Part shown: positions 1-64,000 of the stretch, one piece after another
Layout: each line of letters starts with the position of its first letter
How positions within the stretch are numbered: position 1 is the first letter of the stretch
Assembly (NCBI GenBank): GCA_965207065.1
Contig: OZ242260.1
Coordinates: 2,810,017-2,874,016, forward strand
Length of the DNA: 64,000 nucleotides
Direction: 5' to 3'
From: a bacterium
GTDB taxonomy: Bacteria; UBA8248
The notes under the pieces: generated by a model
The model's input: the letters and a program-made list of their open reading frames with translations, nothing else
Databases searched by the model: none
What the model was told of the DNA's origin: nothing
Position numbers and translations under genes: made by a program

Positions 1-86
1 AAAAAATCCGCCATGTTTTGGCTAGCGTATTCAAATGATCGTGAGGGGAGGCGGGAGGCGCTTCCCGGGATCGAAGGGGGGGGAGA

Positions 87-1235
87 ATGAGTGATACGAC
101 GTTTTTTACACTGGATCAGGAGCCGCCGTGTAGCGCGAGAATCGCGGTCGTCGGCGTAGGAGGGGGCGGAGGAAACGCCATCAACACCATGATTTCAGCG
201 GGCATGGAGGGTGTTCAATTCGTGGCCGCGAACACGGATTCCCAGGTTTTGGAGCGTTCTCTCGCGTCCGACAAAATCCAGCTCGGCAAGGAGTTGACGA
301 ATGGACTTGGGGCCGGTGGCAACCCCGAGGTAGGCAGGAAAGCCGCTCTGGAGGACACAGAGTGTCTCTCGGAATTCATGCAAAACCTCGAGATGGTGTT
401 CGTCACGGCAGGAATGGGTGGTGGTACGGGCACGGGTGCGGCTCCCGTCATCGCTCGCATTGCGAAAGAGGCAGGGGTGCTGACGGTGGGCGTCGTCACC
501 AAGCCGTTCGACTTCGAGGGTCCGCGCCGGATGAATCAGGCCGACGAGGGCATCGAGGAACTGCGTGACGCCGTGAACACGCTCATCACCATCCCCAACC
601 AGCGTCTCCTGGGCATGGTCGAGCGCTCCACGCCGATGATGGAGGCTTTCCAGAAGGCGAATAACGTCTTGTTGCAGGCGTGTAAGGGTATCGCCGACCT
701 CATCACCACGCCCGGTTTGATCAATCTCGATTTCGCCGACGTGCGCACCATCATGCGCGACATGGGCGGGAAGGCCCTGATGGGCAGCGGCACGGGCCAG
801 GGCGAGAATCGCGCCGTCATCGCCGCGCAGAACGCCATCAACAGTCCGCTGCTCGAGGAAGGGACCATCGAGGGTTCCCGGGGCGTACTCATCAACATCA
901 CCGGCGGTCAGGATCTTTCCCTCTTCGAGGTGAACGAGGCCTGCAGACTCGTCCATGAAAAAGCGCACCAGGACGCCAACATCATTTTCGGTTCGGTAAT
1001 TGACCCGAACCTGGACAACCAGATTCGCGTGACGGTAATCGCAACGGGCTTCGGGAGGGAATCTATTCGCGAAGTTCCTCCCCTGGAAGCGGAAGCGACG
1101 GGCACCGAGGGCGGGAAAATCTCGGTTCCTGCGTATATCCGCCTGAAAAGTAACAAGATGCAACCTGGCGTCCCGGATAATCTGGAGGATGACGATCTGG
1201 ATGTGCCCACTTTCCTGCGCAAGCAGGTTGACTAA
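87..1235 (+). CDS. ftsZ: cell division protein FtsZ
   Basis: Tubulin/FtsZ signature GGGTGTG ([18 protein letters not shown]) and N-terminal GVGGGGGNA glycine-rich GTP-binding loop; RBS-like gggagaATG. Confidence 0.97.
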
Positions 1236-1445
1236 CCCCCACACGTCGTTCGGTCGAGGGGGCCTCTCTCGCGCCTGACGACGCATTCCCCATGGACGCG
1301 ACTGGGGGAGAGCATTCTCCCCCAGCCCCGCCTTTCTCAGGGCATGGGCCCGTTTCTTGTGGCGTCACGGACCTCTCATTATAATGAGAGCCGGACAAGG
1401 AGTTTACGGAAGGGTGTACGGTAATTTCTCGTCGTCCGGGATGGG

Positions 1446-2249
1446 TTGCGGATGATTTCTCTGGAACGCCACGAATCCGGCAGCGTTGAATTTCTCAGCT
1501 CACCCTTGCTGGATGAACCCGGTTTCTTGCGTCATGGGTTCAGCACCCGGAGGGGAGGGGTGAGCGAAGGCCGGTTCCGTTCCTTGAACCTCGGCCGCGC
1601 CAGGGGTGAAGATCCCGAAAACGTAGCGGAGAACAGAAGGCGCTTTTTTGAAGCCGCCGATTTTCCGGCGCGACGCCTGGTGGAAGCGAAACAGGTGCAC
1701 GGGTGCGACGTTCTCGTGGCGGAGCAAACATCTCCCGGTGAAAGAACGTGCGGAGACGCCCTGATCACGAACGCTTCGGGTTTGGGGCTGGCGGTCCAGA
1801 CGGCGGATTGCATTCCCGTGCTCATCGCAGACGCGCGGAAGGTGGCCGTCGCAGCCGTGCATGCGGGACGCAAGGGAGTTGCCGGCGGCGTTTTGTCCGC
1901 GACCATCGAGCGGATGCGGGAGGAATACGGCTGCGATCCCAGGGATATGCGGGCCGCTTTGGGCCCCGCCATTTCCGGGGAACGCTACGAGGTGGGCGAG
2001 GAGTGCCTGCCGCCTTTTCGCGAACGGCACCCAAACTGGAGGGATTTCGCCACGCCCCTGGGGAGGGGCAAGTGGCTGCTGGACCTCCCCCTGGCGGCGA
2101 GGCTTCAGTTGGCCTCTGCAGGGATTCCCGAAAGCCGGATTGGTGCGCCGGGGCCTTGCACGTTTTCTGAATCATCAAAGTTTTTCTCCTACCGCCGCGA
2201 CGGGCCTCAGACGGGGCGACTGCTGTCGGCCGTCTGGATAGGAGGGTGA
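1446..2249 (+). CDS. pgeF: YfiH/PgeF family (DUF152 laccase-domain) protein
   Basis: Protein length and composition typical of the YlmD/YfiH family; position directly downstream of ftsZ as in conserved ylm clusters; TTG start in track. Confidence 0.75.
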   Translation: MRMISLERHESGSVEFLSSPLLDEPGFLRHGFSTRRGGVSEGRFRSLNLGRARGEDPENVAENRRRFFEAADFPARRLVEAKQVHGCDVLVAEQTSPGERTCGDALITNASGLGLAVQTADCIPVLIADARKVAVAAVHAGRKGVAGGVLSATIERMREEYGCDPRDMRAALGPAISGERYEVGEECLPPFRERHPNWRDFATPLGRGKWLLDLPLAARLQLASAGIPESRIGAPGPCTFSESSKFFSYRRDGPQTGRLLSAVWIGG

Positions 2250-2962
2250 GGAATACGGTGAGTGAAGTTGGGCAGCGATACGAGATGGTGAAGGAGCGTG
2301 TGGCGGATGCGGCACTCGCCTCTGGCCGGAACCCGGATGAAATTCGCCTTCTGGCCGTGAGCAAGACCCAGCCGCCCGAGCGCGTCGTCGAAGCGATCGA
2401 TGCGGGCGTCGACATCATCGGGGAGAACCGGGTGCAGGAAGCCCAGCGCAAAAGGGGTGAAATCGACCCCGGGGTCGCGGGCAGGGCGAGGTGGCATCTC
2501 ATCGGCGGCCTGCAAAGGAACAAGGCCCGCACCGTGCCCGGACTGTTCGACGTGGTGGAATCGGTAGATTCCCTCGCCCTGGCGCGCGAGTTGAACAAGC
2601 GCGTGGGTGTCGCGGGAGAAGACCCCCTGGACGTGTTCATACAGGTGAACACGGGGGCGGAAACCCAGAAGGGAGGGGTCGCCCCGGCGGATGCGATAGC
2701 GCTCGTGCGCGATGTTTCCGCGCTGGAAGCCTTGCGGGTGGTCGGCTTGATGTGTATTCCTCCCCTGGGGCGGGAGGCGGAGGAGAGCCGACCCCATTTC
2801 GAGTTGTTGAGAAAATTGAGGGATGAGGCCCGGGACGGAGGGTTTTCTCACGTCCGGGAGTTGTCGATGGGCATGTCGAACGACTTCGAAGTCGCGATAG
2901 CCGAGGGAGCGACGCTCGTCCGCATCGGCACGGCCATTTTCGGGCCGAGAGGAGAGAACTGA
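2246..2962 (+). CDS. yggS: YggS-family pyridoxal-phosphate homeostasis protein
   Basis: Alanine-racemase-N-like fold sequence (LLAVSKTQP, ENRVQE, RWHLIGGLQRNK); overlaps stop of upstream gene. Confidence 0.8.
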   Translation: MRNTVSEVGQRYEMVKERVADAALASGRNPDEIRLLAVSKTQPPERVVEAIDAGVDIIGENRVQEAQRKRGEIDPGVAGRARWHLIGGLQRNKARTVPGLFDVVESVDSLALARELNKRVGVAGEDPLDVFIQVNTGAETQKGGVAPADAIALVRDVSALEALRVVGLMCIPPLGREAEESRPHFELLRKLRDEARDGGFSHVRELSMGMSNDFEVAIAEGATLVRIGTAIFGPRGEN

Positions 2963-3055
2963 AGCGAATTTGAATCAGGCCAATCATTTCAGTAGGATGG
3001 GCTGGTTCCGGCGTTCGGGGCGATTTCGAACCTATATGCGAAAGGTATTTGGAAT

Positions 3056-3862
3056 ATGTCGGAAATCCTTGTAGTCGGTGGCGGCAACATGGGCGAAGCG
3101 CTCGTCATGGGGATGGTGAATTCCGCCTATGCGAAAGTCGACGACATCGTCATCGCGGAGCCCCTGGCGGAGCGCGCCGAACATCTCCGGCAAGCTTCGG
3201 GATTTGCCGTGGTGTCCGATGGGGCCGAAGCGGCTCCCGAGGCGGAAAAAGTGGTGATCGCAGTGAAGCCGCAGGTGCTCGACGCTGTTCTGGGTGGGCT
3301 GAGGGACGCTCTCGCGCACCGACCGCTCCTGATTTCAGTCGTCGCGGGCGCGTCCACGAGCCGGTTCACGGGAATTCTGGGCGATGAGGCGCGCATCGTC
3401 CGCGTCATGCCGAACACGCCCGCCCTCGTGGGAGAAGGCGCCGCGGGGCTATGCGCCGGCGGAGGGGCGTCGGAAGCGGATTTATCGCAAGCGAAGCAGC
3501 TTCTGGAGTCCGTCGGCAAGGCAGTGGTCTTGCCTGAATCGCTGATGGATGCCGTGACTGGCTTGTCGGGCAGCGGTCCCGCGTATGTCTTCCAATTCAT
3601 CGAGGCGCTGGCGGACGGCGGGGTGAGGGCGGGCCTGCCCCGTGAGGAGGCGATGCTGCTGGCGACCCAGACCGTTTTGGGCTCCGCGCGGATGCTTCTC
3701 GAAACGGGAGAGCATCCGGGCCGCCTGAAGGACATGGTGGCCTCGCCCGGGGGAACGACCATCGCCGGCTTGCATGCGCTCGAAAACGGGGGACTGCGCT
3801 CCGCCGTCATCAACGCCGTCAGCGCCGCCGCGCGCAGAAGCGAGGAACTGGGCCGTGGCTAG
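3056..3862 (+). CDS. proC: pyrroline-5-carboxylate reductase
   Basis: N-terminal Rossmann motif VVGGGNMGEAL and ProC-like C-terminal region (ASPGGTTIAGL). Confidence 0.9.
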   Translation: MSEILVVGGGNMGEALVMGMVNSAYAKVDDIVIAEPLAERAEHLRQASGFAVVSDGAEAAPEAEKVVIAVKPQVLDAVLGGLRDALAHRPLLISVVAGASTSRFTGILGDEARIVRVMPNTPALVGEGAAGLCAGGGASEADLSQAKQLLESVGKAVVLPESLMDAVTGLSGSGPAYVFQFIEALADGGVRAGLPREEAMLLATQTVLGSARMLLETGEHPGRLKDMVASPGGTTIAGLHALENGGLRSAVINAVSAAARRSEELGRG

Positions 3863-3889
3863 TCTGCTTTTCGATATGAGGGTTCGGTC

Positions 3890-4186
3890 GTGTTCTTGAT
3901 ATCGAATTTCATGAACGGAATCGGGGTGATTCTCAGCTATCTGCTGACCATCTACATCTGGATCATCATCATCCGCGCGCTTTTGTCGTGGGTGAACCCG
4001 GATCCCTATAATCCGATTGTTCAGATATTGTATCGCCTGACGGAGCCCGTGCTGGCTCCCGTGCGCTACCGGATGCCCGACATCGGGGGCATCGATGCGA
4101 GTCCGATCGTGGTTTTGTTGATCATATTCTTTTTGCAAAGTTTCCTGGTTCAAAGTATCTTTGACCTGGCAAACATGTTGCGTTGA
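3890..4186 (+). CDS. YggT family membrane protein
   Basis: 98-aa hydrophobic protein with YggT-like motif (IIIRALLSWVNPDPYNP), conserved position after proC. Confidence 0.75.
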   Translation: MFLISNFMNGIGVILSYLLTIYIWIIIIRALLSWVNPDPYNPIVQILYRLTEPVLAPVRYRMPDIGGIDASPIVVLLIIFFLQSFLVQSIFDLANMLR

Positions 4187-4206
4187 TTATCACCTGGGGA
4201 GTGGAG

Positions 4207-4782
4207 ATGAAGTACACGGGCCATGACGTTCGAAGCCATCGTTTTTCGAGCAAGATGCGGGGCTACGATCGGCTCGAAGTCGATGCGTACCTGTTCAAGG
4301 TGGCCGACTGGCTGGATCAGTCGGTGCGGAAAAACGAACAGCTCAGCCTGCAATGCAAGGACCTCTTCGATCAATACAATGGCTTGAGAGAAGAGCACGC
4401 CAATCTGCAGAAAATCCTCATCTCCGTAAACGAACTCAGGGATCAGGCCGCGGCCAAGTCCGGCGAAATGGTGGAAAAAGCGGAAACCGACGCCGAGGAA
4501 CTCATCAATGAGGCCGAAGTCGAGGCGAATAAGATACTCGTGAAAGCCGAACAGGATACCGAAAAACTGCGTGAGGAGATCGCGAGGTTAACGGAACAGA
4601 GGGATAAGATTCTTGCGGATCTGTATGAGACGTTTCTCTCCCAGATTCGAACACTCGAGGTCGAAGGCGTCCGCATGGGGGTCGACCTCGCCCGCCTCCA
4701 TGAGGAAGGCGAAGAGGTTCCTGACGAGAAAAGTGAAAACGTCATCAAGCTGAACCAGAAAGCGGAGGGCGATGCGTCGTGA
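4207..4782 (+). CDS. DivIVA domain protein
   Basis: N-terminal DivIVA motif (F..KMRGYDRLEVDAYL) followed by coiled-coil; start moved to ATG 4207 preceded by ggaga. Confidence 0.75.
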   Translation: MKYTGHDVRSHRFSSKMRGYDRLEVDAYLFKVADWLDQSVRKNEQLSLQCKDLFDQYNGLREEHANLQKILISVNELRDQAAAKSGEMVEKAETDAEELINEAEVEANKILVKAEQDTEKLREEIARLTEQRDKILADLYETFLSQIRTLEVEGVRMGVDLARLHEEGEEVPDEKSENVIKLNQKAEGDAS

Positions 4783-5072
4783 TCGGCCTCCGCGAGGAGG
4801 CGGACGGCGTCAGCTTTGAGGTTCGGGTCCAGCCGCGTTCATCCAAAATGGAAATCACCGGAGTCCAGGACGGCGCCCTGCGGGTGCGGCTGACGGCGCC
4901 GCCCGTGGAAGGCGCCGCAAACATACAGTGCATCGAGTTGCTCTCCCGTAAAATGAAGGTTCCAAAACGCTCCATACGAATCGCCTCGGGCGCGAGAGCG
5001 CGCAGAAAGCGCCTGAAGGTCCTGGGACTGGGCATCGAAGAGGTGAGGGATATCCTGAGCGCCATGGCGTAG
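4779..5072 (+). CDS. DUF167 (YggU-like) protein
   Basis: 97-aa ORF with YggU-like sequence (GALRVRLTAPPVEGAAN); start overlaps divIVA stop. Confidence 0.65.
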   Translation: MIGLREEADGVSFEVRVQPRSSKMEITGVQDGALRVRLTAPPVEGAANIQCIELLSRKMKVPKRSIRIASGARARRKRLKVLGLGIEEVRDILSAMA

Positions 5073-5152
5073 AAGCCATGTGCCCGCGCAAAGCGATGAA
5101 TGAGAGAATCCGGATGGGCGGGAAAAAAGAGATTGAGGGAAATTTTCACACC

Positions 5153-6202
5153 ATGGCGTTTCGGGACGGCGCTCTCGTTCTTCTCGATCAGCGGAAACTT
5201 CCCCGAGAAGAGGTGTATCTCGAATACCGCACGGAAGACGATGTGGCCGAGGCCATCAAGACCATGGTGGTGCGCGGCGCGCCCGCCATCGGGATAGCGG
5301 CGGCTTATGGCATGGCCCTGGCCGCCGCCCGCCACGCGGGTTCAGGCGGCGATGCGCAGCGCGAGGCGCTCGAGCGGGCGGCCCGGGTGCTGGGCGACAC
5401 GCGCCCCACGGCGGTGAATCTCTTCTGGGCGATAGAAAAAATGATGGCGCACGTCGACCATAGCGACTCGGCGCCCGAAGGGCTGGCCGATGAACTCCTC
5501 CGCCTGGCGAGGGATATGCACGAGGAGGACGCCGCGATTTGCCGCCGGATAGGCGACCTGGGCGCTGAGTTGCTGCAGGAGGGGAGCAGCGTTCTCACCC
5601 ATTGCAACGCCGGCGCGCTTGCGACCGCAGGCTACGGCACGGCGGGCGGCGTGATTCGCAGCGGCTTTCGGGACGGACGGGTGCGGGAGGTTTTCGTGGA
5701 CGAGACCAGACCCTTCCTGCAGGGAGCGCGCCTCACCGCCTGGGAGTTGAGCCGCGACGGCATCCCCGTCGTGCTCATCACCGACAACATGGCCGCGCAT
5801 TGCATGAGCCTGGGAAGGATAGACGCGATTGTGGTAGGTGCGGACCGCGTGGCCGCGAACGGGGACGTCGCCAATAAAATCGGCACGTATGGCCTCGCGG
5901 TGCTCGCGAGAGAACACGGGGTGCCCTTTTACGTGGCGGCGCCGACGAGCACCGTCGACATGGAGGCGAAAAGCGGCGCGGACATTCCCATCGAAGAACG
6001 CCCCGAGGAGGAGGTTCGCTCCTTCGGCGGCCGGCCCGTCGCGCCGGAGGGGGTAAGCGTCTTCAACCCCGCTTTCGACGTGACGCCCGCGCGTTTCGTG
6101 GACGCCCTGGTGACGGAGCGGGGGGTAGTGCGCCTCGCGGAAGGGGAGTCTCTCGGCCTATACTACAAGATGTCAGGTTTGCCGTTTCAAAGCGAGATGT
6201 AG
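5153..6202 (+). CDS. mtnA: S-methyl-5-thioribose-1-phosphate isomerase (eIF-2B alpha/beta/delta family)
   Basis: MtnA-like sequence (LLDQRKLP, MVVRGAPAIGIAAAYG, ANKIGTYGLAVLA); start set to in-frame ATG 5153 after gaggga. Confidence 0.85.
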   Translation: MAFRDGALVLLDQRKLPREEVYLEYRTEDDVAEAIKTMVVRGAPAIGIAAAYGMALAAARHAGSGGDAQREALERAARVLGDTRPTAVNLFWAIEKMMAHVDHSDSAPEGLADELLRLARDMHEEDAAICRRIGDLGAELLQEGSSVLTHCNAGALATAGYGTAGGVIRSGFRDGRVREVFVDETRPFLQGARLTAWELSRDGIPVVLITDNMAAHCMSLGRIDAIVVGADRVAANGDVANKIGTYGLAVLAREHGVPFYVAAPTSTVDMEAKSGADIPIEERPEEEVRSFGGRPVAPEGVSVFNPAFDVTPARFVDALVTERGVVRLAEGESLGLYYKMSGLPFQSEM

Positions 6203-6212
6203 ACTGCTCGTG

Positions 6213-6242
6213 TTGACTTCCGGCACGCGTGCGGGCTATAAA
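6213..6242 (+). promoter_or_regulatory. candidate sigma70-like promoter for tRNA-Asp (TTGACT -35, TATAAA -10, 18-nt spacer)
   Basis: Hexamers read directly about 40 nt upstream of the tRNA 5' end. Confidence 0.3.
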
Positions 6243-6281
6243 CCGACATTCTTCGGGCGGTTTTGAAGAGTTGTTTTCATG

Positions 6282-6359
6282 GGGGCTGTAGCGAAGTTTG
6301 GTTATCGCGCTGGCCTGTCAAGCCAGAGATCGCGGGTTCGAGTCCCGTCAGCCCCGCCA
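6282..6359 (+). tRNA. tRNA-Asp (anticodon GTC)
   Basis: Manual cloverleaf: acceptor GGGGCTG/CAGCCCC, D-stem GCGA/TCGC, anticodon stem CTGGC/GCCAG with loop CTGTCAA, T-arm GCGGG-TTCGAGT-CCCGT, encoded CCA. Confidence 0.9.
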
Positions 6360-6672
6360 CTTTCAACTCCGCTCAGAATCTTCGCCTTTAAAGAGTATAC
6401 AGGCGAATATGCCGCTCATTCTCATGCCGACGTCAGAATTCGGGCGAGCTTTGGTCTTCGGCGGGGTGTTGGTGTATAGTAAATTTTAATGTATTCAATT
6501 TATTTTATTTATAGATTAAATTTCGCTTTCCTACATCATGAGCGAATCATTCATGATTTACCGGCGTATGGTTTGATCGGTGTCGATGGTATGTCGACGC
6601 TGTAAGACTTTGCGTCTTTTTACAACTCCTTGGGCCGTCTCAAGGAAGTCTTCTATTTCGAGGAGAAACGGA

Positions 6673-7662
6673 ATGAAAAGATTTGTTGGTTTCGCACTGG
6701 CCGCCGCGTTCGTAGTGGGTACGTTCGTGGTGGTCGCACCGGCCGAATCGGCGACGCTGCGAATCGGCGCGCACCGCTCCATGTGGGGTTCTTTCGAGAT
6801 TATCGCCGACCGCATGGGCTACTGGAAGAAAGAGGGCCTCAAATACACAATCGGCCACTTCAAGCAGGGCAAACTGATGCGCAACGCCATCATCCAGGAC
6901 AACCTGGATACCGGCACCACGGGTTTCTCGCCCTTCACCACGGCGATCTCCAAGGGCGCGCGGATCATGGGCATCGGCGTGACGGCGAACATGTGTGAAG
7001 CCATCAACATCATCGTGCCCGTGAAGTCGAAGGCGAAGAGCCTCAATGATCTCAAGGGCTCGGTGTTCGCCAACAAGAAGGGCACGAGCACGGACTTCTC
7101 CTTCCAGGCCTTCGTCCTTCCCGCGTATGGCCTGAAAAGCTCCGATTTCCCGCTTCTGAGCGTCCGCGCCACCGAGCGCATCGCCGCGCTGATATCCGGC
7201 GCCGCCAAGGCGGCCATGGTCGGCGAGCCGCAGGGTGAAATCGCCCGCGAGGCCGGCTACGTCCGCTATCTTGAGGACCTCTGCAAGTACGACAACCCGA
7301 GCATGATGCACGTGGGCAACCCCCAGACCATGAAAAAACACCCCGACCTTTACTACAAATACTTCCGGGGTTGGCTGAAGGCCCACCAGTTGGTGAAGAA
7401 CGACCCCGAGAAGTACGCCAAGGTCTATACCAAAGCGTTGCAGGAAGTCGGCGACAAGGCCAAGGAGAGCACCACGCTCAAGGTCATCAAGAAGCTGAAG
7501 TCCGAATTGTACCTGAGCGATCGCGTGAGGAGCTACCTGAACAAGATGGGTGACAAGCAGAAGGAATTCGGCTGGATCAAGAGCCGCCCAGACTTCAGAA
7601 AGAGCCCGTGGCTGAATGACTCCATCCTCCGCAAGGCCGCGAAGGACATCGGCTTCAACTAG
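6673..7662 (+). CDS. ABC transporter substrate-binding protein (nitrate/sulfonate/taurine NitT/TauT-like)
   Basis: Signal peptide (MKRFVGFALAAAFVVGTFVVVAPAES) then SsuA/NMT1-like periplasmic binding fold; start set to ATG 6673 with aggaga RBS. Confidence 0.8.
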   Translation: MKRFVGFALAAAFVVGTFVVVAPAESATLRIGAHRSMWGSFEIIADRMGYWKKEGLKYTIGHFKQGKLMRNAIIQDNLDTGTTGFSPFTTAISKGARIMGIGVTANMCEAINIIVPVKSKAKSLNDLKGSVFANKKGTSTDFSFQAFVLPAYGLKSSDFPLLSVRATERIAALISGAAKAAMVGEPQGEIAREAGYVRYLEDLCKYDNPSMMHVGNPQTMKKHPDLYYKYFRGWLKAHQLVKNDPEKYAKVYTKALQEVGDKAKESTTLKVIKKLKSELYLSDRVRSYLNKMGDKQKEFGWIKSRPDFRKSPWLNDSILRKAAKDIGFN

Positions 7663-7692
7663 GCGACACGTATACGCAAGACGCAAAACAAA

Positions 7693-7730
7693 AGCCCCCG
7701 GGAGTATCCGCTCCCGGGGGCTTTTGTTTT
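7693..7730 (+). terminator. Rho-independent terminator
   Basis: Perfect 12-bp GC stem AGCCCCCGGGAG/CTCCCGGGGGCT, 6-nt loop, then TTTTGTTTT; A-run on the 5' side. Confidence 0.75.
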
Positions 7731-7804
7731 GCTGGAGCCGGATGATCACGCCCTGGATCGGGTTGTTGAAAACGCCTTCATCGGTCGGGGTCGCGGTATT
7801 CGGT

Positions 7805-7970
7805 AGTCAGACAGGCTCCCGTGTTTGTCCGAGGTCGCTGTAGGGACAGGTTGTCCCTACGGGCTCACCTCCCGCCGTCATTCCGGCGGCGCCAAATTCC
7901 GAGTGAGGAGAGGTTTTTCAACAACCCCAAGTAGAGGGTTTGTAGGGACAGGCCCCTGTGCCTGTCCGAG
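7805..7970. repeat. cluster of REP-like palindromes (GTAGGGACAGG...CCTGTCCCTAC family)
   Basis: Palindrome gtagggacaggttgtccctac at 7840-7860; gtagggacaggcccctgtgcctgtccga at 7942-7968 recurs identically at 49236. Confidence 0.5.
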
Positions 7971-8232
7971 GCATCCGGACCTCTTCTTGCAAAGCGCAAC
8001 CGCTGGGATGGAATGGAAATACAAATACGGGTGGACATAGAGGTTCATGGCGGCCACGGAGGGCCGCCCCTACGGAAGCTCCACCGCCTTTTGAAACCAA
8101 TCCCCCACAGGGGGCTATTTCCTGTATCTGTGGGTAGTAGAAGGTGCGCGCAGGACTCATCCTCCCGAAACATAAAAAAACCGGGCGCGACTCTCGTCGC
8201 GCCCGGCAGGTAAGCGTTTGTATTTGTTCTGG

Positions 8233-9159
8233 TTACACTTTTTTGTCCTGCGCGCCCATCGCCTCCATCATACCCCAGCGGATGACGGTGCGGCTCTCGA
8301 TGGGCTGGAAGAGCGCCTTCTCGAGAATGAAGCCGAAAAGCCCAAGTACGGAAAGAGCAACCATCATGAACGCGATGTCGAGGTATTCCTGCGCGTCGAA
8401 AATGCCGGCGGAAAGTCCCCAGCGGATGCCCGCGAACGCCTCCGCCCCCACGCCGGCGCGCCAGGCGCGCGCCAATCCGATGCGCAGACCGCTCAGAATC
8501 ATCGGGAGCGAGCCGGGCAGGACGACGGTGCGGAAAATCGTCATCTTGTCCGCGTTCATCGACTGGGCCGCGCGTATCCATACCGGGTTCACGGTTTTCA
8601 CCCCCGTCCAGACCGCCATGGCGATGGGCAGGAACGAGGCGAAGGCCGTGATGACGATGACCGTCTGATCTCCGATGCCCGACCAGATGACGACGATGGG
8701 TGTCCACGCGATGGCCGGAATCGGCAGCAACACGGAGAGAAGCGGCACGAAGAACGATTCCCAGAAAGCGAAGCGTCCCATCAAGATTCCCACGATGGTG
8801 CCCACGATGGCGGCGATAAAGAACGAGAACGGAAGGCGCCACGCGGTGTTGAGCGTATGGAGCAGAATCGGGCTCTCAAAAAGTTTCCAGATCTGATCCA
8901 TGATTCCCAGGTTCGGGTTCTCGGCCAATGCACGGAACAGGGGATCGGTGACGAGTTCCCATGCCCTGAAGACAATCGCGTCCACGGTGGGGAAGAGCCT
9001 GCCCTGGTTGCCCTGGGCCTGCATGGCGGCGACTTGCCAGATGGCGAGGATGACGATGAACGGGTAGATCGGCCTGAGCTTCACCCAAATGGGCGACCTC
9101 ACCTCTTTTTTCTTCTCGTCCAACGATGGAGGAACAGGCGTTGCCTCGGTTGTCTGCAT
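8233..9159 (-). CDS. ABC transporter permease (NitT/TauT family)
   Basis: Multi-TM protein with the binding-protein-dependent permease fold typical of SsuC/TauC. Confidence 0.85.
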   Translation of the reverse strand: MQTTEATPVPPSLDEKKKEVRSPIWVKLRPIYPFIVILAIWQVAAMQAQGNQGRLFPTVDAIVFRAWELVTDPLFRALAENPNLGIMDQIWKLFESPILLHTLNTAWRLPFSFFIAAIVGTIVGILMGRFAFWESFFVPLLSVLLPIPAIAWTPIVVIWSGIGDQTVIVITAFASFLPIAMAVWTGVKTVNPVWIRAAQSMNADKMTIFRTVVLPGSLPMILSGLRIGLARAWRAGVGAEAFAGIRWGLSAGIFDAQEYLDIAFMMVALSVLGLFGFILEKALFQPIESRTVIRWGMMEAMGAQDKKV

Positions 9160-9172
9160 GGATAATTCCTCT

Positions 9173-9919
9173 CTAAAAATCGCGAATCAAATCGTTCACG
9201 TGTTTTTGCAGTTTGATGAACTCGGGCGCGAGGTCGTCGCGGGGCCTGGGTAGATCGACTCTCACGATCTCGCGGATTCTCCCCGGATTCGGTACAAACA
9301 CGACGATCCGGTTCCCGAGATAGACGGCTTCGCTCAGGTTGTGCGTGACATAGAGGATCGTCTTTTTCGTCTTCTGCCATACGTCGACGGTCAACTCCTG
9401 CAACTCCTCGCGCGTCTGGGCGTCGAGCGCGCCGAAGGGCTCGTCCATCAGTAGGATTTGCGGGTCGAACGCCATGGCTCTCGCCACCGCCACGCGCTGG
9501 CGCATACCGCCCGAGAGGTTGTGGGGAAAGAAATCGGCAAATTCCTCGAGGCGGACGAGACGAAGAAACTCGAACGCGATTTCTCTGCGCTCCTTCTCGG
9601 GGAAGTTTCTGATCTCGAGGCCGTATTCCACGTTCTGTCTGGCCGTGCGCCACGGGAAGAGGGCGTATTCCTGGAACACGACGCCCTTGTCGTAGTCCTG
9701 GGTGAGCGTTTTTCCGTCCATGGTGATTGTGCCCGCGGTGATCTCGACGAAGCCGGCGAGCATGTTCAGCAGCGTCGTTTTTCCGCAGCCCGAAAGCCCC
9801 ACGAGGCAGATGAACTCGCCGTCCTCGATGTTGAGGGTCACATCCTCGAGAGCGTGGACTCTTCTTTCGGGTGTGTCATAGATTTTTCTCAAATTCTGAA
9901 TCGATATTTTGGTTACCAT
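9173..9919 (-). CDS. ABC transporter ATP-binding protein (NitT/TauT family)
   Basis: Walker A GLSGCGKTT, signature LSGGMRQR, Walker B LLMDEPFGALD; start set to internal Met (MVTKISIQNL). Confidence 0.9.
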   Translation of the reverse strand: MVTKISIQNLRKIYDTPERRVHALEDVTLNIEDGEFICLVGLSGCGKTTLLNMLAGFVEITAGTITMDGKTLTQDYDKGVVFQEYALFPWRTARQNVEYGLEIRNFPEKERREIAFEFLRLVRLEEFADFFPHNLSGGMRQRVAVARAMAFDPQILLMDEPFGALDAQTREELQELTVDVWQKTKKTILYVTHNLSEAVYLGNRIVVFVPNPGRIREIVRVDLPRPRDDLAPEFIKLQKHVNDLIRDF

Positions 9920-10205
9920 AAATAATAGTATTCCCAATATGATGAAAGACATAGCCTTTCGGGTGAATTGAAATCGAAACGAAGCAGGATGATTCTAGCA
10001 AATACATAACGAGAGAGAAACCGCAATTATACTTTCACGATGATTTGTAATAATCTCATGTTCGTTCATCTATGTTGATGAGTGGCTCACAGCCAAAAAG
10101 TATTGATATTGCTTGAGATTTGGGTGTATCCCCAAGTCATGTGAATATTGGTTTGCTCCGTATGCCGGGATGAATCCCGGGCGGGAATACCGGAAAGGGT
10201 TCTTG

Positions 10206-11429
10206 ATGGATGGTCGACTTCCGCTGGAGGGGCTTCGGATACTGGCGGTGGAGCAGTTCGGCGCGGGGCCGCTGGCCTCGCAACTGTTGGCGGACATGGG
10301 GGCCGAGGTCCTGAAAATCGAGGACCACGCCGTGGGCGGCGATTCCGCGCGGCCCGTCCCCCCGTATGCCCTGCCGGACAACGACAGCTATTATTTCCAG
10401 TCCTTCAACCGCAACAAGAAGAGCGTCGCGCTTAGGATTCGCACGCCCGAGGGCAAGGCCATACTGCGAAGACTCGTGCCGAAAGCGGATGCGCTCTATG
10501 CGAATTGCCGGGGTGATGCGCCGGAGAAACTCGAATTAACATATAAACACTTAAGCCCCTACAACGAGAAAATCGTGTGCTGTTTCCTCTCAGGCTACGG
10601 GATGACGGGACCCAGAGCGCCCGAGCCGGCCTATGACTACCTCATGCAGGCCTATGCGGGCATCATGGACCTGACGGGAGAGCCCGACGGTCCCCCCACC
10701 AAGGCGGGCGTGAGTTTCGTGGATTTCTCGGGCGGGTTCATATCGCTCGTCGGCCTGCTGGCCGCGTTGTGGGAGGCGAACCGCACCGGCAAGGGCAGGG
10801 ACGTAGACGTTGCGCTCATGGACGGCGCCCTGGTTCAGCTTGCGTACATGGCCACCTGGGCGCTCAACTGCGGCTACGTGCCGCAAAAATTCTCCCGAAG
10901 CGCGCATCCCTCGATGGTGCCCGCGCAGAATTTCGAGACCAAAGACGGCTGGATAAGCGTGCTTTGCCTGAAACAGAGTTTCTTCCCCATCCTCGTCGAG
11001 CGCATGGGGATGCCGGCGCTGGCCGAGGACCCGCGCTTCAAGCTGGCGCAGGATCGTTTCGAGAACCGGGTAGTTCTGCTGGATATTCTCGAAAGGGCGT
11101 TTCAGGAAAAGACGAACGCGGAGTGGACCGACCTGCTCCAGGGCCACGTTCCCTTCGCGCCGGTGAACACCGTGGCGCAGGCGATGGAAGACCCCCAGAT
11201 TCTGGCGCGGGACATGATTGTCGAGATGGAGCACCCCGCGGCGGGGACGATGAAGGTACTGGGGCCGCCCATCAGGCTGCCGGGCGCGGATATGAAGTAC
11301 AAGCGGGCGCCTTATCTGGGCGAGCACACGAGAGAGGTTCTGGGCGATCTGCTCGGTATGGAGGATGACGAACTCGAGGTCTTGAGAGAGAAAAATATCG
11401 TATCCTGGAACACTCCGCCTGAGGGGTAG
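10206..11429 (+). CDS. CoA transferase, family III (CaiB/BaiF-like)
   Basis: Family III CoA-transferase N-terminal pattern (LEGLRILAVEQFGAGP...LADMGAEVLKIE); start set to in-frame ATG 10206. Confidence 0.8.
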   Translation: MDGRLPLEGLRILAVEQFGAGPLASQLLADMGAEVLKIEDHAVGGDSARPVPPYALPDNDSYYFQSFNRNKKSVALRIRTPEGKAILRRLVPKADALYANCRGDAPEKLELTYKHLSPYNEKIVCCFLSGYGMTGPRAPEPAYDYLMQAYAGIMDLTGEPDGPPTKAGVSFVDFSGGFISLVGLLAALWEANRTGKGRDVDVALMDGALVQLAYMATWALNCGYVPQKFSRSAHPSMVPAQNFETKDGWISVLCLKQSFFPILVERMGMPALAEDPRFKLAQDRFENRVVLLDILERAFQEKTNAEWTDLLQGHVPFAPVNTVAQAMEDPQILARDMIVEMEHPAAGTMKVLGPPIRLPGADMKYKRAPYLGEHTREVLGDLLGMEDDELEVLREKNIVSWNTPPEG

Positions 11430-11484
11430 CGCGCAGGACAGAGAGAATATTCCGGGTTTCATTCACATTATTGGAGGTGATCTC

Positions 11485-11913
11485 ATGGCGGATTTGCCTG
11501 TACCGCAAGTCGTAAATTCCCTGGACGTGGACGAGGACAAGGCCTATGAGCCGCCCTACGATATTCGCTGGGGCGTGAACCAGGAGACGACGGGGACGGA
11601 TACCATCACGATGGGGAGAACCATCATCCCGCCCCGGGGCCGCAACGCGCTGCACTATCATAAAAACTGCGACACCACGATCTACGTGGTGAAAGGCCCC
11701 ATCAACATTTACTGGAAAGATGGGGAAGAGATCGAAAGAAAGGAAATACCCGTCGGCCACTTCGTCTATTTCCCCTGCGGGTGCATTCACGGGCAGGAGA
11801 ACCCGAGCACGGACGGACCGGCGGAGTTGATTTTCACCTACGGCGGAATGCCCAACAAGGAAGCGGCCGGCACGACGTTCGTGGACGACCCGAGAGACCC
11901 GCTGAGAGACTAG
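11485..11913 (+). CDS. cupin domain protein
   Basis: Short beta-barrel-like protein with His-rich cupin motifs ([17 protein letters not shown]); ggaggtg RBS upstream. Confidence 0.6.
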
Positions 11914-11968
11914 CTTTCGCTTTTCCGGGGCGCTTTCCATCCGTTCGCCATCGACCGAGAATGAGGAG

Positions 11969-12865
11969 ATGAGAACACGCATGTTTTCCCCACGATTCCT
12001 CGTTTGTCTGCTCCTCACATGCTTCCTGGGCGTCACCGGCTCGTTCGTTCATGGACAGCAGGCCAGGAAGAAAATTTCCGGCTTCGACGGCGCTACGCTG
12101 GTGCACGTGCCCCCGGGCTGGTTCGTGATGGGCAGCAAACACGGCGACAAGGACGAGCGCCCGCCCCGGAAAATCTTCGTGCCGGGTTTCTGGATCGGCG
12201 AGACCGAGGCGACGGCGGAGCGCTTCGCGCGCTTCGTCTCCCAAACGGGCTACAAGACGACGGCCGAGAAGCGGAAATGGTCCTGGACCTGGGACGCTTC
12301 CTTGAGGAAGGGAAAGGGCGGCTGGCGAAAGACGAAGGATGCGAATTGGCGCCGGCCCGAAGGTCCGAAGTCGAACTGGAAAAGCGTTCCGAAACAACCC
12401 GTCTCGCACGTGAGCTGGCCCGACGCGGAAGCCTATTGCCAGTGGGCGGGCAGGCGCCTGCCGACCGAGGCGGAATGGGAGCACGCGGCGCGCGGGGGGG
12501 ACGGAAGACGCTACCCCTGGGGCAAGGCGCGCGACGCGATGAGAGCCAACCTGAAAGGGGGAAAGGACGGATTCCCCGGCGTCGCCCCCGTGGGCCGCTT
12601 TCCGAAAGGCGCGAGCCCGTTCGGGGCGCTCGACATGTCCGGCAACGTCTGGGAGTGGGTGGCCGACCGCTATGGATCGAGAGCCTATAAGAAAATGGCC
12701 GAGCGCGACCCGCACGGCCCTGCAAAAGGAAAAACCAGAGTCGTTCGCGGCGCGTCCTGGGGTAGTCCGGTCGCCTGGGCCACGGCGCACAACCGCTACC
12801 ACCGCCCGCCCGATTATACGAACAACAAGATCGGCTTTCGCTGCGCCACGGGTGAGGGTGGTTGA
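11969..12865 (+). CDS. formylglycine-generating enzyme family protein (FGE-sulfatase/SUMF1 domain), secreted
   Basis: N-terminal signal peptide; FGE motifs ([58 protein letters not shown]). Confidence 0.8.
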
Positions 12866-13054
12866 TAGGGCCTTCGCTGCATGGGAATGAGCGGCGGTGA
12901 GGGGATGAAAGCAAAGCTGCGCGTGCGAGAGGGCGAATATCATGGCCGGAGACGCACGACGCGATTGTCCATAAGCGGCAAACGCAGAATACACGCTGCA
13001 GATGGCTTGCGACTCGTCAGGAATAGAGCAGGAAAATCAGACTGAGCACCGTCT

Positions 13055-13315
13055 TTATTTCGACGTTCTTTCAATCAGGGCTTCCAGCGCTCTCATACTT
13101 TCTCGGTGACGGGCATCCAGAGCGGCCATAGTTTGCTCATGCCAGCGCTTGCTTTCCTCGTGCAGGCGCTGGCTTTGTTCTTCCCTTCTCTCTGTGCCGC
13201 GTTGCATCAGCCTCAGCCCGTACCAGATGAGCGCGCATTGTCCGACGCCCACGATGAGCGATATGAAGGCGTGAACTGCAGAAATCCAGAGCGTAAGTAT
13301 TTCGAATTCCGTCAT
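13055..13315 (-). CDS. small membrane protein, paralog A of a 3-member family
   Basis: 86 aa; one hydrophobic helix (LWISAVHAFISLIVGVGQCALIWYGL) then charged tail ending HRESMRALEALIERTSK. Confidence 0.55.
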   Translation of the reverse strand: MTEFEILTLWISAVHAFISLIVGVGQCALIWYGLRLMQRGTERREEQSQRLHEESKRWHEQTMAALDARHRESMRALEALIERTSK

Positions 13316-13540
13316 CTTTTCCTCTCCGCGGGTCTGGATTGGGAGTGGAGTAGTTTTTCAAATATGACGCACAGAGAAGGATAAATCAACGTCCGCCTTC
13401 GCTCGCATCATGTCATTCGTTCGGATTGCCCCGGAAGAATGGGTTGCGCCACCGGGATGATGGACTGACGCCGCGCGAGAGGCGCGTGCATCAAGAAAAT
13501 GCCGAGGGAAATCAGACGGAGCGCCGGTTTTTTTCTCCGC

Positions 13541-13792
13541 TCACTTCGACGTTCTCTCAATCAGGGCTTCCAGGGCTCTCATGCTTTCGCGGTGGCGGGT
13601 GTCCAGAGCGGCCATGGTTTCTTCATGCTGCTTGTCTCTGGCTGCCGAAGCGCGGCTCATCTGTTTCAGCCCATACAAAATGAGAAAACACTGAACGCTG
13701 CCCACGATGAGCGATATGAAGGCGTGAACTGCAGAAATCCAGAGGCCAATACGTGATAGTTCGAGCGTCGCTAATTCAAATTGCGTCATCAT
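13541..13792 (-). CDS. small membrane protein, paralog B (tandem duplicate of A)
   Basis: 83 aa; shares GLWISAVHAFISLIVG..QC and an identical C-terminal 17 aa with A; about 60 bp of upstream DNA also duplicated. Confidence 0.55.
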   Translation of the reverse strand: MMTQFELATLELSRIGLWISAVHAFISLIVGSVQCFLILYGLKQMSRASAARDKQHEETMAALDTRHRESMRALEALIERTSK

Positions 13793-13981
13793 TTCCTCTC
13801 CGCGGGTCTGAATTGGGAGTGGAGTAGCCTCTCGAATATGAAGGATGGTGGAGGATAAAGCAACTTTCGCCGTTGCTCGTATTACGATTATCGTTCTGGA
13901 TGTGCGACGGTCTTCATTTTGTGGAAATTCTTGCCGACCTATTCGTCGGGCGCAGGGTCGCCGCTATCTGAGCAAAAACCC

Positions 13982-14947
13982 TCAATTCGTCGGCGCGGGT
14001 GGCACGACGAGCACGCCGTGCGCCCCGTTTCCCACGCGGATTGTCCTGATGTTGCGGTGTGATTTCGCGTCCATCACGAACACTTCTTTCGAATCGCGGT
14101 TCGTCACGTAGGCGAGCGCGCCGTCGGGCGTGAAGGCGATGAGGTCGGGCCGTATGCCCTGCTTCACGCTGGCGACGCGCTTTTGCGAGGGAAGCGAGAA
14201 GACCGACACGCGGTTTTTGTGCGGGAGGGTGACGTAGAGGAACTTCCCGTCCGGCGTGATGAGGGTGTCGTGCGGCTCGCCGGAGAGTTTGATGGTGCGG
14301 ATGATTTCCAGGGTATCGAGGTCGACCACGCTGTAGGAGTTCCGCTCCCCGTTCATAACGTAGAGCCTTTTGCCGTCGGGCGTCACGTCGATTCCCTCGA
14401 TGTAGTGGCCCGCCTCGATTTGTTTGACGGGCTTTCTCGTATCGAGATCGACAACGGAGACGTCCTCGCTGAGCTCATTCGCCACGAAGGCCCGGCGGCC
14501 GTCGGGGCTCAGCTTGATGTTCACCGGGTTGTTGCCGCCGTGCTTGATGAGGCCGATGACCTTGCGCGCCGCGACGTCGAGGATCGTCACGTTGTCCGAA
14601 TATGTGTTCACGAAATAGGCGCGCTCGCCGTCGGGGGAGAACGCCAGGTTGTAGGGGTCGCGCCCCGCGCGTACGCGGCGGACGAACTTGAGCGTATGCG
14701 TGTCGAAAACGCGCACGAAGGCGCTGCCGTCGTTGATGACGTAAGCGTGGCGCCCGTCGGGCGCGAGGGAGAGACGGTTCGCCTTCCTGCCCGCGGGGAT
14801 CGTTGTGATGACCTCATGCGAATTGCGCGAGATGACGCTCAGCGTGCCGTCGCGCGTGTTCGTGACCAGAATCCGCTCGCCCGCCGCAAGCGCGCTGGCG
14901 GGAGCCAACAGCAGAAAAATGATGAGTGTGGTGACCGCTTTGTACAT
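13982..14947 (-). CDS. YVTN-family beta-propeller repeat protein, secreted
   Basis: Signal peptide (MYKAVTTLIIFLLLAPASALAAG) and repeated about 40-residue units with Y(V/F)(T/V)N cores (AYVIN, AYFVNT, LYVMN, LYVTL, AYVTN). Confidence 0.75.
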   Translation of the reverse strand: MYKAVTTLIIFLLLAPASALAAGERILVTNTRDGTLSVISRNSHEVITTIPAGRKANRLSLAPDGRHAYVINDGSAFVRVFDTHTLKFVRRVRAGRDPYNLAFSPDGERAYFVNTYSDNVTILDVAARKVIGLIKHGGNNPVNIKLSPDGRRAFVANELSEDVSVVDLDTRKPVKQIEAGHYIEGIDVTPDGKRLYVMNGERNSYSVVDLDTLEIIRTIKLSGEPHDTLITPDGKFLYVTLPHKNRVSVFSLPSQKRVASVKQGIRPDLIAFTPDGALAYVTNRDSKEVFVMDAKSHRNIRTIRVGNGAHGVLVVPPAPTN

Positions 14948-14958
14948 GATGGAGGAAC

Positions 14959-15396
14959 CTACCGGCCTTGTTGCTTCAAAAACGCCTCTTTCGCCCTGGG
15001 GTCGAAGCGGCAATTGCACATATTGCGGATCAGGGCCACCAAATCACGAATCTCTCGTTTTGTAAACACGTTGCCCCAGGGCGGCATGATGGGGGAGAGG
15101 TCGCTCGCCCCGCCCCCGTGGGTGATGGTGCGCACCATGTCCTCGTCCGAGAACTGGGCCATGTCCTTCCCGTCGGTGAGATTGCGGGGGCTCACGGGAA
15201 GCTTCTTGGTGTTGTTCACCCCCTTGCCGTCTCCCTTGGGGCCGTGGCACTGGATGCAGTACCAGCGGAAATTCTCCGCAGCGCTCACGCGGCTTGCGGA
15301 CTCCTCCGCGCCTGCAAGCAAGGGCGCGCCCGCCGCGACGGCGATGATGCAAGCGGATATGAACAATCCACCGATGAGACGTGATGAACGCTTCAT
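14959..15396 (-). CDS. c-type cytochrome (mono-heme)
   Basis: Signal peptide and one CxxCH heme-binding motif (CIQCHG). Confidence 0.8.
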   Translation of the reverse strand: MKRSSRLIGGLFISACIIAVAAGAPLLAGAEESASRVSAAENFRWYCIQCHGPKGDGKGVNNTKKLPVSPRNLTDGKDMAQFSDEDMVRTITHGGGASDLSPIMPPWGNVFTKREIRDLVALIRNMCNCRFDPRAKEAFLKQQGR

Positions 15397-16112
15397 TTGA
15401 AACTCGCGATATAGGCGGCGAGAGCGATGAAATCCTTCTCGCTCAGCCGGGTGAACGGCTTATCCCCGTACACCGGCATTCTGCCGTTGGGGTTGTAGCG
15501 CGCAGGTTTTTTGAGGAAAGCCACGATGAAATCGGGGTTCAGCCGGCGTCCCGCATCCTTGAAATGGGGCGCGCTGTGGCCGCCGACCTCAATTCGAGTC
15601 CGGTAGACCGTTTTTCGTATCGCGACCATATGGCACGAATAACACGGCTGTTTTTTCTGAAACAGTATCCTCGCGCGCCTGAGCACTTTTCTGGGGATTT
15701 TCTTCCATCGCGGAACGACGCCCACCGGCATTTGCGGGTCTTTTAAGCTCTCCAGATAGGCTGCGACCTTGGCCGCATCTTTTTCTGCAAGGACGGGATG
15801 CGGGTATTTCCCCCGCTTCATGGCGCCGTAGATGACGCCGCGAAAAGGTTCCGGCTTGGCCAGCCATTGCGCCAGAAAGCCGGGCCGGAACTTGCTGCCC
15901 GCATACCAGAGCGTGGGGCCTTTGATCCCGTGGCGTGCAGGCGGGGGGATCCTGTTTTCAGGGCCTTTGCGGGTGTGACAGCTTCCGCAGTTGTTATTCT
16001 GAAAGAGCGCCTTTCCCTCATCGAACTCCGCACCTTGCGAGGCAGTAGGCGCAAGCAGGAGAAAGCAAATTCCCGCGAACGCGAGGGGAAGCGTCTTGTT
16101 GATGCGTTTCAT
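15393..16112 (-). CDS. di-heme c-type cytochrome
   Basis: Signal peptide and two CxxCH motifs (CGSCH, CYSCH); 4-nt overlap with the downstream cytochrome gene. Confidence 0.8.
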   Translation of the reverse strand: MKRINKTLPLAFAGICFLLLAPTASQGAEFDEGKALFQNNNCGSCHTRKGPENRIPPPARHGIKGPTLWYAGSKFRPGFLAQWLAKPEPFRGVIYGAMKRGKYPHPVLAEKDAAKVAAYLESLKDPQMPVGVVPRWKKIPRKVLRRARILFQKKQPCYSCHMVAIRKTVYRTRIEVGGHSAPHFKDAGRRLNPDFIVAFLKKPARYNPNGRMPVYGDKPFTRLSEKDFIALAAYIASFK

Positions 16113-16187
16113 CCAGATAGTCTCGTAATCTTCTAGATAGTTTCGCTAGTCTCGGGCGGTCGCGTCGTGAAGTTTGCCGAAAAAGCC

Positions 16188-17258
16188 TTATTTCGGCAAC
16201 TCGGGGGCCTTGACTTCGGGGAGGTCGCCCGTGAGCGCGCCCATGAAGGCGATCAGGTCCGCTTTTTCGGTCTTCGTGAGCTTCAGGGGCTTCATGTCCG
16301 GGTCAAGATGGGGGTTCGGATGGCCACCTTCCTCATAGAAATCGACCACTTCCTCCAGCGTGGCGAAGCGGCCGTCGTGCATGTAGGGCGCTGTCTGGGT
16401 GATGTGGCGAAGCGTGGGCGTCTTGAACTTGCCCCGGTCCTTTATTTTCCGGGTGATTTTCTCCCTTCCAACCTGCAAAGGCTTCTTGTCCATCCCGACG
16501 CCTAAGTTGTGGAACTTGTCGTCCGTGAAGGGTGCGCTGAACTCATCCACCAGGTGGCATTTCACGCAATTGCCCTTTTTCATGAAAACCTCGAATCCCC
16601 TGATCGCCCGGGGCGATAGCGCTGACTCATCGCCTCCGTATTTCCAGCGGTCGAAGGGGGAATTTCCTGAGAGCAGGGTGCGCTCGAAGGTGGCGATGGC
16701 CTGAACCACGCGCTCGAGACTGACCCCGGGACTCCCGAATGCCTCATTGAACCGCGCGCGGTATTCGGGGATTGCGCCGAGCGTTTTGATAATCCTCGCC
16801 TCATTGGATGCCATTTCGCTCGGATGGAGGATGGGCCCCCTGGCCTGCTCCTCGAGGCTCGCGGCGCGCCCGTCCCAGAAGTGGGTTTCGTTGTAGGCGG
16901 CGTTGATGACCGTGGGGACGTTCCGGAGCGTGAGCCTGCCGTCAAAGCCCGTACCGTACTGGCGCGCATTCGAGAATCCGCGCCGGGGCATGTGGCAGGT
17001 CGCGCAGGAGACCTTCCCGTCGCCGGAGTAGCGTTTTTCGAAGTAGAGCATCTTGCCGAGTTCGATCTTGGGCCGCGTCATGGGGTTGTCATCGGGCACG
17101 GGAACGTCGTCGAGGCCCAGGGGAGGTTCCGGGGGGAGTTCCACTTGCGGGCGCCCATCCTGCGCGTGCGCCGGTGGCGCAGGCATCCACCCGAGCGCCG
17201 GGATCAGGAGACACAGCGCCGCGATCTGCGCGAGGTGATATATGGACTTTCTCTTCAA
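16188..17258 (-). CDS. di-heme cytochrome c peroxidase (CcpA/MauG family)
   Basis: Two heme motifs CATCH and CVKCH; CCP-family conserved stretches (FSGDGKVSCATCH, ETHFWDGRAASLEEQA, KTPTLR, APYMHDG). Confidence 0.85.
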   Translation of the reverse strand: MKRKSIYHLAQIAALCLLIPALGWMPAPPAHAQDGRPQVELPPEPPLGLDDVPVPDDNPMTRPKIELGKMLYFEKRYSGDGKVSCATCHMPRRGFSNARQYGTGFDGRLTLRNVPTVINAAYNETHFWDGRAASLEEQARGPILHPSEMASNEARIIKTLGAIPEYRARFNEAFGSPGVSLERVVQAIATFERTLLSGNSPFDRWKYGGDESALSPRAIRGFEVFMKKGNCVKCHLVDEFSAPFTDDKFHNLGVGMDKKPLQVGREKITRKIKDRGKFKTPTLRHITQTAPYMHDGRFATLEEVVDFYEEGGHPNPHLDPDMKPLKLTKTEKADLIAFMGALTGDLPEVKAPELPK

Positions 17259-17295
17259 GGCGGAGCACCGTCCAGGGTAGATAGGGCTCTCTGCA

Positions 17296-17688
17296 TTATG
17301 ACCTTTTCAGCAACTCGATGCTGACGCCATCGGGCGCCTCGATGAAGGCGATCTGCGTCGTCGGGTTGAATTGCACCGGTTCGACGGTGAATTTCACGCC
17401 TTTTCCCTTGAGGTCGTCGCAATAGGCCTGAAAATCGCCTGCGATCTGGAAGGCGAAATGATCCGTCCCCCATTCGAGGCCGCCCTTTTCGCCCGCGCTT
17501 TCGCCGGTTCTCTCCCCGCGGACGATGACCGTGGCGCCGTTGAATTTTACGGGGATCTGCGGCGCGCCCTTGAACACGCCGCCCTCTCCGCGCTCGCCGC
17601 CCAGGTTCTCGACGAACCAGTTCACGCTCGCCTCGGGGTCTTTGCTGATGACGTGCACGTGATCGAATACGATGCTGGCTGAACTCAT
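17296..17688 (-). CDS. VOC family (glyoxalase/bleomycin-resistance fold) protein
   Basis: 130-aa protein with VOC-like beta-alpha-beta-beta-beta pattern (HVHVISKD, HFAFQI). Confidence 0.65.
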   Translation of the reverse strand: MSSASIVFDHVHVISKDPEASVNWFVENLGGERGEGGVFKGAPQIPVKFNGATVIVRGERTGESAGEKGGLEWGTDHFAFQIAGDFQAYCDDLKGKGVKFTVEPVQFNPTTQIAFIEAPDGVSIELLKRS

Positions 17689-17772
17689 TTCTTATTTCTC
17701 CTTTCGCTTAACCGTCCCGAGCCGCGCGAGGAGAATCTCGCGCCCCGATTTTATCCGGCCGCTCTCTGTTGT

Positions 17773-18423
17773 TTAACCTTCCCAGGTGACGTCCCCGAAT
17801 TCATCAGGCGCAGGCCTTCCTGCGGCCCGGAATCCGGCGACTTCCGCCTTGCTCTGCGCGACGGTGCTGTTCGCCCCGTGGCCGGGGTAGAGAACGGTAT
17901 CGTCGGGCAGGGCGAAGACCTTGTTCTCGATGGAATCGAGCGACTTGAGCAATTGGTCGTGATTCCACGTTTTTCCGGGGCCGCCGGGGAAAATCGTATC
18001 CCCGCATACGCAGTGGCCCGGGTAGAGGAACATCAGCATACCCTTGCAGTGGCCGGGCGTGTGGATGGCCTTGAGGGTGATCTCGCCGAATGTGATCTCT
18101 TCGCCGTCCGCGATGGTGAAATCGGGGCTGATGCCGAACTCCCTGGCGTCCTCGGCGTGCTGGCCCAGGGGCGCGCCCGTGCGGCTTCGCACCTCATCGA
18201 GCGCGTCGATGTGGTCGCCGTGGCAATGGGTCTGTAGAATGTATTTGGGCGTGGCGCCTTCGCACGCGGCGAGAATCGGCTCGGCGGAATGAGAGGTGTC
18301 GATGATGACGCACTCTTTCGTCGCCTTGCACGTCAGCACGTACACGTTGTTGCTGTAGGGGCCGATGTTGAGTTTTTGGAAATCGAGTGCGGGAAGGTCC
18401 ACTCTCTGGTCGAATTCACCCAT
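17773..18423 (-). CDS. MBL-fold metallo-hydrolase
   Basis: Metallo-beta-lactamase motif HCHGDH and downstream His/Asp/Cys ligand positions. Confidence 0.8.
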   Translation of the reverse strand: MGEFDQRVDLPALDFQKLNIGPYSNNVYVLTCKATKECVIIDTSHSAEPILAACEGATPKYILQTHCHGDHIDALDEVRSRTGAPLGQHAEDAREFGISPDFTIADGEEITFGEITLKAIHTPGHCKGMLMFLYPGHCVCGDTIFPGGPGKTWNHDQLLKSLDSIENKVFALPDDTVLYPGHGANSTVAQSKAEVAGFRAAGRPAPDEFGDVTWEG

Positions 18424-18519
18424 GTCGTTTTCTCTCCTTTGTCTGATGAAGACCTGTGTTCATGAAGACGAGGTGACAGGAAACTTTACTGCCTTAACCG
18501 GGCGGACCACAACTGCAAG

Positions 18520-19206
18520 GTGAGAATTTTCGTGGACAAACCCTTCGTATACGCGAACCTGGCGATGACGCTCGACGGAAAAATCGCAGGCCGCGACCGC
18601 GCGGATTTCTCCCTGGGCTCCAAAGCGGATCGCCTGGAGATGGATCGACTGAGAGCCTGTGCGGACGTCGTGGTATGGGGCGGGCAGACGCTCAGGACGG
18701 CGCGGCATCCAGCACGGGTGCGCGAGGAATCCCTCGCCCGCGAGCGCGTGGAACGCGGCCTGCCACCGCACCCGGCGAACGCCGTGATCACGAAAAGCGG
18801 CGATTTCCCGAAAAATTTGCCGTGGTTTGCGAACGATGAGATTGAGCGGTACATATTCACCGCGCCTGAGGGTGCGCGCCGCTTAGAAGAAGCCCATACG
18901 GGAAACGCGCGAATCGTGGTTCTGGACGAGGCGGGATCCCTCCCTGAGCAGGTGCTGGCCTATTTTAGCGAGCGGGGGATGAAGCGCGTGCTTCTCGAGG
19001 GCGGGGGTTCCCTGGTATGGGAGTTCGCCCGGCATATCGATGCGTTTCACGTGACGCTCACACCATGGCTGGCGGGGGGCGCATCCGCACCGACGCTCAT
19101 GGACGGGCCGGGTTTTCCCTCGGGCGAGTTTCTTGGGCTCACGCTCGAGGAGGCACGCAGAGAAGGGGATGAGCTGTTCCTGCGCTACAAGGCGAAGACT
19201 GTGTGA
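18520..19206 (+). CDS. RibD C-terminal domain / dihydrofolate reductase family protein
   Basis: DHFR-like reductase pattern (ANLAMTLDGKIA, RVLLEGGGSL, HVTLTPWLAGG). Confidence 0.7.
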   Translation: MRIFVDKPFVYANLAMTLDGKIAGRDRADFSLGSKADRLEMDRLRACADVVVWGGQTLRTARHPARVREESLARERVERGLPPHPANAVITKSGDFPKNLPWFANDEIERYIFTAPEGARRLEEAHTGNARIVVLDEAGSLPEQVLAYFSERGMKRVLLEGGGSLVWEFARHIDAFHVTLTPWLAGGASAPTLMDGPGFPSGEFLGLTLEEARREGDELFLRYKAKTV

Positions 19207-19294
19207 TGGCCTGTCCACCGAGGGTGTTGAGAAAGTTCCTTTTCAGGGGATAGAGGGGACGCCCCGCTCGTCTTCCTTCTGCCTTGAAAACCAA

Positions 19295-19460
19295 CCCCCC
19301 CTACCCCCCCTTAACAGGGGGGCAAGAAAAAACAAAAGCTCCCCTACCGGCGGCGGGCGTCGCCTTTTTATACCCCCCTGACAAGGGGGGGTAGGGGGGG
19401 TTGCTTTTCAAGTCGGCGGCCGTCGTTTTACTCCCCTAACAAGGGGGTCGGGGGTTTTTT
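19295..19460. repeat. tandem C-run/G-run hairpin repeats (three units of about 60 bp)
   Basis: Three hairpins cccc-ttaaca-gggg, cccccc-tgacaa-gggggg, cccc-taacaa-gggg, each followed by a related ggcggcgggcgtcgcctttt-type segment. Confidence 0.5.
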
Positions 19461-19530
19461 GTAGGGGTCGCATATATGCGACCCGCCTTTTTCGCCGCCC
19501 GCCATGGGTCGCATGGTATGCGACCCCTAC
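19461..19530. repeat. REP-like inverted pair (gtaggggtcgcatatatgcgaccc / gggtcgcatggtatgcgacccctac)
   Basis: Two near-reverse-complement 24-bp units separated by about 21 bp; same GTAGGG...CCCTAC termini as the other REP-like copies. Confidence 0.5.
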
Positions 19531-19686
19531 ATAACCACCACGATCCGCAAGGGACTATTCCACCAGCCGCCCACCGCGCGGATTGAACCGCCACCGCGCC
19601 GTGTGGTACTCATGGAAGTCTAAAAATCATGTTCTCATGACATTCCAACGGTTGCATTGCGATGATGTCGCCGGGAGGAGGAAGCC

Positions 19687-20676
19687 GTGGCCACCAGGGC
19701 GAAGCGAAGATCGGCAAAACCGAAGAGGTTGACGAAAAAGGACTTGAACGCGATGTACCGCAACATGCTGCGCATCCGCCGCTTCGAGGAGAAGACGGAC
19801 GAGTTCTTCATGGCGGGCCGGGTAAAGGGGGCGGTTCACGTGAGCATCGGGCAGGAGGCGTGCTCGGTCGGCGTCTGCACGGCGCTGAACGATGAGGACG
19901 CCATCCTGACCACCCACCGGGGCCACGGGCACTCCATCGCCAAGGGCACCCGGATGCCCGAGATGATGGCCGAGTTGCTTGGCAAGTCCACCGGCCTCTG
20001 CAAGGCGCGCGGCGGCTCCATGCACATCGCCGACATCTCGAAGGGCCACTACGGCGCGCACTCCATCGTGGGGGCGAACATGCCGATGGCGACGGGCATG
20101 GGCCTCGCCTATCAACTGGAAGGCACGGGCCGCGTGGCGGTGGTCTTCTTCGGCGACGGCGCGTCGAACCAGGGCAGTTTTCATGAGTCGATGAACCTGT
20201 GCGCCATCTGGAAGCTGCCGGTCATCTTCTTCTGCGAGAACAACCACTACGCGGTGAGCTACCACGTGGAGCGCTCCACGGCGGTGAAGGACATCAGCGT
20301 GCGCGCGCAGGGCTACAACGCGCCCGGCGTAACGGTGGACGGCATGGACGTTGTGGCCGTCTACGAAGCGACCGCCGAGGCCGTGCGCAGGGCGCGCGAG
20401 GGCGGCGGCCCGAGCCTGATCGAGGCGAAGACCTACCGCTTCTTCGGCCACTCGCGCGGCGACCCCCAGTTCGGCCCCTACCGCACGAAGGAAGAGGTGG
20501 ACGAGTGGAGAAAGCGCGATCCGCTTACCATCGCGGCGAAGATGCTCAAAATGACGGAAGCGCAGAAAAAGGCGCACTTAAAAGCCGTGGACGATGAGTT
20601 GAACGGGGCTATCGACTTTGCGGAGCAAAGCCCGGAAGCGACGCTCGAATCCGCACTCGAGGACGTATACGCGTAA
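19687..20676 (+). CDS. TPP-dependent 2-oxoacid dehydrogenase E1 component, alpha subunit
   Basis: TPP-binding motif region (GDGASNQGSFHESMNLCAIWKLPVIFFCENNHYA); GTG start in track. Confidence 0.9.
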   Translation: MATRAKRRSAKPKRLTKKDLNAMYRNMLRIRRFEEKTDEFFMAGRVKGAVHVSIGQEACSVGVCTALNDEDAILTTHRGHGHSIAKGTRMPEMMAELLGKSTGLCKARGGSMHIADISKGHYGAHSIVGANMPMATGMGLAYQLEGTGRVAVVFFGDGASNQGSFHESMNLCAIWKLPVIFFCENNHYAVSYHVERSTAVKDISVRAQGYNAPGVTVDGMDVVAVYEATAEAVRRAREGGGPSLIEAKTYRFFGHSRGDPQFGPYRTKEEVDEWRKRDPLTIAAKMLKMTEAQKKAHLKAVDDELNGAIDFAEQSPEATLESALEDVYA

Positions 20677-20731
20677 AGAAACCCCATCCCCCGGCGCTGC
20701 GCGCCCGGTGAGAACCCTGGAGAGAGGCGAC

Positions 20732-21712
20732 ATGCGAGAGATTACTTTTGTGGATGCGTTGACCGAGGCCCATCACGAGGAGATGGAGCGCGATGAGCGC
20801 GTGATCGTCATGGGCGAGGACGTGGAGCTGGCCTACGTCTTCGGCGTCACGAAGGGGCTGGCCGAAAAATTCGGGCGCGACCGCGTGCGCGACACGCCCA
20901 TCAGCGAACTCGGCATCGTGGGCGCGGGCGTGGGCGCCGCCATGGCGGGCTACCGGCCCATCGTCGAGATCATGTTCATGGACTTCATCATGCTGGCGAT
21001 GGACCCGCTCATCAACCAGGCGGCGAAGCTGCGCTACATGCTGGGCGGGCAGTTGAGCGTGCCGCTCGTGGTGCGCACCCCGGGCGGCGGCGGCGTGCAG
21101 TACGGTCCCACGCACAGCCAGTGCCTGGAAGCCTGGTTCATGCAGATACCGGGCATCAAGGTGGCGGCGCCGAGCGACCCCGCCGACGCCAAGGGCCTCA
21201 TGTGCGCCGCGATTCGCGACGACAACCCCGTGCTCATGGTGGAGCACAAGATGCTCTACAAGATGAAGGGCCCCGTGCCCGAGGGCGAGCACGTGACACC
21301 TTTCGGGCAGGCCGCCGTGAAGCGAGAGGGCACGGACATCACCCTCATCGGCGTTGGCTACCAGGTGCACAACTGCCTGGCGGCGGCGGATGAACTCGCG
21401 AAAGAGGGGGTCAGCGCAGAAGTGGTCGACCCCAGGACGCTGGCCCCGCTCGATACCGGGACGCTCGCCGAATCGGTCCGCAAGACGAACCGCTGCATCA
21501 TCGTCGAGGAAGGGCACCTGAGGAGCGGCGTGGGTTCGGAGATATCCGCGGCCGTTCAGGAGGAAGCCTTCGACTACCTCGACGCCCCCATCGGCCGCGT
21601 GGCCGCCCTCGACGCGCCCATCCCCTTCGAGCCCCGCTTAGAAGATTTCGTGCTCCCCAACACGGCGAACGTCGTCGACGCCGCGAAGAAGGCGTTGGGG
21701 GTAAGTGTGTAG
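20732..21712 (+). CDS. 2-oxoacid dehydrogenase E1 component, beta subunit (transketolase-like)
   Basis: E1-beta pattern (MREITFVDALTEAHHEEMERDERVIVMGEDV); start set to in-frame ATG 20732. Confidence 0.9.
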   Translation: MREITFVDALTEAHHEEMERDERVIVMGEDVELAYVFGVTKGLAEKFGRDRVRDTPISELGIVGAGVGAAMAGYRPIVEIMFMDFIMLAMDPLINQAAKLRYMLGGQLSVPLVVRTPGGGGVQYGPTHSQCLEAWFMQIPGIKVAAPSDPADAKGLMCAAIRDDNPVLMVEHKMLYKMKGPVPEGEHVTPFGQAAVKREGTDITLIGVGYQVHNCLAAADELAKEGVSAEVVDPRTLAPLDTGTLAESVRKTNRCIIVEEGHLRSGVGSEISAAVQEEAFDYLDAPIGRVAALDAPIPFEPRLEDFVLPNTANVVDAAKKALGVSV

Positions 21713-21737
21713 GGGAAGGAGTGGGTTTGTTGATTTC

Positions 21738-21838
21738 GTAGGGGCGGACCTGTGTGTCCGCCCTGCGCGGGTGTCCATAGAGCCACCACGTCATCGAATC
21801 AAACGGTAAACCGGGCGGACACACAGGTCCGCCCCTAC
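21738..21838. repeat. MITE-like element: perfect 26-bp inverted repeats flanking about 49 bp
   Basis: gtaggggcggacctgtgtgtccgccc (21738-21763) and its exact reverse complement gggcggacacacaggtccgcccctac (21813-21838). Confidence 0.55.
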
Positions 21839-22171
21839 GGGTCAATCCCTCAGAAAATCCGTAACTGAATGGCGGCGGAAGCGGATACCCCTGCGGGGGG
21901 AATGACGAATACGCCCCGGACAGGTCGCGACCTGTCCCTACAATTCAAGAGAGACTGCCTATTCCTCGCTCCACGCCTTCTCGTACTTCGCCCGGTGCTC
22001 TTTTGGCAGCGGGGAGGCGAAATACGATATCCCGACGAAGAGCACCGTGTTCACCAGCAGGCCGAAGAAGCCCGGCAACGTCCCGTCTCGGTAAAACCAC
22101 GATCCGTGCAAACCCACACGCCCTTGCATGCGACCTGTTCATGGACTATATTCAGTCCACAGGAGGCGGCC

Positions 22172-22447
22172 ATGACCCTTTCGGACCGGATAAAACCCAT
22201 CAGTTACCTCAAGGCGCACGCCGCGGAAATCGTCCGCACGCTCGGGGAGCGGGGAGAACCCCTGGTGATCACCCAGAACGGGGAAGCCAAGGTGGTCATG
22301 CAGGACATCGACAGCTACGAGCAGATGCAGGAGACGCTCGCCCTGCTCAAGATTCTCGCCCTGGGCGACCGCCAGATTGAAGCCGGGCAGACGCAGCCCG
22401 CTGCCGATGTGACGGCGCGGCTCCGGGAGCGGCTCCCGGCCCGCTGA
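22172..22447 (+). CDS. type II antitoxin, Phd/YefM family
   Basis: About 91 aa (MTLSDRIKPISYLKAHAAEIVRTLGERGEPLVITQNGEAKVVMQDIDSYEQMQETL); aggagg RBS; stop overlaps toxin ATG (TGATG). Confidence 0.8.
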   Translation: MTLSDRIKPISYLKAHAAEIVRTLGERGEPLVITQNGEAKVVMQDIDSYEQMQETLALLKILALGDRQIEAGQTQPAADVTARLRERLPAR

Positions 22448-22773
22448 TGCCTTTCGCGGTTCACCTGACCGAGGACGCGGCGCGCGACCTGGAAGATATC
22501 TGCGAAACCATCGAACGGCGCGATTCACCCGCCGGCGCCGCCCATGTGCTCGACAGAATCGAAGAGGCGTTTACCGGCCTTTGCGAACATCCCCGGCGCG
22601 GCGCTTTCCCGAAGGAATTGCTGGATATCGGGATTCGCGAATACCGCGAGGTATTTTTCAAGCCCTACCGGATTATCTACCGGGTGCGGGAGGAGAGCGT
22701 ATATGTGCTCCTGATCGCCGACGGCAGGCGCGACATGCGGACGCTGCTGGAGCGGCGTTTGCTTTTGGCGTGA
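22447..22773 (+). CDS. type II toxin, RelE/ParE family
   Basis: 108 aa with ParE/RelE-like sequence (YRIIYRVREESVYVLLIADGRRD); translationally coupled to the Phd-like gene. Confidence 0.8.
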   Translation: MPFAVHLTEDAARDLEDICETIERRDSPAGAAHVLDRIEEAFTGLCEHPRRGAFPKELLDIGIREYREVFFKPYRIIYRVREESVYVLLIADGRRDMRTLLERRLLLA

Positions 22774-22941
22774 AACACGAACCGAGTGAATTTAAGAGTG
22801 TGCGCGTAGCCGGGCGGTTGAAGGGGAGGATGCCCGGCGAACCCTCCCTCATCGGTCGGGTTCGACTCTTTGACTTCCCGCGCGCCCTAGGCGAGACTGA
22901 TCGAACTGGCTGCTCCACGAGGACAGACCGGAAATAGCCGA

Positions 22942-23274
22942 ATGACGGAATACGAAGCCGCAAACCTTGCCGTGCAACAATCTGCCCTCGCCTTGCAACA
23001 AGCCGCGATATGGGTCGCCGCCGCCGTCGGGGCCGCGCAATGCAGCCTCATCGGAATTGGCCTCTACATCATGCGGCAGGCCTCGAAGCAACGCGACGCC
23101 CTGCACAGGGAAACCATAACGGCGCTGAACGCTCAGCGTGAGGCGCAAAGCGAACAGCACCGGGAAACCATGAAGGCGCTGGAAGGCCAACACAAGGCGC
23201 TGGAAAACCAGAGCGAAGCGCTCCGGGAACTCATCCGCCGTACGTCTGCGCCTTCGGCGCAGGAGGACGGTTGA
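22942..23274 (+). CDS. small membrane protein, paralog C of the 13055/13541 family
   Basis: 110 aa; shares ME(F/Y)E N-terminus, hydrophobic helix with conserved QC (AAVGAAQCSLIGIGL) and C-terminal HRETMKALE...LIRRTS. Confidence 0.5.
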   Translation: MTEYEAANLAVQQSALALQQAAIWVAAAVGAAQCSLIGIGLYIMRQASKQRDALHRETITALNAQREAQSEQHRETMKALEGQHKALENQSEALRELIRRTSAPSAQEDG

Positions 23275-23572
23275 AGTGAGAATCACCGCCTCCTCCGTCT
23301 TTTCTCTTTCCTTACCCTAGCTTCCAAGCGCGCGCATTTTTCGTGCAAAATGAAGAACTGCTTTGCGCGCACACGTGCGGAGGCGAAGCCGGTGCGGTGG
23401 TAGAGGATGTGTCAAAGGGAGCGGTTTTCGAGATGTTTGTTTCTGGTCTTGATGTCATGTATAATTTTCTCATCATCGGCAATTCATAAGATATTGTGGG
23501 TTTTGCGGCTCCTGCCGTGGACCGACAATTCAAGCCAGCGGGAATGCCCAATCTACAGAGGAGATTGGAGCA

Positions 23573-25342
23573 ATGTCCTCACGCCGAGCCCTGATCGATG
23601 TCGCCCTAGGCAATGAACCTGCGGAACTCGCCATCACGAATGGCCGCGTCGTCAATGTACATACCCGTGAAATCTATAGCGCCGGGGTTGCAATAAAAGG
23701 CGACCGGATAGCGGCGGTCGGCGATATCGATTACGCGATCGGTGAGAACACGGAAGTGATCGACGCTGAGAACCGCTATGTAACACCCGGCCTGGTCGAC
23801 GGCCACCTCCACATGTATCACTCCTACCTGGGCGTGAACGAGTTCGTCGAGGGGATGCTGCGGCATGGCGTCACCGCCTACGCAGACGGCTTCTATGGCC
23901 AGGGGATCGTCGGCGGCCGGGAAGCGATCCGGTTTTTCAAGGATGCGCTCGAAGCCACCCCTCTCAGGCTTATATTCCTGGTCCCCACCCTCTCGCACCT
24001 GCAGAACCGCGAACTCGGCCTCGAGCCCACACCAGGCATCAGCGTAGAAGAGATGAACGAGATGCTCGACTGGGAAAACTGCGTGGGTCTGGAGGAACCG
24101 CCGTTCCTGCCGGTCTGCGAGAAGTGGGAAGATTATCTGGACCTCTTCGACCGGTGCCTGGAGCAGCGCAAAACGATTACGGGGCATGCCGCCGGCGCCA
24201 GTTGGCGCCAGATGCAGGCATACGCCGCGGTCGGGACCAGTACCGACCACGAGTCCGTTGCGACCGACGAGGCGGTCGACAAGACCCGGGCCGGCTTTCG
24301 CCTGCTCATGCGTCTCGGGTCAGGCGCGATTGACGTGCCCGAACTCGTAAAGGCGTATCTTGAGCACAAGGTCGACCCGAGAGCGCTTGCCATGTGCGCC
24401 GATCTCGCTTCGCCGGAGAAACTGCTGCGCGAAGGCGGAGTCGATGCAAATATCCGCGTGGCCGTTCGAAATGGCGTGCCGCCTGTAATCGCGGTTCAGA
24501 TGGCGACCATCAATGTCGCCGAGGCCTTCTATTTGCAGAGGGACATGGGGGCGGTCGCTCCAGGCCGCTACGCCGACATCCTGCTCGTCGACGACCTGGT
24601 CACATTTGATATCTCCCGCGTATTCGTCGGCGGGGAGACCGTAGTCCGGGACGGCGAGTTCCTGGCGGACCTGACCCCCATCGAGTATCCAGGCAACTTC
24701 CGCGGGACGGTCAGGATCGAACGTGAGATCGCCCCTGTTGCTCTCGAACCTCGGACCGATGAGGAGGGCCCGGTGACCGTTCGGGTGATCGGCGTGACGG
24801 ACGGCAGCCTCGTAACCGATGACGGAAGGGCGGTCCTCGACGTTAAAGACGGCGTGATTCAGCCGGATCTTGACAACGACGTCCTGCCGCTGACGATGGC
24901 CGATCGGTTCGGCAAGGGAGGGGGGCGCATCGGCAACGGCTTCGTGCGCGGCTTCGGGCTGAAGCGCGGGGCGATTGCGTCGACCGTCAACGCCGTCTGC
25001 GAGAATCTGGTTGCGGTCGGCGCGAGCACGTCCGATATGGCGTTCGCCATGAACAAGCTCGCCGAGATCGGCGGCGGAAAGATAGTCGTTGCCGATGGCG
25101 AGATCCTCGCGCTGGTGGAGTTGCCCCTTCTCGGGCTTTTGTCCGAAGAACCGACGGAGACGGTTACGGCGAAGTTCGACAGGGCGTTCGACGCCATACG
25201 CGATCTCGGGTGCGATCTCGCGAGTCCGTTCTCGCAGCTTGAGTTCAGCTTCGCCTGCGGCGAAATCGGCGATCTGCGGCTTTCCGACGAAGGGTTGTTG
25301 CGGGTTGACCCGCCGGAGATGGTGTCGTTGGTCGTAGAATGA
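23573..25342 (+). CDS. adenine deaminase-like amidohydrolase
   Basis: 589 aa; N-terminal metal-binding His pair (TPGLVDGHLHMYHS) and overall adenine-deaminase-like length/layout. Confidence 0.6.
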   Translation: MSSRRALIDVALGNEPAELAITNGRVVNVHTREIYSAGVAIKGDRIAAVGDIDYAIGENTEVIDAENRYVTPGLVDGHLHMYHSYLGVNEFVEGMLRHGVTAYADGFYGQGIVGGREAIRFFKDALEATPLRLIFLVPTLSHLQNRELGLEPTPGISVEEMNEMLDWENCVGLEEPPFLPVCEKWEDYLDLFDRCLEQRKTITGHAAGASWRQMQAYAAVGTSTDHESVATDEAVDKTRAGFRLLMRLGSGAIDVPELVKAYLEHKVDPRALAMCADLASPEKLLREGGVDANIRVAVRNGVPPVIAVQMATINVAEAFYLQRDMGAVAPGRYADILLVDDLVTFDISRVFVGGETVVRDGEFLADLTPIEYPGNFRGTVRIEREIAPVALEPRTDEEGPVTVRVIGVTDGSLVTDDGRAVLDVKDGVIQPDLDNDVLPLTMADRFGKGGGRIGNGFVRGFGLKRGAIASTVNAVCENLVAVGASTSDMAFAMNKLAEIGGGKIVVADGEILALVELPLLGLLSEEPTETVTAKFDRAFDAIRDLGCDLASPFSQLEFSFACGEIGDLRLSDEGLLRVDPPEMVSLVVE

Positions 25343-25370
25343 CGCAAACCGGAAACAAGAGGGAGAGATC

Positions 25371-26132
25371 ATGAGTGACGGAAAGCTGGCGGGCCGCGTC
25401 GCAATCGTGACCGGTGGATCGCGGGGGCTTGGACAGGCGATTGCGTGGGAATTCGCGAATGAGGGCGCCGACGTGGCCGTGGTCGGCCGAGACGAAGACG
25501 CCCTCTCTGAAACGATTGACGGCATCGAGCAGCGCGGCGGAAAGGCCGTCGCCATTGCGGCGGAACTCCGTGAAGTCGCCTCGATTCCAGGGGTCTTCGA
25601 CAAAGCCGAGAGCGAACTCGGCGAGTCGACGATTCTTGTCAACAGTGCGGGCGTACAGGGGGATCGTCCTGCGCTCGATGTCACCGAGGAGCAGTATGAC
25701 GAAGTAGCCGACACCAACATGAAGGCGCTGTTCTTCTGCTGCCAGGAGGCCGGCAAGCGGTGGATCGATCGCAAGAGCGGCGGGCGCATCATCAACCTCG
25801 GCTCTATTTTCGCCGTCGTCGGGATGCCCAATTTCTCGGTCTATTGTTCAACAAAAGGCGGCGTGCTGCTGCTGTCCAAAGCGCTCGCGATCGAGTGGGG
25901 GCCACACGGAATCAACGTCAACCTGATCGGCCCCTGCGCCACGATGACAGACATGGTAAGGCCGCTGTTCGACGACCCCGATTTCAAGGCGGCTTACATG
26001 CCGCGGGTGCCCGCAGGCGCCCTTCCAGAACCCCTGGACATCGGCAGGGCAGCCGTCTTCCTGGCCTCGGACGACGCTCGGATGATCCATGGACACCATC
26101 TACTCGTCGACTCCGGCTATACGACCAACTAA
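25371..26132 (+). CDS. SDR family oxidoreductase
   Basis: Cofactor motif TGGSRGLG, NSAG, catalytic YxxxK (YCSTK). Confidence 0.85.
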   Translation: MSDGKLAGRVAIVTGGSRGLGQAIAWEFANEGADVAVVGRDEDALSETIDGIEQRGGKAVAIAAELREVASIPGVFDKAESELGESTILVNSAGVQGDRPALDVTEEQYDEVADTNMKALFFCCQEAGKRWIDRKSGGRIINLGSIFAVVGMPNFSVYCSTKGGVLLLSKALAIEWGPHGINVNLIGPCATMTDMVRPLFDDPDFKAAYMPRVPAGALPEPLDIGRAAVFLASDDARMIHGHHLLVDSGYTTN

Positions 26133-26150
26133 TCGAGGTTCGGGGGGGCT

Positions 26151-27254
26151 GTGACCCTGGTGACTGACCAAAGCGATACACCAGGCGGTCCTATAGCAGT
26201 CGACCAACCCGGGAACGGTCCCCAACAGGTAACGACCTGGGCCGTCGGCGCTTTGGAACGTACGCGTGGTCTGCTGCGTCACGAGGTGCAGCTGCTGCTC
26301 GCCCTCGTCCTCCTCTACCTCGGGTTTTCGATCATAGAACCCGACATCTTTATCTCCATCAGGACCATCGAGAATCTCGCCAGACAGGCGGGCGTCCTGC
26401 TGGTCGCCAGCGTCGGGCAGATGCTGGTGCTCGTCGTGGGCGGGTTCGACATCTCGGTCGGAGCTACCGCGGGACTCGCATCCACGGCGCTCGCGCTGCT
26501 CGTTGACGATTTCGGGTTGTACGGGGCCGTTACGGCGGCGTTGGCGCTCGGAGCCCTTGTCGGCTCCGTCAACGGTCTTGTGATCGCGTATCTGGGGGTC
26601 AATCCCTTCGTGGCTACATTGGCGATGCTGACATTCCTGACCGGGTTGTCAAACGAACTGAGCAGCGGCGCTTCGGTTCCGATTACCGACCGGGGTGTGA
26701 GCGCGTTCGGGGCGGACGAGTGGGGGCCGCTGCCGGGGACAATGGGCGTTGGACTGGTAGTCGTATTCATTGCATACCTGCTTCTCAACCGCCTCAGGGC
26801 GGGTCTCTACATCTATGCGATCGGGGGGGGGCGCGAGACGGCGCGTCTGTCGGGGATTTCGGTCGCCCGTTACGAGGTTCTCGCCTATGCGATGTGCGGC
26901 TTTTTTGCGGCCGTCGCCGGGGTCATGCTCGCATCCAGGGTCACGCTGGGACAGGCAAGCCTCGGGGCTGGCCTGGAGCTTGAATCCATCGCCGCGGCGG
27001 TGATCGGGGGCGCCGCGATCGGCGGCGGAGTCGGCCGGCTGCTTGGCGCTGCGATGGGGGTGGGGATCTTGACGGTTCTCACCAGCGGTCTCGAGATCGT
27101 CGGTGTTTCGGAGTTCGCGCGCCAGATGGTTACCGGCGTCGTGCTGGTTGTAGCGGTCGCCTTCAACCAACGAGGACGGCTGGGTGAATGGGCGATCTTC
27201 AAGCAAGCGAAATTACTGCTCCGCGGCCGCGGCGAACGGCCCCGCGGTCCTTGA
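26151..27254 (+). CDS. ABC transporter permease (monosaccharide/ribose-type)
   Basis: Multi-TM, Gly/Ala-rich helices typical of RbsC/branched-chain-type permeases; start uncertain. Confidence 0.75.
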   Translation: MTLVTDQSDTPGGPIAVDQPGNGPQQVTTWAVGALERTRGLLRHEVQLLLALVLLYLGFSIIEPDIFISIRTIENLARQAGVLLVASVGQMLVLVVGGFDISVGATAGLASTALALLVDDFGLYGAVTAALALGALVGSVNGLVIAYLGVNPFVATLAMLTFLTGLSNELSSGASVPITDRGVSAFGADEWGPLPGTMGVGLVVVFIAYLLLNRLRAGLYIYAIGGGRETARLSGISVARYEVLAYAMCGFFAAVAGVMLASRVTLGQASLGAGLELESIAAAVIGGAAIGGGVGRLLGAAMGVGILTVLTSGLEIVGVSEFARQMVTGVVLVVAVAFNQRGRLGEWAIFKQAKLLLRGRGERPRGP

Positions 27255-27290
27255 CGCAACATATCGTTTCCACTGCCAAAGGAGAACACC

Positions 27291-28412
27291 ATGCGTATGA
27301 AATATTTGATTGCCATGCTGAGTCTCGTCACGTTGATGCTTATGTTCTGGGGAGGGAGCGAGGTGAGCGCCCAGGCCATCAAGATCAGTCCAAAAGATGC
27401 GGCCTATGCGAAGTATCAGGCGCTTTCGACGGCGAAGAAGTTGCATTCGAATCTTCCCTGCACGGTTTCTCCTACCCCGAAGGAAGCCGCTGCGTACCGC
27501 GCGCCAAAGGCGAAGCGCAGGTACACGATCGGCTTCATGGAGCCCACGCTGGCGGGACACTATTACCAGGCAGGCTCGAGCGGCGCGGTCAAGGCCGCCA
27601 AAGAGGCGGGCGTGAAGCTCGAGTTCGTTTCGGCGGGCACCGGATACGCGTCGCCCGAGCAGCAGTTCAAACAGGCCGAGCGTCTCCTGCTGAAAGGCGT
27701 GGACGCAGTCGCCGTCATCCCGACCGATATCCAAGGCGGGGTCGCAATCACCAACCTTTTCCTCCGCGAGAAAATTCCGGTCGTGATCGTGGCCACCGAG
27801 TCCAGCTCGCCGGATGCATACATGGTGATGCAGGACGACTACCAGATGGGCCGAGATTCGGCTGACCTGCTGGTGAAAGAGACCGGCCCGAATGCCGGGA
27901 AGGGCATCGTGATCGCCGGGCCGGCCAACGCCACCTGGTCTGCCAAGCGGGCGGCCGGTTTCGCGGATCGGGTGAAAGAAAAATACCCGGGCGTCAAGAT
28001 CGCCGTCTCGGCGACGCAGAATGTCGATCCCGCCCAAGGGCTGAAATCATTCGAGAACGCGGTTCAGGCCCATCCTGATATCAAATGGGTGTATTCGGTC
28101 TTTAACCTGCTGCTCGATCCCGACTCGCTGCCGGCGCGGTACAAGAAAGTGGCTTTCGTCACGAACGGCCTGGACCCTGCCTCCATTCAGGATTTGAAAG
28201 AGGGTCAATACTCGACGATCATCGGCATCACACCGACTCCGATGGGGTACCAGGGGGTCGGTCACGCCGTGTCGATCCTGAATGGCGATCAGAACGTGCC
28301 CGCCCTGGTGTGCATCCCGCTGACGCGGTACACCGCAAAAGACATGCCGCCCGACAAAACGGCGGTGACGCTGGAGCTTATCCAGAAAGGGTTTGAGGTC
28401 TCGGCTAAATAA
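27291..28412 (+). CDS. sugar ABC transporter substrate-binding protein (periplasmic binding protein family)
   Basis: Signal peptide; PBP type I fold pattern (YTIGFMEPTLAGHYY, VDAVAVIP). Confidence 0.75.
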   Translation: MRMKYLIAMLSLVTLMLMFWGGSEVSAQAIKISPKDAAYAKYQALSTAKKLHSNLPCTVSPTPKEAAAYRAPKAKRRYTIGFMEPTLAGHYYQAGSSGAVKAAKEAGVKLEFVSAGTGYASPEQQFKQAERLLLKGVDAVAVIPTDIQGGVAITNLFLREKIPVVIVATESSSPDAYMVMQDDYQMGRDSADLLVKETGPNAGKGIVIAGPANATWSAKRAAGFADRVKEKYPGVKIAVSATQNVDPAQGLKSFENAVQAHPDIKWVYSVFNLLLDPDSLPARYKKVAFVTNGLDPASIQDLKEGQYSTIIGITPTPMGYQGVGHAVSILNGDQNVPALVCIPLTRYTAKDMPPDKTAVTLELIQKGFEVSAK

Positions 28413-29997
28413 TGACCAACCAGCAGCGCTTCGCTCGCGAGCCTGGTGGTCGCAGAGGATGGAATTGCTGAATTCCCCGGTCGAAGAACGTCGCGTTCCC
28501 GCCATCGGGATGCAGAACGTCACCAAAACGTTCCCCGGCGTAAGGGCTCTGGATCGCGTCAGTTTTGATGTCGACCACGGTGAGATACACGCGCTGGTCG
28601 GGGAGAACGGGTCGGGAAAGTCCACACTCTTGAAGCTGATGGTGGGCGCTTTCCCGATGGACTCCGGGCAGATCCGCATCAACGGGGATGAGGTGCGGCT
28701 GCGCTCACCGCGTGAAGCCAGGAAGCGATACGGCATCAAGTTGATGCCGCAGGATGTCGAACTGTGCGGGCAACTGATTACCGGTCGCAACATCATGCTG
28801 GGCCTCGAGGGGGCGCTGGTCGACCGGAACAGGCTCTCGCGCCGCGAGCGATCCATGACGACGGAAGTCCTCCGCCTGATCGGCGCTCACGTGGATCCCC
28901 TGGTCTTGGGGGAGGATTTAAGCACACCGGAGGCCCGGTTTATCCAGATCGCCCACGCACTCTTGCCTCCGGTGAACGTGGTCCTTTGTGACGAGCCGAC
29001 GGCGGTGCTCTCCGCAGTAGATGCCGAGGCGCTGCTGGCCACCCTGACCCGGATTCGGAGCGAAGCGGGTACGGCCATTGTGTATGTCAGCCACCGGATC
29101 GGTGAAGTCCTCCAGATAGCCGACCGCATCACTATCCTGCGCGACGGCCTCAGCGTCGGTACGTTCCGGCGCGACGAGATCGACCGGCAACAAATCATTG
29201 AACTGATGACCAAGTCCGCGCGCGCCGGCAGGCAAGGGGCGCCGGCTCAAGACGCTGCCCGGAGCGCAGCGAAAGGAGGCAAGCTGGCGGTTAAGTCGCT
29301 CAGGCTCGGTCGAAGCTTTTCAGACGTTTCGTTCGAAGTAGAGGCGGGACAAATTGTGGGAATCGCCGGCGCCCAGGGTGCGGGATTCGGCCCGCTGCTC
29401 GCTACTATCGCGGGCCGTACTAAATACGACGCCGGCTCAATCGAACTGGATGGGGTCTCCATTCCGCCCGGATCGACCACGAGTGCGTACAGACATGGGG
29501 TCGCGCTGGTCCCTGCCGACCGGCGGCAAGCGGGCATCGTCCCATCACTCACGGTTCGGGAGAACATCGCCTTGCCCGTTTCAGGCTCGCTGGGGCGATA
29601 CGGTTTCCGGCTTCGCCGGACCGAGCGGGAGACGAGCCGAAAGAGCGCTGAGATATTCGATATCAGGGGAGCCGGGTTGAACACCCTGGCCGGGAACCTG
29701 AGCGGCGGCAACCAGCAGAAACTGGCGATTGCCCGATCCCTTCAGGGGGATCCCAAGTTTCTCCTCCTCGAAGAACCCACGCAAGGCATCGATATCGGCG
29801 CCAAGTCCGAGATCCGCCATTACATCAGCAGGCTCGTCCGTGACGAAGGAATGGGCGCGCTGGTTGCAAGCTCCGAGTTTGAAGATCTCATCGGCTTTTC
29901 GGACGTCCTCCATGTGATGCGCCTGGGCCGGGTCGTCGCGACGTTCGACGGGAAGACGGCGACCTACTCGGATATCCTTCACGCAGCGCTCCCGTAA
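28393..29997 (+). CDS. sugar ABC transporter ATP-binding protein with two tandem nucleotide-binding domains
   Basis: NBD1 Walker A GENGSGKST, Walker B VVLCDEPT; NBD2 signature LSGGNQQK, Walker B LLLEEPTQGID; true start probably downstream (MELLNSP or MQNVTKTF). Confidence 0.85.
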   Translation: MRSRLNNDQPAALRSRAWWSQRMELLNSPVEERRVPAIGMQNVTKTFPGVRALDRVSFDVDHGEIHALVGENGSGKSTLLKLMVGAFPMDSGQIRINGDEVRLRSPREARKRYGIKLMPQDVELCGQLITGRNIMLGLEGALVDRNRLSRRERSMTTEVLRLIGAHVDPLVLGEDLSTPEARFIQIAHALLPPVNVVLCDEPTAVLSAVDAEALLATLTRIRSEAGTAIVYVSHRIGEVLQIADRITILRDGLSVGTFRRDEIDRQQIIELMTKSARAGRQGAPAQDAARSAAKGGKLAVKSLRLGRSFSDVSFEVEAGQIVGIAGAQGAGFGPLLATIAGRTKYDAGSIELDGVSIPPGSTTSAYRHGVALVPADRRQAGIVPSLTVRENIALPVSGSLGRYGFRLRRTERETSRKSAEIFDIRGAGLNTLAGNLSGGNQQKLAIARSLQGDPKFLLLEEPTQGIDIGAKSEIRHYISRLVRDEGMGALVASSEFEDLIGFSDVLHVMRLGRVVATFDGKTATYSDILHAALP

Positions 29998-30404
29998 GGG
30001 TTGTCGCTGAGGCTGCGGCGAACGGCGCCGGATTGGCGCGCAACCTCGCCGGGGCATCCTGTTCATGGAGCGACCGCAATCCCTCGTGTCTGATCTTCAT
30101 CGTGCGATTGCAACGCGCAGCGCCTTGCGCCACATGCGGCCTGTTTTTATGTAGCTCAGTCTTCTTCATCGAAAGACGGCATCCGCATTTCCCCGCAATT
30201 GCTGTGTCCAAGTTTCCGCCCGTATGGAGCACAATCCCGCGCGGGAAAAATTGTTCCCGACGACTCAAGGAGGGGAGAACATGGAAACGGCGATTCGGCA
30301 ACCATCGGGATTGTTCTTCTCCCCGATCGGAATCGACCCGCCCGCGTCCCGGAATCGATGGGTAAGAAATAAGCGAAAAAAGCAGAAAACAATTCGATAA
30401 AATT

Positions 30405-30435
30405 AGATAAATTCACGGGGTTTTTCGATAAATTT
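30405..30435 (+). promoter_or_regulatory. 31-bp motif AGATAAATTCACGGGGTTTTTCGATAAATTT, copy 1 (upstream of VOC gene)
   Basis: Identical to the reverse complement of 47936-47966; contains GATAAAT direct repeats; lies in an AT-rich tract. Confidence 0.4.
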
Positions 30436-30539
30436 CCGAGATAAAAAAAGCGGCGGTATGCCATAATTGCGCCTGGAAAAACCGGCGGAAATGAGGGGGG
30501 CGTGCGTCCCCGAACCGATGGCGCAAGAGGAGGCGCGAG

Positions 30540-30983
30540 ATGGGTCTGGTGAGCATCAACCATACGAGTTTCACTGTGTCGGACGCGGTGGCGATAGCCG
30601 GGTGGTACTGCGAAATGCTTGATTTTACTATCGTTTCGGTCGATACCCGGCCCCAGGACTACAGCGAGAAGGTGACGGGCATCACAGGCGCGGACCTGCG
30701 AATCGTCTACATCAAAGGCGGGGGCTACCACATCGAGCTGGTCGAATACGTGGGCGCGCCCGGCGTGAAGATTGACACCGCCACGAACAACGTGGGCAGC
30801 GCGCACATCGCCTATAACGTCAATGATCTCAAAGGGATGTACGAGGCGCTGGGGCCCAAGGGGGTGAGGTTCGTCTCGCCGCCCGTGCCCGTCACGCAAG
30901 GCCCCAACACGGGCGGATTCGTCGTCTATCTCGAGGATCCGGACGGCAACACGCTCGAACTCATCGAGAGGCCGGGCGCGTAA
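30540..30983 (+). CDS. VOC family protein (glyoxalase-like)
   Basis: 147 aa with VOC-fold pattern (INHTSFTVSD, HIELVEY, HIAYNVNDL). Confidence 0.7.
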   Translation: MGLVSINHTSFTVSDAVAIAGWYCEMLDFTIVSVDTRPQDYSEKVTGITGADLRIVYIKGGGYHIELVEYVGAPGVKIDTATNNVGSAHIAYNVNDLKGMYEALGPKGVRFVSPPVPVTQGPNTGGFVVYLEDPDGNTLELIERPGA

Positions 30984-30994
30984 TCAGATAAGAA

Positions 30995-31711
30995 TCAGAG
31001 CGTTACGCTCTCCCCCGGCTCCAGGACGATGACTTCCGTATCCAGGCCGCGTTTGCGCACCTCTTGGGTGAACGCCTCTGGCGTTCCCGTCAAGTGGGGC
31101 AGGCTCGAGTGGTGGATGGGCACGACGCGCTTCGCCTCCAAGAGCTCGCACGCCAGCGCCGCCTGGCGCGCGCCCATGGTGGCCCTGTCCCCGATGGGCA
31201 GGCAGCACAGATCGGGCGCATAGAGGTCGGCGATGATTCGCATGTCGCCGAAAACGGCGGTATCTCCCGCGTGGTAAAGGCGTTTGCCGTCCTCGAAGGT
31301 GAGAATCAGGCCGCAGGGCTCGCCCGTATACTTGAGTTCCGGGCCGTAGGCGCCCCCGTGAAAGGCGTGGGTGAGGGTGAGCTGGACGCCGCCGAAATCG
31401 ACCGTGCCGTCCTTTCCCATGGGCGTGGCGTGGGAGCCCAGGTCGTGTTCTGCGGCTATAGTGCGGATGAGGTCCATGTGTCCCGCCACCGGGCATGGGT
31501 TCGCCTCGAAAACGGGGATGACGTCGGCCGTATGGTCGAAATGGCCGTGGGTGAGGCAGATGAGGTCGGCTTTTTGCGGTGTCTTGAGTTCAGGCGGGCA
31601 TACGGGGTTCTTCTCGAGCCAGGGGTCGATGTAGATGCGCTTGCCCCCGTCCGTTTCAACCAGAAACGTCGATTGCCCATGAAATATCAGCGTTGCGCCC
31701 ATGTTTCGCAT
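30995..31711 (-). CDS. metal-dependent hydrolase, MBL fold (UPF0173-like)
   Basis: MBL motif CLTHGHFDHT and downstream His/Asp ligands. Confidence 0.8.
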   Translation of the reverse strand: MRNMGATLIFHGQSTFLVETDGGKRIYIDPWLEKNPVCPPELKTPQKADLICLTHGHFDHTADVIPVFEANPCPVAGHMDLIRTIAAEHDLGSHATPMGKDGTVDFGGVQLTLTHAFHGGAYGPELKYTGEPCGLILTFEDGKRLYHAGDTAVFGDMRIIADLYAPDLCCLPIGDRATMGARQAALACELLEAKRVVPIHHSSLPHLTGTPEAFTQEVRKRGLDTEVIVLEPGESVTL

Positions 31712-31743
31712 TACCTCCTAAGTGTTTGAATTACCAATGAAAT

Positions 31744-32634
31744 CTATAAGTATTCGCGGAACCAAGCCGTCGTTTCCGTGAGAGCCATCTCGAAGAGTTC
31801 CGGGTTGTTCACCTGGTAGACGTCGTTGTGGCGTCCCCTGGGAAGCATGACGATTTTCTTTGGCTCGCCGCAGGCCGCGTAGCAGGCGTGCGCTTCTGAG
31901 GGAGGAACCATGACGTCTTCTTCCCCGTAGATGAACAGGACGGGCCGGGGCGAGATTTTGCCGACCACCCATTCGGGGCGATAGCGAAAACAAGCCTCCA
32001 CGCTTTCGAGGTCGAGTTCGAGCACCTCCTCGGAGCCGTGTTCTTCCAGCGTCATCGGGGGTTTGGGGTTGTCCGGGTCGTCGCTGTAGATATCGTGGCG
32101 GATGATGGTTTCCCGCTCGTTGGTGGTGACGCGCTTGCGGGCGGCTTCCCGTACCCGGGACTGGAAGGCGAGCCATTCATAAGGCCTCCTCAATGTCTTC
32201 AGCCAACGCTCGCCGTCATGCACTCCCACGGCGGAGACGGTCGCCTTCACGCGCTCATCGAACGCCGCGGCCCAGATGGCGTGAGCACCCCCAAAACTCG
32301 TGCCGTACAGGCCGATTCGCTCGGGGTCCACGCCTTCTACGGTTTGCAGACAGGTGATTCCGTCGTAGGTGTCCTGGGCCTGTTCCAGCGGGCGGTGGCG
32401 TCCGCGAGCGCCCTCGCTCACACCGTAGCCGCGATAATCGGGCGCAAGGGTGAAAAACCCCGCTTTGCTCAAGTGGGTGGGCATGTCGATTGTGGCCAGG
32501 TTCTTTCGTCCGCTGTATCCTGTCACGCAGACGATTCCCGGTCGAGGCGGGTCACCGGGTTTCCAGTTGTCCGGGCGGTACAGATGCGCGGCGATTTTGA
32601 GGCCGTCGCTGAAATAAGTGATATCTTCGTGCAT
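31744..32634 (-). CDS. alpha/beta hydrolase fold protein
   Basis: Nucleophile elbow GTSFGG in an alpha/beta-hydrolase-length protein. Confidence 0.7.
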   Translation of the reverse strand: MHEDITYFSDGLKIAAHLYRPDNWKPGDPPRPGIVCVTGYSGRKNLATIDMPTHLSKAGFFTLAPDYRGYGVSEGARGRHRPLEQAQDTYDGITCLQTVEGVDPERIGLYGTSFGGAHAIWAAAFDERVKATVSAVGVHDGERWLKTLRRPYEWLAFQSRVREAARKRVTTNERETIIRHDIYSDDPDNPKPPMTLEEHGSEEVLELDLESVEACFRYRPEWVVGKISPRPVLFIYGEEDVMVPPSEAHACYAACGEPKKIVMLPRGRHNDVYQVNNPELFEMALTETTAWFREYL

Positions 32635-32844
32635 TTTAGTTTCCTTTTTAATGTATTAAATTACAATTGATTAGAGAATACCGGGTTTTTGACACACAGG
32701 GCTACTGCTGATAGGAGTAAGAAGGCATACAATACACGGTCTTTCTCGAATTTCCGAGAAACTGACGTTCCTGGAAAAGCCGCATGGGAAGTATGTCACG
32801 GAAAGTTTGGCGCCGCCGCTTGTAGAGGAGATACTGATTAAATC

Positions 32845-34170
32845 ATGTCTCGTCAAAAAATCTTCCTCATTCTTGCCGTTCTGGTTCTTGTAGTAGGCGT
32901 AGCGATCACGAAGTTGCTGATCGAGAATCGACCAGAACCCGAGACAGTGACTCCCACCGCACCACGCAGATTCGTCAGGACCATGCTCTTGAAAAAACAG
33001 GACAAAACCTTCTGGGTCAATGGGTTCGGAACCGTTCGGCCCAAAACGGAGCTTTCCATCGTGCCTGAAGTATCCGGGAAAGTGGTCATGCGATCATCTG
33101 GGTTCAGGACCGGCGGCTTCATCAAGAAAGGGGATGTGCTTTTCCGAATCGACCCTGCGGATTACAAACTCGCCATCGAGCGGCGAAAAGCGGAAATCGC
33201 GCAACTCAGAGCCGATATCGCTCGATTGAGGCAGGAGGAGAAGAATCACCAGGCCGATCTGGACATCACCGAACGCCATATGGAGTTAGTTGCTCAGGAA
33301 ATGGAACGCAACGAAAGATTGCGAAGACAAGGCGTTATTTCTTCTGGTCAATACGATCAGTCCCAACAGAATTTCCTCAGGCAGGAGAGAACGGTTCAGT
33401 CTATCAGGAACATGCTGGCGCTGCTGCCCGTTCAGTTGAGACAGAAACGCGCGGCGTTGAGAGCGAACCAATCGGAACTCAAAAGAGCGACTCTGCAATT
33501 GTCTCGGACCAAAATCGTGGCTCCTTTTGATGCTCGGGTGCGAGAGACGGGTTTGGAAATAGGAGATTTCGCCAGTGCGGGTAAATCCGTGGGCAAAATT
33601 TATGATGTTTCAGCACTGGAAGTCCCTGTTTCACTGCCGGTTGAGGATGCGCGCTGGGCGTTTCGCCGTATTCGGGAAGTATCCTTTCCCCGTAGCCAAG
33701 AAGAGGTAAAGCCTTTTTTCCCCGCTGCCAGGGTATCCTGGAGTCAGTTCGGCAAAAAGTTTGAATGGACTGGGCGGGTGTCTCTCGTGGATTCCGGGCT
33801 GGATGAGTCCACGCGCGCGCTCACACTCGTAGTTGAAATTTCTGAACCCATGAAAAATTGGATATCTGGAGAGCACCCTCCCCTTTTTGTGGGGATGTTC
33901 GTTGAAGTGAAAATCGAAGGCATCACGATGCCAGGCGTGTTCGTCATTCCGCGCACCGCATTGCGTGAACGGGATCACGTTTATTTGTTGGACGAAGGGA
34001 AATTAAGGATTCAAAAAGTGGAAGTCATTCGAAAAGCTCAGGATGGCGTCGTGATCAGAAATGGAGTGAGTGAAAACGCCCGTATCATTCTTTCCGCTGT
34101 CCCCGAGCCCGTCTCCGGCATGATACTCAACGAACAAAACGGGATTCCTGGCGGGGCATCCACGCAATGA
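32845..34170 (+). CDS. efflux RND transporter periplasmic adaptor subunit (HlyD/MFP family)
   Basis: N-terminal TM anchor, coiled-coil, lipoyl-like and beta-barrel regions; overlaps start of downstream RND pump. Confidence 0.85.
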   Translation: MSRQKIFLILAVLVLVVGVAITKLLIENRPEPETVTPTAPRRFVRTMLLKKQDKTFWVNGFGTVRPKTELSIVPEVSGKVVMRSSGFRTGGFIKKGDVLFRIDPADYKLAIERRKAEIAQLRADIARLRQEEKNHQADLDITERHMELVAQEMERNERLRRQGVISSGQYDQSQQNFLRQERTVQSIRNMLALLPVQLRQKRAALRANQSELKRATLQLSRTKIVAPFDARVRETGLEIGDFASAGKSVGKIYDVSALEVPVSLPVEDARWAFRRIREVSFPRSQEEVKPFFPAARVSWSQFGKKFEWTGRVSLVDSGLDESTRALTLVVEISEPMKNWISGEHPPLFVGMFVEVKIEGITMPGVFVIPRTALRERDHVYLLDEGKLRIQKVEVIRKAQDGVVIRNGVSENARIILSAVPEPVSGMILNEQNGIPGGASTQ

Positions 34171-37100
34171 AGCAAATTCTGGCTTGGTCTGCACGCCATA
34201 CCGTTTTCGCCAACCTTTTGATGGTGATAATGATAATCATCGGCGTTTTCGCCGTTTTTCAAATTCGCAGTGAATTGATCCCTCAATTCGCCCTAGATCG
34301 GGTTAGCGTCAAAGTAACGTGGGAGGGCGCGAGTCCCATGGAGGTGGAAGAGGGAGTTTGCATCAAAATCGAAGAAGCCTTGACCGGTGTCGAGGGGGTA
34401 AAAAAAATCACTTCGGTTGCCTATGAAGGGCGATGTGAAATTGCAGCGGAACTGCATGCCTGGATCAAGAGTTCCCGGGATTTGATGGAAGATATCAGAA
34501 GCGAAATCGACCGCATCAAAACATTGCCCGAGGATATAGAAAGGCCCATCGTTTCGGAAGTGAAGCGGATACTTCAGGTAATTGACATCTCATTGTTTGG
34601 CAATGTTTCGGAAGAAGTCCTGAAACGAAAAGCCACGGAGATCAAAGATGAATTGCTGGAAATGCCCAACATTTCCAAAGTAGTTTTGAGCGGCTTGAGA
34701 GATTGGGAAATATCAATCGAAGTTTCAGAGGAGATGTTGCGCCGCTTTGGGCTCACTTTTGAGCGAGTTGGAAATATCATTCGCAAAAACGTGCTTGAAC
34801 TCTCGGGTGGGGATATCCGTTCTGCGGAGCGAAGAATCAGAATCAGGACATTGGGGAAGCGTTACACGGGTCTGGAATTCGAGCGGCTTGAAATACTCAC
34901 CCGACAAGACGGTACCATCTTGAGACTCGGTGATATTGCTCGAGTGGTCGACGCTTTTGAAGAAAGCGATAAAACGGGTCGGTTCGATGGGAAACCGGCT
35001 GCGCTCATCACGGTGTATAGAACCGATGAGGAAGATGCGCTTTCGATTTCTAAAGCAGCAGTTGGATACGTTAAGAAAAAGCGCGAGGAATTACCTGAAG
35101 GGTTGGATTTGGTCCATTGGGCGGATACCTCGCGTTTGATACAGGACCGGCTCGATCTTTTAATGAGAAACGGGCGCGTCGGACTCGTTTTGGTTTTCTT
35201 CTCCATGTGGTTGTTTTTAAACATTCGTCTTTCATTTTGGGTGGCCATGGGAATTCCCGTCTCCCTGTTGACGGCGCTCGGTTTTTTGAATTTCACCGGC
35301 GGTACTCTCAATATGCTCTCGATGTTCGCCTTCATCATGGTTTTAGGGATACTGGTGGACGACGCCATTGTAGTGGCTGAAAATATCTATTCCCATATGG
35401 AAAGAGGGAAGAATCGCGTTCAGGCCGCTATCGACGGCTGTTATGAAGTTGTCCTGCCGGTTATCGCCACTGTCGTGACATCTATTGTGGCTTTCGCTCC
35501 CTTGCTTATGGTGGAAGGAACTGTCGGGAAATTCATGGCGGTGCTTCCGGCGGCTATCATCGCCGCGTTAATCGCTTCTCTTATCGAGTCATTATTTATT
35601 CTGCCGGCTCATTTGGGTCATTGGGTGAGGTCGCCCAGGTCGGGTGGAATATCAGCGCGCGTGAGGAAAGCCATCGATAGTGCAATCAACTGGCTTATCT
35701 ATCGGTTTTATGCGCCGATTCTGAAATTTTGTCTCAACGCCAGATATCTGGTCATCTCTCTGGCTTTGGTGGTTTTTATGGTGACAGTAGGATTGGCTGT
35801 GGGTGGGCATGTGAGATTTTTGTTTTTCCCTAAGCTCGATTCCGATTGGGTGGAAGCCAGAATTCTGTTCCCTCCGGGAACCCCGATTCGGCAAACGCGA
35901 AACGCGGCGCAAAGGATTGAGCAGGCAGCCGTTGCCCTTGATGAGGTTTTTCGTTCGAAAACGGGTGAGCCGATCGTGAAACATATATTCACGACGCTGG
36001 GCGAGCAATTTGGCCAAAACCGTGAGCGTGTCGCGGGGGGCAGCCATATGGCGCATTTGATTGTGGAGTTGCTGCCCTCGGAGGCCAGAGGAATTAGTGG
36101 GGAGGAAATTACAAACCGCTGGCGCGAAAATACAGGAAAAATTCCGGATGTATTGAGCCTAACTTTCGGTTCCGGGAGAGCCGGCCCGCCTGGCGGTAAA
36201 CCTATCGATGTGCAGTTCTATGGTGATGACATCGAGACATTGAGAAGTGTATCCACGGAATTCAAGCGGGAGTTAACAAAATATCCTGGTATATATGACA
36301 TTCAAGATGACTTCAGGCCCGGAAAGCTTGAATTCAGAACATCATTGAAGCCACAGGCGCGGGTGCTTGGCGTGAGCCTCGATGACTTGGGGCGTCAGTT
36401 GCGCGCGCGCTTTTTCGGGCTGCAGGTCCTGCGTCTACAACGCGGCCGGGATGACGTGAAGGTCAAACTTCGCTATCCGCCCGAGGAGAGGCGCTCTATC
36501 GAAGACATCAGGAAAATGAGAGTCAGGGCGTCCTCAGGGGCCGAAATCCCTTTCCATGAGGTGGCGGAAGTCGAGATGGTTCAAGGGCTTGATGAAATCA
36601 GGCGTGTGTCCAGAGCAAGGGCGATCAACGTAACAGCTGAAATCAACCAGGGCCGGGCCAATCCCACCGAGGTTCTGAACGACTTGAAGGCGAATTTCTT
36701 CCCAAAGTTCCTGAACCGCCAAAACGGAGTAGGGGTTAGATTCGAAGGTCAGGCAAAAGAGACGCAGGAGTCATTCAACAGTCTGTTTCGCGCCTTTGCG
36801 CTAGCGATTGCCGTCATTTTTGCGATTTTGGCCACTCTGTTCAGAAGCTATTTCCAGCCCATAGTCGTCATGAGCGCGATTCCGTTTGGGATTGTTGGCG
36901 CCATTTGGGGGCATATCATCCTAGGGTACGATATCTCGATATTGAGTATGTTTGGCATCTTGGCGCTTACCGGGGTTGTGGTGAATGACTCTTTGGTGCT
37001 TTTGGATTTCGCAAATCGGAGTATCAAAGACGGAATGCCGATAGAAGATGCGCTACAGCAGGCCGGTGTCGCAAGATGGAGAGCGATTGTTCTAACGACA

Positions 37101-37355
37101 ATGACGACCGCCGCAGGATTGGGGCCGATGTTGTTCGAGAAAAGTTTTCAGGCGCAATTCTTGATTCCCATGGCGATTAGTCTGTGTTTCGGGCTGCTTT
37201 TCGCCACGGTGATAACGCTTGTTCTGGTTCCTGTAATCTCTTTAATTGGAAACGACTTCGGCCGGTTTTGGTGGCGTATATGGACGGGCAAATGGCTTAC
37301 GAGAGAAGAAGTGGATGTACATTCTCCGCAGAAAGAAGGAGAAATCCACGCCTGA
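34167..37355 (+). CDS. efflux RND transporter permease (AcrB/AcrD/AcrF family)
   Basis: 1062 aa, two 6-TM bundles with large periplasmic loops; AcrB-type motifs (GILVDDAIVVAENI, GVVVNDSLVLLDF). Confidence 0.9.
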   Translation: MKQILAWSARHTVFANLLMVIMIIIGVFAVFQIRSELIPQFALDRVSVKVTWEGASPMEVEEGVCIKIEEALTGVEGVKKITSVAYEGRCEIAAELHAWIKSSRDLMEDIRSEIDRIKTLPEDIERPIVSEVKRILQVIDISLFGNVSEEVLKRKATEIKDELLEMPNISKVVLSGLRDWEISIEVSEEMLRRFGLTFERVGNIIRKNVLELSGGDIRSAERRIRIRTLGKRYTGLEFERLEILTRQDGTILRLGDIARVVDAFEESDKTGRFDGKPAALITVYRTDEEDALSISKAAVGYVKKKREELPEGLDLVHWADTSRLIQDRLDLLMRNGRVGLVLVFFSMWLFLNIRLSFWVAMGIPVSLLTALGFLNFTGGTLNMLSMFAFIMVLGILVDDAIVVAENIYSHMERGKNRVQAAIDGCYEVVLPVIATVVTSIVAFAPLLMVEGTVGKFMAVLPAAIIAALIASLIESLFILPAHLGHWVRSPRSGGISARVRKAIDSAINWLIYRFYAPILKFCLNARYLVISLALVVFMVTVGLAVGGHVRFLFFPKLDSDWVEARILFPPGTPIRQTRNAAQRIEQAAVALDEVFRSKTGEPIVKHIFTTLGEQFGQNRERVAGGSHMAHLIVELLPSEARGISGEEITNRWRENTGKIPDVLSLTFGSGRAGPPGGKPIDVQFYGDDIETLRSVSTEFKRELTKYPGIYDIQDDFRPGKLEFRTSLKPQARVLGVSLDDLGRQLRARFFGLQVLRLQRGRDDVKVKLRYPPEERRSIEDIRKMRVRASSGAEIPFHEVAEVEMVQGLDEIRRVSRARAINVTAEINQGRANPTEVLNDLKANFFPKFLNRQNGVGVRFEGQAKETQESFNSLFRAFALAIAVIFAILATLFRSYFQPIVVMSAIPFGIVGAIWGHIILGYDISILSMFGILALTGVVVNDSLVLLDFANRSIKDGMPIEDALQQAGVARWRAIVLTTMTTAAGLGPMLFEKSFQAQFLIPMAISLCFGLLFATVITLVLVPVISLIGNDFGRFWWRIWTGKWLTREEVDVHSPQKEGEIHA

Positions 37356-37530
37356 TATTATGCTTCATAGTTTTATCGAATGGAACTACTTGCGGGAATG
37401 TATTTATTCAATTCCCCCAAAAGTTTGCTTTCATTATTGATTGTAATCTCGAATACGAATGAGTTTAGGAGAACAAGATTTTATGTCCTCAGAATTTGAT
37501 GTGCGCTACGGTGAAGAGGTAGGAGACAAG

Positions 37531-38583
37531 ATGGAAGCGGTCGTGATGACCGCACCTGAAAATTTGGAAATACAGTCCGTTCCCGTTCCGGAACCGGGCA
37601 TCGGGGAAGTGCTCGTGAAAGTGGAATGCACCACGATTTGTGGTACAGACATAGAGATCATCAAAGGCGGTCACCTCCCCAACTGGCCGCCCCGGCTTCC
37701 GGCCATCCTGGGGCATGAATGGTCGGGCAGAATTGTGGCTATGGGCCCGATGACTGAGGGTTTCGGTCTCGGTATGGGTGATGCCGTGGCTGGGACGAGC
37801 CATGCTGGATGCGGTGCCTGTCGCATGTGCCTCATAGGCCGTTATAATCTCTGTTATAATTACGGGAATACAGTCACTGGTCATAGGCAGTACGGGCATA
37901 TCACGCAAGGCTCGTATGCGGAGTATGTCGTCAACAACATACGTGCGTTGCACAAAATGCCCGAGGGAATGTCGCTTGAGTATGGGTCGGCCGTGGACCC
38001 TGCTGCTTGCGGGCTCTGGACGGCGAAGCGTGCTGGCATCAATCCTGGCGATACGGTCGTGATATTGGGTTCCGGACCCATCGGTGTTTTTGCATATGAA
38101 TCCGTCAAGGCGATGGGCGCAGGACGCATAATCGTTGTGGGCGGTGGCAGGAGGCTCGAGATTCTAGAGGAACAAGGCGCTGAAGTTGTCAGTTACCGAG
38201 ATGGCGGTGTGCCGGAACGGATTGATGAGATGACCCGCGGGAAAAAAGCCAACGTCGTGCTGGAGACGGCTGGAACCACGGATAGCTTCAAATGGAGTGT
38301 GGATTGCGGCGGCAAAGGCGCGCGAGTCGCCATTACCGGCATACCGGACAACATTCCTGATATGGCATGGAAGCGCGTCGTGCTCGAGGAAATGGATATT
38401 TTTGGTGTTCGGGCGAATCCCAACTGTGGAGATGAAGTATTATCACTCATTCAAGCCGGCAGGATGAATGTGGACCCATACATTACTCATCGGTTCCCCC
38501 TCAGAGAATACCAAGAAGCGCACGATACGTTTGTGGCTCGAAAAGATGGCGCTTTGTTGGTGAACCTGACTCCTGGAGCATAA
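37531..38583 (+). CDS. zinc-dependent alcohol dehydrogenase (MDR family)
   Basis: Zn-ligand region CTTICGTDIEI, structural-Zn Cys cluster (CGACRMCLIGRYNLC), Rossmann GSGPIG; start set to MEAVVM. Confidence 0.85.
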   Translation: MEAVVMTAPENLEIQSVPVPEPGIGEVLVKVECTTICGTDIEIIKGGHLPNWPPRLPAILGHEWSGRIVAMGPMTEGFGLGMGDAVAGTSHAGCGACRMCLIGRYNLCYNYGNTVTGHRQYGHITQGSYAEYVVNNIRALHKMPEGMSLEYGSAVDPAACGLWTAKRAGINPGDTVVILGSGPIGVFAYESVKAMGAGRIIVVGGGRRLEILEEQGAEVVSYRDGGVPERIDEMTRGKKANVVLETAGTTDSFKWSVDCGGKGARVAITGIPDNIPDMAWKRVVLEEMDIFGVRANPNCGDEVLSLIQAGRMNVDPYITHRFPLREYQEAHDTFVARKDGALLVNLTPGA

Positions 38584-38588
38584 CGACA

Positions 38589-38990
38589 ATGTCTCAAGGC
38601 GAGATGAAATATGGCGCGAAGATGATTGCGGAGGCGAAGCTCGAAGCCGTTCCGAATCCATCAATGCAGCGCGATTACGTTGTAGATTTCACCATTCCCG
38701 AATTCACTTGTCTTTGCCCGCTCAGTAATTTTCCCGACTTCGCCACAATTCGCATCAAATACGTTCCTGGTGAAATGATAGTGGAGTTGAAATCCTTAAA
38801 ACTCTACATCAATAATTACAGGGACCGGGAAATATTTCATGAACAGGTGGTCAGCACCATCCTTGACGACTTGGTTGAGGTTTGCGCGCCGAAATGGGTG
38901 TGGATTGAAGGGGATTTTAACGTTAGAGGAAATATAAAAACAAAAATTCGAGCCACGCATGGTGTGAGACCACCAGATATTCCGGAATAG
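38589..38990 (+). CDS. queF: NADPH-dependent 7-cyano-7-deazaguanine reductase
   Basis: QueF motif E(S/L)K(S/A)hK(L/Y)(Y/F/W) present as ELKSLKLY; catalytic Cys context EFTCLCPLSNFPDFA. Confidence 0.85.
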   Translation: MSQGEMKYGAKMIAEAKLEAVPNPSMQRDYVVDFTIPEFTCLCPLSNFPDFATIRIKYVPGEMIVELKSLKLYINNYRDREIFHEQVVSTILDDLVEVCAPKWVWIEGDFNVRGNIKTKIRATHGVRPPDIPE

Positions 38991-39089
38991 ACGAATCGCT
39001 GATCAACTTGTAACGTTGCTCGGTGCAAAACAACTAACTTATAGTACTTAACATTAAACCCGATGAATTAAGCCATATTTCTCAATGAG

Positions 39090-41345
39090 GTGGAAATGAC
39101 AGACTATAAAGTCGCGGGCATGGGCCTTACACGAATCGATGCACCTGACAAAGTAGCTGGCAGTGCAAAATATGCGGCTGACGTTCCATCGAGCCGTTCA
39201 CTCATCGGTCTAGTCTTGGGTAGTCCGCATCCGTATGCGAAAGTACTGAGCGTAGATGCGAGTGAGGCGCGTAAGATACCTGGCGTCCGGGCAGTCGTGA
39301 CGCGAGATGACGCCCCCCGCATTCGATTCGGCGCCAACATCAAAGATCAGAGTTGGTTTGCGCAGGATGGCTTTGTTCGATATGGCGGAGAACCTGTGGC
39401 TGCTGTGGCCGCCGAAGATATGGATGCCGCTCAAGCGGCAATTGAATCGATTCAGGTGGACTATGAAGTTTTAGAGCCAGTGGTAAACGGCTTGGACAGC
39501 CGGGCAGGCGAGGGTCTTGCCGTCCACGAAGATTGGCAAGATTTGGGACTTGGCCCGAATGCAGACAAAAACATTATCGCCCGATTTGAAAAAGAAATTG
39601 GAAATGTCGACGCCGGATACAAAGAGGCGGATCGCATTTTTGAGCACACATTTTCTACACCATTCGTACATGCCGGCTATATTGAGCCTCACGCTTGCGT
39701 TGCCGAGGCAGGTGCAGACGGAAAAGTCACAATCTGGACAACCACGCAGGATGCATGGTCCATCCGGGCGGACGTGGCTGAGGCGCTTGGCCTCCCGGCA
39801 ACTCATGTTCGAGTCATTCCTACTGAAATCGGCGGTGGGTTTGGCGCTAAGCTAAAGAGTACTTATGAGCACCTAGCCGCTCTTTTGGCTTTGAAAACTG
39901 ACCAGTCTGTGCGCATGGAGATGACGCGCGAGGAAGATCATATCGGGGTGAATCCGAGACACCCGCATTTCATTACGATCCGCACAGCGGTGAAGAATGA
40001 TGGTACATTTGTCGCTCGGGAGCTTGATGTCACGATGGATCATGGCGCCTATGGCCGAGGCGCACCGTTTCAATGCAGTAGCAAGATGCTGATGGGTTCA
40101 TGCTCGTATCGTATCCCCAACGTTAGGATTCGTGCTTGTACGGTATATACCAATGGCCCCGTTTGTGGTCCCGTGCGTGCTCCCAGCGGTCCCCAGTACC
40201 ACTTTGCCACTGAAGTGCAGATGGACATCATCGCGCGCGAGATGGGGATTGACCCACTCGAGATAAGGCGAATTAATTCCCTTCGGCCTGGAGATGAGAC
40301 GCTGGCTGGGAAGGAGCCGGCTCCGTCCATGCGTAGTGTGCTTGACTCAACTGCCGTGGAAGGCATGTGGGGAAAGAAAATTGAGGCTAACGGAGAGCTC
40401 GAGGGAGATGGCTGGAAGCTCGGCCGCGGCATAGCTTGCGGATATTGGCCGGGTCCTGGGGAGGCGTCTAGTTGCACGGTTCGCCTGAATCAAGACGGCA
40501 CCGTACAAGTGGTAGCGGGAACGGTGAACCTTACGGGTATGAGCACTTCCATATGCCAACTTGCCGCAGAGGAATTGGGCGTTAGTTTGGATGAAGTGCG
40601 GTACACGAACGGAGATACAGATTCGGTTCCCGAATCATCGGCGGCGTCAGGCAGTAAGGCGACGCGCGCGGTTGGAATGGCAACTTTGAGTGCCGCCCGT
40701 GATTTGCGGAACAAAATCTTGAATGTGGCGAGTATAAAACTCGAAGCCGCTGCGGATGATCTGGTTTTGGAAGATGGACAAGTCAAAGTGGCTTCAGCGC
40801 CCGACCGAGCTATGTCTCTTGCACAGGTGGCCAAGGCGGCGCCTGAAATTCAGGGATTTTTAATCGGACAAGGTGAAAGCGCAAAGCCTCCCCCATGTCC
40901 GATACATACCGGACAGGTGGCGGATGTAGCCGTGAATCCGGAGCTTGGTGAGGTCAGGGTTTTGCGCCTTACATGCGTGCAGGACGTGGGATTTGCCATA
41001 AACCCATTGTCCGTGGTGGGACAAATTGAAGGCGCCATGCTCCAGGGACTCGGATTGGCCCTCATGGAAGAGCAACCCAGGCGCCCGGATGGTAATTTGC
41101 ATGGCGATACCTTCCATGAATATCTGATACCTACCAGCATGGATATGCCTGAATTGAATGCCGTTTTGTATGATAACCCGGCCGAGGGTACGCCCTATGG
41201 GATGCGAGGCGTGGGTGAACCGCCCATTGTGGCGACTGCGGCGGCGATTGTGAATGCCATTCAAGACGCTGTTGGTACACCAGTTTTCTCATTACCTGTT
41301 GGCCCGCATCATATTCGAGAGGCTCTGGCTACGAACAGCGTATAA
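39090..41345 (+). CDS. xanthine dehydrogenase/aldehyde oxidase family molybdopterin-binding subunit
   Basis: 751 aa; a/b hammerhead plus MoCo-binding domains (PHACVAEAG, GGGFGAK, GVGEPPIVATAAAI); no adjacent 2Fe-2S or FAD subunit genes. Confidence 0.85.
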   Translation: MEMTDYKVAGMGLTRIDAPDKVAGSAKYAADVPSSRSLIGLVLGSPHPYAKVLSVDASEARKIPGVRAVVTRDDAPRIRFGANIKDQSWFAQDGFVRYGGEPVAAVAAEDMDAAQAAIESIQVDYEVLEPVVNGLDSRAGEGLAVHEDWQDLGLGPNADKNIIARFEKEIGNVDAGYKEADRIFEHTFSTPFVHAGYIEPHACVAEAGADGKVTIWTTTQDAWSIRADVAEALGLPATHVRVIPTEIGGGFGAKLKSTYEHLAALLALKTDQSVRMEMTREEDHIGVNPRHPHFITIRTAVKNDGTFVARELDVTMDHGAYGRGAPFQCSSKMLMGSCSYRIPNVRIRACTVYTNGPVCGPVRAPSGPQYHFATEVQMDIIAREMGIDPLEIRRINSLRPGDETLAGKEPAPSMRSVLDSTAVEGMWGKKIEANGELEGDGWKLGRGIACGYWPGPGEASSCTVRLNQDGTVQVVAGTVNLTGMSTSICQLAAEELGVSLDEVRYTNGDTDSVPESSAASGSKATRAVGMATLSAARDLRNKILNVASIKLEAAADDLVLEDGQVKVASAPDRAMSLAQVAKAAPEIQGFLIGQGESAKPPPCPIHTGQVADVAVNPELGEVRVLRLTCVQDVGFAINPLSVVGQIEGAMLQGLGLALMEEQPRRPDGNLHGDTFHEYLIPTSMDMPELNAVLYDNPAEGTPYGMRGVGEPPIVATAAAIVNAIQDAVGTPVFSLPVGPHHIREALATNSV

Positions 41346-41376
41346 ATCACACCCGATACTTATCAAGGAGAATCCA

Positions 41377-42042
41377 ATGCCTGTAGACGAAGGAACAAGT
41401 TTGCCGGATAGTTTGGGCGTGACCGATGAGATGATGGCATGTCCTTTACCAAGGTTGCCTTTCGTTGATCCTGACAATGTTCCCGACGAACTCAAGGAAG
41501 AACTCGCTCCGCTCTACGATTGGTCGAAACGGATGTGGGGCACTGTCCCACGCTTTTTACAGCTTTTGGGAAATTCACCCCCTACTGTGGAAGGATGGAT
41601 GTTGCTCGACCAGAAGCTCCGTACGAATCGATTGAAAACGGAGTCCGATTACATTCGACTCATGGAACTGGTCATCGTCAAAACGGCCATTTTGACAGAG
41701 TGCAACAACTGAATCGGGCACAATGTGGAGCTCGGTCGAGCTCTGGGTCTTACGCAGGATCAAATCAACATGTTGGAAGGCGATGATTGGAATGAAAGTG
41801 ATTTGTTCGATGACAAGGAGAAAGCCGTTATCCGTTGGGCGGATGAAGTATCGAAGTTCAGAGCGAAGAACAATGACTTCGCATTCAATGAGATGAAAAA
41901 ATATTTCTCCAATCGGCAGATCGTGGAACTCACTTTTATTTGTGGGATGTGGCATCTTTCGGGAAGACTGGCCGAGGCGCTCCACCTGGTTGTGGAACCA
42001 CCGGGAGGGCGCATCGAATTTCAGGCAGAAGACATGGCGTAA
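41377..42042 (+). CDS. carboxymuconolactone decarboxylase/AhpD-like protein with in-frame UGA (probable selenocysteine) at 41710-41712
   Basis: Track ORFs 41254..41712 and 41725..42042 are in the same frame, separated only by TGA; joined sequence ELVIVKTAILTECNN-U-IGHNVELGRALGLT matches the CMD catalytic Cx2Cx3H motif with U replacing the 2nd Cys; aaggag RBS before ATG 41377. Confidence 0.65.
41726..41745 (+). promoter_or_regulatory. SECIS-like hairpin 14 nt downstream of the in-frame UGA
   Basis: ug-GAGCUC-GGUC-GAGCUC-ug: 6-bp GC-rich stem extendable by two G-U pairs, GGUC tetraloop. Confidence 0.4.
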
Positions 42043-42315
42043 ACACAAGCTTCATCGTCAAATACATTTGTTGAGCGATCCTTGCGTTGTGTCGTTTTGG
42101 CTTGATATACGCGTGCGCATACAAATCATCTCCAACATTTGCTCATCTGAAATTCATCTTTCCGGCTTCCATTTTCGTTTTTTCGACTGACTATTTCATC
42201 CGCCCATGATATGAAACATGTTTTGAACAATGCATTTTTATCGGTTGAAAAATAAGGATATATACATAAAAAAAGAATTGCTTTTTTTGAAGATTTTTGT
42301 ATACTCACGCGCTTT

Positions 42316-42546
42316 GTGATGTCGCCTGTGAATAATCCGGGCAAATTCGAATTGAGCCGCCCAATGAATGAGGAAGAAATGCTCGAGTTCAATGAAAGTG
42401 TTGCTGTCTTGGATCAAGAGTTTTTCGCTGAGTCTGGCGATGTTTTGCCAACGGATGTGGACAATGATGTGTCTGATGACGGTGCAAGTAACGATTTCTC
42501 CTTCTTAAGTGACGGCGAAGGAGGCAATGCTCCTGCTGCTTATTAG
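42316..42546 (+). CDS. small acidic hypothetical protein
   Basis: 76-aa Asp/Glu-rich ORF in an AT-rich segment, followed by a strong terminator; no recognizable domain. Confidence 0.35.
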   Translation: MMSPVNNPGKFELSRPMNEEEMLEFNESVAVLDQEFFAESGDVLPTDVDNDVSDDGASNDFSFLSDGEGGNAPAAY

Positions 42547-42570
42547 CATCCAACAGGAGAAAATGATTCA

Positions 42571-42605
42571 GCGCCCGGTTGAGATTTCAGCCGGGCGTTT
42601 TTTGT
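42571..42605 (+). terminator. Rho-independent terminator
   Basis: Stem CGCCCGG/CCGGGCG with 12-nt loop followed by TTTTTT. Confidence 0.7.
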
Positions 42606-42643
42606 CCTGAAATATCTGTAATATGGAATTTACTTCATAACTA

Positions 42644-43504
42644 TTGGAAGAAATTGTGATGGCGACAGACGAACTGACGATTCATCATGAAGACTTGCGT
42701 GGCCGCATTCTCTCAACGGATTCGATGACCTATTTTGACGAAAGGGTTGAAGAACGGGACGTTCTCATTGGAGGCTCTTACGCCGCACGCATGACGATGG
42801 CGTGGGCAATGCGCCTGGGTGCGAGGGCAATCGTTGCCCATGCGGCAGGAGTAGGAAAAGATGACGCGGGTATAAGCGGTCTCCGGTTGGCCCAGGAATA
42901 TCATGTGCCTGCATTGGCATGTGAGACAATGTCCGCAAGACTCGCCGTTGGAGTATCCGTTTATGAAGGCGAAGTCGGCCATGCGAATCAAGTGGCCCAA
43001 AGTCTCGGTGTTGAAATCGGTCAATCCATTGCTGAAGCTTCGAAAATTTTGCTCGATGCCGATGTGGGCCGGGAAGTGATTGTGGAGGAAAGCCTGGATG
43101 ATAGAATTTATGAGCTAGAGCATTTGCCTGATGGTAACATACGCGCTTCATGGGGAATTCCCGTCCTGCGTTCTATCCAGGAACCAAGGCCCCAAGATGT
43201 TTTTATCCAAGCCTCGCATTGCGGACTTACTCTCGTACCGCATGTCATGAAGCTTAATTTAAAGGGTGTTATTGCCAATGATGCAGGACGGGGGAAAGAT
43301 GACTCCGGCATCGCATCTTTCCCCTACCTGGCGCGGGAGGGGATTGCGGTGGCGGCGGTCGGCGCCATGAGTGCGCGAATTGGTGATGTGATGAGCACCT
43401 GGCAGGAAGGCATTATTTCATGCATGAACGAAGTGGCGGAGAAGCGTGGGGTGCGAGAAGGCATGATGACGCGAGAGGCGGCTATCGCAATGCTCAATGC
43501 GTAG
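42644..43504 (+). CDS. hypothetical protein with internal duplication
   Basis: 286 aa; two homologous halves each containing A.G.GKDD(A/S)GI(S/A) (AAGVGKDDAGISGL / DAGRGKDDSGIASF); no family recognised. Confidence 0.5.
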   Translation: MEEIVMATDELTIHHEDLRGRILSTDSMTYFDERVEERDVLIGGSYAARMTMAWAMRLGARAIVAHAAGVGKDDAGISGLRLAQEYHVPALACETMSARLAVGVSVYEGEVGHANQVAQSLGVEIGQSIAEASKILLDADVGREVIVEESLDDRIYELEHLPDGNIRASWGIPVLRSIQEPRPQDVFIQASHCGLTLVPHVMKLNLKGVIANDAGRGKDDSGIASFPYLAREGIAVAAVGAMSARIGDVMSTWQEGIISCMNEVAEKRGVREGMMTREAAIAMLNA

Positions 43505-43522
43505 GATTTACCAGAAATTATC

Positions 43523-43598
43523 TGGTGGAGGTGAGGGGATTCGAACCCCTGACCTCGTGGGTGCGATCCACGCGCTCTCCCATCTGAGCTACACCCCC
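43523..43598 (-). tRNA. tRNA-Ala (anticodon CGC)
   Basis: Minus-strand cloverleaf GGGGGTG-TA-GCTC-AGATGGG-AGAGC-G-CGTGG-ATCGCAC-CCACG-AGGTC-AGGGG-TTCGAAT-CCCCT-CACCTCC-A-CCA; G3:U70 Ala identity pair present. Confidence 0.9.
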
Positions 43599-43654
43599 AC
43601 AAAAGGAACTTGAAGGTAGGCGAAGGAGCTACGGGTGTCAAGTGAAATAGGGAG

Positions 43655-43944
43655 AGCCGATGAAGAACTCCCCCTAGGAGACTTCACCGGCTCTCGACCT
43701 GCCACAGAGTCCGCCCGTTTCCCCCGCAGCAGGGAGTTGCTTTTGACTAAAGTGGGAGCCAAGGACTCAACCCCTGAGGTATATTATCCTTGGCTCCCGA
43801 TCCTGCTGCAGAGTCCGCCCGTTTCCCCCGCAGCAAGAAAATTCACTGAAATTCCATTTTGGTGAGAGTCGGGGGACAACCCTCCAAGGATTTTCCCCCG
43901 ACTCTCGTCCCGTCGCAGAGTCCGCCCGTTTCCCCCACGACGGG
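43655..43944. repeat. tandem array of alternating hairpins: three copies of a conserved 21-nt loop CAGAGTCCGCCCGTTTCCCCC with variable closing stems, interleaved with three long perfect hairpins
   Basis: Cores at 43705-43725, 43809-43829, 43916-43936; stems cctgcca/cagcagg (imperfect), ctgctg/cagca, cccgtcg/cgacggg; intervening hairpins with 8-, 12- and 13-bp stems. Confidence 0.6.
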
Positions 43945-43953
43945 TAAGCTATA

Positions 43954-46900
43954 TCAAGAACATCCACTCGTCGCGCCACAAGTCATACATTTCAGGCACG
44001 TCCCGTTTCGCACTAAGGTGAACAAACCACAATCGCTGCAAGCTTCCCCCTCATACCCTTTCGCGCGGGCTTCTTCGATGCGTGAATCAATTGCGGAGCT
44101 TGCTTCCGTTATGGGTGTCATCGAAGTTTGGGTGGATTCTGTCTCATAATTCAGACTTATCCGGTCGCTGCGCGGTGCGCTTGCATCCGGTCCCGGGAAT
44201 ATGGTTTGAATCTCTTCTTCTTCCTCGGTATCGAATTCCGGAATCTCTTCCTGGGGGCGCCCGATGGTGTCGCTCCTCAAGTCCTCCGACACGACTTGCG
44301 CCAGGTCGTGGCGACCGAGATATGAAACCGCCAGTTCACGGAAGATGTAATCGATGATGGATGTGCTCATCTTGATGTGCGGGTTGCCCGAGACCATACC
44401 CCCCGGCTCGAATCGTGTGAATACGAAGGCATCCACGAATTCATCCAATGGGACGCCGTGTTGGAGCCCCAGCGAAATTGCGATGGCGAAACAATTCATG
44501 AGGCTTCTGAAGGCAGCGCCTTCTTTGTGCATATCTATGAAAATTTCGCCGATGGAGCCGTCCTCGTACTCACCGGTTCTAAGATATACCTTGTGACCGC
44601 CAATGACGGCTTTTTGTGTGTATCCACCGCGGCGGGTAGGCAACTTGCGTCTTCTGGACTGGTAAATGATCCGGCGCACAATCTGCTGGGCTACATGCAC
44701 GGGGGCACTTTGGGTAGCTGGTTCTTCTTCGCCGATATCACTGAAGAGTTCTGCTTCGCTTTGTGCGGAAAGTGGTTGGCTTAGTTTCGAGCCATCGCGG
44801 TAAATCGCTATGGCTTTGGTCATCCGCTGCCACGATTCGTTGTAGATGTCTAAAATATCTTGAATCGTTGATTCCGCGGGCATGTTGATGGTTTTGCTGA
44901 TGGCGCCAGATATGAAAGGCTGCGCCGCCGCCATCATTCGAACATGGGCCATGGGGCTGATGAAACGCTTGCCTTCTCGTCCGCATTTGCTCGCGCAATC
45001 AAAAACGGCTAGATGCTCTTCTTTTAGGTGGGGCGCCCCCTCAAGCGTCATTTTCCCGCAAACGAAATCATTCGCTTCGCTGATTTGTTCTGGAGTGAAA
45101 CCAATGGCTTCGAGCAGATTCAGGTTCCAGTCGGCTATTTGCGCTTCGCTGAGCCCTAATTGCTCAATGCAGAAGTCATCACCGAGGGAATGTTTGTTGA
45201 AGGCGAACTGGATTTCAAACGCCCCTTCGAGAGCAGCTTCCACTTTTTCCAGAGCCTTGCTCGTAAACCCTTTCTCGTGCAAAGACTCTGGATTGATATG
45301 AGGAGCATTCGTGAGGGTCCCCCGCCCTCGGCAGTAGGCGACGATTTCGCGGATCTCTTCATCGTCATAGCCTAGATGCCGCAAGGCAGCGGGAACGGAT
45401 TGGTTGATGATCTTGAAATAACCGCCTCCGGCCAGTTTTTTGAATTTCACCAAAGCAAAATCCGGCTCGATTCCCGTTGTGTCACAATCCATCACCAAAC
45501 CAATTGTGCCTGTCGGCGCGATGACAGTGGCTTGTGCGTTCCGGTAGCCGTTTCGATAGCCGATGGCCAAAGCATCATCCCACGCCTCACGCGCCGCTTG
45601 GAGAAGATAATGGGGGCAGATTTCCGCAGCGATTCCTGCTGGTGCCTTCGAGAGCATTTCGTATTCTGCCTCCGGCACAGAATAAGCTGCGCGGCGGTGG
45701 TTTCTCAGAACCCGCAACATGTGCTCTTGGTTGTCCTGATACCTTGAGAAAGCGCCCATTTCCCCTGCCATCTCGGCGCTGGTGGCATACGAGCAGCCGG
45801 TCATGATGGAGGTGAGAGCGCCGCACCATGCTTCCGCTTCAAGTGAGTCGTAAGGGATGCCAAGAACCATTAACAAGGTGCCCAGATTGGCGTACCCAAG
45901 TCCTAAAGTTCGATACTCGAATGAGCGTTTGGCTATTTCCGGACTGGGGAATTGCGCCATCAGTACTGAAATTTCGAGGACGACTGTCCATAGGCGAATA
46001 ACATGACGATAGTCTTCTATCTGAAAGTGGTTTTTTTCAGTATCCAAGAATTTTATGAGATTCATCGACGCTAGATTGCATGCGGTATCATCCAAGAACA
46101 TGTATTCTGAGCAAGGATTAGAGCCGTTGATGCGACCATCGGCGGTGCACGTGTGCCAGTCGTTGATGGTTGTGTCAAATTGAAGGCCAGGGTCTGCGCA
46201 ACACCACGCTGCATATCCAATCTGATTCCAAAGTTCTTTCGAACTGACGGAGTCCGCGATTTCGCCGTCAGTGCGCCGTATCAGGTTCCAATCCGAGTTT
46301 TTCTCGGTAGCTTCCATAAAATCATCTGAAACGCGGATGGAATTGTTCGAGTTTTGACCGGAAACCGAGATGTAGGCCTCGCCTTCCCAATTTGTATCGA
46401 GCTCTTCGAACTCGATTTCGGTGATGCCTTGACGTGCAAGTTGGAGAGTCCGATGGATATAATTATCCGGAACGCCGGCGAGTCTTGCGGCCCGAATTGC
46501 TTTGGTGAGTGATGGGTTTTTATCCGGCTGGTACAAGTTGCCATTCAAGCTCAGGTTCTTTCCTTCCAGGCAAGCCCCGAGAATGGCGTTCATGTGCCGG
46601 TTGCACATCTTGCTGCCCGAAACCAGGGCGGCCACTTTCTGTTCTTCGTGCACCTTCCAGTTGATGAATTCCTCGATGTCGGGGTGGTCGATGTCGAGCG
46701 TGACCATTTTCGCCGCGCGCCGAGTGGTGCCGCCCGACTTGATCGCGCCCGCGGCGCGATCCCCAATCTTGAGGAAACTCATGAGGCCGGAGCTTCTTCC
46801 ACCTCCTGAGAGAGATTCCCCCTCCGCTCTCAAATTCGAGAAATTCGTGCCGGTGCCCGAGCCGTATTTGAAAATGCGCGCCTCGCGCGTCCATAAATTC

Positions 46901-47550
46901 ATGATCCCGCCCTCGTTGACGAGATCATCTTTCACCGATTGGATGAAGCACGCATGCGGTTGAGGACGCTCATAGGCGTTGGTGGAGCGGAGTATTTCCC
47001 CGCTTTCGGGATCGCAATAAAAATGTCCCTGGGCGGGGCGCGTGATGCCGTAGGCCCAGTGCAGGCCCGTATTGAACCACTGTGGCGAGTTGGGGGCCGC
47101 CATCTGGCTCGCTAGTATGTATAAAAGCTCCTCATAGAACGCTTTGGCGTCTTTTTCCGCGTGAAAATAACCGTGTTTCCAGCCCCAATAGGTCCAGCAT
47201 CCCGCCAGGCGATGGAAAACGTCCCGGGCGTCGCGCTCGCTTCCGAATCGCTCATCCTCGGGCAGGGACTCAAGTTTTTCCGTGTCCGGCTCCGAGCGCT
47301 GCAGCCATTCGGGCACTCCCTCTTCGGAAACTTTGTTTAAATGTGTGGGGACGCCGGCTTTTCGGAAGTATTTTTGCGCTAGAATGTCGACGGCCACCTG
47401 AGACCAGCTCTCAGGCGCCATGATGTCCTTCGCTTCGAAGACGACCGAGCCGTCCGGGTTGGTGATGCGCGAGGTGCGCGGCGTGAAACCGACCTCGCCG
47501 TACGCGTCATCTCCGGCCCGGGTGAATCGCCTCGTAAACTCCACGCCCAT
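43954..47550 (-). CDS. nrdJ: adenosylcobalamin-dependent ribonucleotide reductase (class II)
   Basis: 1198 aa; class II RNR layout with Cys-rich C-terminal tail ([22 protein letters not shown]); ggagga RBS before ATG. Confidence 0.9.
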
Positions 47551-47614
47551 TCTCCTCCGCTAGGAACGCCCCGCTATGCCGGGGTCATATTTAGTATGGC
47601 GAAATCAAGCGGCA

Positions 47615-47716
47615 ACACTAAATGTAGTATGCTTTGCCCCCGTCTGTCAATACCCTGAAAACGGATATACACAAAATATATGCGATTACCCACACCTTAT
47701 CCCCAAATATTGTGTT
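47615..47716 (-). promoter_or_regulatory. candidate NrdR boxes upstream of nrdJ
   Basis: Coding-strand 16-mers cgcatatattttgtgt and (c)aacacaatatttgggg spaced 32 bp centre to centre, plus atactacatttagtgt; resemble consensus acaCwAtATaTwGtgt. Confidence 0.4.
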
Positions 47717-47935
47717 TTCCTGTGGAAAACCGGCGCAAACAGGAAAACAAGGGCTGAAAACCGCTTCGCCGCCCCACGCAGCCTCGATTTCCGGAGCCTC
47801 GGCGCGCCTTGAATCGGGGGCGCAGGAGCGCGTGAACTCAAAGAGCGTGGCCGCCGGCCGGCGCGCTTTTGCCGCGCAGAACAAGCACCGGAAACGCCCG
47901 CAAACATGCTCCGGATGCGCCCGGAAGAGCGTCTG

Positions 47936-47966
47936 AAATTTATCGAAAAACCCCGTGAATTTATCT
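47936..47966 (-). promoter_or_regulatory. 31-bp motif AGATAAATTCACGGGGTTTTTCGATAAATTT, copy 2 (upstream of nrdJ)
   Basis: Exact reverse-complement match to 30405-30435. Confidence 0.4.
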
Positions 47967-48430
47967 GTATTTATCGTATTTTTCGGAATTGTTCAGGGGT
48001 GATTGTCCTCGACTTCGCCGCCCCGGCCGCGTCCCGATGACTCCCTCTCTCACGCACTGACGACATGTCTGGAGAGTCATCGAACGGGCCGATCTCCCGG
48101 CGGCGAGGCGCGGTTGCAAGAGCGAAGACCGCGCGTCGAGCAGGAGGATGGTACACCTTTCCGGAACGCGCACCTGCGGGGAAATGCGCGCTTCCCGGCG
48201 GCGGACCTCATCGGCGCGCGCGCCCTCATCACCCAGGCGCTCGATGAGCGGGCCGCAAGTTTCCGCGAACGCTTCGGCATCCGCGCGTTCTCGGAGCGCG
48301 AGTCGCTCATGCTGCTGTTGAGGATATCGGAGTCGAGAGACGTGTTTTAGGGCAGGGCGTGCACGGATTCGAGGATAGGCGGCTTGGCGCAAGGTTGGCT
48401 GAGCGATGGATTATCGCAGCTACGCACCGC

Positions 48431-48796
48431 TCAGTCCTGCTCCAGGAGGACGGCCAGCTTCTCCAGCGCTTCGCCCACCACGCGCGGCGGAGCCTGCGAC
48501 GCGAGGCGCGCCTTTCGCGCCCGCCAGTCGAGGCTCTTCACCTGATCGGCGAGCACCACGCCCGTAACGGGGCCATCGGCGGGGAGCGCCACCTCGAAGG
48601 GATAGCCCTTGGCTCTCGAAGTGACGGGACAGAGGAGCGCCAGACTGCTTTTCTCGTTATAGCTTCGCGGGCTGACGACCAGCGCGGGGCGGCGGCCCGC
48701 CTGCTCATGCCCCGCCTGGGGGGTGAAGGAGAGCCAGACGACGTCGCCCCTGCCCGGAACGTAGTCCGCGTCCGAAACCACCGGTCTCGCTACCAC
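48431..48796 (-). CDS. mazF: type II toxin, MazF/PemK family endoribonuclease
   Basis: PemK/MazF pattern (GDVVWLSFTPQAGHEQAGRRPALVVS, LCPVTS, VVLADQVKSLDWRARKA). Confidence 0.85.
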   Translation of the reverse strand: MVARPVVSDADYVPGRGDVVWLSFTPQAGHEQAGRRPALVVSPRSYNEKSSLALLCPVTSRAKGYPFEVALPADGPVTGVVLADQVKSLDWRARKARLASQAPPRVVGEALEKLAVLLEQD

Positions 48797-49029
48797 GCCT
48801 CAATGCCCTGCGCCGGGCCTGCGTCCTGTTCGGCGTGGAGGTTGTCCGCGTTCATCTCAGCGAGCATGTCGGCCAGCCGGTAGCCTCTCTTGCGCATCAC
48901 CACCCTGTCGCCGCGCGCGCTCATCTCGATGGCCGAACCCTCCCGGACGCCCCATTGCTCGGCGATGGGCTTCGGGATGCGGACGGCCAGGCTGTCGCCC
49001 CACTTTGCGATATGCGATTTCGCGCCCAT
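48790..49029 (-). CDS. mazE: type II antitoxin, MazE/AbrB-SpoVT family
   Basis: 79 aa with swapped-hairpin motif (AKWGDSLAVRIPKPIAEQWGVREGSAIEM); overlaps mazF start. Confidence 0.8.
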   Translation of the reverse strand: MGAKSHIAKWGDSLAVRIPKPIAEQWGVREGSAIEMSARGDRVVMRKRGYRLADMLAEMNADNLHAEQDAGPAQGIEAW

Positions 49030-49235
49030 GCGGTTATCCTCCTCTCAAATATTTATATCTATAATATATATCTATTTGAAGGTGGTGTCGAAGGGAAGGG
49101 ATTTCTTAATACTCACACCAGGCATGTTTGCAATTAATCCCCCCTTGATAAGCATCGACGACCGATATAATAGGTTTACGTTTATGTTCGGTATTCCGGC
49201 GCATGCCGGAATGAAGGTGAAGAACCGCGTCCGCC

Positions 49236-49307
49236 GTAGGGACAGGCCCCTGTGCCTGTCCGAAGCCTCTCTTCCGGCAAGGGACAACCACGGGGGGTTG
49301 TCCCTAC
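49236..49307. repeat. REP-like palindromes
   Basis: 49236-49263 identical to 7942-7968; second palindrome gggacaaccacggggggttgtccctac at 49281-49307. Confidence 0.5.
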
Positions 49308-49517
49308 TGCGAAAACCAAAACTCCTCTTTTCTTGGTCGAGTGTGACTAAAAGGAACCGCATATATGTAGCCTGTGGTCGGAAGGCGAAAAGGGAGGGTC
49401 GCATTATGTGTGTGACAACCCCGAGGAGGGGTTGCCACCTACATACGGTGTGGATATTTCAATCCCGGTCTCGATAATCAACTCTGGCGTCGGTCGACCC
49501 CATCGGCGCGCGCTGAA

Positions 49518-50252
49518 TTATCCGCGTGTTTTGTCCGTGCTGAAAGCTCCAGGCATTTCGTCCCACGTCCTGTCGTCCAGCGTTCGGCCCGTCTTTTTCT
49601 TGAACACGCCGCCCCATTGCTTGAAGAAAAAGGGCGTACCGCTGTGCACGCAGTTGTCGCGAATCTCTCTCACCCAGTCCGGCTCCATAAGCCTTGCGCC
49701 CGGCCCGGATTCCCCGCCGACGATCACCCAGTCGATGCCTGTAAAGTCCAGGCCCGGCAAAGGACCCAGCAGGGGTTCGAGAGAGAGAAACTTCGTCCGG
49801 GCACCGGTTTCTCGGAGCGGCCCCAGACGTCCGAGCCATTTTTCGGATTCGATGCTCGCGCCGAGCCAGATGTTGGGCGTCCAGTTCAACTTCCTGCCGA
49901 GCAGAGCGGCCCGGCCCGGGCGCTTGGTGAGCACCTGAAACGTGTGCCGGGTCGAGCGGTTCATCACGTCGAAAACGGACTCGATGAAACCGGACGGCAC
50001 CGATTGATGAAACAGATCGGACATGGAGTTGACGAATACGAGGCGCGGTTTCTTCCATCTCAGGGGTTCATCGAGAGAGGACTCGTGGGTGGCGAGGGAG
50101 AACCCGTTCTTGTACTTCTCGACTCCCATACTTTGGAGCCGTTTCGACATTCTCTCGGCGTAGCAGTGCTTGCATCCGGGGCTGATCTTCGTGCAGCCGG
50201 TCACCGGGTTCCAGGTCATCTCGGTCCACTCGATGCTGGAAATCGTCGACAT
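49518..50252 (-). CDS. phage Gp37/Gp68 family protein (DUF5131)
   Basis: N-terminal [27 protein letters not shown] Cys motif characteristic of that family. Confidence 0.75.
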
Positions 50253-50494
50253 GGCTAGATGTGCTCCAGTACGTGCTTTGCAATCCGAGTAGCTGGCTTG
50301 ATTCCTCTAGGATTGCCTACGCAAAATAAAAAAACAAACAACGCCGAATTCTTGGAATTTCTGAAAGTCCGGGAATTATTGAGAAACCGGTCTCCAAAGA
50401 GGTGTTCAAGGTTTCTCTTGTAGATGGAGATAAGGTTGTCTGTTTGACTCTTACGACGGGCTCATTTGATCTTAAGGGCTTATCAATGAACCAA

Positions 50495-50911
50495 TCAAAT
50501 ACTGAGAATGAATTCATCCTTGTACATGGTAAAATGAACTTCCGAAAGAAAATCCATGCCAAGCAATACATCAAAATTTTCAGGCTGGAACGGAAGTAGG
50601 GAAACTTCAATTTCCTTGCCTCGTAGATTGAGCCATGCTCCGGCTCCTCCCCCCGACGCCTCTATTTGATCTCCAATCGGGATGTCGACCTTGACCCTGT
50701 ATTTTTCAGTTTGGATTGGATCCCCGCTGACGGGAATGATGTCGGTAAAACCGATGCTGGACAGTTTTCCTTCATCGACCACCTTCTGAGATATCATGGT
50801 GCCTTGCGCACCCGTATCCAGTATCGCCGGATAGGATTTAGGCTCGGTCCGCGCCGATGGCGGGCTCCCGATCGAAATGGCGACAAACAGGCGGATTTCC
50901 CTGTTTTCCAC
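50495..50911 (-). CDS. retropepsin-like (clan AA) aspartic protease
   Basis: 138 aa with active-site LDTGAQ in a pepsin-like half-barrel-length protein; lower-GC segment. Confidence 0.7.
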   Translation of the reverse strand: MENREIRLFVAISIGSPPSARTEPKSYPAILDTGAQGTMISQKVVDEGKLSSIGFTDIIPVSGDPIQTEKYRVKVDIPIGDQIEASGGGAGAWLNLRGKEIEVSLLPFQPENFDVLLGMDFLSEVHFTMYKDEFILSI

Positions 50912-50949
50912 TCGACCCCGGAATGTAGGGATTTAGAGTTTATTTGACT

Positions 50950-51225
50950 TCAGGATTTGGGTAGACACATGGTGAAAACGCCGAGAGATATTGGCGGTTC
51001 GCCAATTTTTTCAATCGAGAAATTACCGAGACCGAATTTCTCGCAGCCAATCGCATATGCGTCACCGCTATCGTCATATATTTCCACAACTTCCCCGTCA
51101 TGGAGCAATGCCGCCCTTCCGAAGTGTTCGGCCTCCATTTCTTCCTTTATGGCGTTGTACGCAGCTCGGTTCTTAACAAGCTGTGAGTTCATCTTCCTAC
51201 CCTCCCGCAAGTAGGCGAATATCAA
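50950..51225 (-). CDS. small hypothetical protein upstream of the retropepsin-like gene (possibly DUF5678-like)
   Basis: 91-aa ORF, same strand, 38 nt upstream of the protease gene; family assignment is from memory only. Confidence 0.4.
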   Translation of the reverse strand: MIFAYLREGRKMNSQLVKNRAAYNAIKEEMEAEHFGRAALLHDGEVVEIYDDSGDAYAIGCEKFGLGNFSIEKIGEPPISLGVFTMCLPKS

Positions 51226-51362
51226 TCCCTGAAGGATTGAAAATCATCGCATATTTTTAGCTGGAAGTTAACTCTATATTCACAGTTCATACTCCCACCT
51301 GGCAAGGACAAGTGATTATGCTTGTCCTTCAAGCGTAAAGCGGCACTGCTCCCGCCGGAAAT

Positions 51363-51643
51363 TCATTCCCGGAACAAATCGGAGTGCGAACCCGTGCGGA
51401 CGAGGCGCAACTCGTTTCCTCTGATGCGGTAGATCAAGAGCCAGTCCGGCTCGAAGTGGGCTTATTGGGATCCTCTCCATATTCCGCGCAGCGGATGATC
51501 GAGATTGCGCGCAGGCAGCGGCTCCTGGCGGATGAGCGAGTTGAGCAACTCCCGCAGTTTGGTGAGGTCTTTCCCTCGCCTCCGGGCTCTTCTCACGTCG
51601 CGCTTGAATTGCGATGAACCAGTACTTACAGACCCAAATCCTC
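51363..51643 (-). pseudogene. YafQ-like (RelE superfamily) toxin gene interrupted by an in-frame TAA
   Basis: Frame reads ...FKRDVRRARRRGKDLTKLRELLNSLIRQEPLPARNLDHPLRGIWRGSQ-stop-AHFEPDWLLIYRIRGNELRLVRTGSHSDLFRE; stop at 51462-51464. Confidence 0.5.
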
Positions 51644-51883
51644 GAACAACTCCTCGGCGCTGTCGAAGCGCTCCCCCTTGCCCTCGTCGAGTTCTTTCAT
51701 CGCCTTGCGGGTGGCGGGGTTCGGCGCGCGGACGACGAAGGGCAGCCTTCGCTCCTCCGCCACGCGCATCATGAGCAGGCGAATCGCATCCGATACCGAA
51801 AGGCCCATCGCGTTCAGCGCCTCCGTGGCACGGGCCTTGGTCTCGCTGTCGATTCGGGCGCGGACTACAGTATCCGTCGGCAT
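51626..51883 (-). CDS. type II antitoxin, RelB/DinJ family
   Basis: 85 aa with ribbon-helix-helix N-terminus (VVRARIDSETKARATEALNAMGLSVSDAIRLLMMRVA). Confidence 0.75.
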   Translation of the reverse strand: MPTDTVVRARIDSETKARATEALNAMGLSVSDAIRLLMMRVAEERRLPFVVRAPNPATRKAMKELDEGKGERFDSAEELFEDLGL

Positions 51884-52056
51884 TTGGCGTCCTCCTCTCG
51901 TGTAGCCTCATTGTAGCTACATCACCTCGTCCCCCATGTCAAGGGCAATTCCCTGTGGTTTTAGACTGAATCCCTCCCCCCGTTTGGCATCGGCGCGGAA
52001 CCTTGGTCTAATGGTCGCGGTTTTTTTCGTTGAGCGCCTTACCCGAAGGAGGAAGT

Positions 52057-53463
52057 ATGGCGGCGTATGACGTGGCGGTGATCGGAGGGGGGCCTGCGGG
52101 CTATGTGGCGGGCGTGCGCGTCGCGCAGAGCGGCGGAAGCTGCGTGGTCATCGAGCGCGACGAGCTGGGCGGCACCTGCCTGAACTGGGGCTGCATCCCC
52201 AGCAAGAGCTTAATCGCCGCCGCGGAAGTTTTGAGGAACATCAGGAACGCGGACGCCTACGGGGTCGAAGTCACGGGCGAGGTGCGCGCCGACCTCGCCG
52301 CCATGGTCGAGCGCAAGGACAAGATTGTCGCAGGCCTGGTGAAGGGAATCGGCGGGCTGTTCAGGGCCCACGGGGTGGACCACATGGCGGGCGACGCCGA
52401 GATTCTGGAGATGGGCAAGATTTCCGTGCGCGGAAAAGAAGGGGAACACGAGATAGTCGAGGCCGATAAGATCATCATCTGCACCGGTTCCCGGCCCGCG
52501 CAGATTCCCGCCTTTCCCATCGACGGCAATAAAATCATTTCTTCCGAGCAGGCCGTGCACCTGAAATATCTGCCCGAGCGGTTGCTCATCGTCGGCGCGG
52601 GCGTCATCGGCTGTGAGTTCGCGTGTCTCTATAAAGAGCTTGGCGCCAGGGTCGTCATGGTGGAGTTGCTCGACCGGGTCCTGCCGCTGGGTGATGAGGA
52701 TGTCTCGAAACTCATGGCGCGTGAATTAAGAAAACAGAAGATCAAGGTGCGCCTGAATGAGAAGTTAACGGGCGTCTCGCGCAAGGATGATGAGATGGTC
52801 GCGCAATTCGAGGGTTCGGACGAAGAAGAGCGCGCGGACCTCGTGCTCGTCTCCGTGGGCCGGACGATGAACACCGACGGCCTGGGTCTCGAGCGAATCG
52901 GCGTCGAACTCGGCCCGCGCGGCGAGATCAAGGTGAACGAGATGATGGAGACGAACGTGGCGGGAGTCTACGCGGCGGGCGACGTGGTGGGCGAGCCCAT
53001 GCTCGCGCACGTGGCCTCGGCGGAAGGGGTCGCTGCGGCGGAAAACGCCATGGGCGCGGAGATACGGATGGATTACCGCGCGATTCCGGCGGGCATCTTC
53101 ACGCATCCCGAGATCGGCGTCGTCGGCATGGCCGAACACGAGGCGGAGAAGGCGGGTCACGCGGTGCGCGTGGGCAAGTTCTCGGTTCGCGCTCTCGGCA
53201 AGGCGCAGGCCGAACGCGCGCTGGAAGGCGAGGTGAAGGTCATCGCCGACGCGGGGGATGACGCCATTCTGGGCGTGCACATCGTGGGCGCCCACGCCGC
53301 CGACATCGTGCACGAGGCCGCCGTCGCCATGCAGCACCGCGTAACCGCCTCCGACCTGGCCGGCACCATCCACTCCCACCCCACGCTTTCGGAAGCCGTC
53401 ATGGAGGCGGCATTGGACGTGCACGGCGAGGCCATCCACGCCCCGCCGAGGAAACGTTCATAA
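52057..53463 (+). CDS. lpdA: dihydrolipoyl dehydrogenase
   Basis: FAD motif VIGGGPAGY, redox-active disulfide GGTCLNWGCIPSK, NAD motif and C-terminal interface His (HSHPTLSE). Confidence 0.9.
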   Translation: MAAYDVAVIGGGPAGYVAGVRVAQSGGSCVVIERDELGGTCLNWGCIPSKSLIAAAEVLRNIRNADAYGVEVTGEVRADLAAMVERKDKIVAGLVKGIGGLFRAHGVDHMAGDAEILEMGKISVRGKEGEHEIVEADKIIICTGSRPAQIPAFPIDGNKIISSEQAVHLKYLPERLLIVGAGVIGCEFACLYKELGARVVMVELLDRVLPLGDEDVSKLMARELRKQKIKVRLNEKLTGVSRKDDEMVAQFEGSDEEERADLVLVSVGRTMNTDGLGLERIGVELGPRGEIKVNEMMETNVAGVYAAGDVVGEPMLAHVASAEGVAAAENAMGAEIRMDYRAIPAGIFTHPEIGVVGMAEHEAEKAGHAVRVGKFSVRALGKAQAERALEGEVKVIADAGDDAILGVHIVGAHAADIVHEAAVAMQHRVTASDLAGTIHSHPTLSEAVMEAALDVHGEAIHAPPRKRS

Positions 53464-53549
53464 GGGGTTGTTGACCCTCCCCCGAATCGGAAGTGTTCAC
53501 CGTCATTCCGGTGTCGGTCCCGACTGAAGAAGGGGGGCTGCGGAATCTT

Positions 53550-53577
53550 GTAGGGACAGGTCGCGACCTGTCCCTAC
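53550..53577. repeat. REP-like perfect palindrome gtagggacaggtcgcgacctgtccctac
   Basis: Same core as 21918-21941 (ggacaggtcgcgacctgtccctac); further palindromes follow to about 53720. Confidence 0.5.
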
Positions 53578-53944
53578 GGGTAATAAAGTGACTCGGCGTA
53601 TGCAGTTGACCGGGGAAAGAGGAGACAACATTCCTCCCTTGTAGAGCACTCAACAACCACTCCCCCCTTGAGGGGGTCGGGCTTCCCGAGGGGAAAGCCC
53701 GACAGAGGCCGAGTCCTTTGGACGAAGGCCGATGTGGTGGGGGGTGACTCGCGTTAATTGTGCATTCCGAATCATACCCCCCACCGACTCGCTTTCGGGC
53801 TTGCGCCCTCAGCTCTTCGTCGGTCTACCCGAGGAGGATAGACCGACCCTCAAGGGGGGAGTGAAATTTAGCGCGCTCCTTTTGTGGACTTTTTCAACAA
53901 CCCCTATAGAGGCCCTCGAAACAGCTTGGCGGATTCCGTGGCGG

Positions 53945-54925
53945 CTAATACGGCACGTCGATGAGCATTCCATCGCCGGAGCGCATGTCTTCTTCCAATA
54001 GCTCGCGCATCGCCCTGGTCACCGGGCCGGGCTTTCCGTCCCCGATGACCTGATCGTCCCACTGCACCACGGGGGCGACGTATATCGAGCTACCGATCAG
54101 CATCATCTCGGCGGACGCCTTGGCCTCGGCCACGGGAATGTCGTCCACCACCACGTCTTTGATGACGCCTTGATCCACGAGTCGGCTCGCGAGTTCTAAA
54201 AGCCGCTTCACCGTGCAGCCCGAAAGAATGTTCTCGAACCTGGGATGCCGCAGTACGCCGTCCGCCGTCACGAAGGCGCAGTTCATGTTCGAGCCCTCGC
54301 CTACGTTCCCCGCCTCGTCCACGAAGATGCCGTTGTCGAGGCCGTGTTCCTTCGCCTCCATCTGCATGAGGGTGTTGGGCAGGTAGTTCGTGCTCTTGGT
54401 GACCGCGTAGAGCGGCGGCTTGATGGGGTAGGTGGTCGTCATCACGCGCATTCCCTCGGCGTAGTAGCGCTCGGGGTAGTCGAGGCCGCCGAAGATCATC
54501 ACGAAAAAGGCGGGCTTGGCGTCGCCTGCGGGTATCAGCCCCAGGTTGCCGGTGCCGGAAGAAGCCCAGTAGCGGATCGAGCCCTCGCGGCGGCCTGAGA
54601 GCGCGCTCGTGCGGATGACGATCTCGCGCATCTCCTCGCGGCTCGGGAGTTCGAGCTTGGAAGCCTCCGCTGAGCGGATGAAGCGGTCCAGGTGGTTCTC
54701 CAGGTCGTAGATCTTCCCCTCGATGATGGCCGCCGTGTCGAAGATGCCGTGACCCCGGTGGACCATGTGGTCGTCGAAGGGGATGACCATCAGGTCGGGG
54801 TCCGTCACCACGCCGCCCAGGTGGCTCGAGTAAAACGCCGAATAATCGACCTCCTGCGCCGCGCGCAGGTTCTTGAGACTATCGAGAACGTCCTCTCTCG
54901 TGAGGGCGTTTATGCTTTCCGACAT
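53945..54925 (-). CDS. branched-chain amino acid aminotransferase (class IV aminotransferase)
   Basis: Class IV aminotransferase pattern; start set to MSESINALT with aaggaga RBS. Confidence 0.75.
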   Translation of the reverse strand: MSESINALTREDVLDSLKNLRAAQEVDYSAFYSSHLGGVVTDPDLMVIPFDDHMVHRGHGIFDTAAIIEGKIYDLENHLDRFIRSAEASKLELPSREEMREIVIRTSALSGRREGSIRYWASSGTGNLGLIPAGDAKPAFFVMIFGGLDYPERYYAEGMRVMTTTYPIKPPLYAVTKSTNYLPNTLMQMEAKEHGLDNGIFVDEAGNVGEGSNMNCAFVTADGVLRHPRFENILSGCTVKRLLELASRLVDQGVIKDVVVDDIPVAEAKASAEMMLIGSSIYVAPVVQWDDQVIGDGKPGPVTRAMRELLEEDMRSGDGMLIDVPY

Positions 54926-55103
54926 GGTCTTCTCCTTATGCCTTACAGCTTTACCCCGGAAATTCGGGAACCATTCTTTTGGATGAAACCTCATATCATT
55001 CGAATTTGTCCGCATGATGCCGTGTGGGTGATTTTCGGGCAAGGGCCTGCTACATTATCGCCCGGTTGGTTCGGGCAGATAGGGTGTGCTGGAGGCATGG
55101 TCG

Positions 55104-56246
55104 ATGCAGGACGATCTTTATTTGAACGACGAGCAGAAGATGGTGCGTCAGATGACGCGGGATTTCTGCGAGCGCGAGATCGCTCCCCGGGCGTCGGAGA
55201 TAGACGAGGGCCGCTTCCCGGCGGAGGTCGTGAAGAGCATGGGCGAACTCGGGCTGATGGGCCTCACCGTGCCGGATTCCTACGGCGGAGGGGGCGCGGA
55301 CCCCGTCTCGATGGCGCTGGCGACCGAAGAGGTTGCGGCCGCGTGTCCTTCGACGAGCGCGATTTTCGCCGCGCACAACTCGCTGGTCTGCGAGCCTGTC
55401 CATCGCTTCGGCAGCGAGGGGCAAAAAGAACAATTTCTGCGCGGCCTGGCGAGCGGTGTGTGCATCGGCGCATTCGCCCTGACGGAGCCGGGCGCGGGTT
55501 CGGACGCCGCCTCGCTCACCACCAGCGCCGTGCGCGAAGGGGACGCCTACCGCATCAACGGCGTCAAGCGCTTCATCACCAGCGGCAAGCAGTCGGGCCT
55601 GTGCCTTCTCTTCGCGGTGACCGATCGCGCCATGCGCCACAAGGGGCTGAGCGCCTTCCTGGTTCCGCGCGAATCCCGAGGCTTCGAGGTCGTGCGCAGC
55701 GAGGACAAGATGGGGATGCACGGCTGTTCGATATCAGAGCTTCGCTTCGACGCCGTGGAACTGCCCGAGGCGAACCGCATGGGGGAGGAGGGGCAGGGCT
55801 TCGAACTCGCGATGCGGATACTCGATTCGGGTCGTATCATCGTCGCAGCCCAGGGTCTGGGCTTCGCGCGGGCGTGTCTCGACGCCTCGGTGGCCTATGC
55901 GCGCGAGCGCGAGACGTTCGGCGTCCCGATCAAGGATCACCAGCCTGTTGCGTGGAAGCTCGCTGACATGGCCACGCGCGTCCACGGCGCGCGTCTGCTC
56001 ACCATGAAGGCGGCGCGGCTCAAGGCGGCTGGCGCGCCCTATTCGGCCGAAGCCTCTATCGCCAAGGTGTTCGCCACCGACGCCGCCCAGCGTAACGCGG
56101 AAGAAGGCGTTCAACTCCACGGGGGCAACGGCTACATGCGCGAGTATCCCGTGGAGCGCTTCTACCGGGCTTCGAAGGTGACGCAGATCTACGAGGGCAC
56201 GAACGAGATACTCCGTCAGGTCATCGCCAAGCACCTGCTCAACTGA
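55104..56246 (+). CDS. acyl-CoA dehydrogenase
   Basis: ACAD motifs (FALTEPGAGSDAAS, QIYEGTNEI); start set to ATG 55104 after ggagg. Confidence 0.85.
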   Translation: MQDDLYLNDEQKMVRQMTRDFCEREIAPRASEIDEGRFPAEVVKSMGELGLMGLTVPDSYGGGGADPVSMALATEEVAAACPSTSAIFAAHNSLVCEPVHRFGSEGQKEQFLRGLASGVCIGAFALTEPGAGSDAASLTTSAVREGDAYRINGVKRFITSGKQSGLCLLFAVTDRAMRHKGLSAFLVPRESRGFEVVRSEDKMGMHGCSISELRFDAVELPEANRMGEEGQGFELAMRILDSGRIIVAAQGLGFARACLDASVAYARERETFGVPIKDHQPVAWKLADMATRVHGARLLTMKAARLKAAGAPYSAEASIAKVFATDAAQRNAEEGVQLHGGNGYMREYPVERFYRASKVTQIYEGTNEILRQVIAKHLLN

Positions 56247-56300
56247 AAAGAAACCCGCCCGCCGCCCATTATCGAGTAACATTCAAGTAAGAAACTGTTT

Positions 56301-56364
56301 TGTCGCTCACGTATGAACGACAAAGCTGTTTGTCGCTCACTTTTGGGCTAAAGTGAGCGACAAG
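56301..56364. repeat. direct repeat + hairpin upstream of fic (copy 1)
   Basis: gctcacgtatgaacgacaaagctgtttgtcgctca (56306-56340) repeated at 57611-57646 with one mismatch; 11-bp-stem hairpin ttgtcgctcac/gtgagcgacaa. Confidence 0.5.
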
Positions 56365-56437
56365 AGCATCGTCGATTTCATTTTCAAGAGAGAAATTGTA
56401 ACATTAAGGGCTAGTTCCGGGGTGACTGAGTGCTTTT

Positions 56438-57610
56438 TTGCGCGTTGACAGTCATCATCATTCACCAATGTATAAAGAGTTTTGGAGAGGACTGATGCCT
56501 CCGGTTCATTACCACGAAGGGCGTTTCCCCCCGGAGAAAAGCCTCGATTGGGGAGCGCTGGCACCGTTACTCGGCCCGGCGGCTGCGGCTCTGGCGCGCT
56601 ACGACGAGATACTCAACGTCGTTCGTAACCCCGAATTATTGCTTGCGCCCTTGACTACCCAGGAGGCGGTGCTCTCCTCGCGCATCGAGGGCACCCAGGC
56701 CACCATGGGTGAGGTATTGGAGTTCGAGGCGGGGCAGGAGGTGGACTCTCCCGAGCGTCGTGACGACATTGAAGAAGTACGCAACTACCGCACCTCGATG
56801 AGAGAGGCGGAGGAGATGCTCACCGCACTCCCGCTGTCCTTAAGAGTCGTCCGAGAGGCGCATCGCGTATTGCTTTCCGGGGTGCGCGGGAGGAACAAAT
56901 CTCCCGGTGAGTATCGGCGTATCCCGAATTGGATCGGGCCGCCAGGGTGTTCCATCGATACCGCCAAGTTCGTGCCCATCGGGGCGGAGAAGCTCGACGA
57001 GGCCATGAGCGCATGGGAGCGCTATATCCACCAGGAAACGCCCGATCTGCTGGTGCAGGCGGCCGTCCTGCACGCTGAGTTCGAAGCCCTGCACCCTTTC
57101 CTGGACGGTAACGGTCGCCTGGGGCGGATGCTGGTTCCTTTGTTTCTATGGCAGCGCGGTCTCATCAGCCGTCCCATGTTCTACATCAGCGCCTATTTCG
57201 AGGCGCATCGCGATGCGTATTACAATGGGTTGCTCGCCGTCTCGCGCGACGACGATTGGACGGGTTGGTGCAAGTTTTTTCTCGAAGGAGTGCGAGTGCA
57301 GGCGGAGGACAATCTCGCCAAAGCCCGGGCCATTCTCGAGCTTTACGAGGACATGAAAATACGTGTAACGGAATTGACCCGCTCCCACTACGCCGTCCAC
57401 GCCCTGGACTGGATTTTCGAGCGTCCGATTTTCCGCAGCATTCATTTTGTGAACACGGCGGACATCCCTGAGCCGACGGCGCGCAGGGTGTTGCGAGTGC
57501 TTCGGGAAAATGAAATCCTGAATGTTGTCAGAACCGGGAAAGGCCGCCGCTCGACGATTCTGTCGTTTCCTGACTTGCTAAACATTGCGGAGCAAAGAAA
57601 GCTGTTTTAA
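56438..57610 (+). CDS. Fic family protein (AMPylase), class II with N-terminal inhibitory motif
   Basis: Fic active-site motif HPFLDGNGRLGR; N-terminal SSRIEG matches the (S/T)xxxE(G/N) inhibitory-helix motif. Confidence 0.85.
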   Translation: MRVDSHHHSPMYKEFWRGLMPPVHYHEGRFPPEKSLDWGALAPLLGPAAAALARYDEILNVVRNPELLLAPLTTQEAVLSSRIEGTQATMGEVLEFEAGQEVDSPERRDDIEEVRNYRTSMREAEEMLTALPLSLRVVREAHRVLLSGVRGRNKSPGEYRRIPNWIGPPGCSIDTAKFVPIGAEKLDEAMSAWERYIHQETPDLLVQAAVLHAEFEALHPFLDGNGRLGRMLVPLFLWQRGLISRPMFYISAYFEAHRDAYYNGLLAVSRDDDWTGWCKFFLEGVRVQAEDNLAKARAILELYEDMKIRVTELTRSHYAVHALDWIFERPIFRSIHFVNTADIPEPTARRVLRVLRENEILNVVRTGKGRRSTILSFPDLLNIAEQRKLF

Positions 57611-57646
57611 TGCTCACGTATGAACGACAAAGCCGTTTGTCGCTCA
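57611..57646. repeat. direct repeat downstream of fic (copy 2)
   Basis: Begins immediately after the fic stop codon; degenerate related copies continue to about 57690. Confidence 0.5.
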
Positions 57647-57718
57647 TTTATGGACGAAAATGATTGACAAAACCATTTGTTGTGCATTTATTAACGACAT
57701 ACGCATCTCCGCCCAGTC

Positions 57719-58414
57719 ATGGAGATGAATAAGCCGATGTCAGCCTCACGTTTTCGTTCGAAAGGTTTCTGGAAGAAGCGGACGCCTCGCGCGCGCTTGC
57801 GCCGCCATGTGGCGCTCGCCATCGTCCTCGCATTCTTCGTCAGCGGCTGCGTCACGCCCACGCCGAGGCGGCAGGGGAACATCTGCGAGATTTTCGACCA
57901 GCAGCCCGACTGGTACGACTACGCCCGCGCGTCCGAGAAACGCTGGGGCACGCCGGTGCACGTGCTCATGGCGTTCGTGAAGAAAGAATCGAGTTTCCAG
58001 AGCCACGCGAGGCCGCCCATGCGGTGGTTCCTGTTCATCCCGCTCGGCCGCCCCTCCACGGCGCTTGGCTATGCGCAGCCCCTGAACCAGACCTGGGGGG
58101 ACTACAAGGCGGAGCGCGGCAGCTGGCTGAGCAGCCGCACGCGCATGAAGGATGCGCTCGACTTCGTCGGCTGGTACAACGCCAAGTCACGGCGCGAACT
58201 GGGCATTTCCCTGAACGACGCGCACAGGCTCTACCTCGCCTATCACGAGGGAAGGGGCGGCTACCGGCGCGGAACGTGGAAGAAAAAGCCGAAAATCCGC
58301 CGCGCGGCGCGGCGCGTGGCCGAGACCGCCCGGCTCTACAAGGCCCAGCTCGCGCGCTGCGAATCGAGGTTCCGGTGCGATTCGTGGTATCAGGTCTGGC
58401 CCTTTTGCCGCTGA
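57719..58414 (+). CDS. hypothetical lipoprotein
   Basis: Basic N-terminus, hydrophobic segment and lipobox-like FVSGC; no recognised domain. Confidence 0.45.
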   Translation: MEMNKPMSASRFRSKGFWKKRTPRARLRRHVALAIVLAFFVSGCVTPTPRRQGNICEIFDQQPDWYDYARASEKRWGTPVHVLMAFVKKESSFQSHARPPMRWFLFIPLGRPSTALGYAQPLNQTWGDYKAERGSWLSSRTRMKDALDFVGWYNAKSRRELGISLNDAHRLYLAYHEGRGGYRRGTWKKKPKIRRAARRVAETARLYKAQLARCESRFRCDSWYQVWPFCR

Positions 58415-58424
58415 GGATTACTGA

Positions 58425-59105
58425 ATGATTCCGTACCGTATTCTTAAATGCCCTGCGATTGTCCTCTGCGTTCTGACCGCCTTTCTCATCCTTACTCCCG
58501 GCGTTCTCCTGGCGCAGGAGATCGTGCTCGGCCGCTTCTCGGCGGGCGACCTCTCCGGCTGGGAACCCAAGAGTTTCGAGGGCGAGACCAGGTATCGACT
58601 CGTCAAGTTGCGAGGCGGCGAAACGGTCCTCGAAGCGGTGAGCAACGCGGCTGCGTCCGGCCTGGTGCTCAAGCGGAAGATCGACCTCACGAAAACGCCG
58701 ATTCTCATCTGGCGCTGGCGGATCGAGCGCCCCGTCAACCCGCCGGATGAGTTGTCCAAAGAAGGAGACGACTTCGCCGCCCGCGTCTATTTCCTGGCGC
58801 CCGGCGCCGGCTGGCTCTCTTTTCCGGATTCGGTCGTCTACGTCTGGGCCAGCGGGCAGCCTGTAGGCTCCGCCTGGCCGAACCCCTACACCAAGAAGGC
58901 CCACATGGTCGCCGTCGATTCAGGCGCGGGCCTCGCCGGGCAGTGGCGGACCCATCGCCGGAACATGCGCGCGGATTTCAGGCGCTACTTCGGCCGCGAC
59001 ATCACCGAGATCACCCACATCGCCATCATGACCGACACCGACAACAGCAAGCTCTCGGCCCGCGGCTGGTACGGCGATATCCGCGTCGCCTCCGCCGGAC
59101 CATAA
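58425..59105 (+). CDS. secreted hypothetical protein (possibly DUF3047-like)
   Basis: Signal peptide (MIPYRILKCPAIVLCVLTAFLILTPGVLLAQ); family assignment tentative. Confidence 0.45.
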   Translation: MIPYRILKCPAIVLCVLTAFLILTPGVLLAQEIVLGRFSAGDLSGWEPKSFEGETRYRLVKLRGGETVLEAVSNAAASGLVLKRKIDLTKTPILIWRWRIERPVNPPDELSKEGDDFAARVYFLAPGAGWLSFPDSVVYVWASGQPVGSAWPNPYTKKAHMVAVDSGAGLAGQWRTHRRNMRADFRRYFGRDITEITHIAIMTDTDNSKLSARGWYGDIRVASAGP

Positions 59106-59138
59106 AATAAATCGAACTAACCAACAGGAAATTAAATC

Positions 59139-59768
59139 GTGCATGTAGCCGTGATCGATATAGGAAGTCCTAAGAATAATAATATCGGTTGGGCTCTCGT
59201 GGGCGATAAAGCCGATTGCGGTACTAATCTGGACGAGTGTGCGAAAGTTCTCGCCCAAGTGCTTAAAACTGAACCCTTGGCACTTGGTTTTGAGGCTCCG
59301 ATGTTCGTACCTATGAGAAATGAGCCTTTTAGTCTAACGAGCGCACGTTGTGGCGAGACGGGGGAGGGTATTAGTAGACCATTCTCGGCCAGCGCTGGCG
59401 CCTCAGTCTTGGTCACTTCTACGGTGGTCGTGCCTTACGTTCTTCGTTGTCTCAGGAAAACTGTTCCAGACGTGACGGCGACGCTTGATTGGAATGGCTG
59501 GCCAAATGAACCCAGACAATCGAGTCGGATGCTTCTATTTGAGGCTTTTGTCACGAACCAGGATAAAGCTAGGCAGCACTTTGAAGATGCCCGGTTGGCG
59601 GCTAAGGAACTCTACACCAAGCTCAGGGGCAATAAGAAAATCGAATCATCTGTGACGGTAGATAAATGTTTCAGTATTCTCGGTGCCATGATGTTGCGGA
59701 CTGGATTGTCTAAGGATATTTCTGTGCTATCTCAACCATGTTTAGTAGTCAGGCCAAACACTGAATAG
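59139..59768 (+). CDS. hypothetical protein with RNase H-like (RuvC/YqgF-type) N-terminal motif
   Basis: N-terminus MHVAVIDIGSPKNNNIGWALVGD resembles RuvC-I/YqgF motifs; gene is markedly lower in GC than its neighbours. Confidence 0.45.
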   Translation: MHVAVIDIGSPKNNNIGWALVGDKADCGTNLDECAKVLAQVLKTEPLALGFEAPMFVPMRNEPFSLTSARCGETGEGISRPFSASAGASVLVTSTVVVPYVLRCLRKTVPDVTATLDWNGWPNEPRQSSRMLLFEAFVTNQDKARQHFEDARLAAKELYTKLRGNKKIESSVTVDKCFSILGAMMLRTGLSKDISVLSQPCLVVRPNTE

Positions 59769-59814
59769 TGAAAGAGTTATAGTTCCACGTATGTGTTGAC
59801 ATGGAGCTACCCAG

Positions 59815-60654
59815 CTATTCGCCGGGCTGTTCCTTGTTTTTTTCGATGGCCGCCATCGCCAGTTCGCGGTCTTCGGGGTCTTCCACGCGGCGCGCGGTAT
59901 CGAGAGCGGCGTCGATTTGCCCCTCTTGCGCCTGCGCCAAGGCGATATCCCGGTAAGCCCAGGAGCGATATGGAGCTTTACCGATGCCGCTTGCGGAGTT
60001 GAGAGCGACGGGGAAATCTCCTGCGTTCGCCTGGACCGTCGCGATTTCCTGCAAGGCCCAGGAGCGCCAGGCAGGGTCGCCGATTTCACGGGCGTTCTGA
60101 ACGGCTGCGGTGAAATCCCCCGCCTCGGCCATGCCCATGACGCTTCGCCACGCATTTTCGGAAAGGCTTTTCTCGTCGCGGATCTCCTCGATCGCCTCCA
60201 GAGCGGCGTTCAGCGTGTGGGAGGCGATGGCGGCGGCGGGACCACTCTGGATGGCGGAGAAGTGCTTGAGCGCCTGCATTTGATCGTCGGGGTCGTCGAT
60301 GCGGCGTATCGTCTCGATGGCTTCGCTGATTTGTCCCGCCCTCGTCTGCGCAATGGCGATTTCACGCAAGGCGGAGGCGTAAAAAAGAGCGCTTCCGATG
60401 CCTCGCGCGGTCTCGATAGCGGCGTCGATATCCCCCGCCTGCGCCTGTGAGCCGGCGAGCTCACTCAGATGAATGGAGCGGTTGGTGATTTCGCTCAGGA
60501 ATCGCGAGATTTCGGCCTCGGGCGTGAGCTCCCGGCCGTCGAGCGTCTCCTCCCGGATTTCCGCGCTTTCCGGCAGGAAAGAAGCCGGAGGCTTCTCCTC
60601 GGCTTCGCTCGAATTCCCCATAAATCGCATCAAACTCCGAAAAATGTTTCTCAT
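59815..60654 (-). CDS. TPR-like helical repeat protein (tandem paralog 1)
   Basis: Repeated about 31-aa units (A..A..IGDP..RS.AL.EIA.AQA.AG); about 90% identical to 60968-61819. Confidence 0.6.
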   Translation of the reverse strand: MRNIFRSLMRFMGNSSEAEEKPPASFLPESAEIREETLDGRELTPEAEISRFLSEITNRSIHLSELAGSQAQAGDIDAAIETARGIGSALFYASALREIAIAQTRAGQISEAIETIRRIDDPDDQMQALKHFSAIQSGPAAAIASHTLNAALEAIEEIRDEKSLSENAWRSVMGMAEAGDFTAAVQNAREIGDPAWRSWALQEIATVQANAGDFPVALNSASGIGKAPYRSWAYRDIALAQAQEGQIDAALDTARRVEDPEDRELAMAAIEKNKEQPGE

Positions 60655-60967
60655 CTGGGTCCTCGTCTATCGGTATGAGAGATTTCATATTGAACGCGAT
60701 GTTTTTCCACAGGATTGATATCGTTAGCCTTGTTCTAAGCAGTCATTATCATCTCGTTTGTTTTGATTTGCAAAAGAAAAAGCACTCAAGAAGCCGAGAT
60801 TACGTATTATCGCCATAGATATTATATTGTAAATACCAATATTTATAGGATTACTATGAATCGAGGCTGATGCCGAACAGGCAGGGTCGGTGAGAATGCG
60901 CGCTCATCTTTGCTCCTCGATCGCCTCGGCGAAGCGCTCGGCGATGTCGGCGGCGCGGCTTGGCGCG

Positions 60968-61819
60968 CTATTTACCGGGTTGTTCCTTGTGTTTTTCGAT
61001 GGCGGCCATCGCCTGCTCGCGGTCTTCGGGGTCTTCCACGCGGCGCGCGGTGTCGAGAGCGGCCTCGATTTGCTCCTCTTGCGCCTGCGCCACGGCGATA
61101 TCCCGGTAAGCCCAGGAGCGGTACAGCGCCTTGCTGATGCCGCTTGCGGAGTTGAGAGCGGCGGGGAAATCTCCCGCCTGCGCCTGACCCGTCGCGATTT
61201 CCTGCAAGGCCCAGGAGCGCCAGGCAGGGTCGCCGATTTCACGGGCGTTCTGAACGGCTGCGGTGAAATCCCCCGCCTCGGCCAGGTCCATGACGCTTCG
61301 CCACGCATTTTCGGAAAGGCTTTTCTCGTCGCGGATCTCCTCGACCGCCTCCAGGGCGGCGTTGATCGCTTGGGAGGCGATGGCAGAGCCGGGACCACTC
61401 TGGATGGCGGAGAAGTGCTTGAGCGCCTGCATCTGATCGTCGGGATCGTCGATTCGGCGTATCGTCTCGATGGCTTCGCTGATTTGTCCCGCCCTCGCCT
61501 GAGCAATGGCGATTTCCCGCAAGGCGGAGGCGTAAAAAAGAGCGCTTCCGATGCCTCGCGCGGTCTCGATGGCGGCGTCGATATCCCCCGCCTGCGCCTG
61601 TGAGTGGGCGAGCTCGCTCAGATGAATGGAGCGGTTGGTGATTTCGCTCAGGAATCGCGTGGTTTCGGCCACGGGCGTGAGCTCCCGGCCGTCGAGCGTC
61701 TCCTCCCGGATTTCCGCGCTTTCCGGCAGGAAAGAAGCCGGAGGCTTCTCCTCGGCTTCGGGCGAAACCCCCATGAATCTCATCAAACTCCGGAGTATGT
61801 TTCTCATCCGGGTCCTCAA
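60968..61819 (-). CDS. TPR-like helical repeat protein (tandem paralog 2)
   Basis: Same architecture; N-terminus MRNI(F/L)RSLMRFMG shared, upstream sequence partly shared. Confidence 0.6.
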   Translation of the reverse strand: MRTRMRNILRSLMRFMGVSPEAEEKPPASFLPESAEIREETLDGRELTPVAETTRFLSEITNRSIHLSELAHSQAQAGDIDAAIETARGIGSALFYASALREIAIAQARAGQISEAIETIRRIDDPDDQMQALKHFSAIQSGPGSAIASQAINAALEAVEEIRDEKSLSENAWRSVMDLAEAGDFTAAVQNAREIGDPAWRSWALQEIATGQAQAGDFPAALNSASGISKALYRSWAYRDIAVAQAQEEQIEAALDTARRVEDPEDREQAMAAIEKHKEQPGK

Positions 61820-62052
61820 TTATCCCTTGCTGGATTATTCACCTTGATTCAAACTGATCGTCCATACAAGGTTCATGTGATTGTGTCGCACTGTGAAAAT
61901 ATTATCTTCGCATTCGCTTTATTTTGCAAAAAAAAAGCACTCGAACAACTGGAATTATTGATAGTTGCCACGAGAATGGCGGGGAAAGCAAAAAATGAAA
62001 GGAAAAACAGGTCCGATGCCTCGTTCGGCAGGACGGGAAACTCGCGCGGCTC

Positions 62053-63984
62053 CTACTCCTCTATCGCCTCGGCGACGAGTTCGGCGATGTCGGCGGCGCG
62101 GATGTTCTTCTCCGGGTCGAGCGTCTTGAGAGCGTCATCGAACATCTGCATGCAGAAAGGACACGAGACGGCGGCGGTTTCGGCCCCGCATGCCTTCACG
62201 TCCTCGAGCCGCTCGTGGTTGATGCGCTTTTTGGGGTCATCGTCCATCCATGCGTAGCCGCCGCCCGCGCCGCAGCAAAGCGAGCGCGAGCGGTTGCGCG
62301 CGAGCTCGGTGAAGCCGCCGTCGGATATCTGGTGCAGCACCTCGCGCGGGGCGTCGTACACGCCGTTGTGGCGGCCCAGGTAGCAGGGGTCGTGGTAGGT
62401 GATGGAGCCGAGCGATTTCTTGAGCTTGAGTTTTCCTGATTTTATGAGTTCCGCGATGAGCTGCGTGTGGTGCACCACCTCGTAGTTTCCCCCGAAGTCG
62501 GGGTATTCGTTCTTGTACGTGTTGAAGCAATGCGGGCAGGTGGTGATGATTTTCTTCACCTCATAGCCGTTCAGCGTCTCGATGTTCTGTTTCGCGCACA
62601 TCTGGAAGGTGAACTCGCCCCCGGCCCGACGGGCGGGGTCGCCTGTGCAGACCTCCTCCGCGCCCAGGATGGCGAAGTCCACGCCCGCGGCTGAGAGTAT
62701 CTTCACCATCGCCCGCGACACCTCGATGTTGCGGTCGATCATCGAACCCGTACAGCCCACCCAGTAGAGATATTCCGCCTTCTCTCCGCTTGCGAGGACT
62801 TTCACGTCGAGGCCCTCGTACCATTCCTCGCGGTTGTGTTGCGCGCCCACCCAGGGGTGTTGCCGCTCGTCCATCGACTTCAGGAACTGGCGCGCGTCCT
62901 CGCTCGTTTTGGATTCCATCATCACCAGGTAGCGCCGCATGTCCACCATCTTGGGGATGTGCTCGATGAATACCGGGCACTCCTGCTGGCAGGCCCCGCA
63001 GGTGCGGCAGCCCCAGAGTTCTTCTTCCAGGACGGCGGGTTCGTCCCCGGGCTCGCCGAACAGGGGCGTCCTCTCGCCGGCTTCACCGTTTTCCGCGAGC
63101 GCCGCCGGGCCCGTCTCGCTCAGGTGCGTCTTCATGTCCTGGATCAGCTTTTTGGGGCTGAGCGGCACCCCGCTCATGTAGGCGGGGCAGACGTCCTGGC
63201 AGCGGCCGCAGTTCGTACACGCGTCCAGATCCAGCAGGTTTTTCCAGGTGTACCCCTCGATCTTCTCCACCCCCAGGGTTTCCAGCGCCTCGGGGTCCGC
63301 TTCCATCGTCGCCTCGATGTCGATGAAGCTCAGCTTGCCGCTCGACTCCAGATTTCTGCAGAACATGTTCAACAGGCCGTACCAGATGTGGTTGAACTTC
63401 CCGAAGCCCATGTAGCCGAGCAGGACGAACGCAGTAATGGCGTGGAACCACCAGTTGATGCGGTGGAGGAACCGGAGCGTCTCGAGGCTCAGCCCCTGGA
63501 GAGTCAGGGCGACCGCGTAGCCGCCCGGCGACCACGGGGCCAGGGCCGGGTTGTGTCTGAGTTCGGTTGCCGCGATGCGCAGCCCTTCCACGACGAAGCC
63601 CTGCACGAAAACGAGCAGGAGCAGCCACAGCGCGAGGTAGTCGTCGAGCACGGAGTTCATGCGCTCGGGCTTCATCACCAGGCGCCGCCAGAGGGCCATG
63701 AGTATTCCGACGATCCCCAACAGCCCGAAGCCGTCGCTGAGCAGCGAGTAGCCCAGGTAGAGGTTTCCCTTGAGATAGTGGATTCCCGTCCATTCCTGAA
63801 CGGCGATCATCGAAGTGGCGATCAGTTCGACGAAAAAGCCGTAGAAGATGAACAGGTGCATGAGGCCGGGGTAGGTGTCCCGCAGCATCCGTCGGTGGAG
63901 CACCAGCTCATCCACAACCCCCCAGAGGCGTTTCACCGGTTTGTCGGTTCTCATTTCGCCGCCGCCCAGGCGCCACAACCTCAC
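62053..63984 (-). CDS. membrane-anchored Fe-S oxidoreductase (N-terminal NarI-like membrane domain fused to HdrD/DsrK-like 4Fe-4S + CCG domains)
   Basis: N-terminal multi-TM region; ferredoxin motifs CTNCGRCQDVCP and CRTCGACQQECP; two Cys-rich CCG-type segments (CTGDP...TTCPHC, CCGAGGGY...CPFC). Confidence 0.8.
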   Translation of the reverse strand: MRLWRLGGGEMRTDKPVKRLWGVVDELVLHRRMLRDTYPGLMHLFIFYGFFVELIATSMIAVQEWTGIHYLKGNLYLGYSLLSDGFGLLGIVGILMALWRRLVMKPERMNSVLDDYLALWLLLLVFVQGFVVEGLRIAATELRHNPALAPWSPGGYAVALTLQGLSLETLRFLHRINWWFHAITAFVLLGYMGFGKFNHIWYGLLNMFCRNLESSGKLSFIDIEATMEADPEALETLGVEKIEGYTWKNLLDLDACTNCGRCQDVCPAYMSGVPLSPKKLIQDMKTHLSETGPAALAENGEAGERTPLFGEPGDEPAVLEEELWGCRTCGACQQECPVFIEHIPKMVDMRRYLVMMESKTSEDARQFLKSMDERQHPWVGAQHNREEWYEGLDVKVLASGEKAEYLYWVGCTGSMIDRNIEVSRAMVKILSAAGVDFAILGAEEVCTGDPARRAGGEFTFQMCAKQNIETLNGYEVKKIITTCPHCFNTYKNEYPDFGGNYEVVHHTQLIAELIKSGKLKLKKSLGSITYHDPCYLGRHNGVYDAPREVLHQISDGGFTELARNRSRSLCCGAGGGYAWMDDDPKKRINHERLEDVKACGAETAAVSCPFCMQMFDDALKTLDPEKNIRAADIAELVAEAIEE

Positions 63985-64000
63985 GCGCTGGTAGATACCG

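Follow-up and report, generated by a model that had tools for sequence, protein, structure and literature searches.

The 64-kb stretch of DNA analysed here (the window) harbors at 41377-42042 a gene of 221 codons followed by a TAA stop codon (42040-42042), which is predicted to encode a selenoprotein of the AhpD-like/CMD family. The gene and the features described around it are located on the + strand, and a Shine-Dalgarno-like AAGGAG, read from the sequence (41365-41370), lies 6 nt 5' of the ATG at 41377. The reading frame is continuous except for a single UGA at codon 112 (41710-41712), which we infer to specify selenocysteine (Sec); TGA is found at this codon in homologues, while others carry TGC or TGT. 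The UGA column corresponds to the second Cys of a CxxC motif. Because Cys occupies this column in homologues (C112 is invariant in 12 that are full length), the local redox motif (TGC AAC AAC TGA, 41701-41712) reads C-N-N-U. The full-length Cys homologues are 50-60% identical.

For profile matching of the product, Cys was put in place of the TGA. The Pfam domain CMD (PF02627) matches residues 95-157, across the UGA, with 23.8 bits against a cut-off of 23. Matches to TIGR01926 ('peroxidase-related enzyme', 33.4 bits) and NF053654 ('YciW-related (seleno)protein', 45.7 bits) were also obtained. Since these scores are below the curated cut-offs of 81.8 and 310 bits, respectively, the predicted product is assigned to a subfamily related to, but distinct from, TIGR01926/NF053654. 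A search with the family profile against the PDB revealed matches across the UGA to the AhpD-like structures 2gmy (Atu0492), 2o4d (PA0269) and 2oyo and to the AhpD structure 6k40, and in these profile alignments the UGA column falls on the second Cys of the CxxC in the solved AhpD-like proteins.

TGA terminates 18 of the 44 long open reading frames in the window, including the ribonucleotide reductase gene. It is therefore the usual stop codon here, and the genetic code is standard rather than reassigned. The GenBank entry for the gene is a 111-residue hypothetical protein that ends at the UGA (MCE2451656.1, MCY4384784.1), and the protein collection searched contained no full-length protein with an X at the UGA codon. 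Our reading would correct this public annotation to a 221-residue AhpD-like selenoprotein.

Immediately upstream, at 39090-41345, lies a gene for a molybdopterin-binding subunit of the xanthine dehydrogenase family (Pfam MoCoBD_1, MoCoBD_2 and Ald_Xan_dh_C). A gap of 31 nt separates its end from the selenoprotein ATG, and co-transcription of the two genes is probable. The orthologue group of Nitrospinota and Tectomicrobia, comprising 31 of the 69 genome loci, has the same upstream neighbor, which also occurs at L001. Farther upstream are a Zn-dependent alcohol dehydrogenase gene and an RND efflux pair, and downstream there follow an open reading frame without a Pfam match, a tRNA-Ala gene and a class II ribonucleotide reductase gene. 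A tRNA scan and Rfam detected no tRNA-Sec in the 64-kb window, and Pfam detected no selA, selB, selC or selD among the 10 neighboring open reading frames. For the genome FO_M_Nitrospinota_01, which bears one of the orthologues (L026), 54 selenoprotein genes have been listed (PMC13326102), and the lineage is therefore selenoprotein-rich.

The hairpin immediately downstream of the UGA

Around the UGA the sequence reads ACA GAG TGC AAC AAC TGA ATC GGG CAC AAT GTG GAG CTC GGT CGA GCT CTG GGT. The first-pass annotation had pointed to a SECIS-like hairpin, GAGCUC-GGUC-GAGCUC, at 41728-41743, and both its letters and its coordinates agree with our analysis. The 5' arm (GAGCUC, 41728-41733) and the 3' arm (GAGCUC, 41738-41743) form six core pairs that enclose the apical loop GGUC (41734-41737), in which G41735 and U41736 match G23 and U24 of E. 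coli fdhF by loop position. In roughly half of the homologues the 3' arm reads GGGCUC. A spacer of 15 nt (41713-41727), which encodes I-G-H-N-V and is invariant in length, separates the UGA from the 6-bp stem, and the loop begins after 21 nt (41713-41733). This distance had been judged to be in the range of bacterial SECIS elements, and it does fall within the published 16-37 nt (PMC13188914). RNAfold predicts the hairpin with an energy of -8.3 kcal/mol for the 16-mer and -10.7 kcal/mol for the 20-mer, and the hairpin is also formed when contexts of 63 nt and 111 nt are folded.

The stem had further been described as extendable by two G-U pairs. In the window these wobble pairs, G41727·U41744 and U41726·G41745, do join the U and G at 41726-41727 to the U and G at 41744-41745 and give an 8-bp stem. 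As a general feature they were rejected, however: they are specific to this clade and are unpaired in 16 and 25 of 61 distinct orthologues. A second local hairpin (41746-41761) and a predicted long-range pairing were likewise set aside, as neither is conserved in the UGA homologues.

Taken from one sequence alone, the hairpin is within chance, and comparative evidence is needed. Fold z-scores against dinucleotide shuffles were not significant (-1.07 for 63 nt and +0.33 for 111 nt). When both strands of the window were scanned with the perfect-stem version of the published bacterial SECIS model, 5.8% of random positions preceded a hairpin that passes the model. A screen of TGAs with at least 60 open codons on either side, in any frame, gave a model-passing hairpin for 6 of ~95, which is the background rate, and only that at 41710 lies in a credible gene. 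No second exact copy of the 16-mer is present in the window, the only other match, with two mismatches, being on the minus strand at 40797-40812. Rfam returned no SECIS family, either at the gathering threshold for the window or at E <= 10 for 41650-41850; its matches to snoRNA, CRISPR and lncRNA families, seen at gathering and permissive thresholds, were discarded as chance hits.

Occurrence of the hairpin in UGA and Cys homologues

Homologues were collected by a genome scan, with one genome per species, that yielded 80 loci. The homologous codon is TGA in 68 of these, which carry the labels Nitrospinota, Candidatus Tectomicrobia, Rhodospirillaceae/Rhodospirillales, Acidimicrobiia, Methyloligellaceae, Candidatus Sulfotelmatobacter and Chthoniobacterales; the close relatives of the source genome are labelled Nitrospinota. 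Two paralogues, each with a TGA, are present in many genomes. A metagenome scan contributed 75 more loci, ~45 with TGA and 27 with TGC or TGT, and five additional Cys forms were added individually. The distinct UGA homologues span at least six phylum-level groups. Loci L072-L082 (Alphaproteobacteria and Betaproteobacteria/Burkholderiales, ~30% identity) gave no alignment to the motif and were omitted.

The apical core of the hairpin, CUC-GG(U/G)C-GRG, is present in all 82 distinct UGA forms and in none of the 19 distinct Cys forms (Fisher p = 6e-21, uncorrected for phylogeny). The median local minimum free energy over 24 nt is -9.7 kcal/mol for the UGA forms compared to -5.3 kcal/mol for the Cys forms (Mann-Whitney p = 8.5e-11). 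The spacing from the UGA to the hairpin is identical and free of indels in all UGA homologues. Of the 82 distinct ones, 81 have a GGUC loop and one (L042) has GGGC. The first-pass annotation had proposed that UGA orthologues without a conserved hairpin would speak against a SECIS; none was found, as all 82 keep the core at a fixed distance. Judged across the homologous sequences, we consider the comparative evidence for the hairpin decisive.

The split between UGA with hairpin and Cys without hairpin is perfect, and as a comparative data set on a bacterial SECIS it is unusually clean. It could serve as a benchmark for SECIS predictors, and it renders the footprint of RNA selection visible on five codons. 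It is also of use for annotation, given the many orthologues and paralogues in MAGs of Nitrospinota-like (UBA8248), Tectomicrobia, Acidimicrobiia and Rhodospirillaceae bacteria.

Base pairing and structural variation of the stem

In alignment A3 the core stem comprises six pairs, 19-34 to 24-29, each of which is formed in 56-61 of the 61 distinct sequences. If the 3' partners are displaced by 1-3 columns, pairing falls from 90% to 18-58%. At pair 23-30, where A and G alternate at 41739, the pair is U·G in 32 and U-A in 29 distinct sequences, and a non-pairing base never occurs. A compensatory change from A-U to G-C was found at pair 20-33 in L042, and the same change is present in a metagenome locus (L118). 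RNAalifold on 62 UGA homologues recovered the core stem only, with a very weak covariation term of -0.26, and no lower stem pairing back to the UGA. True covariation is thus sparse, the stem being near-invariant with one double change in one lineage, so that the support rests on synonymous-site conservation and not on covariation.

Some UGA forms depart from the perfect stem. A single mismatch is present in L034, L016, L062 and the Rhodospirillaceae GGU (Gly) variants, for which the core has an energy of -1.6 to -5.8 kcal/mol; these forms still have the GGUC loop and the three pairs that close it. In the U·G variants, which have the CGG codon, the bare 6-bp core reaches -7.4 kcal/mol and is borderline relative to the threshold of -7.5.

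Synonymous codon usage at the hairpin

Synonymous variation was measured for 67 UGA loci, aligned without gaps over 86 codons. At codon +6 (Glu), GAG is used in 65 of 66 loci, with a synonymous pairwise diversity of 0.03; codon +7 (Leu) is CUC in 67 of 67 (diversity 0.00), codon +8 (Gly) is GGU in 66 of 67 (0.03) and codon +10 (Ala) is GCU in 58 of 61 (0.10). These are the four lowest diversities among 80 degenerate columns, and the chance that the four lowest columns would all fall in a given 5-codon window is 5/C(80,4), or ~3e-6. Elsewhere, Leu, Gly, Arg and Ala columns use 2-6 codons and have diversities of 0.21-0.76, mostly above 0.4, and the synonymous sites of the spacer and flanks vary freely in the UGA loci. 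The Arg at codon +9 is encoded only by CGA (30) and CGG (37) of the six possible codons, each of which places a pairing base opposite U (U-A or U·G). On the antisense strand this alternation would produce a C·A mismatch, which indicates that the constraint acts on the sense RNA.

These data bear on the possibility that the palindrome is a by-product of a conserved E-L-G-R-A-L peptide, with no RNA function and no part in how the UGA is read or terminated. The first-pass annotation had itself named a palindrome kept for its amino acids (ELGRAL) as an outcome that would overturn the SECIS reading. The small amount of stem covariation and the invariance of ELGRA in nearly all UGA forms would fit such an origin. 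However, the synonymous freeze is confined to the hairpin, and Cys homologues that retain ELGR or ELG use other codons and cannot fold: in L083, ELGRS is encoded by GAA CTG GGC CGT TCT, and in L084, ELG is encoded by GAG CTG GGC with CTC as the next codon, in both cases without a hairpin. Other Cys forms vary freely at this site (DLARA, GLGRT, DLAHA and VLGRA), and this variation implies that the protein needs no ELGRA. The frozen synonymous sites, the codons of the Cys forms and the choice of Arg codons lead us to reject the peptide origin as very improbable. From these sequence comparisons, a constraint of the RNA element on the peptide, giving ELGRA in the Sec forms, appears more likely than the reverse. 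Thus, neither of the two outcomes that had been put forward as arguing against a SECIS was observed, and the SECIS reading is supported.

Alternative readings of the UGA and the hairpin

Another explanation is that the gene is split or a pseudogene, in which translation really stops at the UGA, and that the hairpin serves for attenuation, pausing or translational coupling to a separate downstream open reading frame beginning with the GTG at 41725. Public gene callers do give separate products of 111 and 105 amino acids, the first being the 'hypothetical protein' of GenBank. Against this, a single CMD/AhpD domain crosses the UGA, the UGA is located exactly on the catalytic Cys column, and no Shine-Dalgarno sequence is present 5' of the GTG. 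Moreover, more than 80 distinct sequences, drawn from several phyla, share the frame, the spacing and the UGA, a conservation that would not survive decay. We regard a split gene or a pseudogene as highly unlikely.

The hairpin might also drive read-through of the UGA by a standard tRNA, such as that for Trp or Cys, or under a reassigned code, rather than Sec insertion. The observation that favors this is a relative, L002, that has TGG at the UGA codon and an intact hairpin, but L002, in which ~95 codons of the N-terminus are missing, looks to be a copy in decay. The use of TGA as a stop codon in the window, the identity of the loop to the GGUC of the E. coli fdhF SECIS, and membership in a documented CxxU selenoprotein family within a selenoprotein-rich lineage all speak against it, leaving non-Sec read-through with a slight probability.

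Least probable of all is a role of the 16-mer at the level of DNA (a palindrome bound by a protein, or SacI-type sites in tandem), or a conservation that stems from very recent horizontal transfer and not from selection. GAGCTC is self-complementary, and the presence of the gene in MAGs of several phyla suggests transfer. However, the synonymous sites that flank the 16-mer in these sequences have diverged strongly, the A/G polymorphism preserves the RNA pairs (U-A/U·G) while breaking both the DNA palindrome and the antisense RNA, and the 16-mer strictly accompanies the UGA, at a constant distance from it. Even when combined, these four explanations (peptide palindrome, split gene or pseudogene, non-Sec read-through and DNA element) carry only a small share of the probability.

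Discussion

Our analysis makes it very likely that the hairpin at 41728-41743 functions as a bacterial SECIS (bSECIS), through which Sec is inserted at codon 112 of the gene for an AhpD-like redox protein. In the mechanism we propose, the hairpin would still be folded just outside the mRNA entry channel as the ribosome meets the UGA at 41710-41712. The GGUC loop together with the three closing pairs (CUC/GRG) would bind the C-terminal winged-helix domain of SelB in the SelB·GTP·Sec-tRNA(Sec) complex, and the ternary complex, tethered in this way, would out-compete RF2. Sec would then be inserted as the resolving or the peroxidatic residue of the C-x-x-U motif in a gene product of thiol-peroxidase type. 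The binding of SelB, the role of the loop G and U and the incorporation of Sec are extrapolated here from the E. coli and Moorella systems. The mechanism is ordinary, a known mechanism in a known selenoprotein family, and the window hairpin leaves the understanding of Sec decoding unchanged.

A bolder reading, which we consider possible but rather doubtful, is that the gene and its near-invariant 16-nt SECIS constitute a portable module that moved among at least six phylum-level groups, is recognized by SelBs that differ widely and forces E-L-G-R-A onto every Sec form. If this were true, CUC-GGUC-GRG would be a near-universal minimal SelB ligand, and the family would provide a clear natural case of an RNA signal that dictates protein sequence.

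The published bSECIS model, which originates from bSECISearch (Zhang & Gladyshev 2005) as summarised in PMC13188914, specifies a loop of 3-9 nt, a stem of 4-16 bp, a distance of 16-37 nt between UGA and loop and a minimum free energy of -7.5 or lower, with a G within the first two bases of the loop and, for the most part, a G or U after it (PMC13188914). As in the model, the window hairpin is located in the coding sequence right after the UGA, in the same frame and open reading frame. It agrees with every published criterion, having a 4-nt loop that starts with GG, a 6-8 bp stem, a distance of 21 nt and an energy of -8.3 to -10.7. There is no material difference from the model; the window stem is perfect and short.

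For comparison with E. coli fdhF we used the element UGA CAC GGC CCA UCG GUU GCA GGUC UGC ACC, which was verified in 5,413 genomes. It folds with a GGUC tetraloop at nt 22-25, a 6-bp upper stem and a bulged U; U17, G23 and U24 are conserved, and U17 and G23 are SelB-binding sites (PMC8659212). The first-pass annotation had described the window loop as smaller than that of fdhF, which does not really hold, as the verified fdhF sequence folds with the identical tetraloop. The two elements also share an upper stem of ~6 bp and a position just downstream of the UGA. The fixed synonymous U of the GGU codon is as expected if SelB reads the loop G and U. The window element differs in that its loop, at nt 25-28, is 3 nt (one codon) farther from the UGA, its closing pair is C-G instead of A-U, and its perfect stem is devoid of the bulged U (U17/U18; for the U17 requirement see PMC8659212). 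It also has no conserved lower stem toward the UGA. The minimal hairpin of fdhF type starts 11 nt after the UGA, compared to 13 nt (8-bp stem) or 15 nt (6-bp core) in the window.

AhpD-like (COG2128, later TIGR01926) and CMD-domain CxxU selenoproteins with predicted stem-loops were described from the Sargasso Sea in 2005 (PMC1088965), and they are also listed in a 2026 review (PMC13188914) and in BSepDB (PMC13326102). While the window protein differs from these proteins of marine metagenomes (Sargasso Sea 2005, GOS 2008, BSepDB 2026) in scoring below the curated TIGR01926 and NF053654 cut-offs, it shares with them the CMD/AhpD fold and the predicted Sec at the position of the second Cys. In both cases Cys homologues are widespread, a stem-loop is predicted downstream, and the source bacteria are marine or symbionts.

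Annotation of the probable selenoprotein gene

The AhpD-like selenoprotein gene (41377–42042, plus strand) is truncated in existing annotations. Gene callers, including the GenBank annotation, end it at the in-frame UGA (41377–41712), and the public entries are 111-residue "hypothetical proteins" (MCE2451656.1, MCY4384784.1) in a cluster of 43 members. A separate 105-residue ORF starting from the GTG at 41725 is also called by public annotation. In a close relative, L001:6001–6667 (ENA ERZ25071132, a contig at 2x coverage), a frameshift lies upstream of the UGA and yields a chimeric predicted protein, P0019; low coverage makes an assembly error the probable source of this frameshift.

Variation in the hairpin and redox motif

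The predicted SECIS hairpin (41728–41743) and the C-N-N-U motif vary among homologous loci. In the sub-lineage comprising L042:2511–2570 and L118:1534–1590, S-D-Y-U replaces C-N-N-U, with loss of the first Cys, and the stem carries a compensatory change from A-U to G-C (GGGCUC...GAGCCC); the loop of L042 is GGGC. In the loci labelled Rhodospirillaceae (L032, L036–L038, L041, L110–L112 and L158), an Ala to Gly substitution (GCU to GGU) interrupts the stem midway with a G·G mismatch. The two outer positions of these Gly variants form A-U and U-A pairs (AGAGCUC...GAGGUCU), which may partially compensate for the mismatch.

One high-GC relative, L002:365–811 (Logan SRR27730035 contig), has TGG (Trp) at the position of the Sec codon, yet retains the exact hairpin, GAGCTCGGTCGAGCTC, in codons that are unusual for its GC content. 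Because some 95 N-terminal codons are missing from this copy, it is probably decaying or chimeric.

Within the window, a match to the hairpin 16-mer with two mismatches, TAGCTCGGTCGGGCGC, is present at 40797–40812 on the minus strand, antisense to the xanthine-dehydrogenase-family gene. Chance is its likeliest explanation, as 0.2 matches are expected.

A second paralogue

Many of the genomes with homologous loci contain a second paralogue of ~61% identity (L040–L066, L071, L115, L116 and L119), and both copies can be found on one contig, for example OZ244799.1 (L008 and L043). The second paralogue has the motif ..TECNN-U-LGHNVELGRAQGI.., in which TGA occupies the corresponding codon and is accompanied by the same hairpin, the 3' arm of which is GGGCUC. 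It is found without a xanthine-dehydrogenase-family neighbour.

Genomic neighbourhood

Directly downstream of the selenoprotein gene is an ORF at 42644–43504 (plus strand, 286 aa); neither this ORF nor that at 30156–30899 (minus strand, 247 aa) has a Pfam match at E ≤ 1e-5. Downstream of the 286-aa ORF, on the minus strand, lie genes for tRNA-Ala(CGC) (43523–43598) and a class II (B12-dependent) ribonucleotide reductase of 1198 aa with a TSCPD domain (43954–47550). Directly upstream, separated by 31 nt, lies the gene for a xanthine-dehydrogenase-family molybdopterin subunit (39090–41345, plus strand). This pairing is conserved in the window and in 31 of the 69 genome loci, which hints at a functional link between the two genes, with redox maintenance of the molybdoenzyme as one possibility.

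Follow-up and report, generated by a model that had tools for sequence, protein, structure and literature searches.

The 3′ UTR of the transferrin-receptor mRNA carries five IREs, bound by IRP1/2, in which tandem hairpins keep an invariant loop on stems that vary in sequence and remain paired. The CsrB, RsmY and RsmZ sponges also present repeated hairpins with a common loop motif in variable copy number. Among sRNAs, CpxQ and DapZ as well as the tandem LhrC1-4 and PrrF1/2 offer further likenesses: siting in a 3′ UTR, use of the host-gene terminator, a short contiguous conserved stretch and tandem copies. ToxI repeats and CRISPR arrays give tandem repeats of structured RNA, which undergo processing and are bound by a protein. 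Finally, REP/BIME, Correia/NEMIS, BOX and RUP elements are GC-rich imperfect palindromes positioned past stop codons, and palindromes of the REP/BIME type can stabilise the upstream mRNA. The array described here shares one or another trait with each of these.

The array is located in a 64-kb stretch of bacterial DNA (the window), downstream of nrdJ (43954..47550, minus strand), a gene for a class II B12-dependent ribonucleotide reductase of 1198 aa with matches to PF08471, PF02867 and PF12637. It is the 3′ UTR of the nrdJ mRNA. The next gene is the syntenic tRNA-Ala(CGC) (43523..43598, minus strand), which has its own promoter. The minus strand of the window, which is the sense strand of both genes, carries three modules of ~85 nt each. 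Two hairpins make up every module. In hairpin A, a stem of 12 bp closes a loop of 12 nt; hairpin B begins 2-3 nt later, and above its lower stem of 12 bp come an internal loop and the apex CCU-NGK-RGG. An invariant ACGGGCGGACUCYG in hairpin A extends from the 3′ side of the loop into the 3′ strand of the inner stem, a stem that conserved G.U pairs hold together. The unit that truly repeats comprises hairpin A, hairpin B and a spacer, ~105 nt in all.

The likeness to the IREs is architectural only. The IREs belong to eukaryotes, their loop is a 6-nt CAGUGN accompanied by a bulged C, and they have no sequence relation to the nrdJ array, while the array has a 12-nt loop and a second obligatory hairpin in each module; by analogy, its copy number would suggest multivalent binding that sets mRNA stability. 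The Csr-type sponges come from sRNA genes of their own and carry many short GGA loops, whereas the nrdJ array has a 14-mer motif, resides in an mRNA 3′ UTR and shows GGG at the B apex as often as GGA. The invariant loop does contain a GGA triplet (GCGGAC), and so do about half of the B apices (CCU-NGG-AGG), the rest having NGG-G. Known tandem sibling sRNAs have a promoter and a terminator each, and the internal nrdJ modules have neither; in comparison with known sRNA seeds, the putative seed of the array is G-rich, partly base-paired and phylum-invariant. REP/BIME-type elements differ in having tens to hundreds of dispersed copies per genome that are not orthologous between distant species. 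Unlike ToxI and CRISPR repeats, the units are 105 nt long rather than ~36 nt and no toxin or cas gene is adjacent; unlike the variable spacers of CRISPR, the stretches between the cores are conserved self-complementary hairpins.

The original prediction, made from the window alone, reported three identical copies of a 21-nt core, and exact copies of CAGAGTCCGCCCGTTTCCCCC were found at 43705-43725, 43809-43829 and 43916-43936 (plus strand), with core-to-core spacing of 104 and 107 nt. The number expected by chance was 0.02, and three copies were reached in none of 100 shuffles. No further copy was detected in the window with up to 3 mismatches allowed, and a covariance-model search of the window and its flanks found no module beyond the nrdJ array. 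Copy 1 had been called degenerate, which is correct for the plus strand only: on the minus strand, G.U pairs complete the stem CCUGCUGC...GUGGCAGG (-18.1 kcal/mol for the sense strand vs -4.4 for the antisense). The three long hairpins said to alternate with the cores every ~105 nt are present as inverted repeats at 43652-43695, 43754-43798 and 43864-43906 with arm complementarity of 90-100%. They are, however, not unrelated in sequence, as had been claimed, but diverged paralogues that share a 12-bp base GRGRGYCG.../...CGRCYCYC and the CCU-NGK-RGG apex. The array region was much more stably folded than its shuffles on either strand, with z = -6.9 for the plus strand and z = -7.5 for the minus strand.

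All parts of the array are read on the minus strand. In module 1, nearest to nrdJ, hairpin A (43909..43944; CCCGUCGUGGGG-GAAACGGGCGGA-CUCUGCGACGGG) starts 9 nt past the nrdJ stop codon; its stem has 12 bp and its loop 12 nt, and its folding energy is -19.7 kcal/mol in the sense and -9.8 in the antisense direction. Hairpin B (43864..43906; GAGAGUCGGGGG...CCCCCGACUCUC, apex CCU-UGG-AGG; -33.0 kcal/mol) is followed by ACCAAAA, without a U-tract. The A/U-rich spacer 1 (43839..43863; ACCAAAAUGGAAUUUCAGUGAAUUU...) is weakly conserved and differs in length among species, with a pairwise identity of 0.57 and 13-nt indels. Module 2 consists of hairpin A at 43802..43837 (CUUGCUGCGGGG-GAAACGGGCGGA-CUCUGCAGCAGG; -18.7 kcal/mol sense, -7.9 antisense) and hairpin B at 43754..43798 (GGGAGCCAAGGA...UCCUUGGCUCCC; -29.1 kcal/mol); the likewise weakly conserved spacer 2 (43734..43753; ACUUUAGUCAAAAGCAACUC) has a pairwise identity of 0.61. 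Hairpin A of module 3 (43698..43733; CCUGCUGCGGGG-GAAACGGGCGGA-CUCUGUGGCAGG; -18.1 kcal/mol sense, -4.4 antisense) is the copy 1 discussed above, with two extra G.U pairs closing its stem. Hairpin B of module 3 (43652..43695; GAGAGCCGGUGAAG...CUUCAUCGGCUCUC; -31.0 kcal/mol) precedes a U-rich tail (43642..43651; CCCUAUUUCA, in other species CCUUUUUC). One module folds into its two hairpins with -55 kcal/mol.

The last hairpin B together with the U-tract is the intrinsic terminator of nrdJ. A terminator scan placed a terminator-like site at 43676..43648 on the minus strand, and only the last hairpin B combines a GC-rich hairpin with a U-tract. Among terminal units, T is present at positions +5 to +7 in 23-24 of 26, where internal units have A. 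Internal hairpins B end in NCCAAA and lack a U-tract; therefore, the polymerase should read through them. The scan found no promoters or terminators inside the array, and internal promoters were set aside as a possibility, the spacers being not conserved.

The pattern of substitutions in related genomes was informative on both the structure and the strand. In alignments fitted to the model, which cover 66 distinct modules and 29 pairs, 97.9% of the cells pair, compared to 48-54% in slid registers; compensatory changes, with both sides altered, are seen in 22 of the 29 pairs. None of 500 shuffles reached any of the covariation measures, and an independent MAFFT/RNAalifold run recovered the same helices. 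We counted 234 G.U pairs against 5 A.C mismatches; this asymmetry means that the RNA strand is the nrdJ-sense strand, and it rules out an RNA from the plus strand. The sense fold was also the more stable one for 64 of 65 hairpins A and 60 of 65 hairpins B. Hence the proposal of selection on structure rather than simple duplication is strongly backed by covariation; of the two forms it had allowed, RNA or cruciform DNA, the 234:5 ratio upholds the first, on the nrdJ-sense strand, and excludes the second.

Conservation followed the hairpins closely. Pairwise identity was 0.89-0.99 in the hairpins, compared to 0.63 at four-fold sites of nrdJ and 0.43-0.61 in the spacers, a mark of purifying selection on the hairpins. 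Within hairpin A, ACGGGCGGACUC.G is invariant in at least 97% of modules, in contrast to a variable outer stem and variable bases at the first 3-4 loop positions. On the 5′ strand of the inner stem, GGGG is retained even though A would make the better pair (GU in 56-64 of 66 modules). Such a pattern points to sequence-specific recognition of hairpin A, beyond a mere helix. No module departs from 12 bp in the lower stem of hairpin B, which is 99.5% paired and has G-C as its first pair in 63 of 66.

An array of 1-4 modules, starting 6-22 nt past the nrdJ stop codon, was found in all but one of ~27 Nitrospinota lineages. Among 185,579 species genomes scanned, 21 of the Nitrospinota type had the exact 19-mer core, each at a single locus; complete chromosomes of 2.9-4.4 Mb were among them, and the gene order around the core was identical in these 21. 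Two outcomes named in advance as fatal, membership of a widespread REP/MITE family and lack of conservation in relatives, did not occur: each genome had a single core locus, and arrays were present downstream of nrdJ down to 73% NrdJ identity. Indeed, all five of the more distant nrdJ genes examined (73-77% NrdJ identity) carry 1-4 modules directly past the stop codon. In four genomes of other phyla (at most 66% identity) no array was detected after nrdJ, the best score with filters off being 10.9 bits; nrdJ of other phyla has one ordinary terminator downstream. The 19-mer matches in Aeromonas (L005) and Polaromonas (L023) lack the flanking stems and were rejected as chance.

A metagenome scan with the tandem pattern AACGGGCGGAC-N85-115-AACGGGCGGAC returned 100 loci, of which four were true arrays (L028, L098, L113 and L121). 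Most of the other matches do not contain the element; matches L043 and L104 were left out of the reading. The one opened among them, L065, is an ankyrin-repeat gene where AAC GGG CGG ACT CCG encodes NGRTP every 99 nt. Two matches came from viral contigs, neither with the hairpin architecture.

The association of the array is with nrdJ. Since L128 has the module after nrdJ and no tRNA, and in L008 a 2.7-kb insertion separates the array from the tRNA, the array is tied to nrdJ and not to the tRNA. A promoter-like TTGACA-N17-TACCTT for tRNA-Ala, read from the sequence, is situated between the terminator and the tRNA (43613..43641, minus strand) and is kept as TTGACA-N17-TANNTT in most lineages; it received no call in a consensus scan, and its -10 hexamer has 3 of 6 matches only. 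A link with tRNA-Ala, through the codon-like GCG in the loop or a role as tRNA leader, was rejected on account of this conserved separate promoter, L128 and L008. Inspection of the neighbour genes found no candidate RNA-binding protein gene syntenic with the array. Small ORFs that flank it in L121 and L126 have no Pfam match and are absent from most lineages.

Taken together, the array is very probably a transcribed and selected RNA structure in the nrdJ 3′ UTR. Transcription is likely, judging by the position, by the asymmetry between the strands and by the lack of any terminator ahead of the last module. We regard the element as a Nitrospinota-specific structured RNA, previously undescribed. 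An Rfam 15 search, one of the checks proposed at the outset, matched the array to no known family: none reached the gathering threshold there, the whole window yielding two tRNAs only, and in a 501-nt region at E<=10 there were a tRNA and spurious miRNA, RNase P and frameshift matches far below threshold. No description of an nrdJ 3′ UTR module array was found in the literature.

Ribonucleotide reductase is the sole route to DNA precursors. Nitrospinota are the main oceanic nitrite oxidisers, and their enzyme needs scarce vitamin B12. To our knowledge, control of bacterial ribonucleotide reductase genes is transcriptional (NrdR) or exerted via 5′ riboswitches. The conserved multi-module 3′ UTR structure points to an unrecognised post-transcriptional layer of this control. 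It is a well-supported addition to the very short list of bacterial 3′-UTR elements with invariant hairpin loops, and the alignment and the covariance model make it directly testable.

As to function, we tentatively favour a multivalent docking site for a trans-acting partner, with sibling sRNAs as a close rival. The invariant loop of hairpin A, probably together with the apex of hairpin B, would dock the partner, most likely an RNA-binding protein, which would bind in several copies per transcript. Its occupancy may then set the stability or the 3′ processing of the nrdJ mRNA; conversely, the array may titrate the protein to an extent that follows nrdJ transcription. Few bacterial genes are, as far as we know, regulated by a protein that docks in the 3′ UTR. 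Some observations run against docking. The invariant stretch is contiguous and confined to the 3′ side of the loop, its 5′ side being variable, which suits a base-pairing seed; each module has a stable 3′ hairpin of its own and the spacers are A/U-rich, as for excised sRNAs; and a syntenic gene for the presumed protein was not found.

It is possible, if somewhat doubtful, that the modules are sibling 3′UTR-derived sRNAs. Cleavage of the nrdJ transcript, by RNase E within the A/U-rich spacers or else at the A|B junctions, would free 1-4 stable RNAs of ~85-105 nt, each protected at the 3′ end by hairpin B. The 14-nt seed ACGGGCGGACUCYG would pair with C-rich targets and so couple other genes to nrdJ expression, with the conserved G.U pairs keeping the inner stem openable so that pairing spreads from the loop into the stem. 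The contiguous invariant stretch, which runs from the 3′ part of the loop into the 3′ strand, the strong 3′ hairpin on every module, the unconstrained spacers and the copy number of 1-4 all agree with this model, as does the lack of detected internal promoters and terminators, which fits one precursor. Single-module lineages show the classic arrangement of a seed hairpin and a terminal hairpin (L007). The array also lies between the stop codon and the terminator, where such sRNAs are located, and is more conserved than four-fold sites. On the other hand, no recurrent complementary target of at least 9 nt in a plausible position was found in ~330 kb of Nitrospinota sequence. A phylum-invariant seed would require an equally invariant target, and the near-invariant inner-stem 5′ GGGG is unexplained by seed pairing. 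No site complementary to the array was found in the nrdJ 5′ leader or another nearby RNA.

We consider it unlikely that hairpin B is a tRNA-like signal, although such processing could coexist with docking or with sRNA release. Here, hairpin B with ACCA would mimic an acceptor/T-arm minihelix and be cleaved at its 5′ side, putatively by RNase P; the cut would free hairpin A from the downstream RNA, leaving it as a cap that protects the 3′ end of the nrdJ mRNA. Such a cut would be comparable to those that RNase P makes upstream of mascRNA in MALAT1 and of the C4 RNA of phage P1/P7. A helix of ~12 bp with a G-C first pair and a 3′ RCCA tail is a minimal bacterial RNase P substrate. The lower stem has 12 bp in all modules and begins with G-C in 63 of 66; of 25 multi-module arrays, 23 have NCCA behind the first module, as does the single module of L128. 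Known minihelix substrates (mascRNA/MALAT1, phage P1/P7 C4 RNA and pre-4.5S RNA) likewise have a 12-bp helix starting with G-C, and ACCA, inside a longer transcript. However, hairpin B has no T-loop or cloverleaf, it is recognised neither by ARAGORN nor by the Rfam tRNA clan, and many middle modules are without CCA: NCCA follows 27 of 47 internal modules overall, and the middle modules of close relatives end in ACUU/AUUU. NCCAAA may also be selected otherwise, e.g. as an A-tract that avoids termination, and the invariant loop of hairpin A is left unexplained. If the modules were excised, as tRNA-like or as seed-bearing RNAs, this would be a new way for one mRNA to give rise to sibling sRNAs.

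Just as unlikely is a purely structural 3′ end that terminates transcription, blocks 3′ exonucleases and shields the tRNA-Ala promoter against read-through, with no trans-acting partner. In its favour, stability is very high for each hairpin (-18 to -33 kcal/mol), the last of them resembles a terminator and a strong promoter is directly downstream. Still, intrinsic terminators fit the last hairpin B with its U-tract and explain only one of six hairpins; hairpins A and the internal hairpins B differ from them in the missing U-tracts and in the invariant loops. Stability does not need an invariant 14-mer or a CGGGCGG loop over 66 modules with covarying stems, nor does it require the conserved apex of hairpin B. 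One ordinary terminator suffices for nrdJ in other phyla, and L128 keeps the module without an adjoining tRNA.

It is very unlikely that the modules are tandem riboswitch-like aptamers (e.g. for adenosylcobalamin or a nucleotide) controlling termination at hairpin B. Covarying helices do enclose invariant bases, the host gene is B12-dependent and, by sequence inspection, the conserved CGGaCUCU of hairpin A is in every module complementary to GRGAGYCG, which forms the 5′ strand of hairpin B. Yet the alternative helix (7 bp and a bulge) is far weaker than the two-hairpin fold of -55 kcal/mol, and a hairpin loop of 12 nt offers little room for an aptamer. The array is positioned downstream of the gene rather than in a 5′ leader, which excluded it from riboswitch membership; in most lineages no regulable gene comes after it, the next gene being convergent or else a tRNA gene served by a separate promoter. 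No resemblance to an Rfam riboswitch was seen even at E<=10.

We give no more weight to the idea that RNase P excises the modules and that the phylum-invariant loop acts on a universally conserved RNA, not on a protein. The ACGGGCGG of the loop is, we presume, the exact complement of 16S rRNA 1399-1406 in the decoding centre (universal primer 1392R). By our estimate, an 8-nt match to some part of rRNA has a chance of ~40%, and the other six invariant bases do not extend the pairing. If true, the array would link the supply of deoxynucleotides to the function of the ribosome or the maturation of 30S.

The least probable reading is a genomic repeat without an RNA role (REP/BIME/MITE-like, a CRISPR-like array or a DNA cruciform): the units are palindromic, tandem and intergenic, past a stop codon, but they have one locus per genome instead of dispersed copies, a 104-107-nt period (105 nt on the whole unit), hairpins that are orthologous between species in place of variable "spacers", strong wobble-pair strand asymmetry, and no cas or transposase genes nearby nor cas domains in the neighbours.

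Several other readings were rejected. For SECIS or stop-codon recoding, the nrdJ stop codon varies (TGA in most lineages, TAA in L007 and L128, TAG in L126, L129 and L130), and the downstream frames are not conserved. The ORFs at 43635-43865 (plus strand) and 43767-43979 (minus strand) are not regarded as coding: changes in the stems are compensatory and the spacer indels are not multiples of three. A G-quadruplex in hairpin A was set aside as well; module 3 of L129 breaks the G-runs yet keeps the helix.

The 21-nt core CAGAGTCCGCCCGTTTCCCCC occurs in three exact copies in the window, at plus-strand positions 43705, 43809 and 43916, compared to a chance expectation of 0.02; no further copy was found in the 64 kb with up to three mismatches allowed. 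The repeat finder extended the copies to 34 nt, with spacings of 104 and 107 nt, and detected long inverted repeats at 43652-43695, 43754-43798 and 43864-43906. On either side lie tRNA-Ala(CGC) (43523-43598, minus strand; ARAGORN) and nrdJ (43954-47550, minus strand), a 1198-aa ORF for class II B12-dependent ribonucleotide reductase, and the whole interval folded much better than shuffled sequence on both strands. Since the core copies, inverted repeats, both genes and the folding were all recovered, the original prediction had described the triplicated core, the long hairpins and the gene context accurately. The finding is real and larger than what was seen at first.

On the minus strand the short hairpins extend further than had been noticed, since the variable 7-bp stem leads into 5 further, conserved base pairs (YGGGG/CUCUG), an inner stem that G.U pairs hold together. 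Hairpin A thus pairs over 12 bp and encloses a loop of 12 nt, GAAACGGGCGGA. The long inverted repeat, hairpin B, begins 2-3 nt after each hairpin A and is separated from the next A by an A/U-rich spacer. Reading in the sense of nrdJ, 9 nt separate the stop codon from A1-B1, one spacer lies between A1-B1 and A2-B2 and another between A2-B2 and A3-B3, and then come the U-rich tail, TTGACA-N17-TACCTT and tRNA-Ala. The copy formerly taken as degenerate (A3) has a complete stem on the minus strand by means of two extra G.U pairs (-18.1 kcal/mol) and folds poorly on the plus strand (-4.4 kcal/mol).

Covariation was analyzed for the 29 pairs of the two-hairpin structure in 66 distinct modules (74 in all). 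In this alignment, which was fitted to the model, 97.9% of the cells were paired, compared to 48-54% when the 3' partners were slid by 1-3 columns. Changes on both sides were seen in 22 of the 29 pairs, and none of 500 column shuffles reached any of five measures. RNAalifold, run on a plain MAFFT alignment, recovered hairpin A as in the model and hairpin B for the most part; 13 of the predicted pairs were compensated. We observed 234 G.U cells versus 5 A.C cells (134 versus 5 without the two near-invariant G.U pairs), while the sense fold was the better one for 64 of 65 A hairpins (mean -19.4 kcal/mol, against -8.9 for the antisense) and for 60 of 65 B hairpins. This one-sided wobble and the greater stability of the sense fold rule out both a plus-strand RNA and a DNA cruciform; of the two forms initially proposed, RNA or cruciform DNA, the former stands.

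Among ten close genomes, the mean pairwise identity was 0.89-0.99 in the hairpins, 0.63 at four-fold degenerate positions within the final 60 nrdJ codons, and 0.43-0.61 in the spacers, where indels reached 13 nt. The selection on structure suggested earlier is therefore borne out by covariation, by the strand asymmetry of wobble and by purifying selection in the hairpins. Purifying selection maintains a modular RNA-level structure in the nrdJ 3' UTR, with a copy number that varies, and we are highly confident that this structure is transcribed, selected as RNA and part of that UTR.

The run ACGGGCGGACUC.G was unchanged in at least 97% of the modules. An exposed 9-nt invariant segment of the loop runs into the invariant strand of the G.U-rich helix, while the loop varies in its first 3-4 bases (GAAA, GACA, CACA, GUUA, GUAA, AGUA, AAAU) and the outer stem follows the pattern CCYGNYG/CRNCRGG, with compensation. 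The inner stem is a true helix, since a compensatory change to GGAG/CUCC occurs in module 3 of L129, a locus from outside this genome. Its 5' Gs are kept opposite U in 56-64 of 66 modules, even though A would pair better, which indicates that sequence or G.U geometry is being recognized and that a stable helix is not the whole requirement. Three features are retained in hairpin B: the lower stem always measures 12 bp (99.5% paired) and opens with a G-C pair in 63 of 66 modules, an internal loop is present, and the apex reads CCU-NGK-RGG. The upper part of B2 (UCAGGGGUUGAGUCC, 43769-43777) resembles the T-arm of tRNA-Ala (UCAGGGGUUCGAAUCC, 43544-43552) and has a 9-mer in common with it; the likeness is weaker in other species and may be due to chance or be a trace of common origin.

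An exact scan with a 19-mer of the core, over one genome for each of 185,579 species, matched 23 stretches. Twenty-one were MAGs labelled Nitrospinota/Nitrospinaceae or an unlabelled "bacterium", all at the same locus; the matches in Aeromonas and Polaromonas had no stems and were due to chance. Each of the 21 genomes had a single locus (complete chromosomes of 2.9-4.4 Mb included), with 1-4 tandem copies kept beside nrdJ, and at all true loci the flanking nrdJ and tRNA-Ala(CGC) had the G-rich strand as their sense strand. With a covariance model made from 46 distinct modules, nothing but the array modules was recovered in ~270 kb of sequence, at 63-105 bits; the next-best matches were antisense ones on the palindromic B hairpins (at most 37 bits).

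In a NrdJ protein search, the upper tier (84-94% identity) comprised loci already found, the middle tier (73-78%) other Nitrospinota lineages, and the lowest (at most 66%) Myxococcota, Planctomycetota and others. All five middle-tier contigs examined had 1-4 modules directly after nrdJ. None of the four lowest-tier contigs examined carried modules (best score 10.9 bits with filters off); ordinary terminator hairpins followed nrdJ instead. We conclude that the element belongs to nrdJ and that the tRNA is a syntenic neighbor, because contig L128 has one module and no tRNA-Ala, and in contig L008 an insertion that includes a tRNA-Ala(GGC) gene puts ~2.7 kb (2150-4820) between the array terminator and tRNA-Ala(CGC).

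Small ORFs of ~80 aa flank the array in two GC-rich lineages. In L121 they occupy both the nrdJ/array gap (83 aa, 8218-8469) and the array/tRNA-Ala gap (~8903-9150), and in L126 the latter gap (~6400-6630), where the copy may be frameshifted. They share the motif ...QKLFG..F.(T/S)R.(E/D)AD(K/R)(Y/W)... and had no Pfam match. In locus L003 (reverse strand, 78-269) the middle module is duplicated exactly, making four modules. In L004, L009 and L012 the middle module no longer has its hairpin A, with the cores 162 nt apart, and the hairpin B left behind acquired wobble pairs and a mismatch. These loci show recent changes in copy number. In the metagenome locus L065 (900-1900), AAGAACGGGCGGACTCCGCTACAT appears at 99-nt intervals as the coding sequence for KNGRTPLH, a segment of ankyrin repeats; such repeat-protein genes are the likely source of many false matches in the metagenome pattern scan, L065 being the sole locus opened.

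The tail after the last hairpin B of an array is CCUUUUU-like, with T at +5 to +7 in 23-24 of 26 terminal units, and this last hairpin alone qualifies as an intrinsic terminator. Conversely, internal B hairpins have ACCAAAA-like tails (for example, 43860-43863, minus strand), in which ACCA, GCCA or CCCA precedes an A-rich stretch, an arrangement that resembles a tRNA minihelix at its 3' end; NCCA was seen after 23 of the 25 first modules and after 27 of the 47 internal ones. The consensus scan placed a terminator at 43676..43648 (minus strand) and no promoter-like site inside the array. Given this, the unconstrained spacers and the terminator at B3, the array would most simply be one transcript with nrdJ, ending at B3, and the terminal module is the predicted nrdJ terminator. 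In L128, from an AT-rich lineage, the single module (6091-6177) overlaps by ~36 nt the 3' end called for a convergent gene (6141-7205) that encodes a luciferase-like monooxygenase; as the tail of the module is ACCA and lacks a U-tract, termination may be bidirectional or the gene call too long. A promoter-like TTGACA-N17-TACCTT (43613-43641, minus strand) lies ~8 nt upstream of the 5' end of tRNA-Ala(CGC) and is kept as TTGACA-N17-TANNTT in most Nitrospinota loci; the scanner omits it because its -10 hexamer matches at 3 of 6 positions only.

The Rfam scan that had been suggested matched no family, and we found no description of the element in the literature; the nrdJ mentioned by Axmann et al. 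2005 (PMC1242208) belongs to an unrelated cyanobacterial locus. The element does not show the dispersal that defines REP/MITE families or the variable spacers and cas genes of CRISPR, and SECIS is ruled out as the stop codon varies. It is a new RNA motif. Structured regulatory RNAs encoded in cis in bacterial UTRs are a known kind, but the architecture is new: tandem two-hairpin modules, an invariant loop, a 3' UTR location and internal NCCA tails. The element is a well-founded candidate, open to direct testing, for a new class of bacterial RNA on an essential gene of an ecologically important phylum.

The invariant loop is probably a recognition site for a trans-acting partner. We tentatively favor a protein, which would dock multivalently on the modules, because both strands of the inner stem are constrained in sequence, each module retains a second conserved hairpin and the invariance covers the whole phylum. 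Docking would set the stability or 3' processing of nrdJ mRNA, or titrate the protein; similar architectures are the IRE array in the 3' UTR of the transferrin-receptor mRNA and the multi-hairpin sponges of bacteria. A close rival, only slightly less likely, is excision of the modules as sibling 3'UTR-derived sRNAs with a 14-nt seed: the invariant stretch is contiguous and 3'-sided, each module has its own 3' hairpin and the spacers are A/U-rich, but no target was found in the ~330 kb of Nitrospinota sequence searched. A tRNA-like RNase P processing signal, made up of the 12-bp helix and ACCA, may be superimposed on either mechanism. A purely structural role, a genomic repeat and a riboswitch, whose 5' position the element does not share, are poorly supported.

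The universal 16S primer 1392R begins with the same 8 nt as make up the invariant loop segment ACGGGCGG (43913-43920, 43806-43813 and 43702-43709, minus strand). The segment is presumably complementary to 16S rRNA 1399-1406, in the decoding center, with pairing going no further; we estimate that an 8-mer match somewhere in rRNA is expected by chance ~40% of the time.

Upstream of nrdJ (47600-47720, minus strand), several NrdR-box-like palindromes (ACACAATATTTGGGG, CGCATATATTTTGTGT and ATACTACATTTAGTGT; for example, at 47615-47630) overlap a TTGACA. The single match to the NrdR-box consensus in the window, where 0.07 were expected, falls upstream of nrdJ as well, and the gene is probably under NrdR control.

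Follow-up and report, generated by a model that had tools for sequence, protein, structure and literature searches.

A mobile two-gene cassette pairs a retropepsin-like protease with a small partner protein and suggests a toxin–antitoxin-like arrangement

We describe a mobile, autonomous two-gene cassette in which a gene for a retropepsin-like aspartic protease lies directly downstream of a small gene for an 80-residue partner protein. The two genes are kept together across distant lineages, move as one unit and decay unequally, with the protease being lost far more often than its partner. Judged from these sequence comparisons, the cassette may be toxin–antitoxin (TA)-like, the protease acting as a harmful effector and the partner as its inhibitor, a reading whose chances of being right we hold to be evenly balanced.

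Results

A two-gene cassette in a low-GC patch

The cassette was analysed in a window of 64,000 nucleotides, the whole stretch of DNA under study. As an earlier note on this DNA had described, a protease open reading frame (ORF) and a small upstream ORF are present there on the same strand, the minus strand, in a visibly AT-richer patch. The first ORF (50495-50911, with AILDTGAQ) encodes 138 aa from a GTG, and the second (50950-51225) 91 aa from a TTG. GC content is 48.6% in the module versus 60.7% in its flanks, and 43-52% in the patch versus 55-69% in the surroundings when taken in 400-nt windows. From its upstream end, the cassette comprises a leading region of ~85 nt and the partner gene, then, after a 17-nt spacer, the protease gene with a tail of ~20 nt (Table 1). 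The conserved unit shared with the sister genomes L001 and L002 spans ~0.8 kb and, since the cassette is located elsewhere in those genomes, the flanks of the window copy are unrelated to theirs.

Scanning for sigma-70 promoters in front of the cassette returned 0 sites, and alignment, promoter scan and repeat scan revealed no convincing conserved operator in that region; in the imperfect inverted repeat found there, the left arm alone is invariant among four close relatives. Rfam searches of the cassette region and of the whole window yielded two tRNAs elsewhere and nothing more, and no plus-strand gene with a Pfam or PADLOC match was found in the 242-nt AT-rich stretch 50253-50494.

Two housekeeping genes flank an islet of type II TA modules (MazEF and RelB/YafQ), and the cassette lies within this islet. 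The neighbours named in the earlier note (DUF5131, MazEF, a decayed YafQ and repeats) were all recovered in the window, and the ORFs at 47.6-48.4 kb had no Pfam match. The DUF5131 gene was considered as a functional partner of the cassette and rejected, because it is unlinked at other loci and stands here without its own PDC-M41A/M30A partner; its adjacency is incidental.

Table 1. Features of the cassette and its surroundings in the window.
Feature	Position	Strand	Remarks
Whole conserved cassette	50474..51279	-	Similarity to sister genomes L001/L002 (88-89% nt) starts and stops here
Retropepsin-like aspartic protease gene	50495..50932	-	145 codons from the ancestral start position; HMM match begins at profile position 1 at 50932
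LLGMD motif, residues 123-127	50552..50566	-	L124, G125, M126 and D127 invariant (76-sequence alignment)
Catalytic motif D39-T40-G41-A42	50807..50818	-	Seen directly in the sequence; D39-T40-G41 at 50810-50818
Start-codon lesion	50930..50932	-	ATC here; ATG in L001, L002, L067 and P0002 (alignment, start-codon census)
Partner gene, 80 aa, distant DUF5678-like; proposed cognate inhibitor	50950..51192	-	ATG after a GGGAGG ribosome-binding site
Partner C-terminal tail, residues 63-80, candidate protease-binding segment	50953..51006	-	Conserved motif IGEPPISLGxFT; predicted disordered
Imperfect inverted repeat, possible operator	51217..51245	-	12-nt arms, 83% complementary, 25-53 nt upstream of the partner ATG; weak evidence
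MazF	48431-48796
MazE	48790-49029
34-nt palindromic repeat	49236-49269		Recurs at 7942-7975
DUF5131	49518-50252		E 2e-98
Decayed YafQ	~51363-51617		In-frame TAA at 51462-51464
RelB	51626-51883

The downstream gene encodes a retropepsin-like protease

The downstream gene product belongs to the retropepsin-like aspartic peptidases (MEROPS clan AA, single-lobe type), as shown by its catalytic triad, second signature, profile scores and predicted fold. The second signature of retropepsins is of the LLGMD type (hydrophobic-hydrophobic-Gly-x-Asp near the C terminus). In an alignment of 76 protease homologues both DTG and LGMD are invariant, so that the active site pointed out in the earlier note holds on proper alignment, and every intact protease locus carries DTGA or DTGS. 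The clan AA assignment made in that note is likewise borne out by Pfam, where the protein exceeds the gathering scores of PF13975 (30.7 bits, cut-off 28.2), PF13650 (28.5, cut-off 24.3) and PF08284 (27.9, cut-off 20.3). Membership in two NCBIfam subfamilies, TIGR03698 (clan_AA_DTGF) and TIGR02281 (clan_AA_DTGA), was rejected, the scores of 17.7 and 17.0 bits lying far under the respective cut-offs of 57.35 and 57.95.

The AF2 model of the protease (pLDDT 87, pTM 0.80) has the predicted β-barrel fold of retropepsins. Its top Foldseek matches are Rickettsia APRc (5c9f), FIV protease, DDI1 and RSV protease (probability 1.0, TM 0.45-0.66), and a sequence search of the PDB matched Ddi1 (E 5e-6). 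An exact-sequence look-up of the 138-aa window protein gave no record, and a PHROGs search with the protease and its partner gave nothing below E 0.02.

The upstream gene encodes a small conserved partner

The earlier note had assigned 91 aa to the small protein. Sequence comparison revises this length: the partner most likely comprises 80 aa, starting at the ATG at 51192, which follows the GGGAGG and matches the position at which all of its homologues start. Homologues number 611 clusters at 90% identity and 910 representatives at 50%. AF2 predicts (pLDDT 79) a helix at residues 2-23, a hairpin at 27-39, a second helix at 42-53 and a strand at 59-62, and pLDDT then drops to 68 and to 46 across the last two blocks. 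This C-terminal tail has two invariant residues, G64 and P67, and two that hardly vary, L70 and G71, and it may have a role in binding the protease.

Matches of the partner to DUF5678 were obtained for 10 of 23 members (best E 1.7e-4), all of them under the gathering score; the window partner reaches 12.2-12.6 bits versus a threshold of 23.2. The partner is therefore not counted as a member of this Pfam family and is a distant relative at most. No recognisable DNA-binding domain was found in it.

The two genes are linked and co-evolve

The small ORF seen beside the protease in the window is conserved beside it elsewhere. At 64 of 66 independent protease-anchored genome loci, the partner gene immediately precedes the protease gene in the same orientation at a distance of 6-54 nt, and the two exceptions are protease fragments. 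The linkage persists down to ~24% protease identity, and the pairing is not due to chance. Clustering of the ORFs flanking the 66 loci revealed no conserved third gene. The most recurrent flanking cluster, found at 7 loci, is a zinc-ribbon protein, presumed to be a transposase.

The divergence of the protease and that of the partner are correlated (Mantel r=0.75, p=0.001), and both genes are under purifying selection, with dN/dS of 0.04-0.14 overall (0.04-0.14 for the protease and 0.06-0.13 for the partner). These comparisons indicate that both gene products are functional and co-evolving. Natural partner-protease fusions also occur (P0316, and P0285 with DTG changed to ATG), as do single chains bearing two partner domains (P0268 and P0327), and together they suggest a physical association of the two proteins.

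Mean pairwise identity is 0.46 for the partner versus 0.38 for the protease. This argues against a TA reading, as most type II TA pairs show the reverse, the antitoxin being less conserved than the toxin. The good conservation of the partner along its whole length, under strong purifying selection, and its lack of a DNA-binding domain would rather suit a protease that is regulated and not toxic. Such an enzyme would have a specific physiological job, in processing or turnover and perhaps in sponge life, with the partner serving as adaptor, cofactor, chaperone or substrate/pro-peptide. We consider this alternative unlikely in view of the mobility and decay patterns of the cassette, described below.

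The cassette is mobile and appears restricted to sponge-associated bacteria

The earlier note had proposed a mobile or defence-associated two-gene module, and the first half of that proposal is well supported. The 0.8-kb unit occupies varied sites, its insertion point in the window and in L067 differing from that in L001 and L002. Its GC content is below that of the host in 57 of 57 modules, and several genomes carry multiple copies (L009, L028 and L061), with up to three copies within 12 kb (L009). Matches to the cassette span about nine phyla of uncultured bacteria, and the closest cross-phylum pair consists of Nitrospirales and Alphaproteobacteria copies that are 76-77% identical. The matches appear to come from sponge-microbiome assemblies, and the distribution appears to be restricted to sponge-associated metagenome-assembled genomes (MAGs). 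Searches of PLSDB plasmids (tblastn with both proteins) gave no match, and a scan of viral contigs with both family profiles gave no relatives.

Plasmids and viral contigs are where addiction modules classically occur, and type II antitoxins carry a DNA-binding domain and autoregulate their operon. That the cassette was not found on the former, and that neither a DNA-binding domain nor a convincing operator was found, are further points against a TA reading. A physiological, non-toxic role for the protease would agree with the absence from the plasmids and phages searched, and the apparent restriction to sponge-associated MAGs would fit a niche-specific function. However, multi-copy, shuffled, AT-rich cassettes in TA islets are untypical of housekeeping genes, and the two proteins, both acidic, lack signal peptides, so that a direct action on the sponge host is unlikely.

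The protease decays preferentially

In 13 modules the protease is frameshifted, truncated or split by an IS while the partner is intact, and orphan partner genes occur in at least 4 cases (L009, L076, L077 and L079). Altogether, a broken or missing protease accompanies an intact partner in ~18 cases, ~12 of them independent, and the reverse is seen once, L003 being the sole intact protease with a broken partner. Gene lengths would predict a ratio of ~1.8:1 under neutral decay, versus the observed ~13-18 protease losses per partner loss, a figure drawn from events that are partly non-independent phylogenetically (a single frameshift, for example, is common to L026 and L030). The asymmetry is of the kind that would be expected for a toxin and its antitoxin. 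Orphan partner genes would also persist if the partner had a function of its own. By contrast, a regulated protease and an accessory protein that need each other should decay in proportion to gene length, which is not the pattern observed.

The same data bear on an exchange of roles, in which the small protein would be the toxin and the protease an enzymatic antitoxin that cleaves it continuously. Enzymatic antitoxins are known in other TA types, the small protein shows the higher conservation, and its conserved disordered tail could be the cleavage site. We nevertheless regard this arrangement as highly improbable and reject it, because intact small genes commonly persist beside broken or absent proteases, and as orphans, a state that would be lethal if they encoded the toxin; the small-gene-first order is also the usual antitoxin-first order.

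The window copy carries a lesion of its own. Proteases of the family are 143-145 aa long, and homologues begin 7 codons further upstream, with MPTF. The 138-aa protease of the earlier note does exist as an ORF, but it falls short of the family length: the ancestral ATG has become ATC, so that the window protease has at best 138 aa, from an internal GTG at 50909-50911, the next in-frame start. A start at this GTG would leave out residues 1-7 and with them most of the predicted β-strand 1 (residues 3-9, AF2). Because of the loss of its ATG, the window protease is probably attenuated, or the locus, whose partner gene is intact, is turning into an orphan-antitoxin locus. The adjoining RelB/YafQ pair is in the same state.

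Links to defence systems

The defence half of the earlier proposal finds weak support. Up to 73 of 76 protease family members match PDC-M08B (four models; best E 1.6e-7, range 1e-4 to 1e-7), and the window protease matches at E 1.4e-4, in each case against PADLOC models that have no published cut-off. PDC-M08 is a two-gene PADLOC candidate found embedded in known defence systems (Payne et al. 2024, bioRxiv 10.1101/2024.01.29.577857). In addition, the neighbouring DUF5131 matches PDC-M41B and PDC-M30B, and in Sulfolobales small proteins with a retropepsin domain are found alongside type III CRISPR loci (PMC3973734). These observations would be consistent with anti-phage abortive infection by a specialised TA-like system, distantly related to PDC-M08, in which the partner acts as a sensor of some phage cue, or is broken down during infection, and the protease thereby released kills or arrests the cell. 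We think it quite unlikely that this is the function of the cassette: none of 59 partner family members matches a PDC-M08A model at E up to 1 (nor was anything else found for the partner in PADLOC), no conserved defence neighbours appear across the 66 loci, the PDC systems are themselves putative, and DUF5131 has here neither its A-gene partner nor a link to the cassette at other loci.

Discussion

The TA-like reading brings linkage, mobility and unequal decay under one scheme. The downstream gene would encode a cytoplasmic single-domain retropepsin-like protease, presumably a homodimer and potentially a harmful effector, and the upstream gene an 80-residue acidic protein that would bind the protease and keep it inactive. 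The binding segment would probably be the disordered, conserved C-terminal tail of the partner, placed in the substrate cleft or at the dimer interface. Loss of the cassette, stress or possibly infection by a phage, for instance, could remove the partner or leave it outnumbered; the protease thus set free would cut proteins of the cell, and growth would stop. The conservation, linkage, mobility and unequal decay of the two genes are read from the sequences, and the binding, inhibition, toxicity and proteolytic activity in this scheme we infer.

A more ambitious claim may be put forward tentatively, with chances that we place somewhat short of even: the cassette could found a family of TA or abortive-infection systems with a retrovirus-type (Ddi1/HIV-protease-like) toxin and an 80-residue inhibitor of new fold, confined to sponge microbiomes and spread horizontally across about nine phyla. 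Our literature searches found no publication describing the protease-partner cassette and none on a retropepsin-type TA toxin, and those combining sponges with these Pfam families, or addressing the function of PDC-M08, found nothing relevant. To our knowledge, bacterial retropepsin-like proteases are numerous and nearly all uncharacterised. If the claim were true, TA and abortive-infection systems would gain aspartic proteolysis, a type of toxin not known among them, and a natural protein inhibitor of the retropepsin fold would be at hand, a matter of interest since this fold is targeted by drugs in HIV protease and occurs in Ddi1 as well. Its apparent sponge restriction and clear cross-phylum transfer also make the cassette well suited to tracing gene flow in the sponge holobiont. 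The proteins are small, soluble and easily cloned, and these predictions are readily testable.

Comparison with known systems

The protease shares with the prokaryotic clan AA peptidases (COG3577/COG5550 'pSNCAPs', APRc) a single retropepsin lobe of ~120-145 residues with DTG and hydrophobic-Gly-x-Asp motifs. Families of the COG3577/COG5550 type are little known (PMC2642776). In structure, the protease comes closest to APRc of Rickettsia conorii (PDB 5c9f; Foldseek E 7.5e-6, probability 1.0). Whereas APRc and the periplasmic RloA have a membrane anchor or signal peptide, the cassette protease has neither, and it differs from the prokaryotic single-domain clan AA peptidases in its invariable pairing with a dedicated small partner gene.

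Of the solved structures, the retroviral-protease-like (RVP) domain of eukaryotic Ddi1 is the one closest in sequence to the protease, with 'vLiGlDml' aligned to LLGMD, and the active-site stretch LLDTGAQxTxIS..vv...gL of the cassette protease resembles yeast FVDTGAQTTIMSTRLAKKTGL. Unlike Ddi1, the cassette protease has no UBL or UBA domains, matches PF09668 only at E 0.09, and is bacterial, in an operon with a small partner. The partner itself resembles DUF5678 over a hairpin-helix core (residues 31-63 versus profile positions 14-46 of 49), its N-terminal helix and conserved tail falling outside the model; no functional literature on DUF5678 was found. PDC-M08 is similar in being a two-gene cassette whose second gene (~128 aa) is retropepsin-like, but the B matches are weak, there is no A match, and PDC-M08 is itself a putative system.

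From type II TA modules the cassette differs in that its putative toxin is an aspartic protease and not a nuclease, kinase or the like, that its putative antitoxin has no known DNA-binding fold and is more conserved than the toxin, and that it is absent from the plasmids and phages searched (PLSDB, viral contigs). As in type II TA modules, the genes are small, adjacent and co-directional (17-nt spacer, 64/66 linkage), form an operon with a small acidic protein first, and constitute an autonomous mobile unit at variable sites, shuffled, multi-copy and AT-rich relative to the host. They are patchily distributed and cluster with TA modules, the downstream gene, that of the putative toxin, is preferentially lost, and the upstream gene survives as an orphan, as antitoxin genes do.

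A conserved pair of a retropepsin-like protease and a small partner

The protease exceeded the Pfam gathering scores of three retropepsin-type families, scored far under the cut-offs of the NCBIfam clan-AA subfamilies, and had yeast Ddi1 as its top sequence match among solved structures (5e-6). The active site that the earlier note had read from its DTG motif is conserved on alignment: D39-T40-G41 is invariant in 76 sequences, as is L124-G125-M126-D127. Its AlphaFold2 model (pLDDT 87) comes closest in structure to APRc, a retropepsin-like protease of Rickettsia, to FIV protease and to human DDI1. The protein is acidic, and neither a signal peptide nor a membrane segment was found.

Both open reading frames of the earlier note are present, with altered lengths. 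Counted from GTG 50911, the protease has 138 aa; its homologues have 143-145 aa and start (MPTF...) seven codons upstream. Translation of the partner most likely starts at ATG 51192, to judge from a preceding GGGAGG ribosome-binding site and a start position common to every homologue, and the protein thus has 80 residues rather than 91. Its family comprises 611 clusters at 90% identity and 910 representatives at 50%, and resembles DUF5678 (Pfam) only below threshold. In the partner model (pLDDT 79) an N-terminal helix leads into a beta-hairpin, a second helix and a strand; residues 63-80 form a tail whose sequence (IGEPPISLGxFT) is strongly conserved although it is predicted to be disordered.

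A scan with a narrow protease motif, covering one genome per GTDB species, retrieved 66 loci. The small gene lies directly upstream on the same strand in 64 of them, so the pairing proposed from one genome holds elsewhere; the two exceptions are only protease fragments. Linkage persists to about 24% protease identity, and a search anchored on the partner found the protease downstream in 7/7 metagenome contigs. Three of six further partner homologues inspected also have a protease; its gene begins with TTG or GTG and had gone unnoticed or been called wrongly in gene prediction. Many copies have such starts, and the gene is frequently overlooked or shortened; database entries P0009, P0016 and P0073-P0082 (78-100 aa) lack the DTG motif and all that precedes it. 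Intact proteases and the pairing are therefore under-represented in protein databases. The divergences of the two proteins correlate pairwise (Mantel r=0.75, p=0.001), and both genes are under purifying selection (dN/dS 0.04-0.14, four close relatives).

Flanking genes across the loci revealed no other conserved neighbour; the DUF5131 gene noted earlier is present in the window and is not linked to the cassette elsewhere. At one locus (L076) a top-scoring homologue of the partner, P0226, has a GGACT/AIG2-like gene (gamma-glutamyl cyclotransferase family) 74 nt downstream in place of a protease, and no trace of a protease was seen in the vicinity; a partner swap or mere chance could explain this single instance.

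Unusual architectures emerged from an exhaustive profile search of proteins. Two natural single-chain partner-protease fusions were found, P0316 (235 aa, DTG intact) and P0285 (219 aa, DTG changed to ATG), and several single chains (P0268, P0327) carry two tandem partner domains, which would be in keeping with a dimeric enzyme as the binding target. These fusions and tandem chains hint at a physical interaction between partner and protease.

A dedicated anti-phage system akin to the PADLOC candidate PDC-M08 would fit the weak PDC-M08B matches in 73/76 members of the protease family. The partner, however, matches none of the PDC-M08A models and PDC systems are themselves candidates only, and we consider this reading quite improbable.

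A mobile, AT-rich cassette

The low-GC patch is real (module 48.6%, flanks 60.7%), and the mobility suggested for the module is borne out by a unit exactly delimited against the sister genomes (L001, L002), differently placed, AT-rich and multi-copy. Similarity to the sisters spans exactly 50474-51279, from about 85 nt 5' of the partner ATG to about 20 nt beyond the protease stop; in the syntenic flanks, nucleotide identity to the sisters is 87-90%. The cassette lies on the lpdA side of RelB in the sisters and beyond RelB and the YafQ remnant in the window and its close relative L067. In both sisters, a cassette-bearing segment of about 1.3 kb is bracketed by direct repeats of about 110 bp, each a copy of the lpdA 5' end with its upstream region (single in the window); the mechanism of insertion may have left these repeats behind.

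AT content exceeds that of the flanks in 57/57 intact modules (mean GC 52.7% versus 62.3%), with a gap of up to 24 points in some Alphaproteobacteria. Two or three copies occur within 12 kb at L009, L028 and L061; L009, from a gammaproteobacterial MAG, has two complete cassettes on opposite strands and an orphan partner gene within 6 kb. A Nitrospirales copy is 76-77% identical to alphaproteobacterial copies.

In the window the cassette sits in a 4.5-kb islet between a class II ribonucleotide-reductase-like gene and lpdA, its recognisable genes all on the minus strand. The RelB/YafQ pair, its toxin gene cut by an in-frame TAA, would be a second dead toxin beside a live antitoxin in this islet; residues downstream of the stop (AHFEPDWLLIYRIRGNELRLVRTGSHSDLF) are still readable as the YafQ C-terminus. 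A 34-nt GC-rich palindrome (core GGGACAGGCCCCTGTGCCTGTCC) has two window copies and several in L001, and resembles a REP or MITE element. The DUF5131 gene gave very strong PADLOC matches to PDC-M41B and PDC-M30B (E 1e-113); no A-gene partner was found in the window or in L001, and in L001 a pentapeptide-repeat membrane protein stands directly upstream in its place. The 242 nt from the protease stop to DUF5131 (about 43% GC) are shared with L067 and absent from both sisters; they matched nothing in Pfam, PADLOC or Rfam and contain no ORF that convinces.

Coordinates of features in the window and at homologous loci
Feature	Sequence	Position	Strand	Remark
Class II ribonucleotide-reductase-like gene	window	43954-47550	minus	
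MazE + MazF	window	48431-49029	minus	
Spacer, 490 nt	window	between DUF5131 gene and MazE		holds REP-like palindrome
34-nt palindrome	window	49236-49269, 7942-7975		
34-nt palindrome	L001	near 3214-3243, 3633-3657, 10292-10520		
DUF5131 gene (Gp37/Gp68-like)	window	49518-50252	minus	
DUF5131 gene	L001	8507-9247		
Pentapeptide-repeat membrane protein	L001	7130-8434		
AT-rich stretch	window	50253-50494		
Protease gene	window	50495-50932	minus	
Partner gene	window	50950-51192	minus	
YafQ remnant	window	about 51363-51617	minus	in-frame TAA at 51462-51464
RelB	window	51626-51883	minus	intact antitoxin
lpdA	window	52030-53463	plus	
lpdA 5' repeat	window	51978-52088		single copy
lpdA 5' repeat	L001	about 5090-5200, 6534-6644		direct repeats
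lpdA 5' repeat	L002	about 5384-5492, 6542-6650		direct repeats
Cassette copies/orphan partner gene	L009	2238-2903, 5725-6408, 7441-7665		
Split protease	L050	5902-7599		
Split protease	L056	4888-6183		
Protease, TTG/GTG start	L074	6250-6687		
Protease, TTG/GTG start	L078	2767-3183		
Protease, TTG/GTG start	L080	2831-3256		
Partner and GGACT/AIG2-like gene	L076	6001-6811		

Hosts and habitat

Named hosts are Chloroflexota, Alpha- and Gammaproteobacteria, Bryobacterales, Rhodothermales, Longimicrobiales, Acidimicrobiia, Nitrospirales and Thermodesulfobacteriota, and a near-identical partner protein carries a Nitrospinae name. All 66 of the 66 records are metagenome-assembled genomes. Several bear genus names created for symbionts of sponges (Poriferisodalis, Poriferisocius, Spongiisocius, Porisulfidus), others have what are presumably bin labels of sponge MAG sets, and some belong to a symbiosis genome-note series. 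From these names, labels and series, for loci retrieved with a narrow motif, we infer that the cassette is restricted to sponge symbionts. A search of 241 million JGI metagenome records yielded only 7 loci, and IMG/VR viral contigs and PLSDB plasmids held nothing related.

Asymmetric decay of the protease gene

Decay was counted in 75 modules, excluding those at a contig edge. Both genes are intact in 56; in 13 the protease is frameshifted, truncated or split by an insertion beside an intact partner, and the reverse occurs once (L003, partner frameshifted). With orphan partner genes at L009, L076, L077 and L079, the total is about 18 to 1, against a neutral length expectation of about 1.8 to 1. 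Binomial P, calculated by hand, is about 0.02 for 1/14 and about 0.003 for 1/19, both overstated, since some events go back to a common ancestor (L026 and L030 carry one frameshift); reading the census, rather than by computation, we estimate about 12 independent protease losses. The inserts in the split proteases of L050 and L056 measure about 0.9-1.3 kb, and both partners are intact.

The protease start codon is lost in three loci (ATC, ATA, TGC), among them the window, where codon 50930-50932 is ATC; it is ATG in the three closest relatives (L001, L002, L067) and in the homologue P0002. The lesion is probably recent and strain-specific. The partner and the protease reading frame are intact, and the frame still looks constrained. 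Initiation at the GTG seven codons downstream would remove residues 1-7, and with them most of predicted beta-strand 1 (residues 3-9). The first beta-strand of retropepsins forms part of the terminal dimer-interface sheet, and the window copy has therefore probably lost some or all of its activity.

A candidate toxin-antitoxin-like system

The model with the best support, to which we give an even chance, is a toxin-antitoxin (TA)-like addiction cassette, with a possible further role in abortive infection. The protease would be a harmful effector, its toxicity and catalysis predicted, and the partner a cognate inhibitor that would bind and block it, probably through its conserved, predicted-disordered tail. 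Against this model stand the higher conservation of the partner than of the protease, the lack of a recognisable DNA-binding fold in the partner, the absence of the cassette from the plasmids and viral contigs searched, and a literature search that brought up no earlier case of a TA toxin of retropepsin type. A non-toxic regulated protease, with the partner as adaptor or substrate, would account for the partner's conservation but not for the asymmetric decay, and appears unlikely. A reversal of roles is contradicted by the orphan partner genes and is scarcely credible. The function of the cassette is cheap to test.

Prokaryotic retropepsin-like families were little known in a 2009 survey (PMC2642776). 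Our literature search found functional work on bacterial retropepsin-like enzymes only for the membrane-bound Rickettsia APRc. Loss of the downstream gene with retention of the upstream one is a signature of TA pairs, and RelB/YafQ in the window has decayed in the same pattern as the cassette, the downstream gene dead and the upstream retained. The retropepsin fold and a TA-like organisation are each already known; their combination, and the partner family, appear undescribed.

What the first reader, a model, noticed from the sequence alone, without database searches (positions are those of the whole stretch)
51363..51883. DinJ/RelB antitoxin retained while its YafQ-like toxin carries an in-frame stop
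The antitoxin gene is intact. The downstream toxin frame has recognisable YafQ sequence on both sides of a TAA at 51462-51464 (WRGSQ-stop-AHFEPDWLLIYRIRGNELRLVRTGSHSDLF), consistent with toxin inactivation and an orphan antitoxin. Caveat: my manual base count and the ORF track disagree by 1 nt in parts of 51600-51720, so the toxin 5' end is uncertain.
Basis: seen in the sequence. Interest (0 to 1): 0.45.

Follow-up and report, generated by a model that had tools for sequence, protein, structure and literature searches.

The report
Dead YafQ toxin, conserved orphan DinJ antitoxin
A chromosomal dinJ-yafQ toxin-antitoxin pair has lost its toxin through three separate lesions while keeping an intact antitoxin; this is an ordinary kind of decay, but related genomes lost the toxin at least seven separate times and all kept the antitoxin under purifying selection.

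Summary
On the minus strand, an intact 85-aa RelB/DinJ antitoxin (51883-51626) is followed by a YafQ-family reading frame (51625-51363) with TAA at 51464-51462.

Compared with intact 90-aa relatives it has three defects:
- the GTG start is now GTA;
- 10 nt are deleted after codon 2;
- YRE became SQ-stop through four substitutions within 8 nt.

This is a real pseudogene, not a one-base sequencing error.

The related loci are the more interesting part. Seventeen Nitrospinota-type loci carry this antitoxin at 90% identity or more, and every one whose upstream flank was held has it beside lpdA. Only three keep an intact toxin. The other fourteen lost it through at least seven different lesions; the closest relative has a different stop, Q9*. 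The antitoxin ORF stays intact, with one doubtful start region in L015. Its dN/dS is about 0.04-0.19, even inside groups that inherited a toxin deletion. The operator TGTAGCTACA-N5-GCTACA is kept.

Best reading: an orphan antitoxin maintained by selection, probably as an autorepressor that can still bind YafQ-type toxins in trans. This is a known kind of thing, of modest interest.

The parts
51626..51883 (-). Intact RelB/DinJ-family antitoxin gene (85 aa): N-terminal ribbon-helix-helix part and C-terminal toxin-binding part
   Evidence: ORF. Pfam RelB 3.8e-21 and NCBIfam RelB_DinJ 6.7e-21. Aligns end to end with E. coli DinJ, 4ML0_A/4Q2U_A, E about 3e-14. The identical protein occurs in four other assemblies despite about 12% DNA divergence.
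51363..51625 (-). yafQ-family toxin pseudogene (whole remnant, from the former start codon to the natural TGA)
   Evidence: Pfam YafQ_toxin matches on both sides of the stop. tblastn gives 92% identity to intact relative P0001 over residues 7-90, with a stop.
51623..51625 (-). Former toxin start codon, now GTA (GTG in L001, L003, L009, L010, L012, L015 and L083)
   Evidence: Alignment; translations.
51619..51620 (-). Junction of a 10-nt deletion (ACGCCCGTTC in L001) that removes codons 3-6 and shifts the frame relative to the former start
   Evidence: Alignments. Frame 0 from GTA stops after 10 codons.
51462..51470 (-). Substitution cluster TACCGGGAA to TCCCAATAA (Y56S, R57Q, E58*); the TAA lies at 51464-51462
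   Evidence: E58 aligns with E. coli YafQ Asp61. No template for the cluster elsewhere in the window.
51453..51455 (-). I61F substitution, at a position that is Ile in all 13 close homologues retrieved (Val in E. coli YafQ)
51901..51921 (-). Probable operator TGTAGCTACA-ATGAG-GCTACA (a palindrome plus a third half-site), overlapping a TACAAT hexamer at 51915-51910
   Evidence: Inverted repeats. Unique in the window. Conserved in the 16 clade loci that have upstream sequence, with one base changed in L009. The same motif lies upstream of homologous dinJ-yafQ modules in other phyla while the flanking sequence differs. Binding has not been tested.
51937..51942 (-). Conserved TTGACA hexamer, 21 nt upstream of TACAAT (non-canonical spacing)
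   Evidence: The sigma-70 scan called no promoter here. Outgroup modules have 17-nt spacing.
51891..51895 (-). GGAGG ribosome-binding site 7 nt upstream of the antitoxin ATG
   Evidence: Sequence; a GGAGG or close variant lies at this position in most clade loci.

Best explanation
This is a chromosomal dinJ-yafQ type II toxin-antitoxin module whose toxin gene is dead and whose antitoxin gene is alive and kept by selection. Shown: the YafQ frame has lost its start codon, carries a 10-nt frameshifting deletion and has a stop at codon 58. That stop lies before three of the four residues that carry out catalysis in E. coli YafQ, and before the phenylalanine that stacks on the mRNA. No active mRNA-cleaving toxin can be made. 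Shown: the antitoxin ORF, its ribosome-binding site and the palindromic upstream motif are intact. In sister lineages that inherited a toxin deletion, the antitoxin still evolves with dN/dS of about 0.1 in both its DNA-binding half and its toxin-binding half. Inferred: the orphan DinJ-like protein still binds its operator and represses its own transcription. Inferred: because its toxin-binding C-terminal half remains constrained, it is kept mainly to neutralise YafQ-type toxins supplied in trans. These could come from incoming mobile elements (anti-addiction or immunity) or from a paralogue elsewhere in the genome.
For: Toxin dead: searches show the three lesions. Searches show the family match and that the stop lies at the E. 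coli Asp61 position. PMC4652777 gives the roles of His50/His63, His87, Asp67 and Phe91. Not an artefact: the lesions are of three kinds. The closest relative, L083 (lpdA 97.2% nt identity), has a different lesion (Q9*, CAA to TAA) and keeps the start, the 10 nt and YRE. Recurrent loss: of 17 loci with an antitoxin at least 90% identical, only L001, L010 and L015 have an intact 90-aa toxin. The others show at least seven distinct lesions or junctions. lpdA is adjacent in the 14 of them whose upstream flank was held. In the sample not chosen by protein identity, the clade has 2 intact and 10 lost, against 70 intact and 19 lost in more distant homologues; Fisher p=4.5e-5, though the loci are not phylogenetically independent. 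Selection on the orphan: pairwise dN/dS is 0.00-0.19 within deletion group A and 0.06-0.14 within deletion group B, the same as among toxin-bearing loci at 0.06-0.14. The C-terminal half gives pN/pS of 0.16-0.22 and the N-terminal half 0.02-0.10 in toxin-less groups. A neutral ORF would stay intact in only 19-33% of lineages at 0.10-0.15 substitutions per site, yet all nine deletion-group lineages are intact. The operator motif is conserved in the clade and travels with the module across phyla. The family is common on mobile DNA: 1206 PLSDB plasmids and 52 viral contigs. Homologues at 70-81% antitoxin identity sit in MAGs of many phyla.
Against: Nothing here shows expression, DNA binding or toxin neutralisation. 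The window lineage lost its toxin recently: toxin pN/pS between the window and L083 is only 0.26. Selection on the orphan is therefore inferred from sister lineages, not measured in this lineage. No mobile-element copy closer than about 71% identity was found. Whether a paralogous YafQ exists in the same genome is unknown: only 64 kb are visible and they hold none. Recombination between lineages could spread toxin-less alleles, since the lpdA tree and the deletion types do not agree. That would reduce the number of truly independent events for the two shared deletions. The promoter spacing is non-canonical and the scan called no promoter.
Confidence: 0.6

Rival explanations
1. The antitoxin has been domesticated as a pure transcription factor. 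It is kept only for DNA binding, either autoregulation or control of other genes such as the divergently transcribed lpdA, and toxin binding no longer matters.
For: The N-terminal DNA-binding half is the most constrained part (pN/pS 0.02-0.10 in toxin-less groups). The operator is conserved. The gene sits beside lpdA in every clade locus whose upstream flank was held. E. coli DinJ is described as a regulator beyond its own locus (abstract of PMC4996492).
Against: The C-terminal toxin-binding half is also constrained in toxin-less groups (0.16-0.22, against 0.13 in toxin-bearing loci), which a pure DNA-binding role does not require. The operator motif occurs only once in the 64-kb window. It moves with the module into unrelated genomic contexts, so it belongs to the module rather than to lpdA.
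Confidence: 0.2
2. This is neutral decay in progress. The toxin died first, as it must, because losing the antitoxin first would be lethal. The antitoxin now has no function and has simply not yet accumulated lesions.
For: In this particular lineage the toxin lesions are young: the closest relative has a different lesion and the toxin has few other changes. Toxin-first decay is the expected order, and orphan antitoxins are abundant in other bacteria (PMC7192599 and PMC10790755). A TacT remnant in the same island shows that complete decay happens here.
Against: All nine lineages in the two groups that inherited a toxin deletion keep an intact 85-aa ORF, with dN/dS of about 0.1 and dS up to 0.6. 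Under neutrality only 19-33% of lineages would stay intact even at 0.10-0.15 substitutions per site, ignoring indels. The window's antitoxin protein is identical to that of four other assemblies across 8-14 synonymous differences measured between some of them.
Confidence: 0.12
3. This is an assembly or sequencing artefact, and the toxin is in fact intact in the organism.
For: The window probably comes from a metagenome-assembled genome, and read support could not be examined. One relative, L015, has a suspicious 2-nt insertion in a T run near the antitoxin start.
Against: It would take three unrelated errors of different types in 165 nt: a start-codon substitution, a 10-nt deletion outside any homopolymer, and four clustered substitutions. 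Meanwhile the adjacent antitoxin is perfect. Other assemblies independently show toxin loss at this locus.
Confidence: 0.03
4. The toxin is still made, by stop-codon readthrough, recoding or association of two fragments.
For: Codons for all five residues assigned a role in catalysis in E. coli YafQ are still present in frame (H47, H60, D64, H84, F88).
Against: There is no start codon in the toxin frame downstream of the antitoxin gene. The 10-nt deletion removes the N-terminal strand. TAA is used as a normal stop by the antitoxin itself. Y56S, R57Q and I61F hit positions that do not vary among the 13 close homologues retrieved.
Confidence: 0.02

Closest known systems
E. coli DinJ-YafQ type II toxin-antitoxin system (PDB 4ML0, 4Q2U; toxin alone 4ML2)
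   Same: Same two families and the same order, antitoxin first with the toxin start abutting the antitoxin stop. The antitoxin aligns end to end with DinJ (E about 3e-14). The repaired toxin aligns with YafQ over residues 7-88 (E about 4e-25). His50, His63, Asp67, His87 and Phe91 are all conserved. There is a palindromic operator upstream.
   Different: Here the toxin is a pseudogene with three lesions. The operator sequence is the family-specific TGTAGCTACA-N5-GCTACA; no LexA site was looked for.
Orphan (solo) antitoxins of decaying chromosomal TA loci, as catalogued in Klebsiella and E. coli (PMC7192599, PMC10790755). From my own knowledge: the decaying ccdO157 locus and the anti-addiction role shown for chromosomal ccd of Erwinia chrysanthemi.
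   Same: The antitoxin is retained in the original genomic context while the toxin is disrupted or deleted. The proposed roles are the same: anti-addiction, cross-neutralisation or regulation.
   Different: Those surveys are within species or genera and mostly report counts. Here the same locus can be followed across about a dozen species-level lineages, with at least seven distinct loss events and measurable purifying selection after the loss.
DinJ as a regulator beyond its own operon in E. coli (abstract of PMC4996492)
   Same: It gives a precedent for a DinJ-type antitoxin having a toxin-independent regulatory function.
   Different: No second target site was found in the 64-kb window, and no evidence of such a role exists here.

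Membership tests
RelB/DinJ antitoxin family (Pfam PF04221, NCBIfam TIGR02384) | Profile match above the curated cut-off over the full length | tested here: met
   PF04221: 75.2 bits against a cut-off of 22.4, profile positions 3-81 of 82. TIGR02384: 74.3 bits against 45.65, positions 1-85 of 85.
RelB/DinJ antitoxin family (Pfam PF04221, NCBIfam TIGR02384) | Two-part architecture like DinJ: N-terminal ribbon-helix-helix and C-terminal toxin-wrapping region | tested here: met
   Sequence aligns with DinJ chains 4ML0_A and 4Q2U_A over residues 3-85. This is a sequence-level test only; no structure was predicted.
RelB/DinJ antitoxin family (Pfam PF04221, NCBIfam TIGR02384) | Encoded directly upstream of a cognate RelE/YafQ-type toxin | tested here: met
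   The toxin frame starts 0 nt after the antitoxin stop. It is intact in relatives L001, L010 and L015 and in most outgroup loci. In the window it is a pseudogene.
RelB/DinJ antitoxin family (Pfam PF04221, NCBIfam TIGR02384) | Binds a palindromic operator in its own promoter and neutralises the toxin | not testable with these tools
   A conserved palindrome is present. Binding and neutralisation need experiments.
YafQ toxin family (Pfam PF15738; NCBIfam TIGR00053 and TIGR02385) | Profile match above the curated cut-off | tested here: met
The narrower TIGR00053 model gives 75.8, below its cut-off of 87.25.
YafQ toxin family (Pfam PF15738; NCBIfam TIGR00053 and TIGR02385) | Translatable full-length ORF of about 90 aa | tested here: not met
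   No start codon, a 10-nt deletion, and TAA at codon 58. It is a pseudogene of the family, not a functional member.
YafQ toxin family (Pfam PF15738; NCBIfam TIGR00053 and TIGR02385) | Catalytic His50/His63/Asp67/His87 and stacking Phe91 (E. coli numbering) | tested here: met
   The codons are present as H47, H60, D64, H84 and F88. Four of the five lie downstream of the stop.
Selectively maintained orphan antitoxin (anti-addiction type) | No functional cognate toxin next to it | tested here: met
Selectively maintained orphan antitoxin (anti-addiction type) | Purifying selection on the antitoxin after toxin loss | tested here: met
   Met in sister lineages that share a toxin deletion: dN/dS 0.00-0.19, with all nine ORFs intact. 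It cannot be measured in the window lineage itself, because the loss is recent.
Selectively maintained orphan antitoxin (anti-addiction type) | No toxin paralogue in the same genome that would make it a normal, split TA pair | tested here: inconclusive
   None in the 64-kb window. The rest of the genome is not available.
Selectively maintained orphan antitoxin (anti-addiction type) | Protects against killing by a homologous module on a mobile element | not testable with these tools
   Only circumstantial. The family is frequent on plasmids and viral contigs at up to 71% identity.

The most novel reading that the evidence does not exclude
In this Nitrospinota clade, whose MAG names suggest sponge microbiomes, the lpdA-linked DinJ homologue has become a standing immunity gene against a YafQ module that circulates between phyla in the same community. 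Under this reading selection repeatedly removes the costly toxin but never the antitoxin. It would be a natural, multi-species example of anti-addiction selection, visible as at least seven independent toxin losses with an unchanged antitoxin.
Probability: 0.3. Interest if true: 0.5.

Novelty: new member of a known kind. Interest (0 to 1): 0.3.

Why it matters
For annotation, the locus should carry an intact RelB/DinJ-family antitoxin and a yafQ pseudogene, not a functional TA pair. More broadly, the comparative picture is a clean natural data set on how chromosomal TA modules decay. Toxin-first loss has occurred repeatedly at one syntenic locus across about a dozen species-level lineages, and the antitoxin has stayed under purifying selection throughout. 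The data set can be used to test whether orphan antitoxins are kept for anti-addiction, for cross-neutralisation or for regulation. That question is usually argued from counts within single species.

Tried and rejected
- Sequencing error at the TAA: rejected, because there are three lesions of different types and relatives carry other lesions.
- The two halves are not one gene: rejected, because they match consecutive parts of one profile and are 92% identical to intact 90-aa relatives.
- A start codon hidden in the antitoxin 3' end: none exists in the toxin frame. The nearest upstream start is the ATG at 51911, before the antitoxin gene.
- A templated origin for the 4-substitution cluster: no similar sequence elsewhere in the window.
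- A second YafQ or DinJ copy in the window: none. The only other RelE-superfamily toxin has its own Phd antitoxin.
- The downstream pentapeptide-repeat gene as a new toxin partner in toxin-less relatives: rejected. It also follows the intact toxin in L001 and is absent from the window and from L083.
- A canonical sigma-70 promoter: not called. The spacing is 21 nt in this clade, although it is 17 nt in outgroups.
- Looking for the orphan-bearing genomes among the contigs of close toxin homologues, to detect paralogues: inconclusive, because those genomes do not seem to be in the protein collection.
- Ascertainment: loci L001-L004 were fetched by exact antitoxin identity, which forces dN=0 against the window. 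The selection argument therefore rests on the loci found by pattern search and on comparisons within the deletion groups.

Full report
**1. What is in the sequence**

Read on the minus strand, the region holds two features.

- An 85-aa ORF at 51883-51626, with a GGAGG ribosome-binding site 7 nt upstream of the ATG and a TAA stop. It matches Pfam RelB at 3.8e-21 and NCBIfam RelB_DinJ at 6.7e-21, both far above the curated cut-offs. It aligns end to end with E. coli DinJ in the solved DinJ-YafQ complexes 4ML0 and 4Q2U.
- A frame directly after its stop that reads STGSSQFKRDVRRARRRGKDLTKLRELLNSLIRQEPLPARNLDHPLRGIWRGSQ*AHFEPDWLLIYRIRGNELRLVRTGSHSDLFRE*. The internal TAA is at 51464-51462 and the natural TGA at 51365-51363.

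The two pieces hit Pfam YafQ_toxin independently, on consecutive profile positions: 6-55 at 3.9e-12 and 59-88 at 1.9e-11. With the stop replaced, the match is 4.7e-30 over positions 6-88. The best solved relatives are E. coli YafQ structures, E about 4e-25.

**2. The toxin carries three lesions, not one**

A search with the repaired toxin found thousands of homologues. The closest, at 76-93% identity, are 88-90 aa, nearly all 90 aa, and share the pattern MLTPVRSSQFKRDV...WRGYREAHIEPDW...SHSDLFRE. Looking up the exact antitoxin protein returned four other assemblies, L001-L004. Pattern searches returned 78 genomic and 55 metagenomic loci.

In relatives with an intact toxin (L001, L010, L015), a GTG start follows the antitoxin TAA directly. 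Against these, the window shows:

- a. GTG changed to GTA at 51625-51623.
- b. A 10-nt deletion between 51620 and 51619. It removes codons 3-6 and puts the rest of the gene out of frame with the former start. Frame 0 from GTA ends after 10 codons.
- c. TACCGGGAA changed to TCCCAATAA at 51470-51462, which is Y56S, R57Q and E58*.
- d. I61F.

There is no ATG, GTG or TTG in the toxin frame anywhere downstream of the antitoxin start.

The stop sits at the position of E. coli YafQ Asp61. It lies before the equivalents of His63, Asp67, His87 and Phe91 (PMC4652777). No active toxin can be made, and a single-base sequencing error cannot explain the state of the gene. Outside these lesions the remnant is well preserved, at 92% identity to P0001. 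Toxin pN/pS against the closest relative is 0.26. The inactivation is therefore recent.

**3. Context**

The locus lies between a divergently transcribed dihydrolipoyl dehydrogenase gene (lpdA, 52030-53463, +) and a class II ribonucleotide reductase gene (47550-43954, -). This stretch is variable and rich in toxin-antitoxin genes. In order it holds:

- the antitoxin and the yafQ pseudogene;
- a low-GC two-gene cassette: an 80-aa protein with no family match and a clan-AA aspartic protease;
- a DUF5131-type protein;
- an intact mazEF pair;
- a remnant of a GNAT toxin, TacT.

Record titles of the closest genomic loci name Nitrospinota or Nitrospinaceae MAGs. Several record names suggest sponge metagenomes; that origin is my inference.

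**4. What the relatives show**

Seventeen loci, counting the window, carry this antitoxin at 90% protein identity or more. lpdA lies next to it in all 14 loci that have upstream flank; L003, L004 and L011 have too little.

The toxin state in these 17 loci is as follows.

| Loci | Toxin state |
|---|---|
| L001, L010, L015 | Intact 90-aa toxin |
| Window | The three lesions described above |
| L083 | Q9* (CAA to TAA); otherwise intact start, no deletion, YRE kept |
| L012 | Stop at codon 7, and truncated after about 75 nt |
| L003 | Truncated after about 60 nt |
| L009 | Truncated after about 33 nt |
| L002, L004, L006, L011, L013 (group A) | One shared junction: a degenerate remnant of about 25 nt followed by a pentapeptide-repeat gene |
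| L005, L007, L008, L014 (group B) | A second junction with no remnant |

That makes at least seven distinct loss events.

L083 is the window's closest relative (lpdA 97.2% nt identity), yet its lesion is different. The two toxins were therefore inactivated independently.

In the loci not selected by protein identity, the clade has 2 intact and 10 lost toxins. More distant homologues have 70 intact and 19 lost (Fisher p=4.5e-5). These loci are not phylogenetically independent.

The deletion types do not follow the lpdA neighbour-joining tree. Either the tree is poorly resolved or toxin-less alleles have moved between lineages by recombination.

**5. The antitoxin is under selection after toxin loss**

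All 17 loci keep an open 85-codon antitoxin frame. In L015 a 2-nt insertion right after the ATG leaves the start unresolved.

Within group A and within group B, the toxin was already absent in the common ancestor.

| Comparison | Pairwise dN/dS | Pairwise dS |
|---|---|---|
| Within group A | 0.00-0.19 | 0.14-0.61 |
| Within group B | 0.06-0.14 | 0.24-0.54 |
| Among the three toxin-bearing loci | 0.06-0.14 | 0.23-0.35 |

Both halves of the protein are constrained in toxin-less groups. The N-terminal DNA-binding half gives pN/pS of 0.02-0.10, and the C-terminal toxin-binding half gives 0.16-0.22. In toxin-bearing loci these values are 0.16 and 0.13.

A simple simulation shows that a neutral copy would keep an exact-length ORF in only 19-33% of lineages at 0.10-0.15 substitutions per site, without counting indels. 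Nine of nine deletion-group lineages are intact.

One caveat concerns L001-L004. They were fetched by exact protein identity, so their dN of zero against the window follows from how they were found. The argument rests on the pattern-search loci and on comparisons within the groups.

**6. Regulatory region**

A block TGTAGCTACA-ATGAG-GCTACA (51921-51901) lies 18-38 nt upstream of the ATG. It consists of a perfect palindrome plus a third half-site, and it occurs once in the window. It is present in all 16 clade loci that have upstream sequence, with one base changed in L009.

The same motif, TGTAGCTACA-N5-GCTACA, sits at the same place upstream of homologous dinJ-yafQ modules in Latescibacterota, Nitrospirales, Alphaproteobacteria and other MAGs. 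Their flanking sequence is unrelated. The motif therefore belongs to the module and is the likely operator.

In those outgroups a -35 hexamer lies 17 nt from TACA(A/C)T, inside the palindrome. This is the classical layout for autorepression. In the Nitrospinota clade the TTGACA hexamer is 21 nt away, and the sigma-70 scan called no promoter. The actual promoter here is uncertain.

**7. Explanation and rivals**

Two things are shown: the toxin is dead, and the antitoxin with its operator is intact and is conserved by purifying selection in sister lineages long after toxin loss.

The rest is inferred. The protein probably still represses its own promoter. Because its toxin-binding half is also constrained, it is probably kept to neutralise YafQ-type toxins supplied in trans. 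The family is common on mobile DNA:

- 1206 PLSDB plasmids, at up to 71% identity;
- 52 viral contigs, at up to 61% identity.

Modules whose antitoxins are 70-81% identical occur in many phyla. This makes exposure plausible but does not prove it.

The rivals are:

- Domestication as a pure regulator. A precedent exists for DinJ (abstract of PMC4996492), but this does not explain the constraint on the C-terminal half, and no second site was found in the window.
- Neutral decay in progress. This is plausible for the window lineage alone, but it is contradicted by the sister lineages.
- An assembly artefact. This would need three unrelated errors.
- Recoding or fragment complementation. There is no start codon, and several positions invariant among the close homologues are changed.

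**8. Comparison with what is known**

The module is a member of the DinJ-YafQ family by every sequence criterion tested, except that the toxin is a pseudogene. It also falls below the cut-off of the narrow TIGR00053 model, while passing PF15738 and TIGR02385.

Orphan antitoxins left by decaying modules are well documented and abundant (PMC7192599 and PMC10790755). Anti-addiction, cross-talk and regulation are the standard proposals for their function. The finding is thus a new member of a known kind. What goes beyond the ordinary is the comparative pattern: one syntenic locus, about a dozen species-level lineages, at least seven different toxin losses, and an antitoxin that stays under selection.

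**9. Verdict**

Interest is modest (0.3). The most novel reading not excluded is a standing anti-addiction gene in a community where the module circulates. I give it a probability of about 0.3.

Noticed in passing
window 50495-51191 (-); L002 815-1511; L005 4980-5673; L008 3553-5676; L009 6529-6765: A low-GC two-gene cassette sits at different positions relative to the antitoxin gene in related genomes. It encodes an 80-aa protein with no family match and a 138-145-aa clan-AA (retropepsin-like) aspartic protease. It lies downstream of the yafQ pseudogene in the window and L083, between lpdA and the antitoxin gene in L002, L005 and L008, and after the pentapeptide gene in L006 and L011. In L002, L005 and L008 it is flanked by direct repeats (about 115 bp in L002, shorter blocks in L005 and L008) that include the lpdA 5' end. 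L009 has antitoxin gene, cassette, second antitoxin gene, which suggests shuffling by tandem duplication and deletion.
   Followed up: partly
window 48192-48368 (+): A C-terminal remnant (residues about 105-158) of a GNAT acetyltransferase toxin (TacT) with an internal stop. The TacA antitoxin present in L001 and L002 is absent here. This is a second, fully decayed TA module in the same island.
   Followed up: partly
window 48431-49029 (-): An intact mazE-mazF pair (MazF NCBIfam 4.7e-39, above the cut-off; 90-94% identical to the L002 copies). Toxin loss is therefore not general in this island.
   Followed up: partly
window about 22170-22773 (+): A Phd/YefM-family antitoxin (phd_fam 6.2e-10) followed by a 108-aa RelE/ParE-superfamily toxin with overlapping stop and start. 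This is another, apparently intact TA pair.
   Followed up: partly
window 51901-51942 (-); L016-L039 and L084-L088 upstream regions: The operator-like motif TGTAGCTACA-N5-GCTACA is carried with dinJ-yafQ modules across several phyla. The -35 to -10 spacing is 17 nt in outgroups but 21 nt in the whole Nitrospinota clade, toxin-bearing members included.
   Followed up: partly
L015 5992-6010: This relative has an intact toxin, but a 2-nt insertion in a T run right after the antitoxin ATG puts the annotated start out of frame. It is either a long-read assembly error or an N-terminally altered antitoxin.
   Followed up: no
window 51462-51470 (-): Four substitutions within 8 nt (TACCGGGAA to TCCCAATAA) created the stop. 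This looks like a multi-nucleotide mutation event. No donor sequence was found in the window.
   Followed up: partly
window 49518-50252 (-): A 244-aa DUF5131-type protein with a weak match to NCBIfam 'radical SAM mobile pair protein A' (2.9e-20, far below the cut-off). It is conserved downstream of the variable segment in most relatives.
   Followed up: no
L001 6259-6531: The intact 90-aa toxin gene of L001 (GTG start abutting the antitoxin stop) is missing from that record's called genes. Annotation-based counts of 'orphan' antitoxins in this family would therefore overestimate toxin loss.
   Followed up: no
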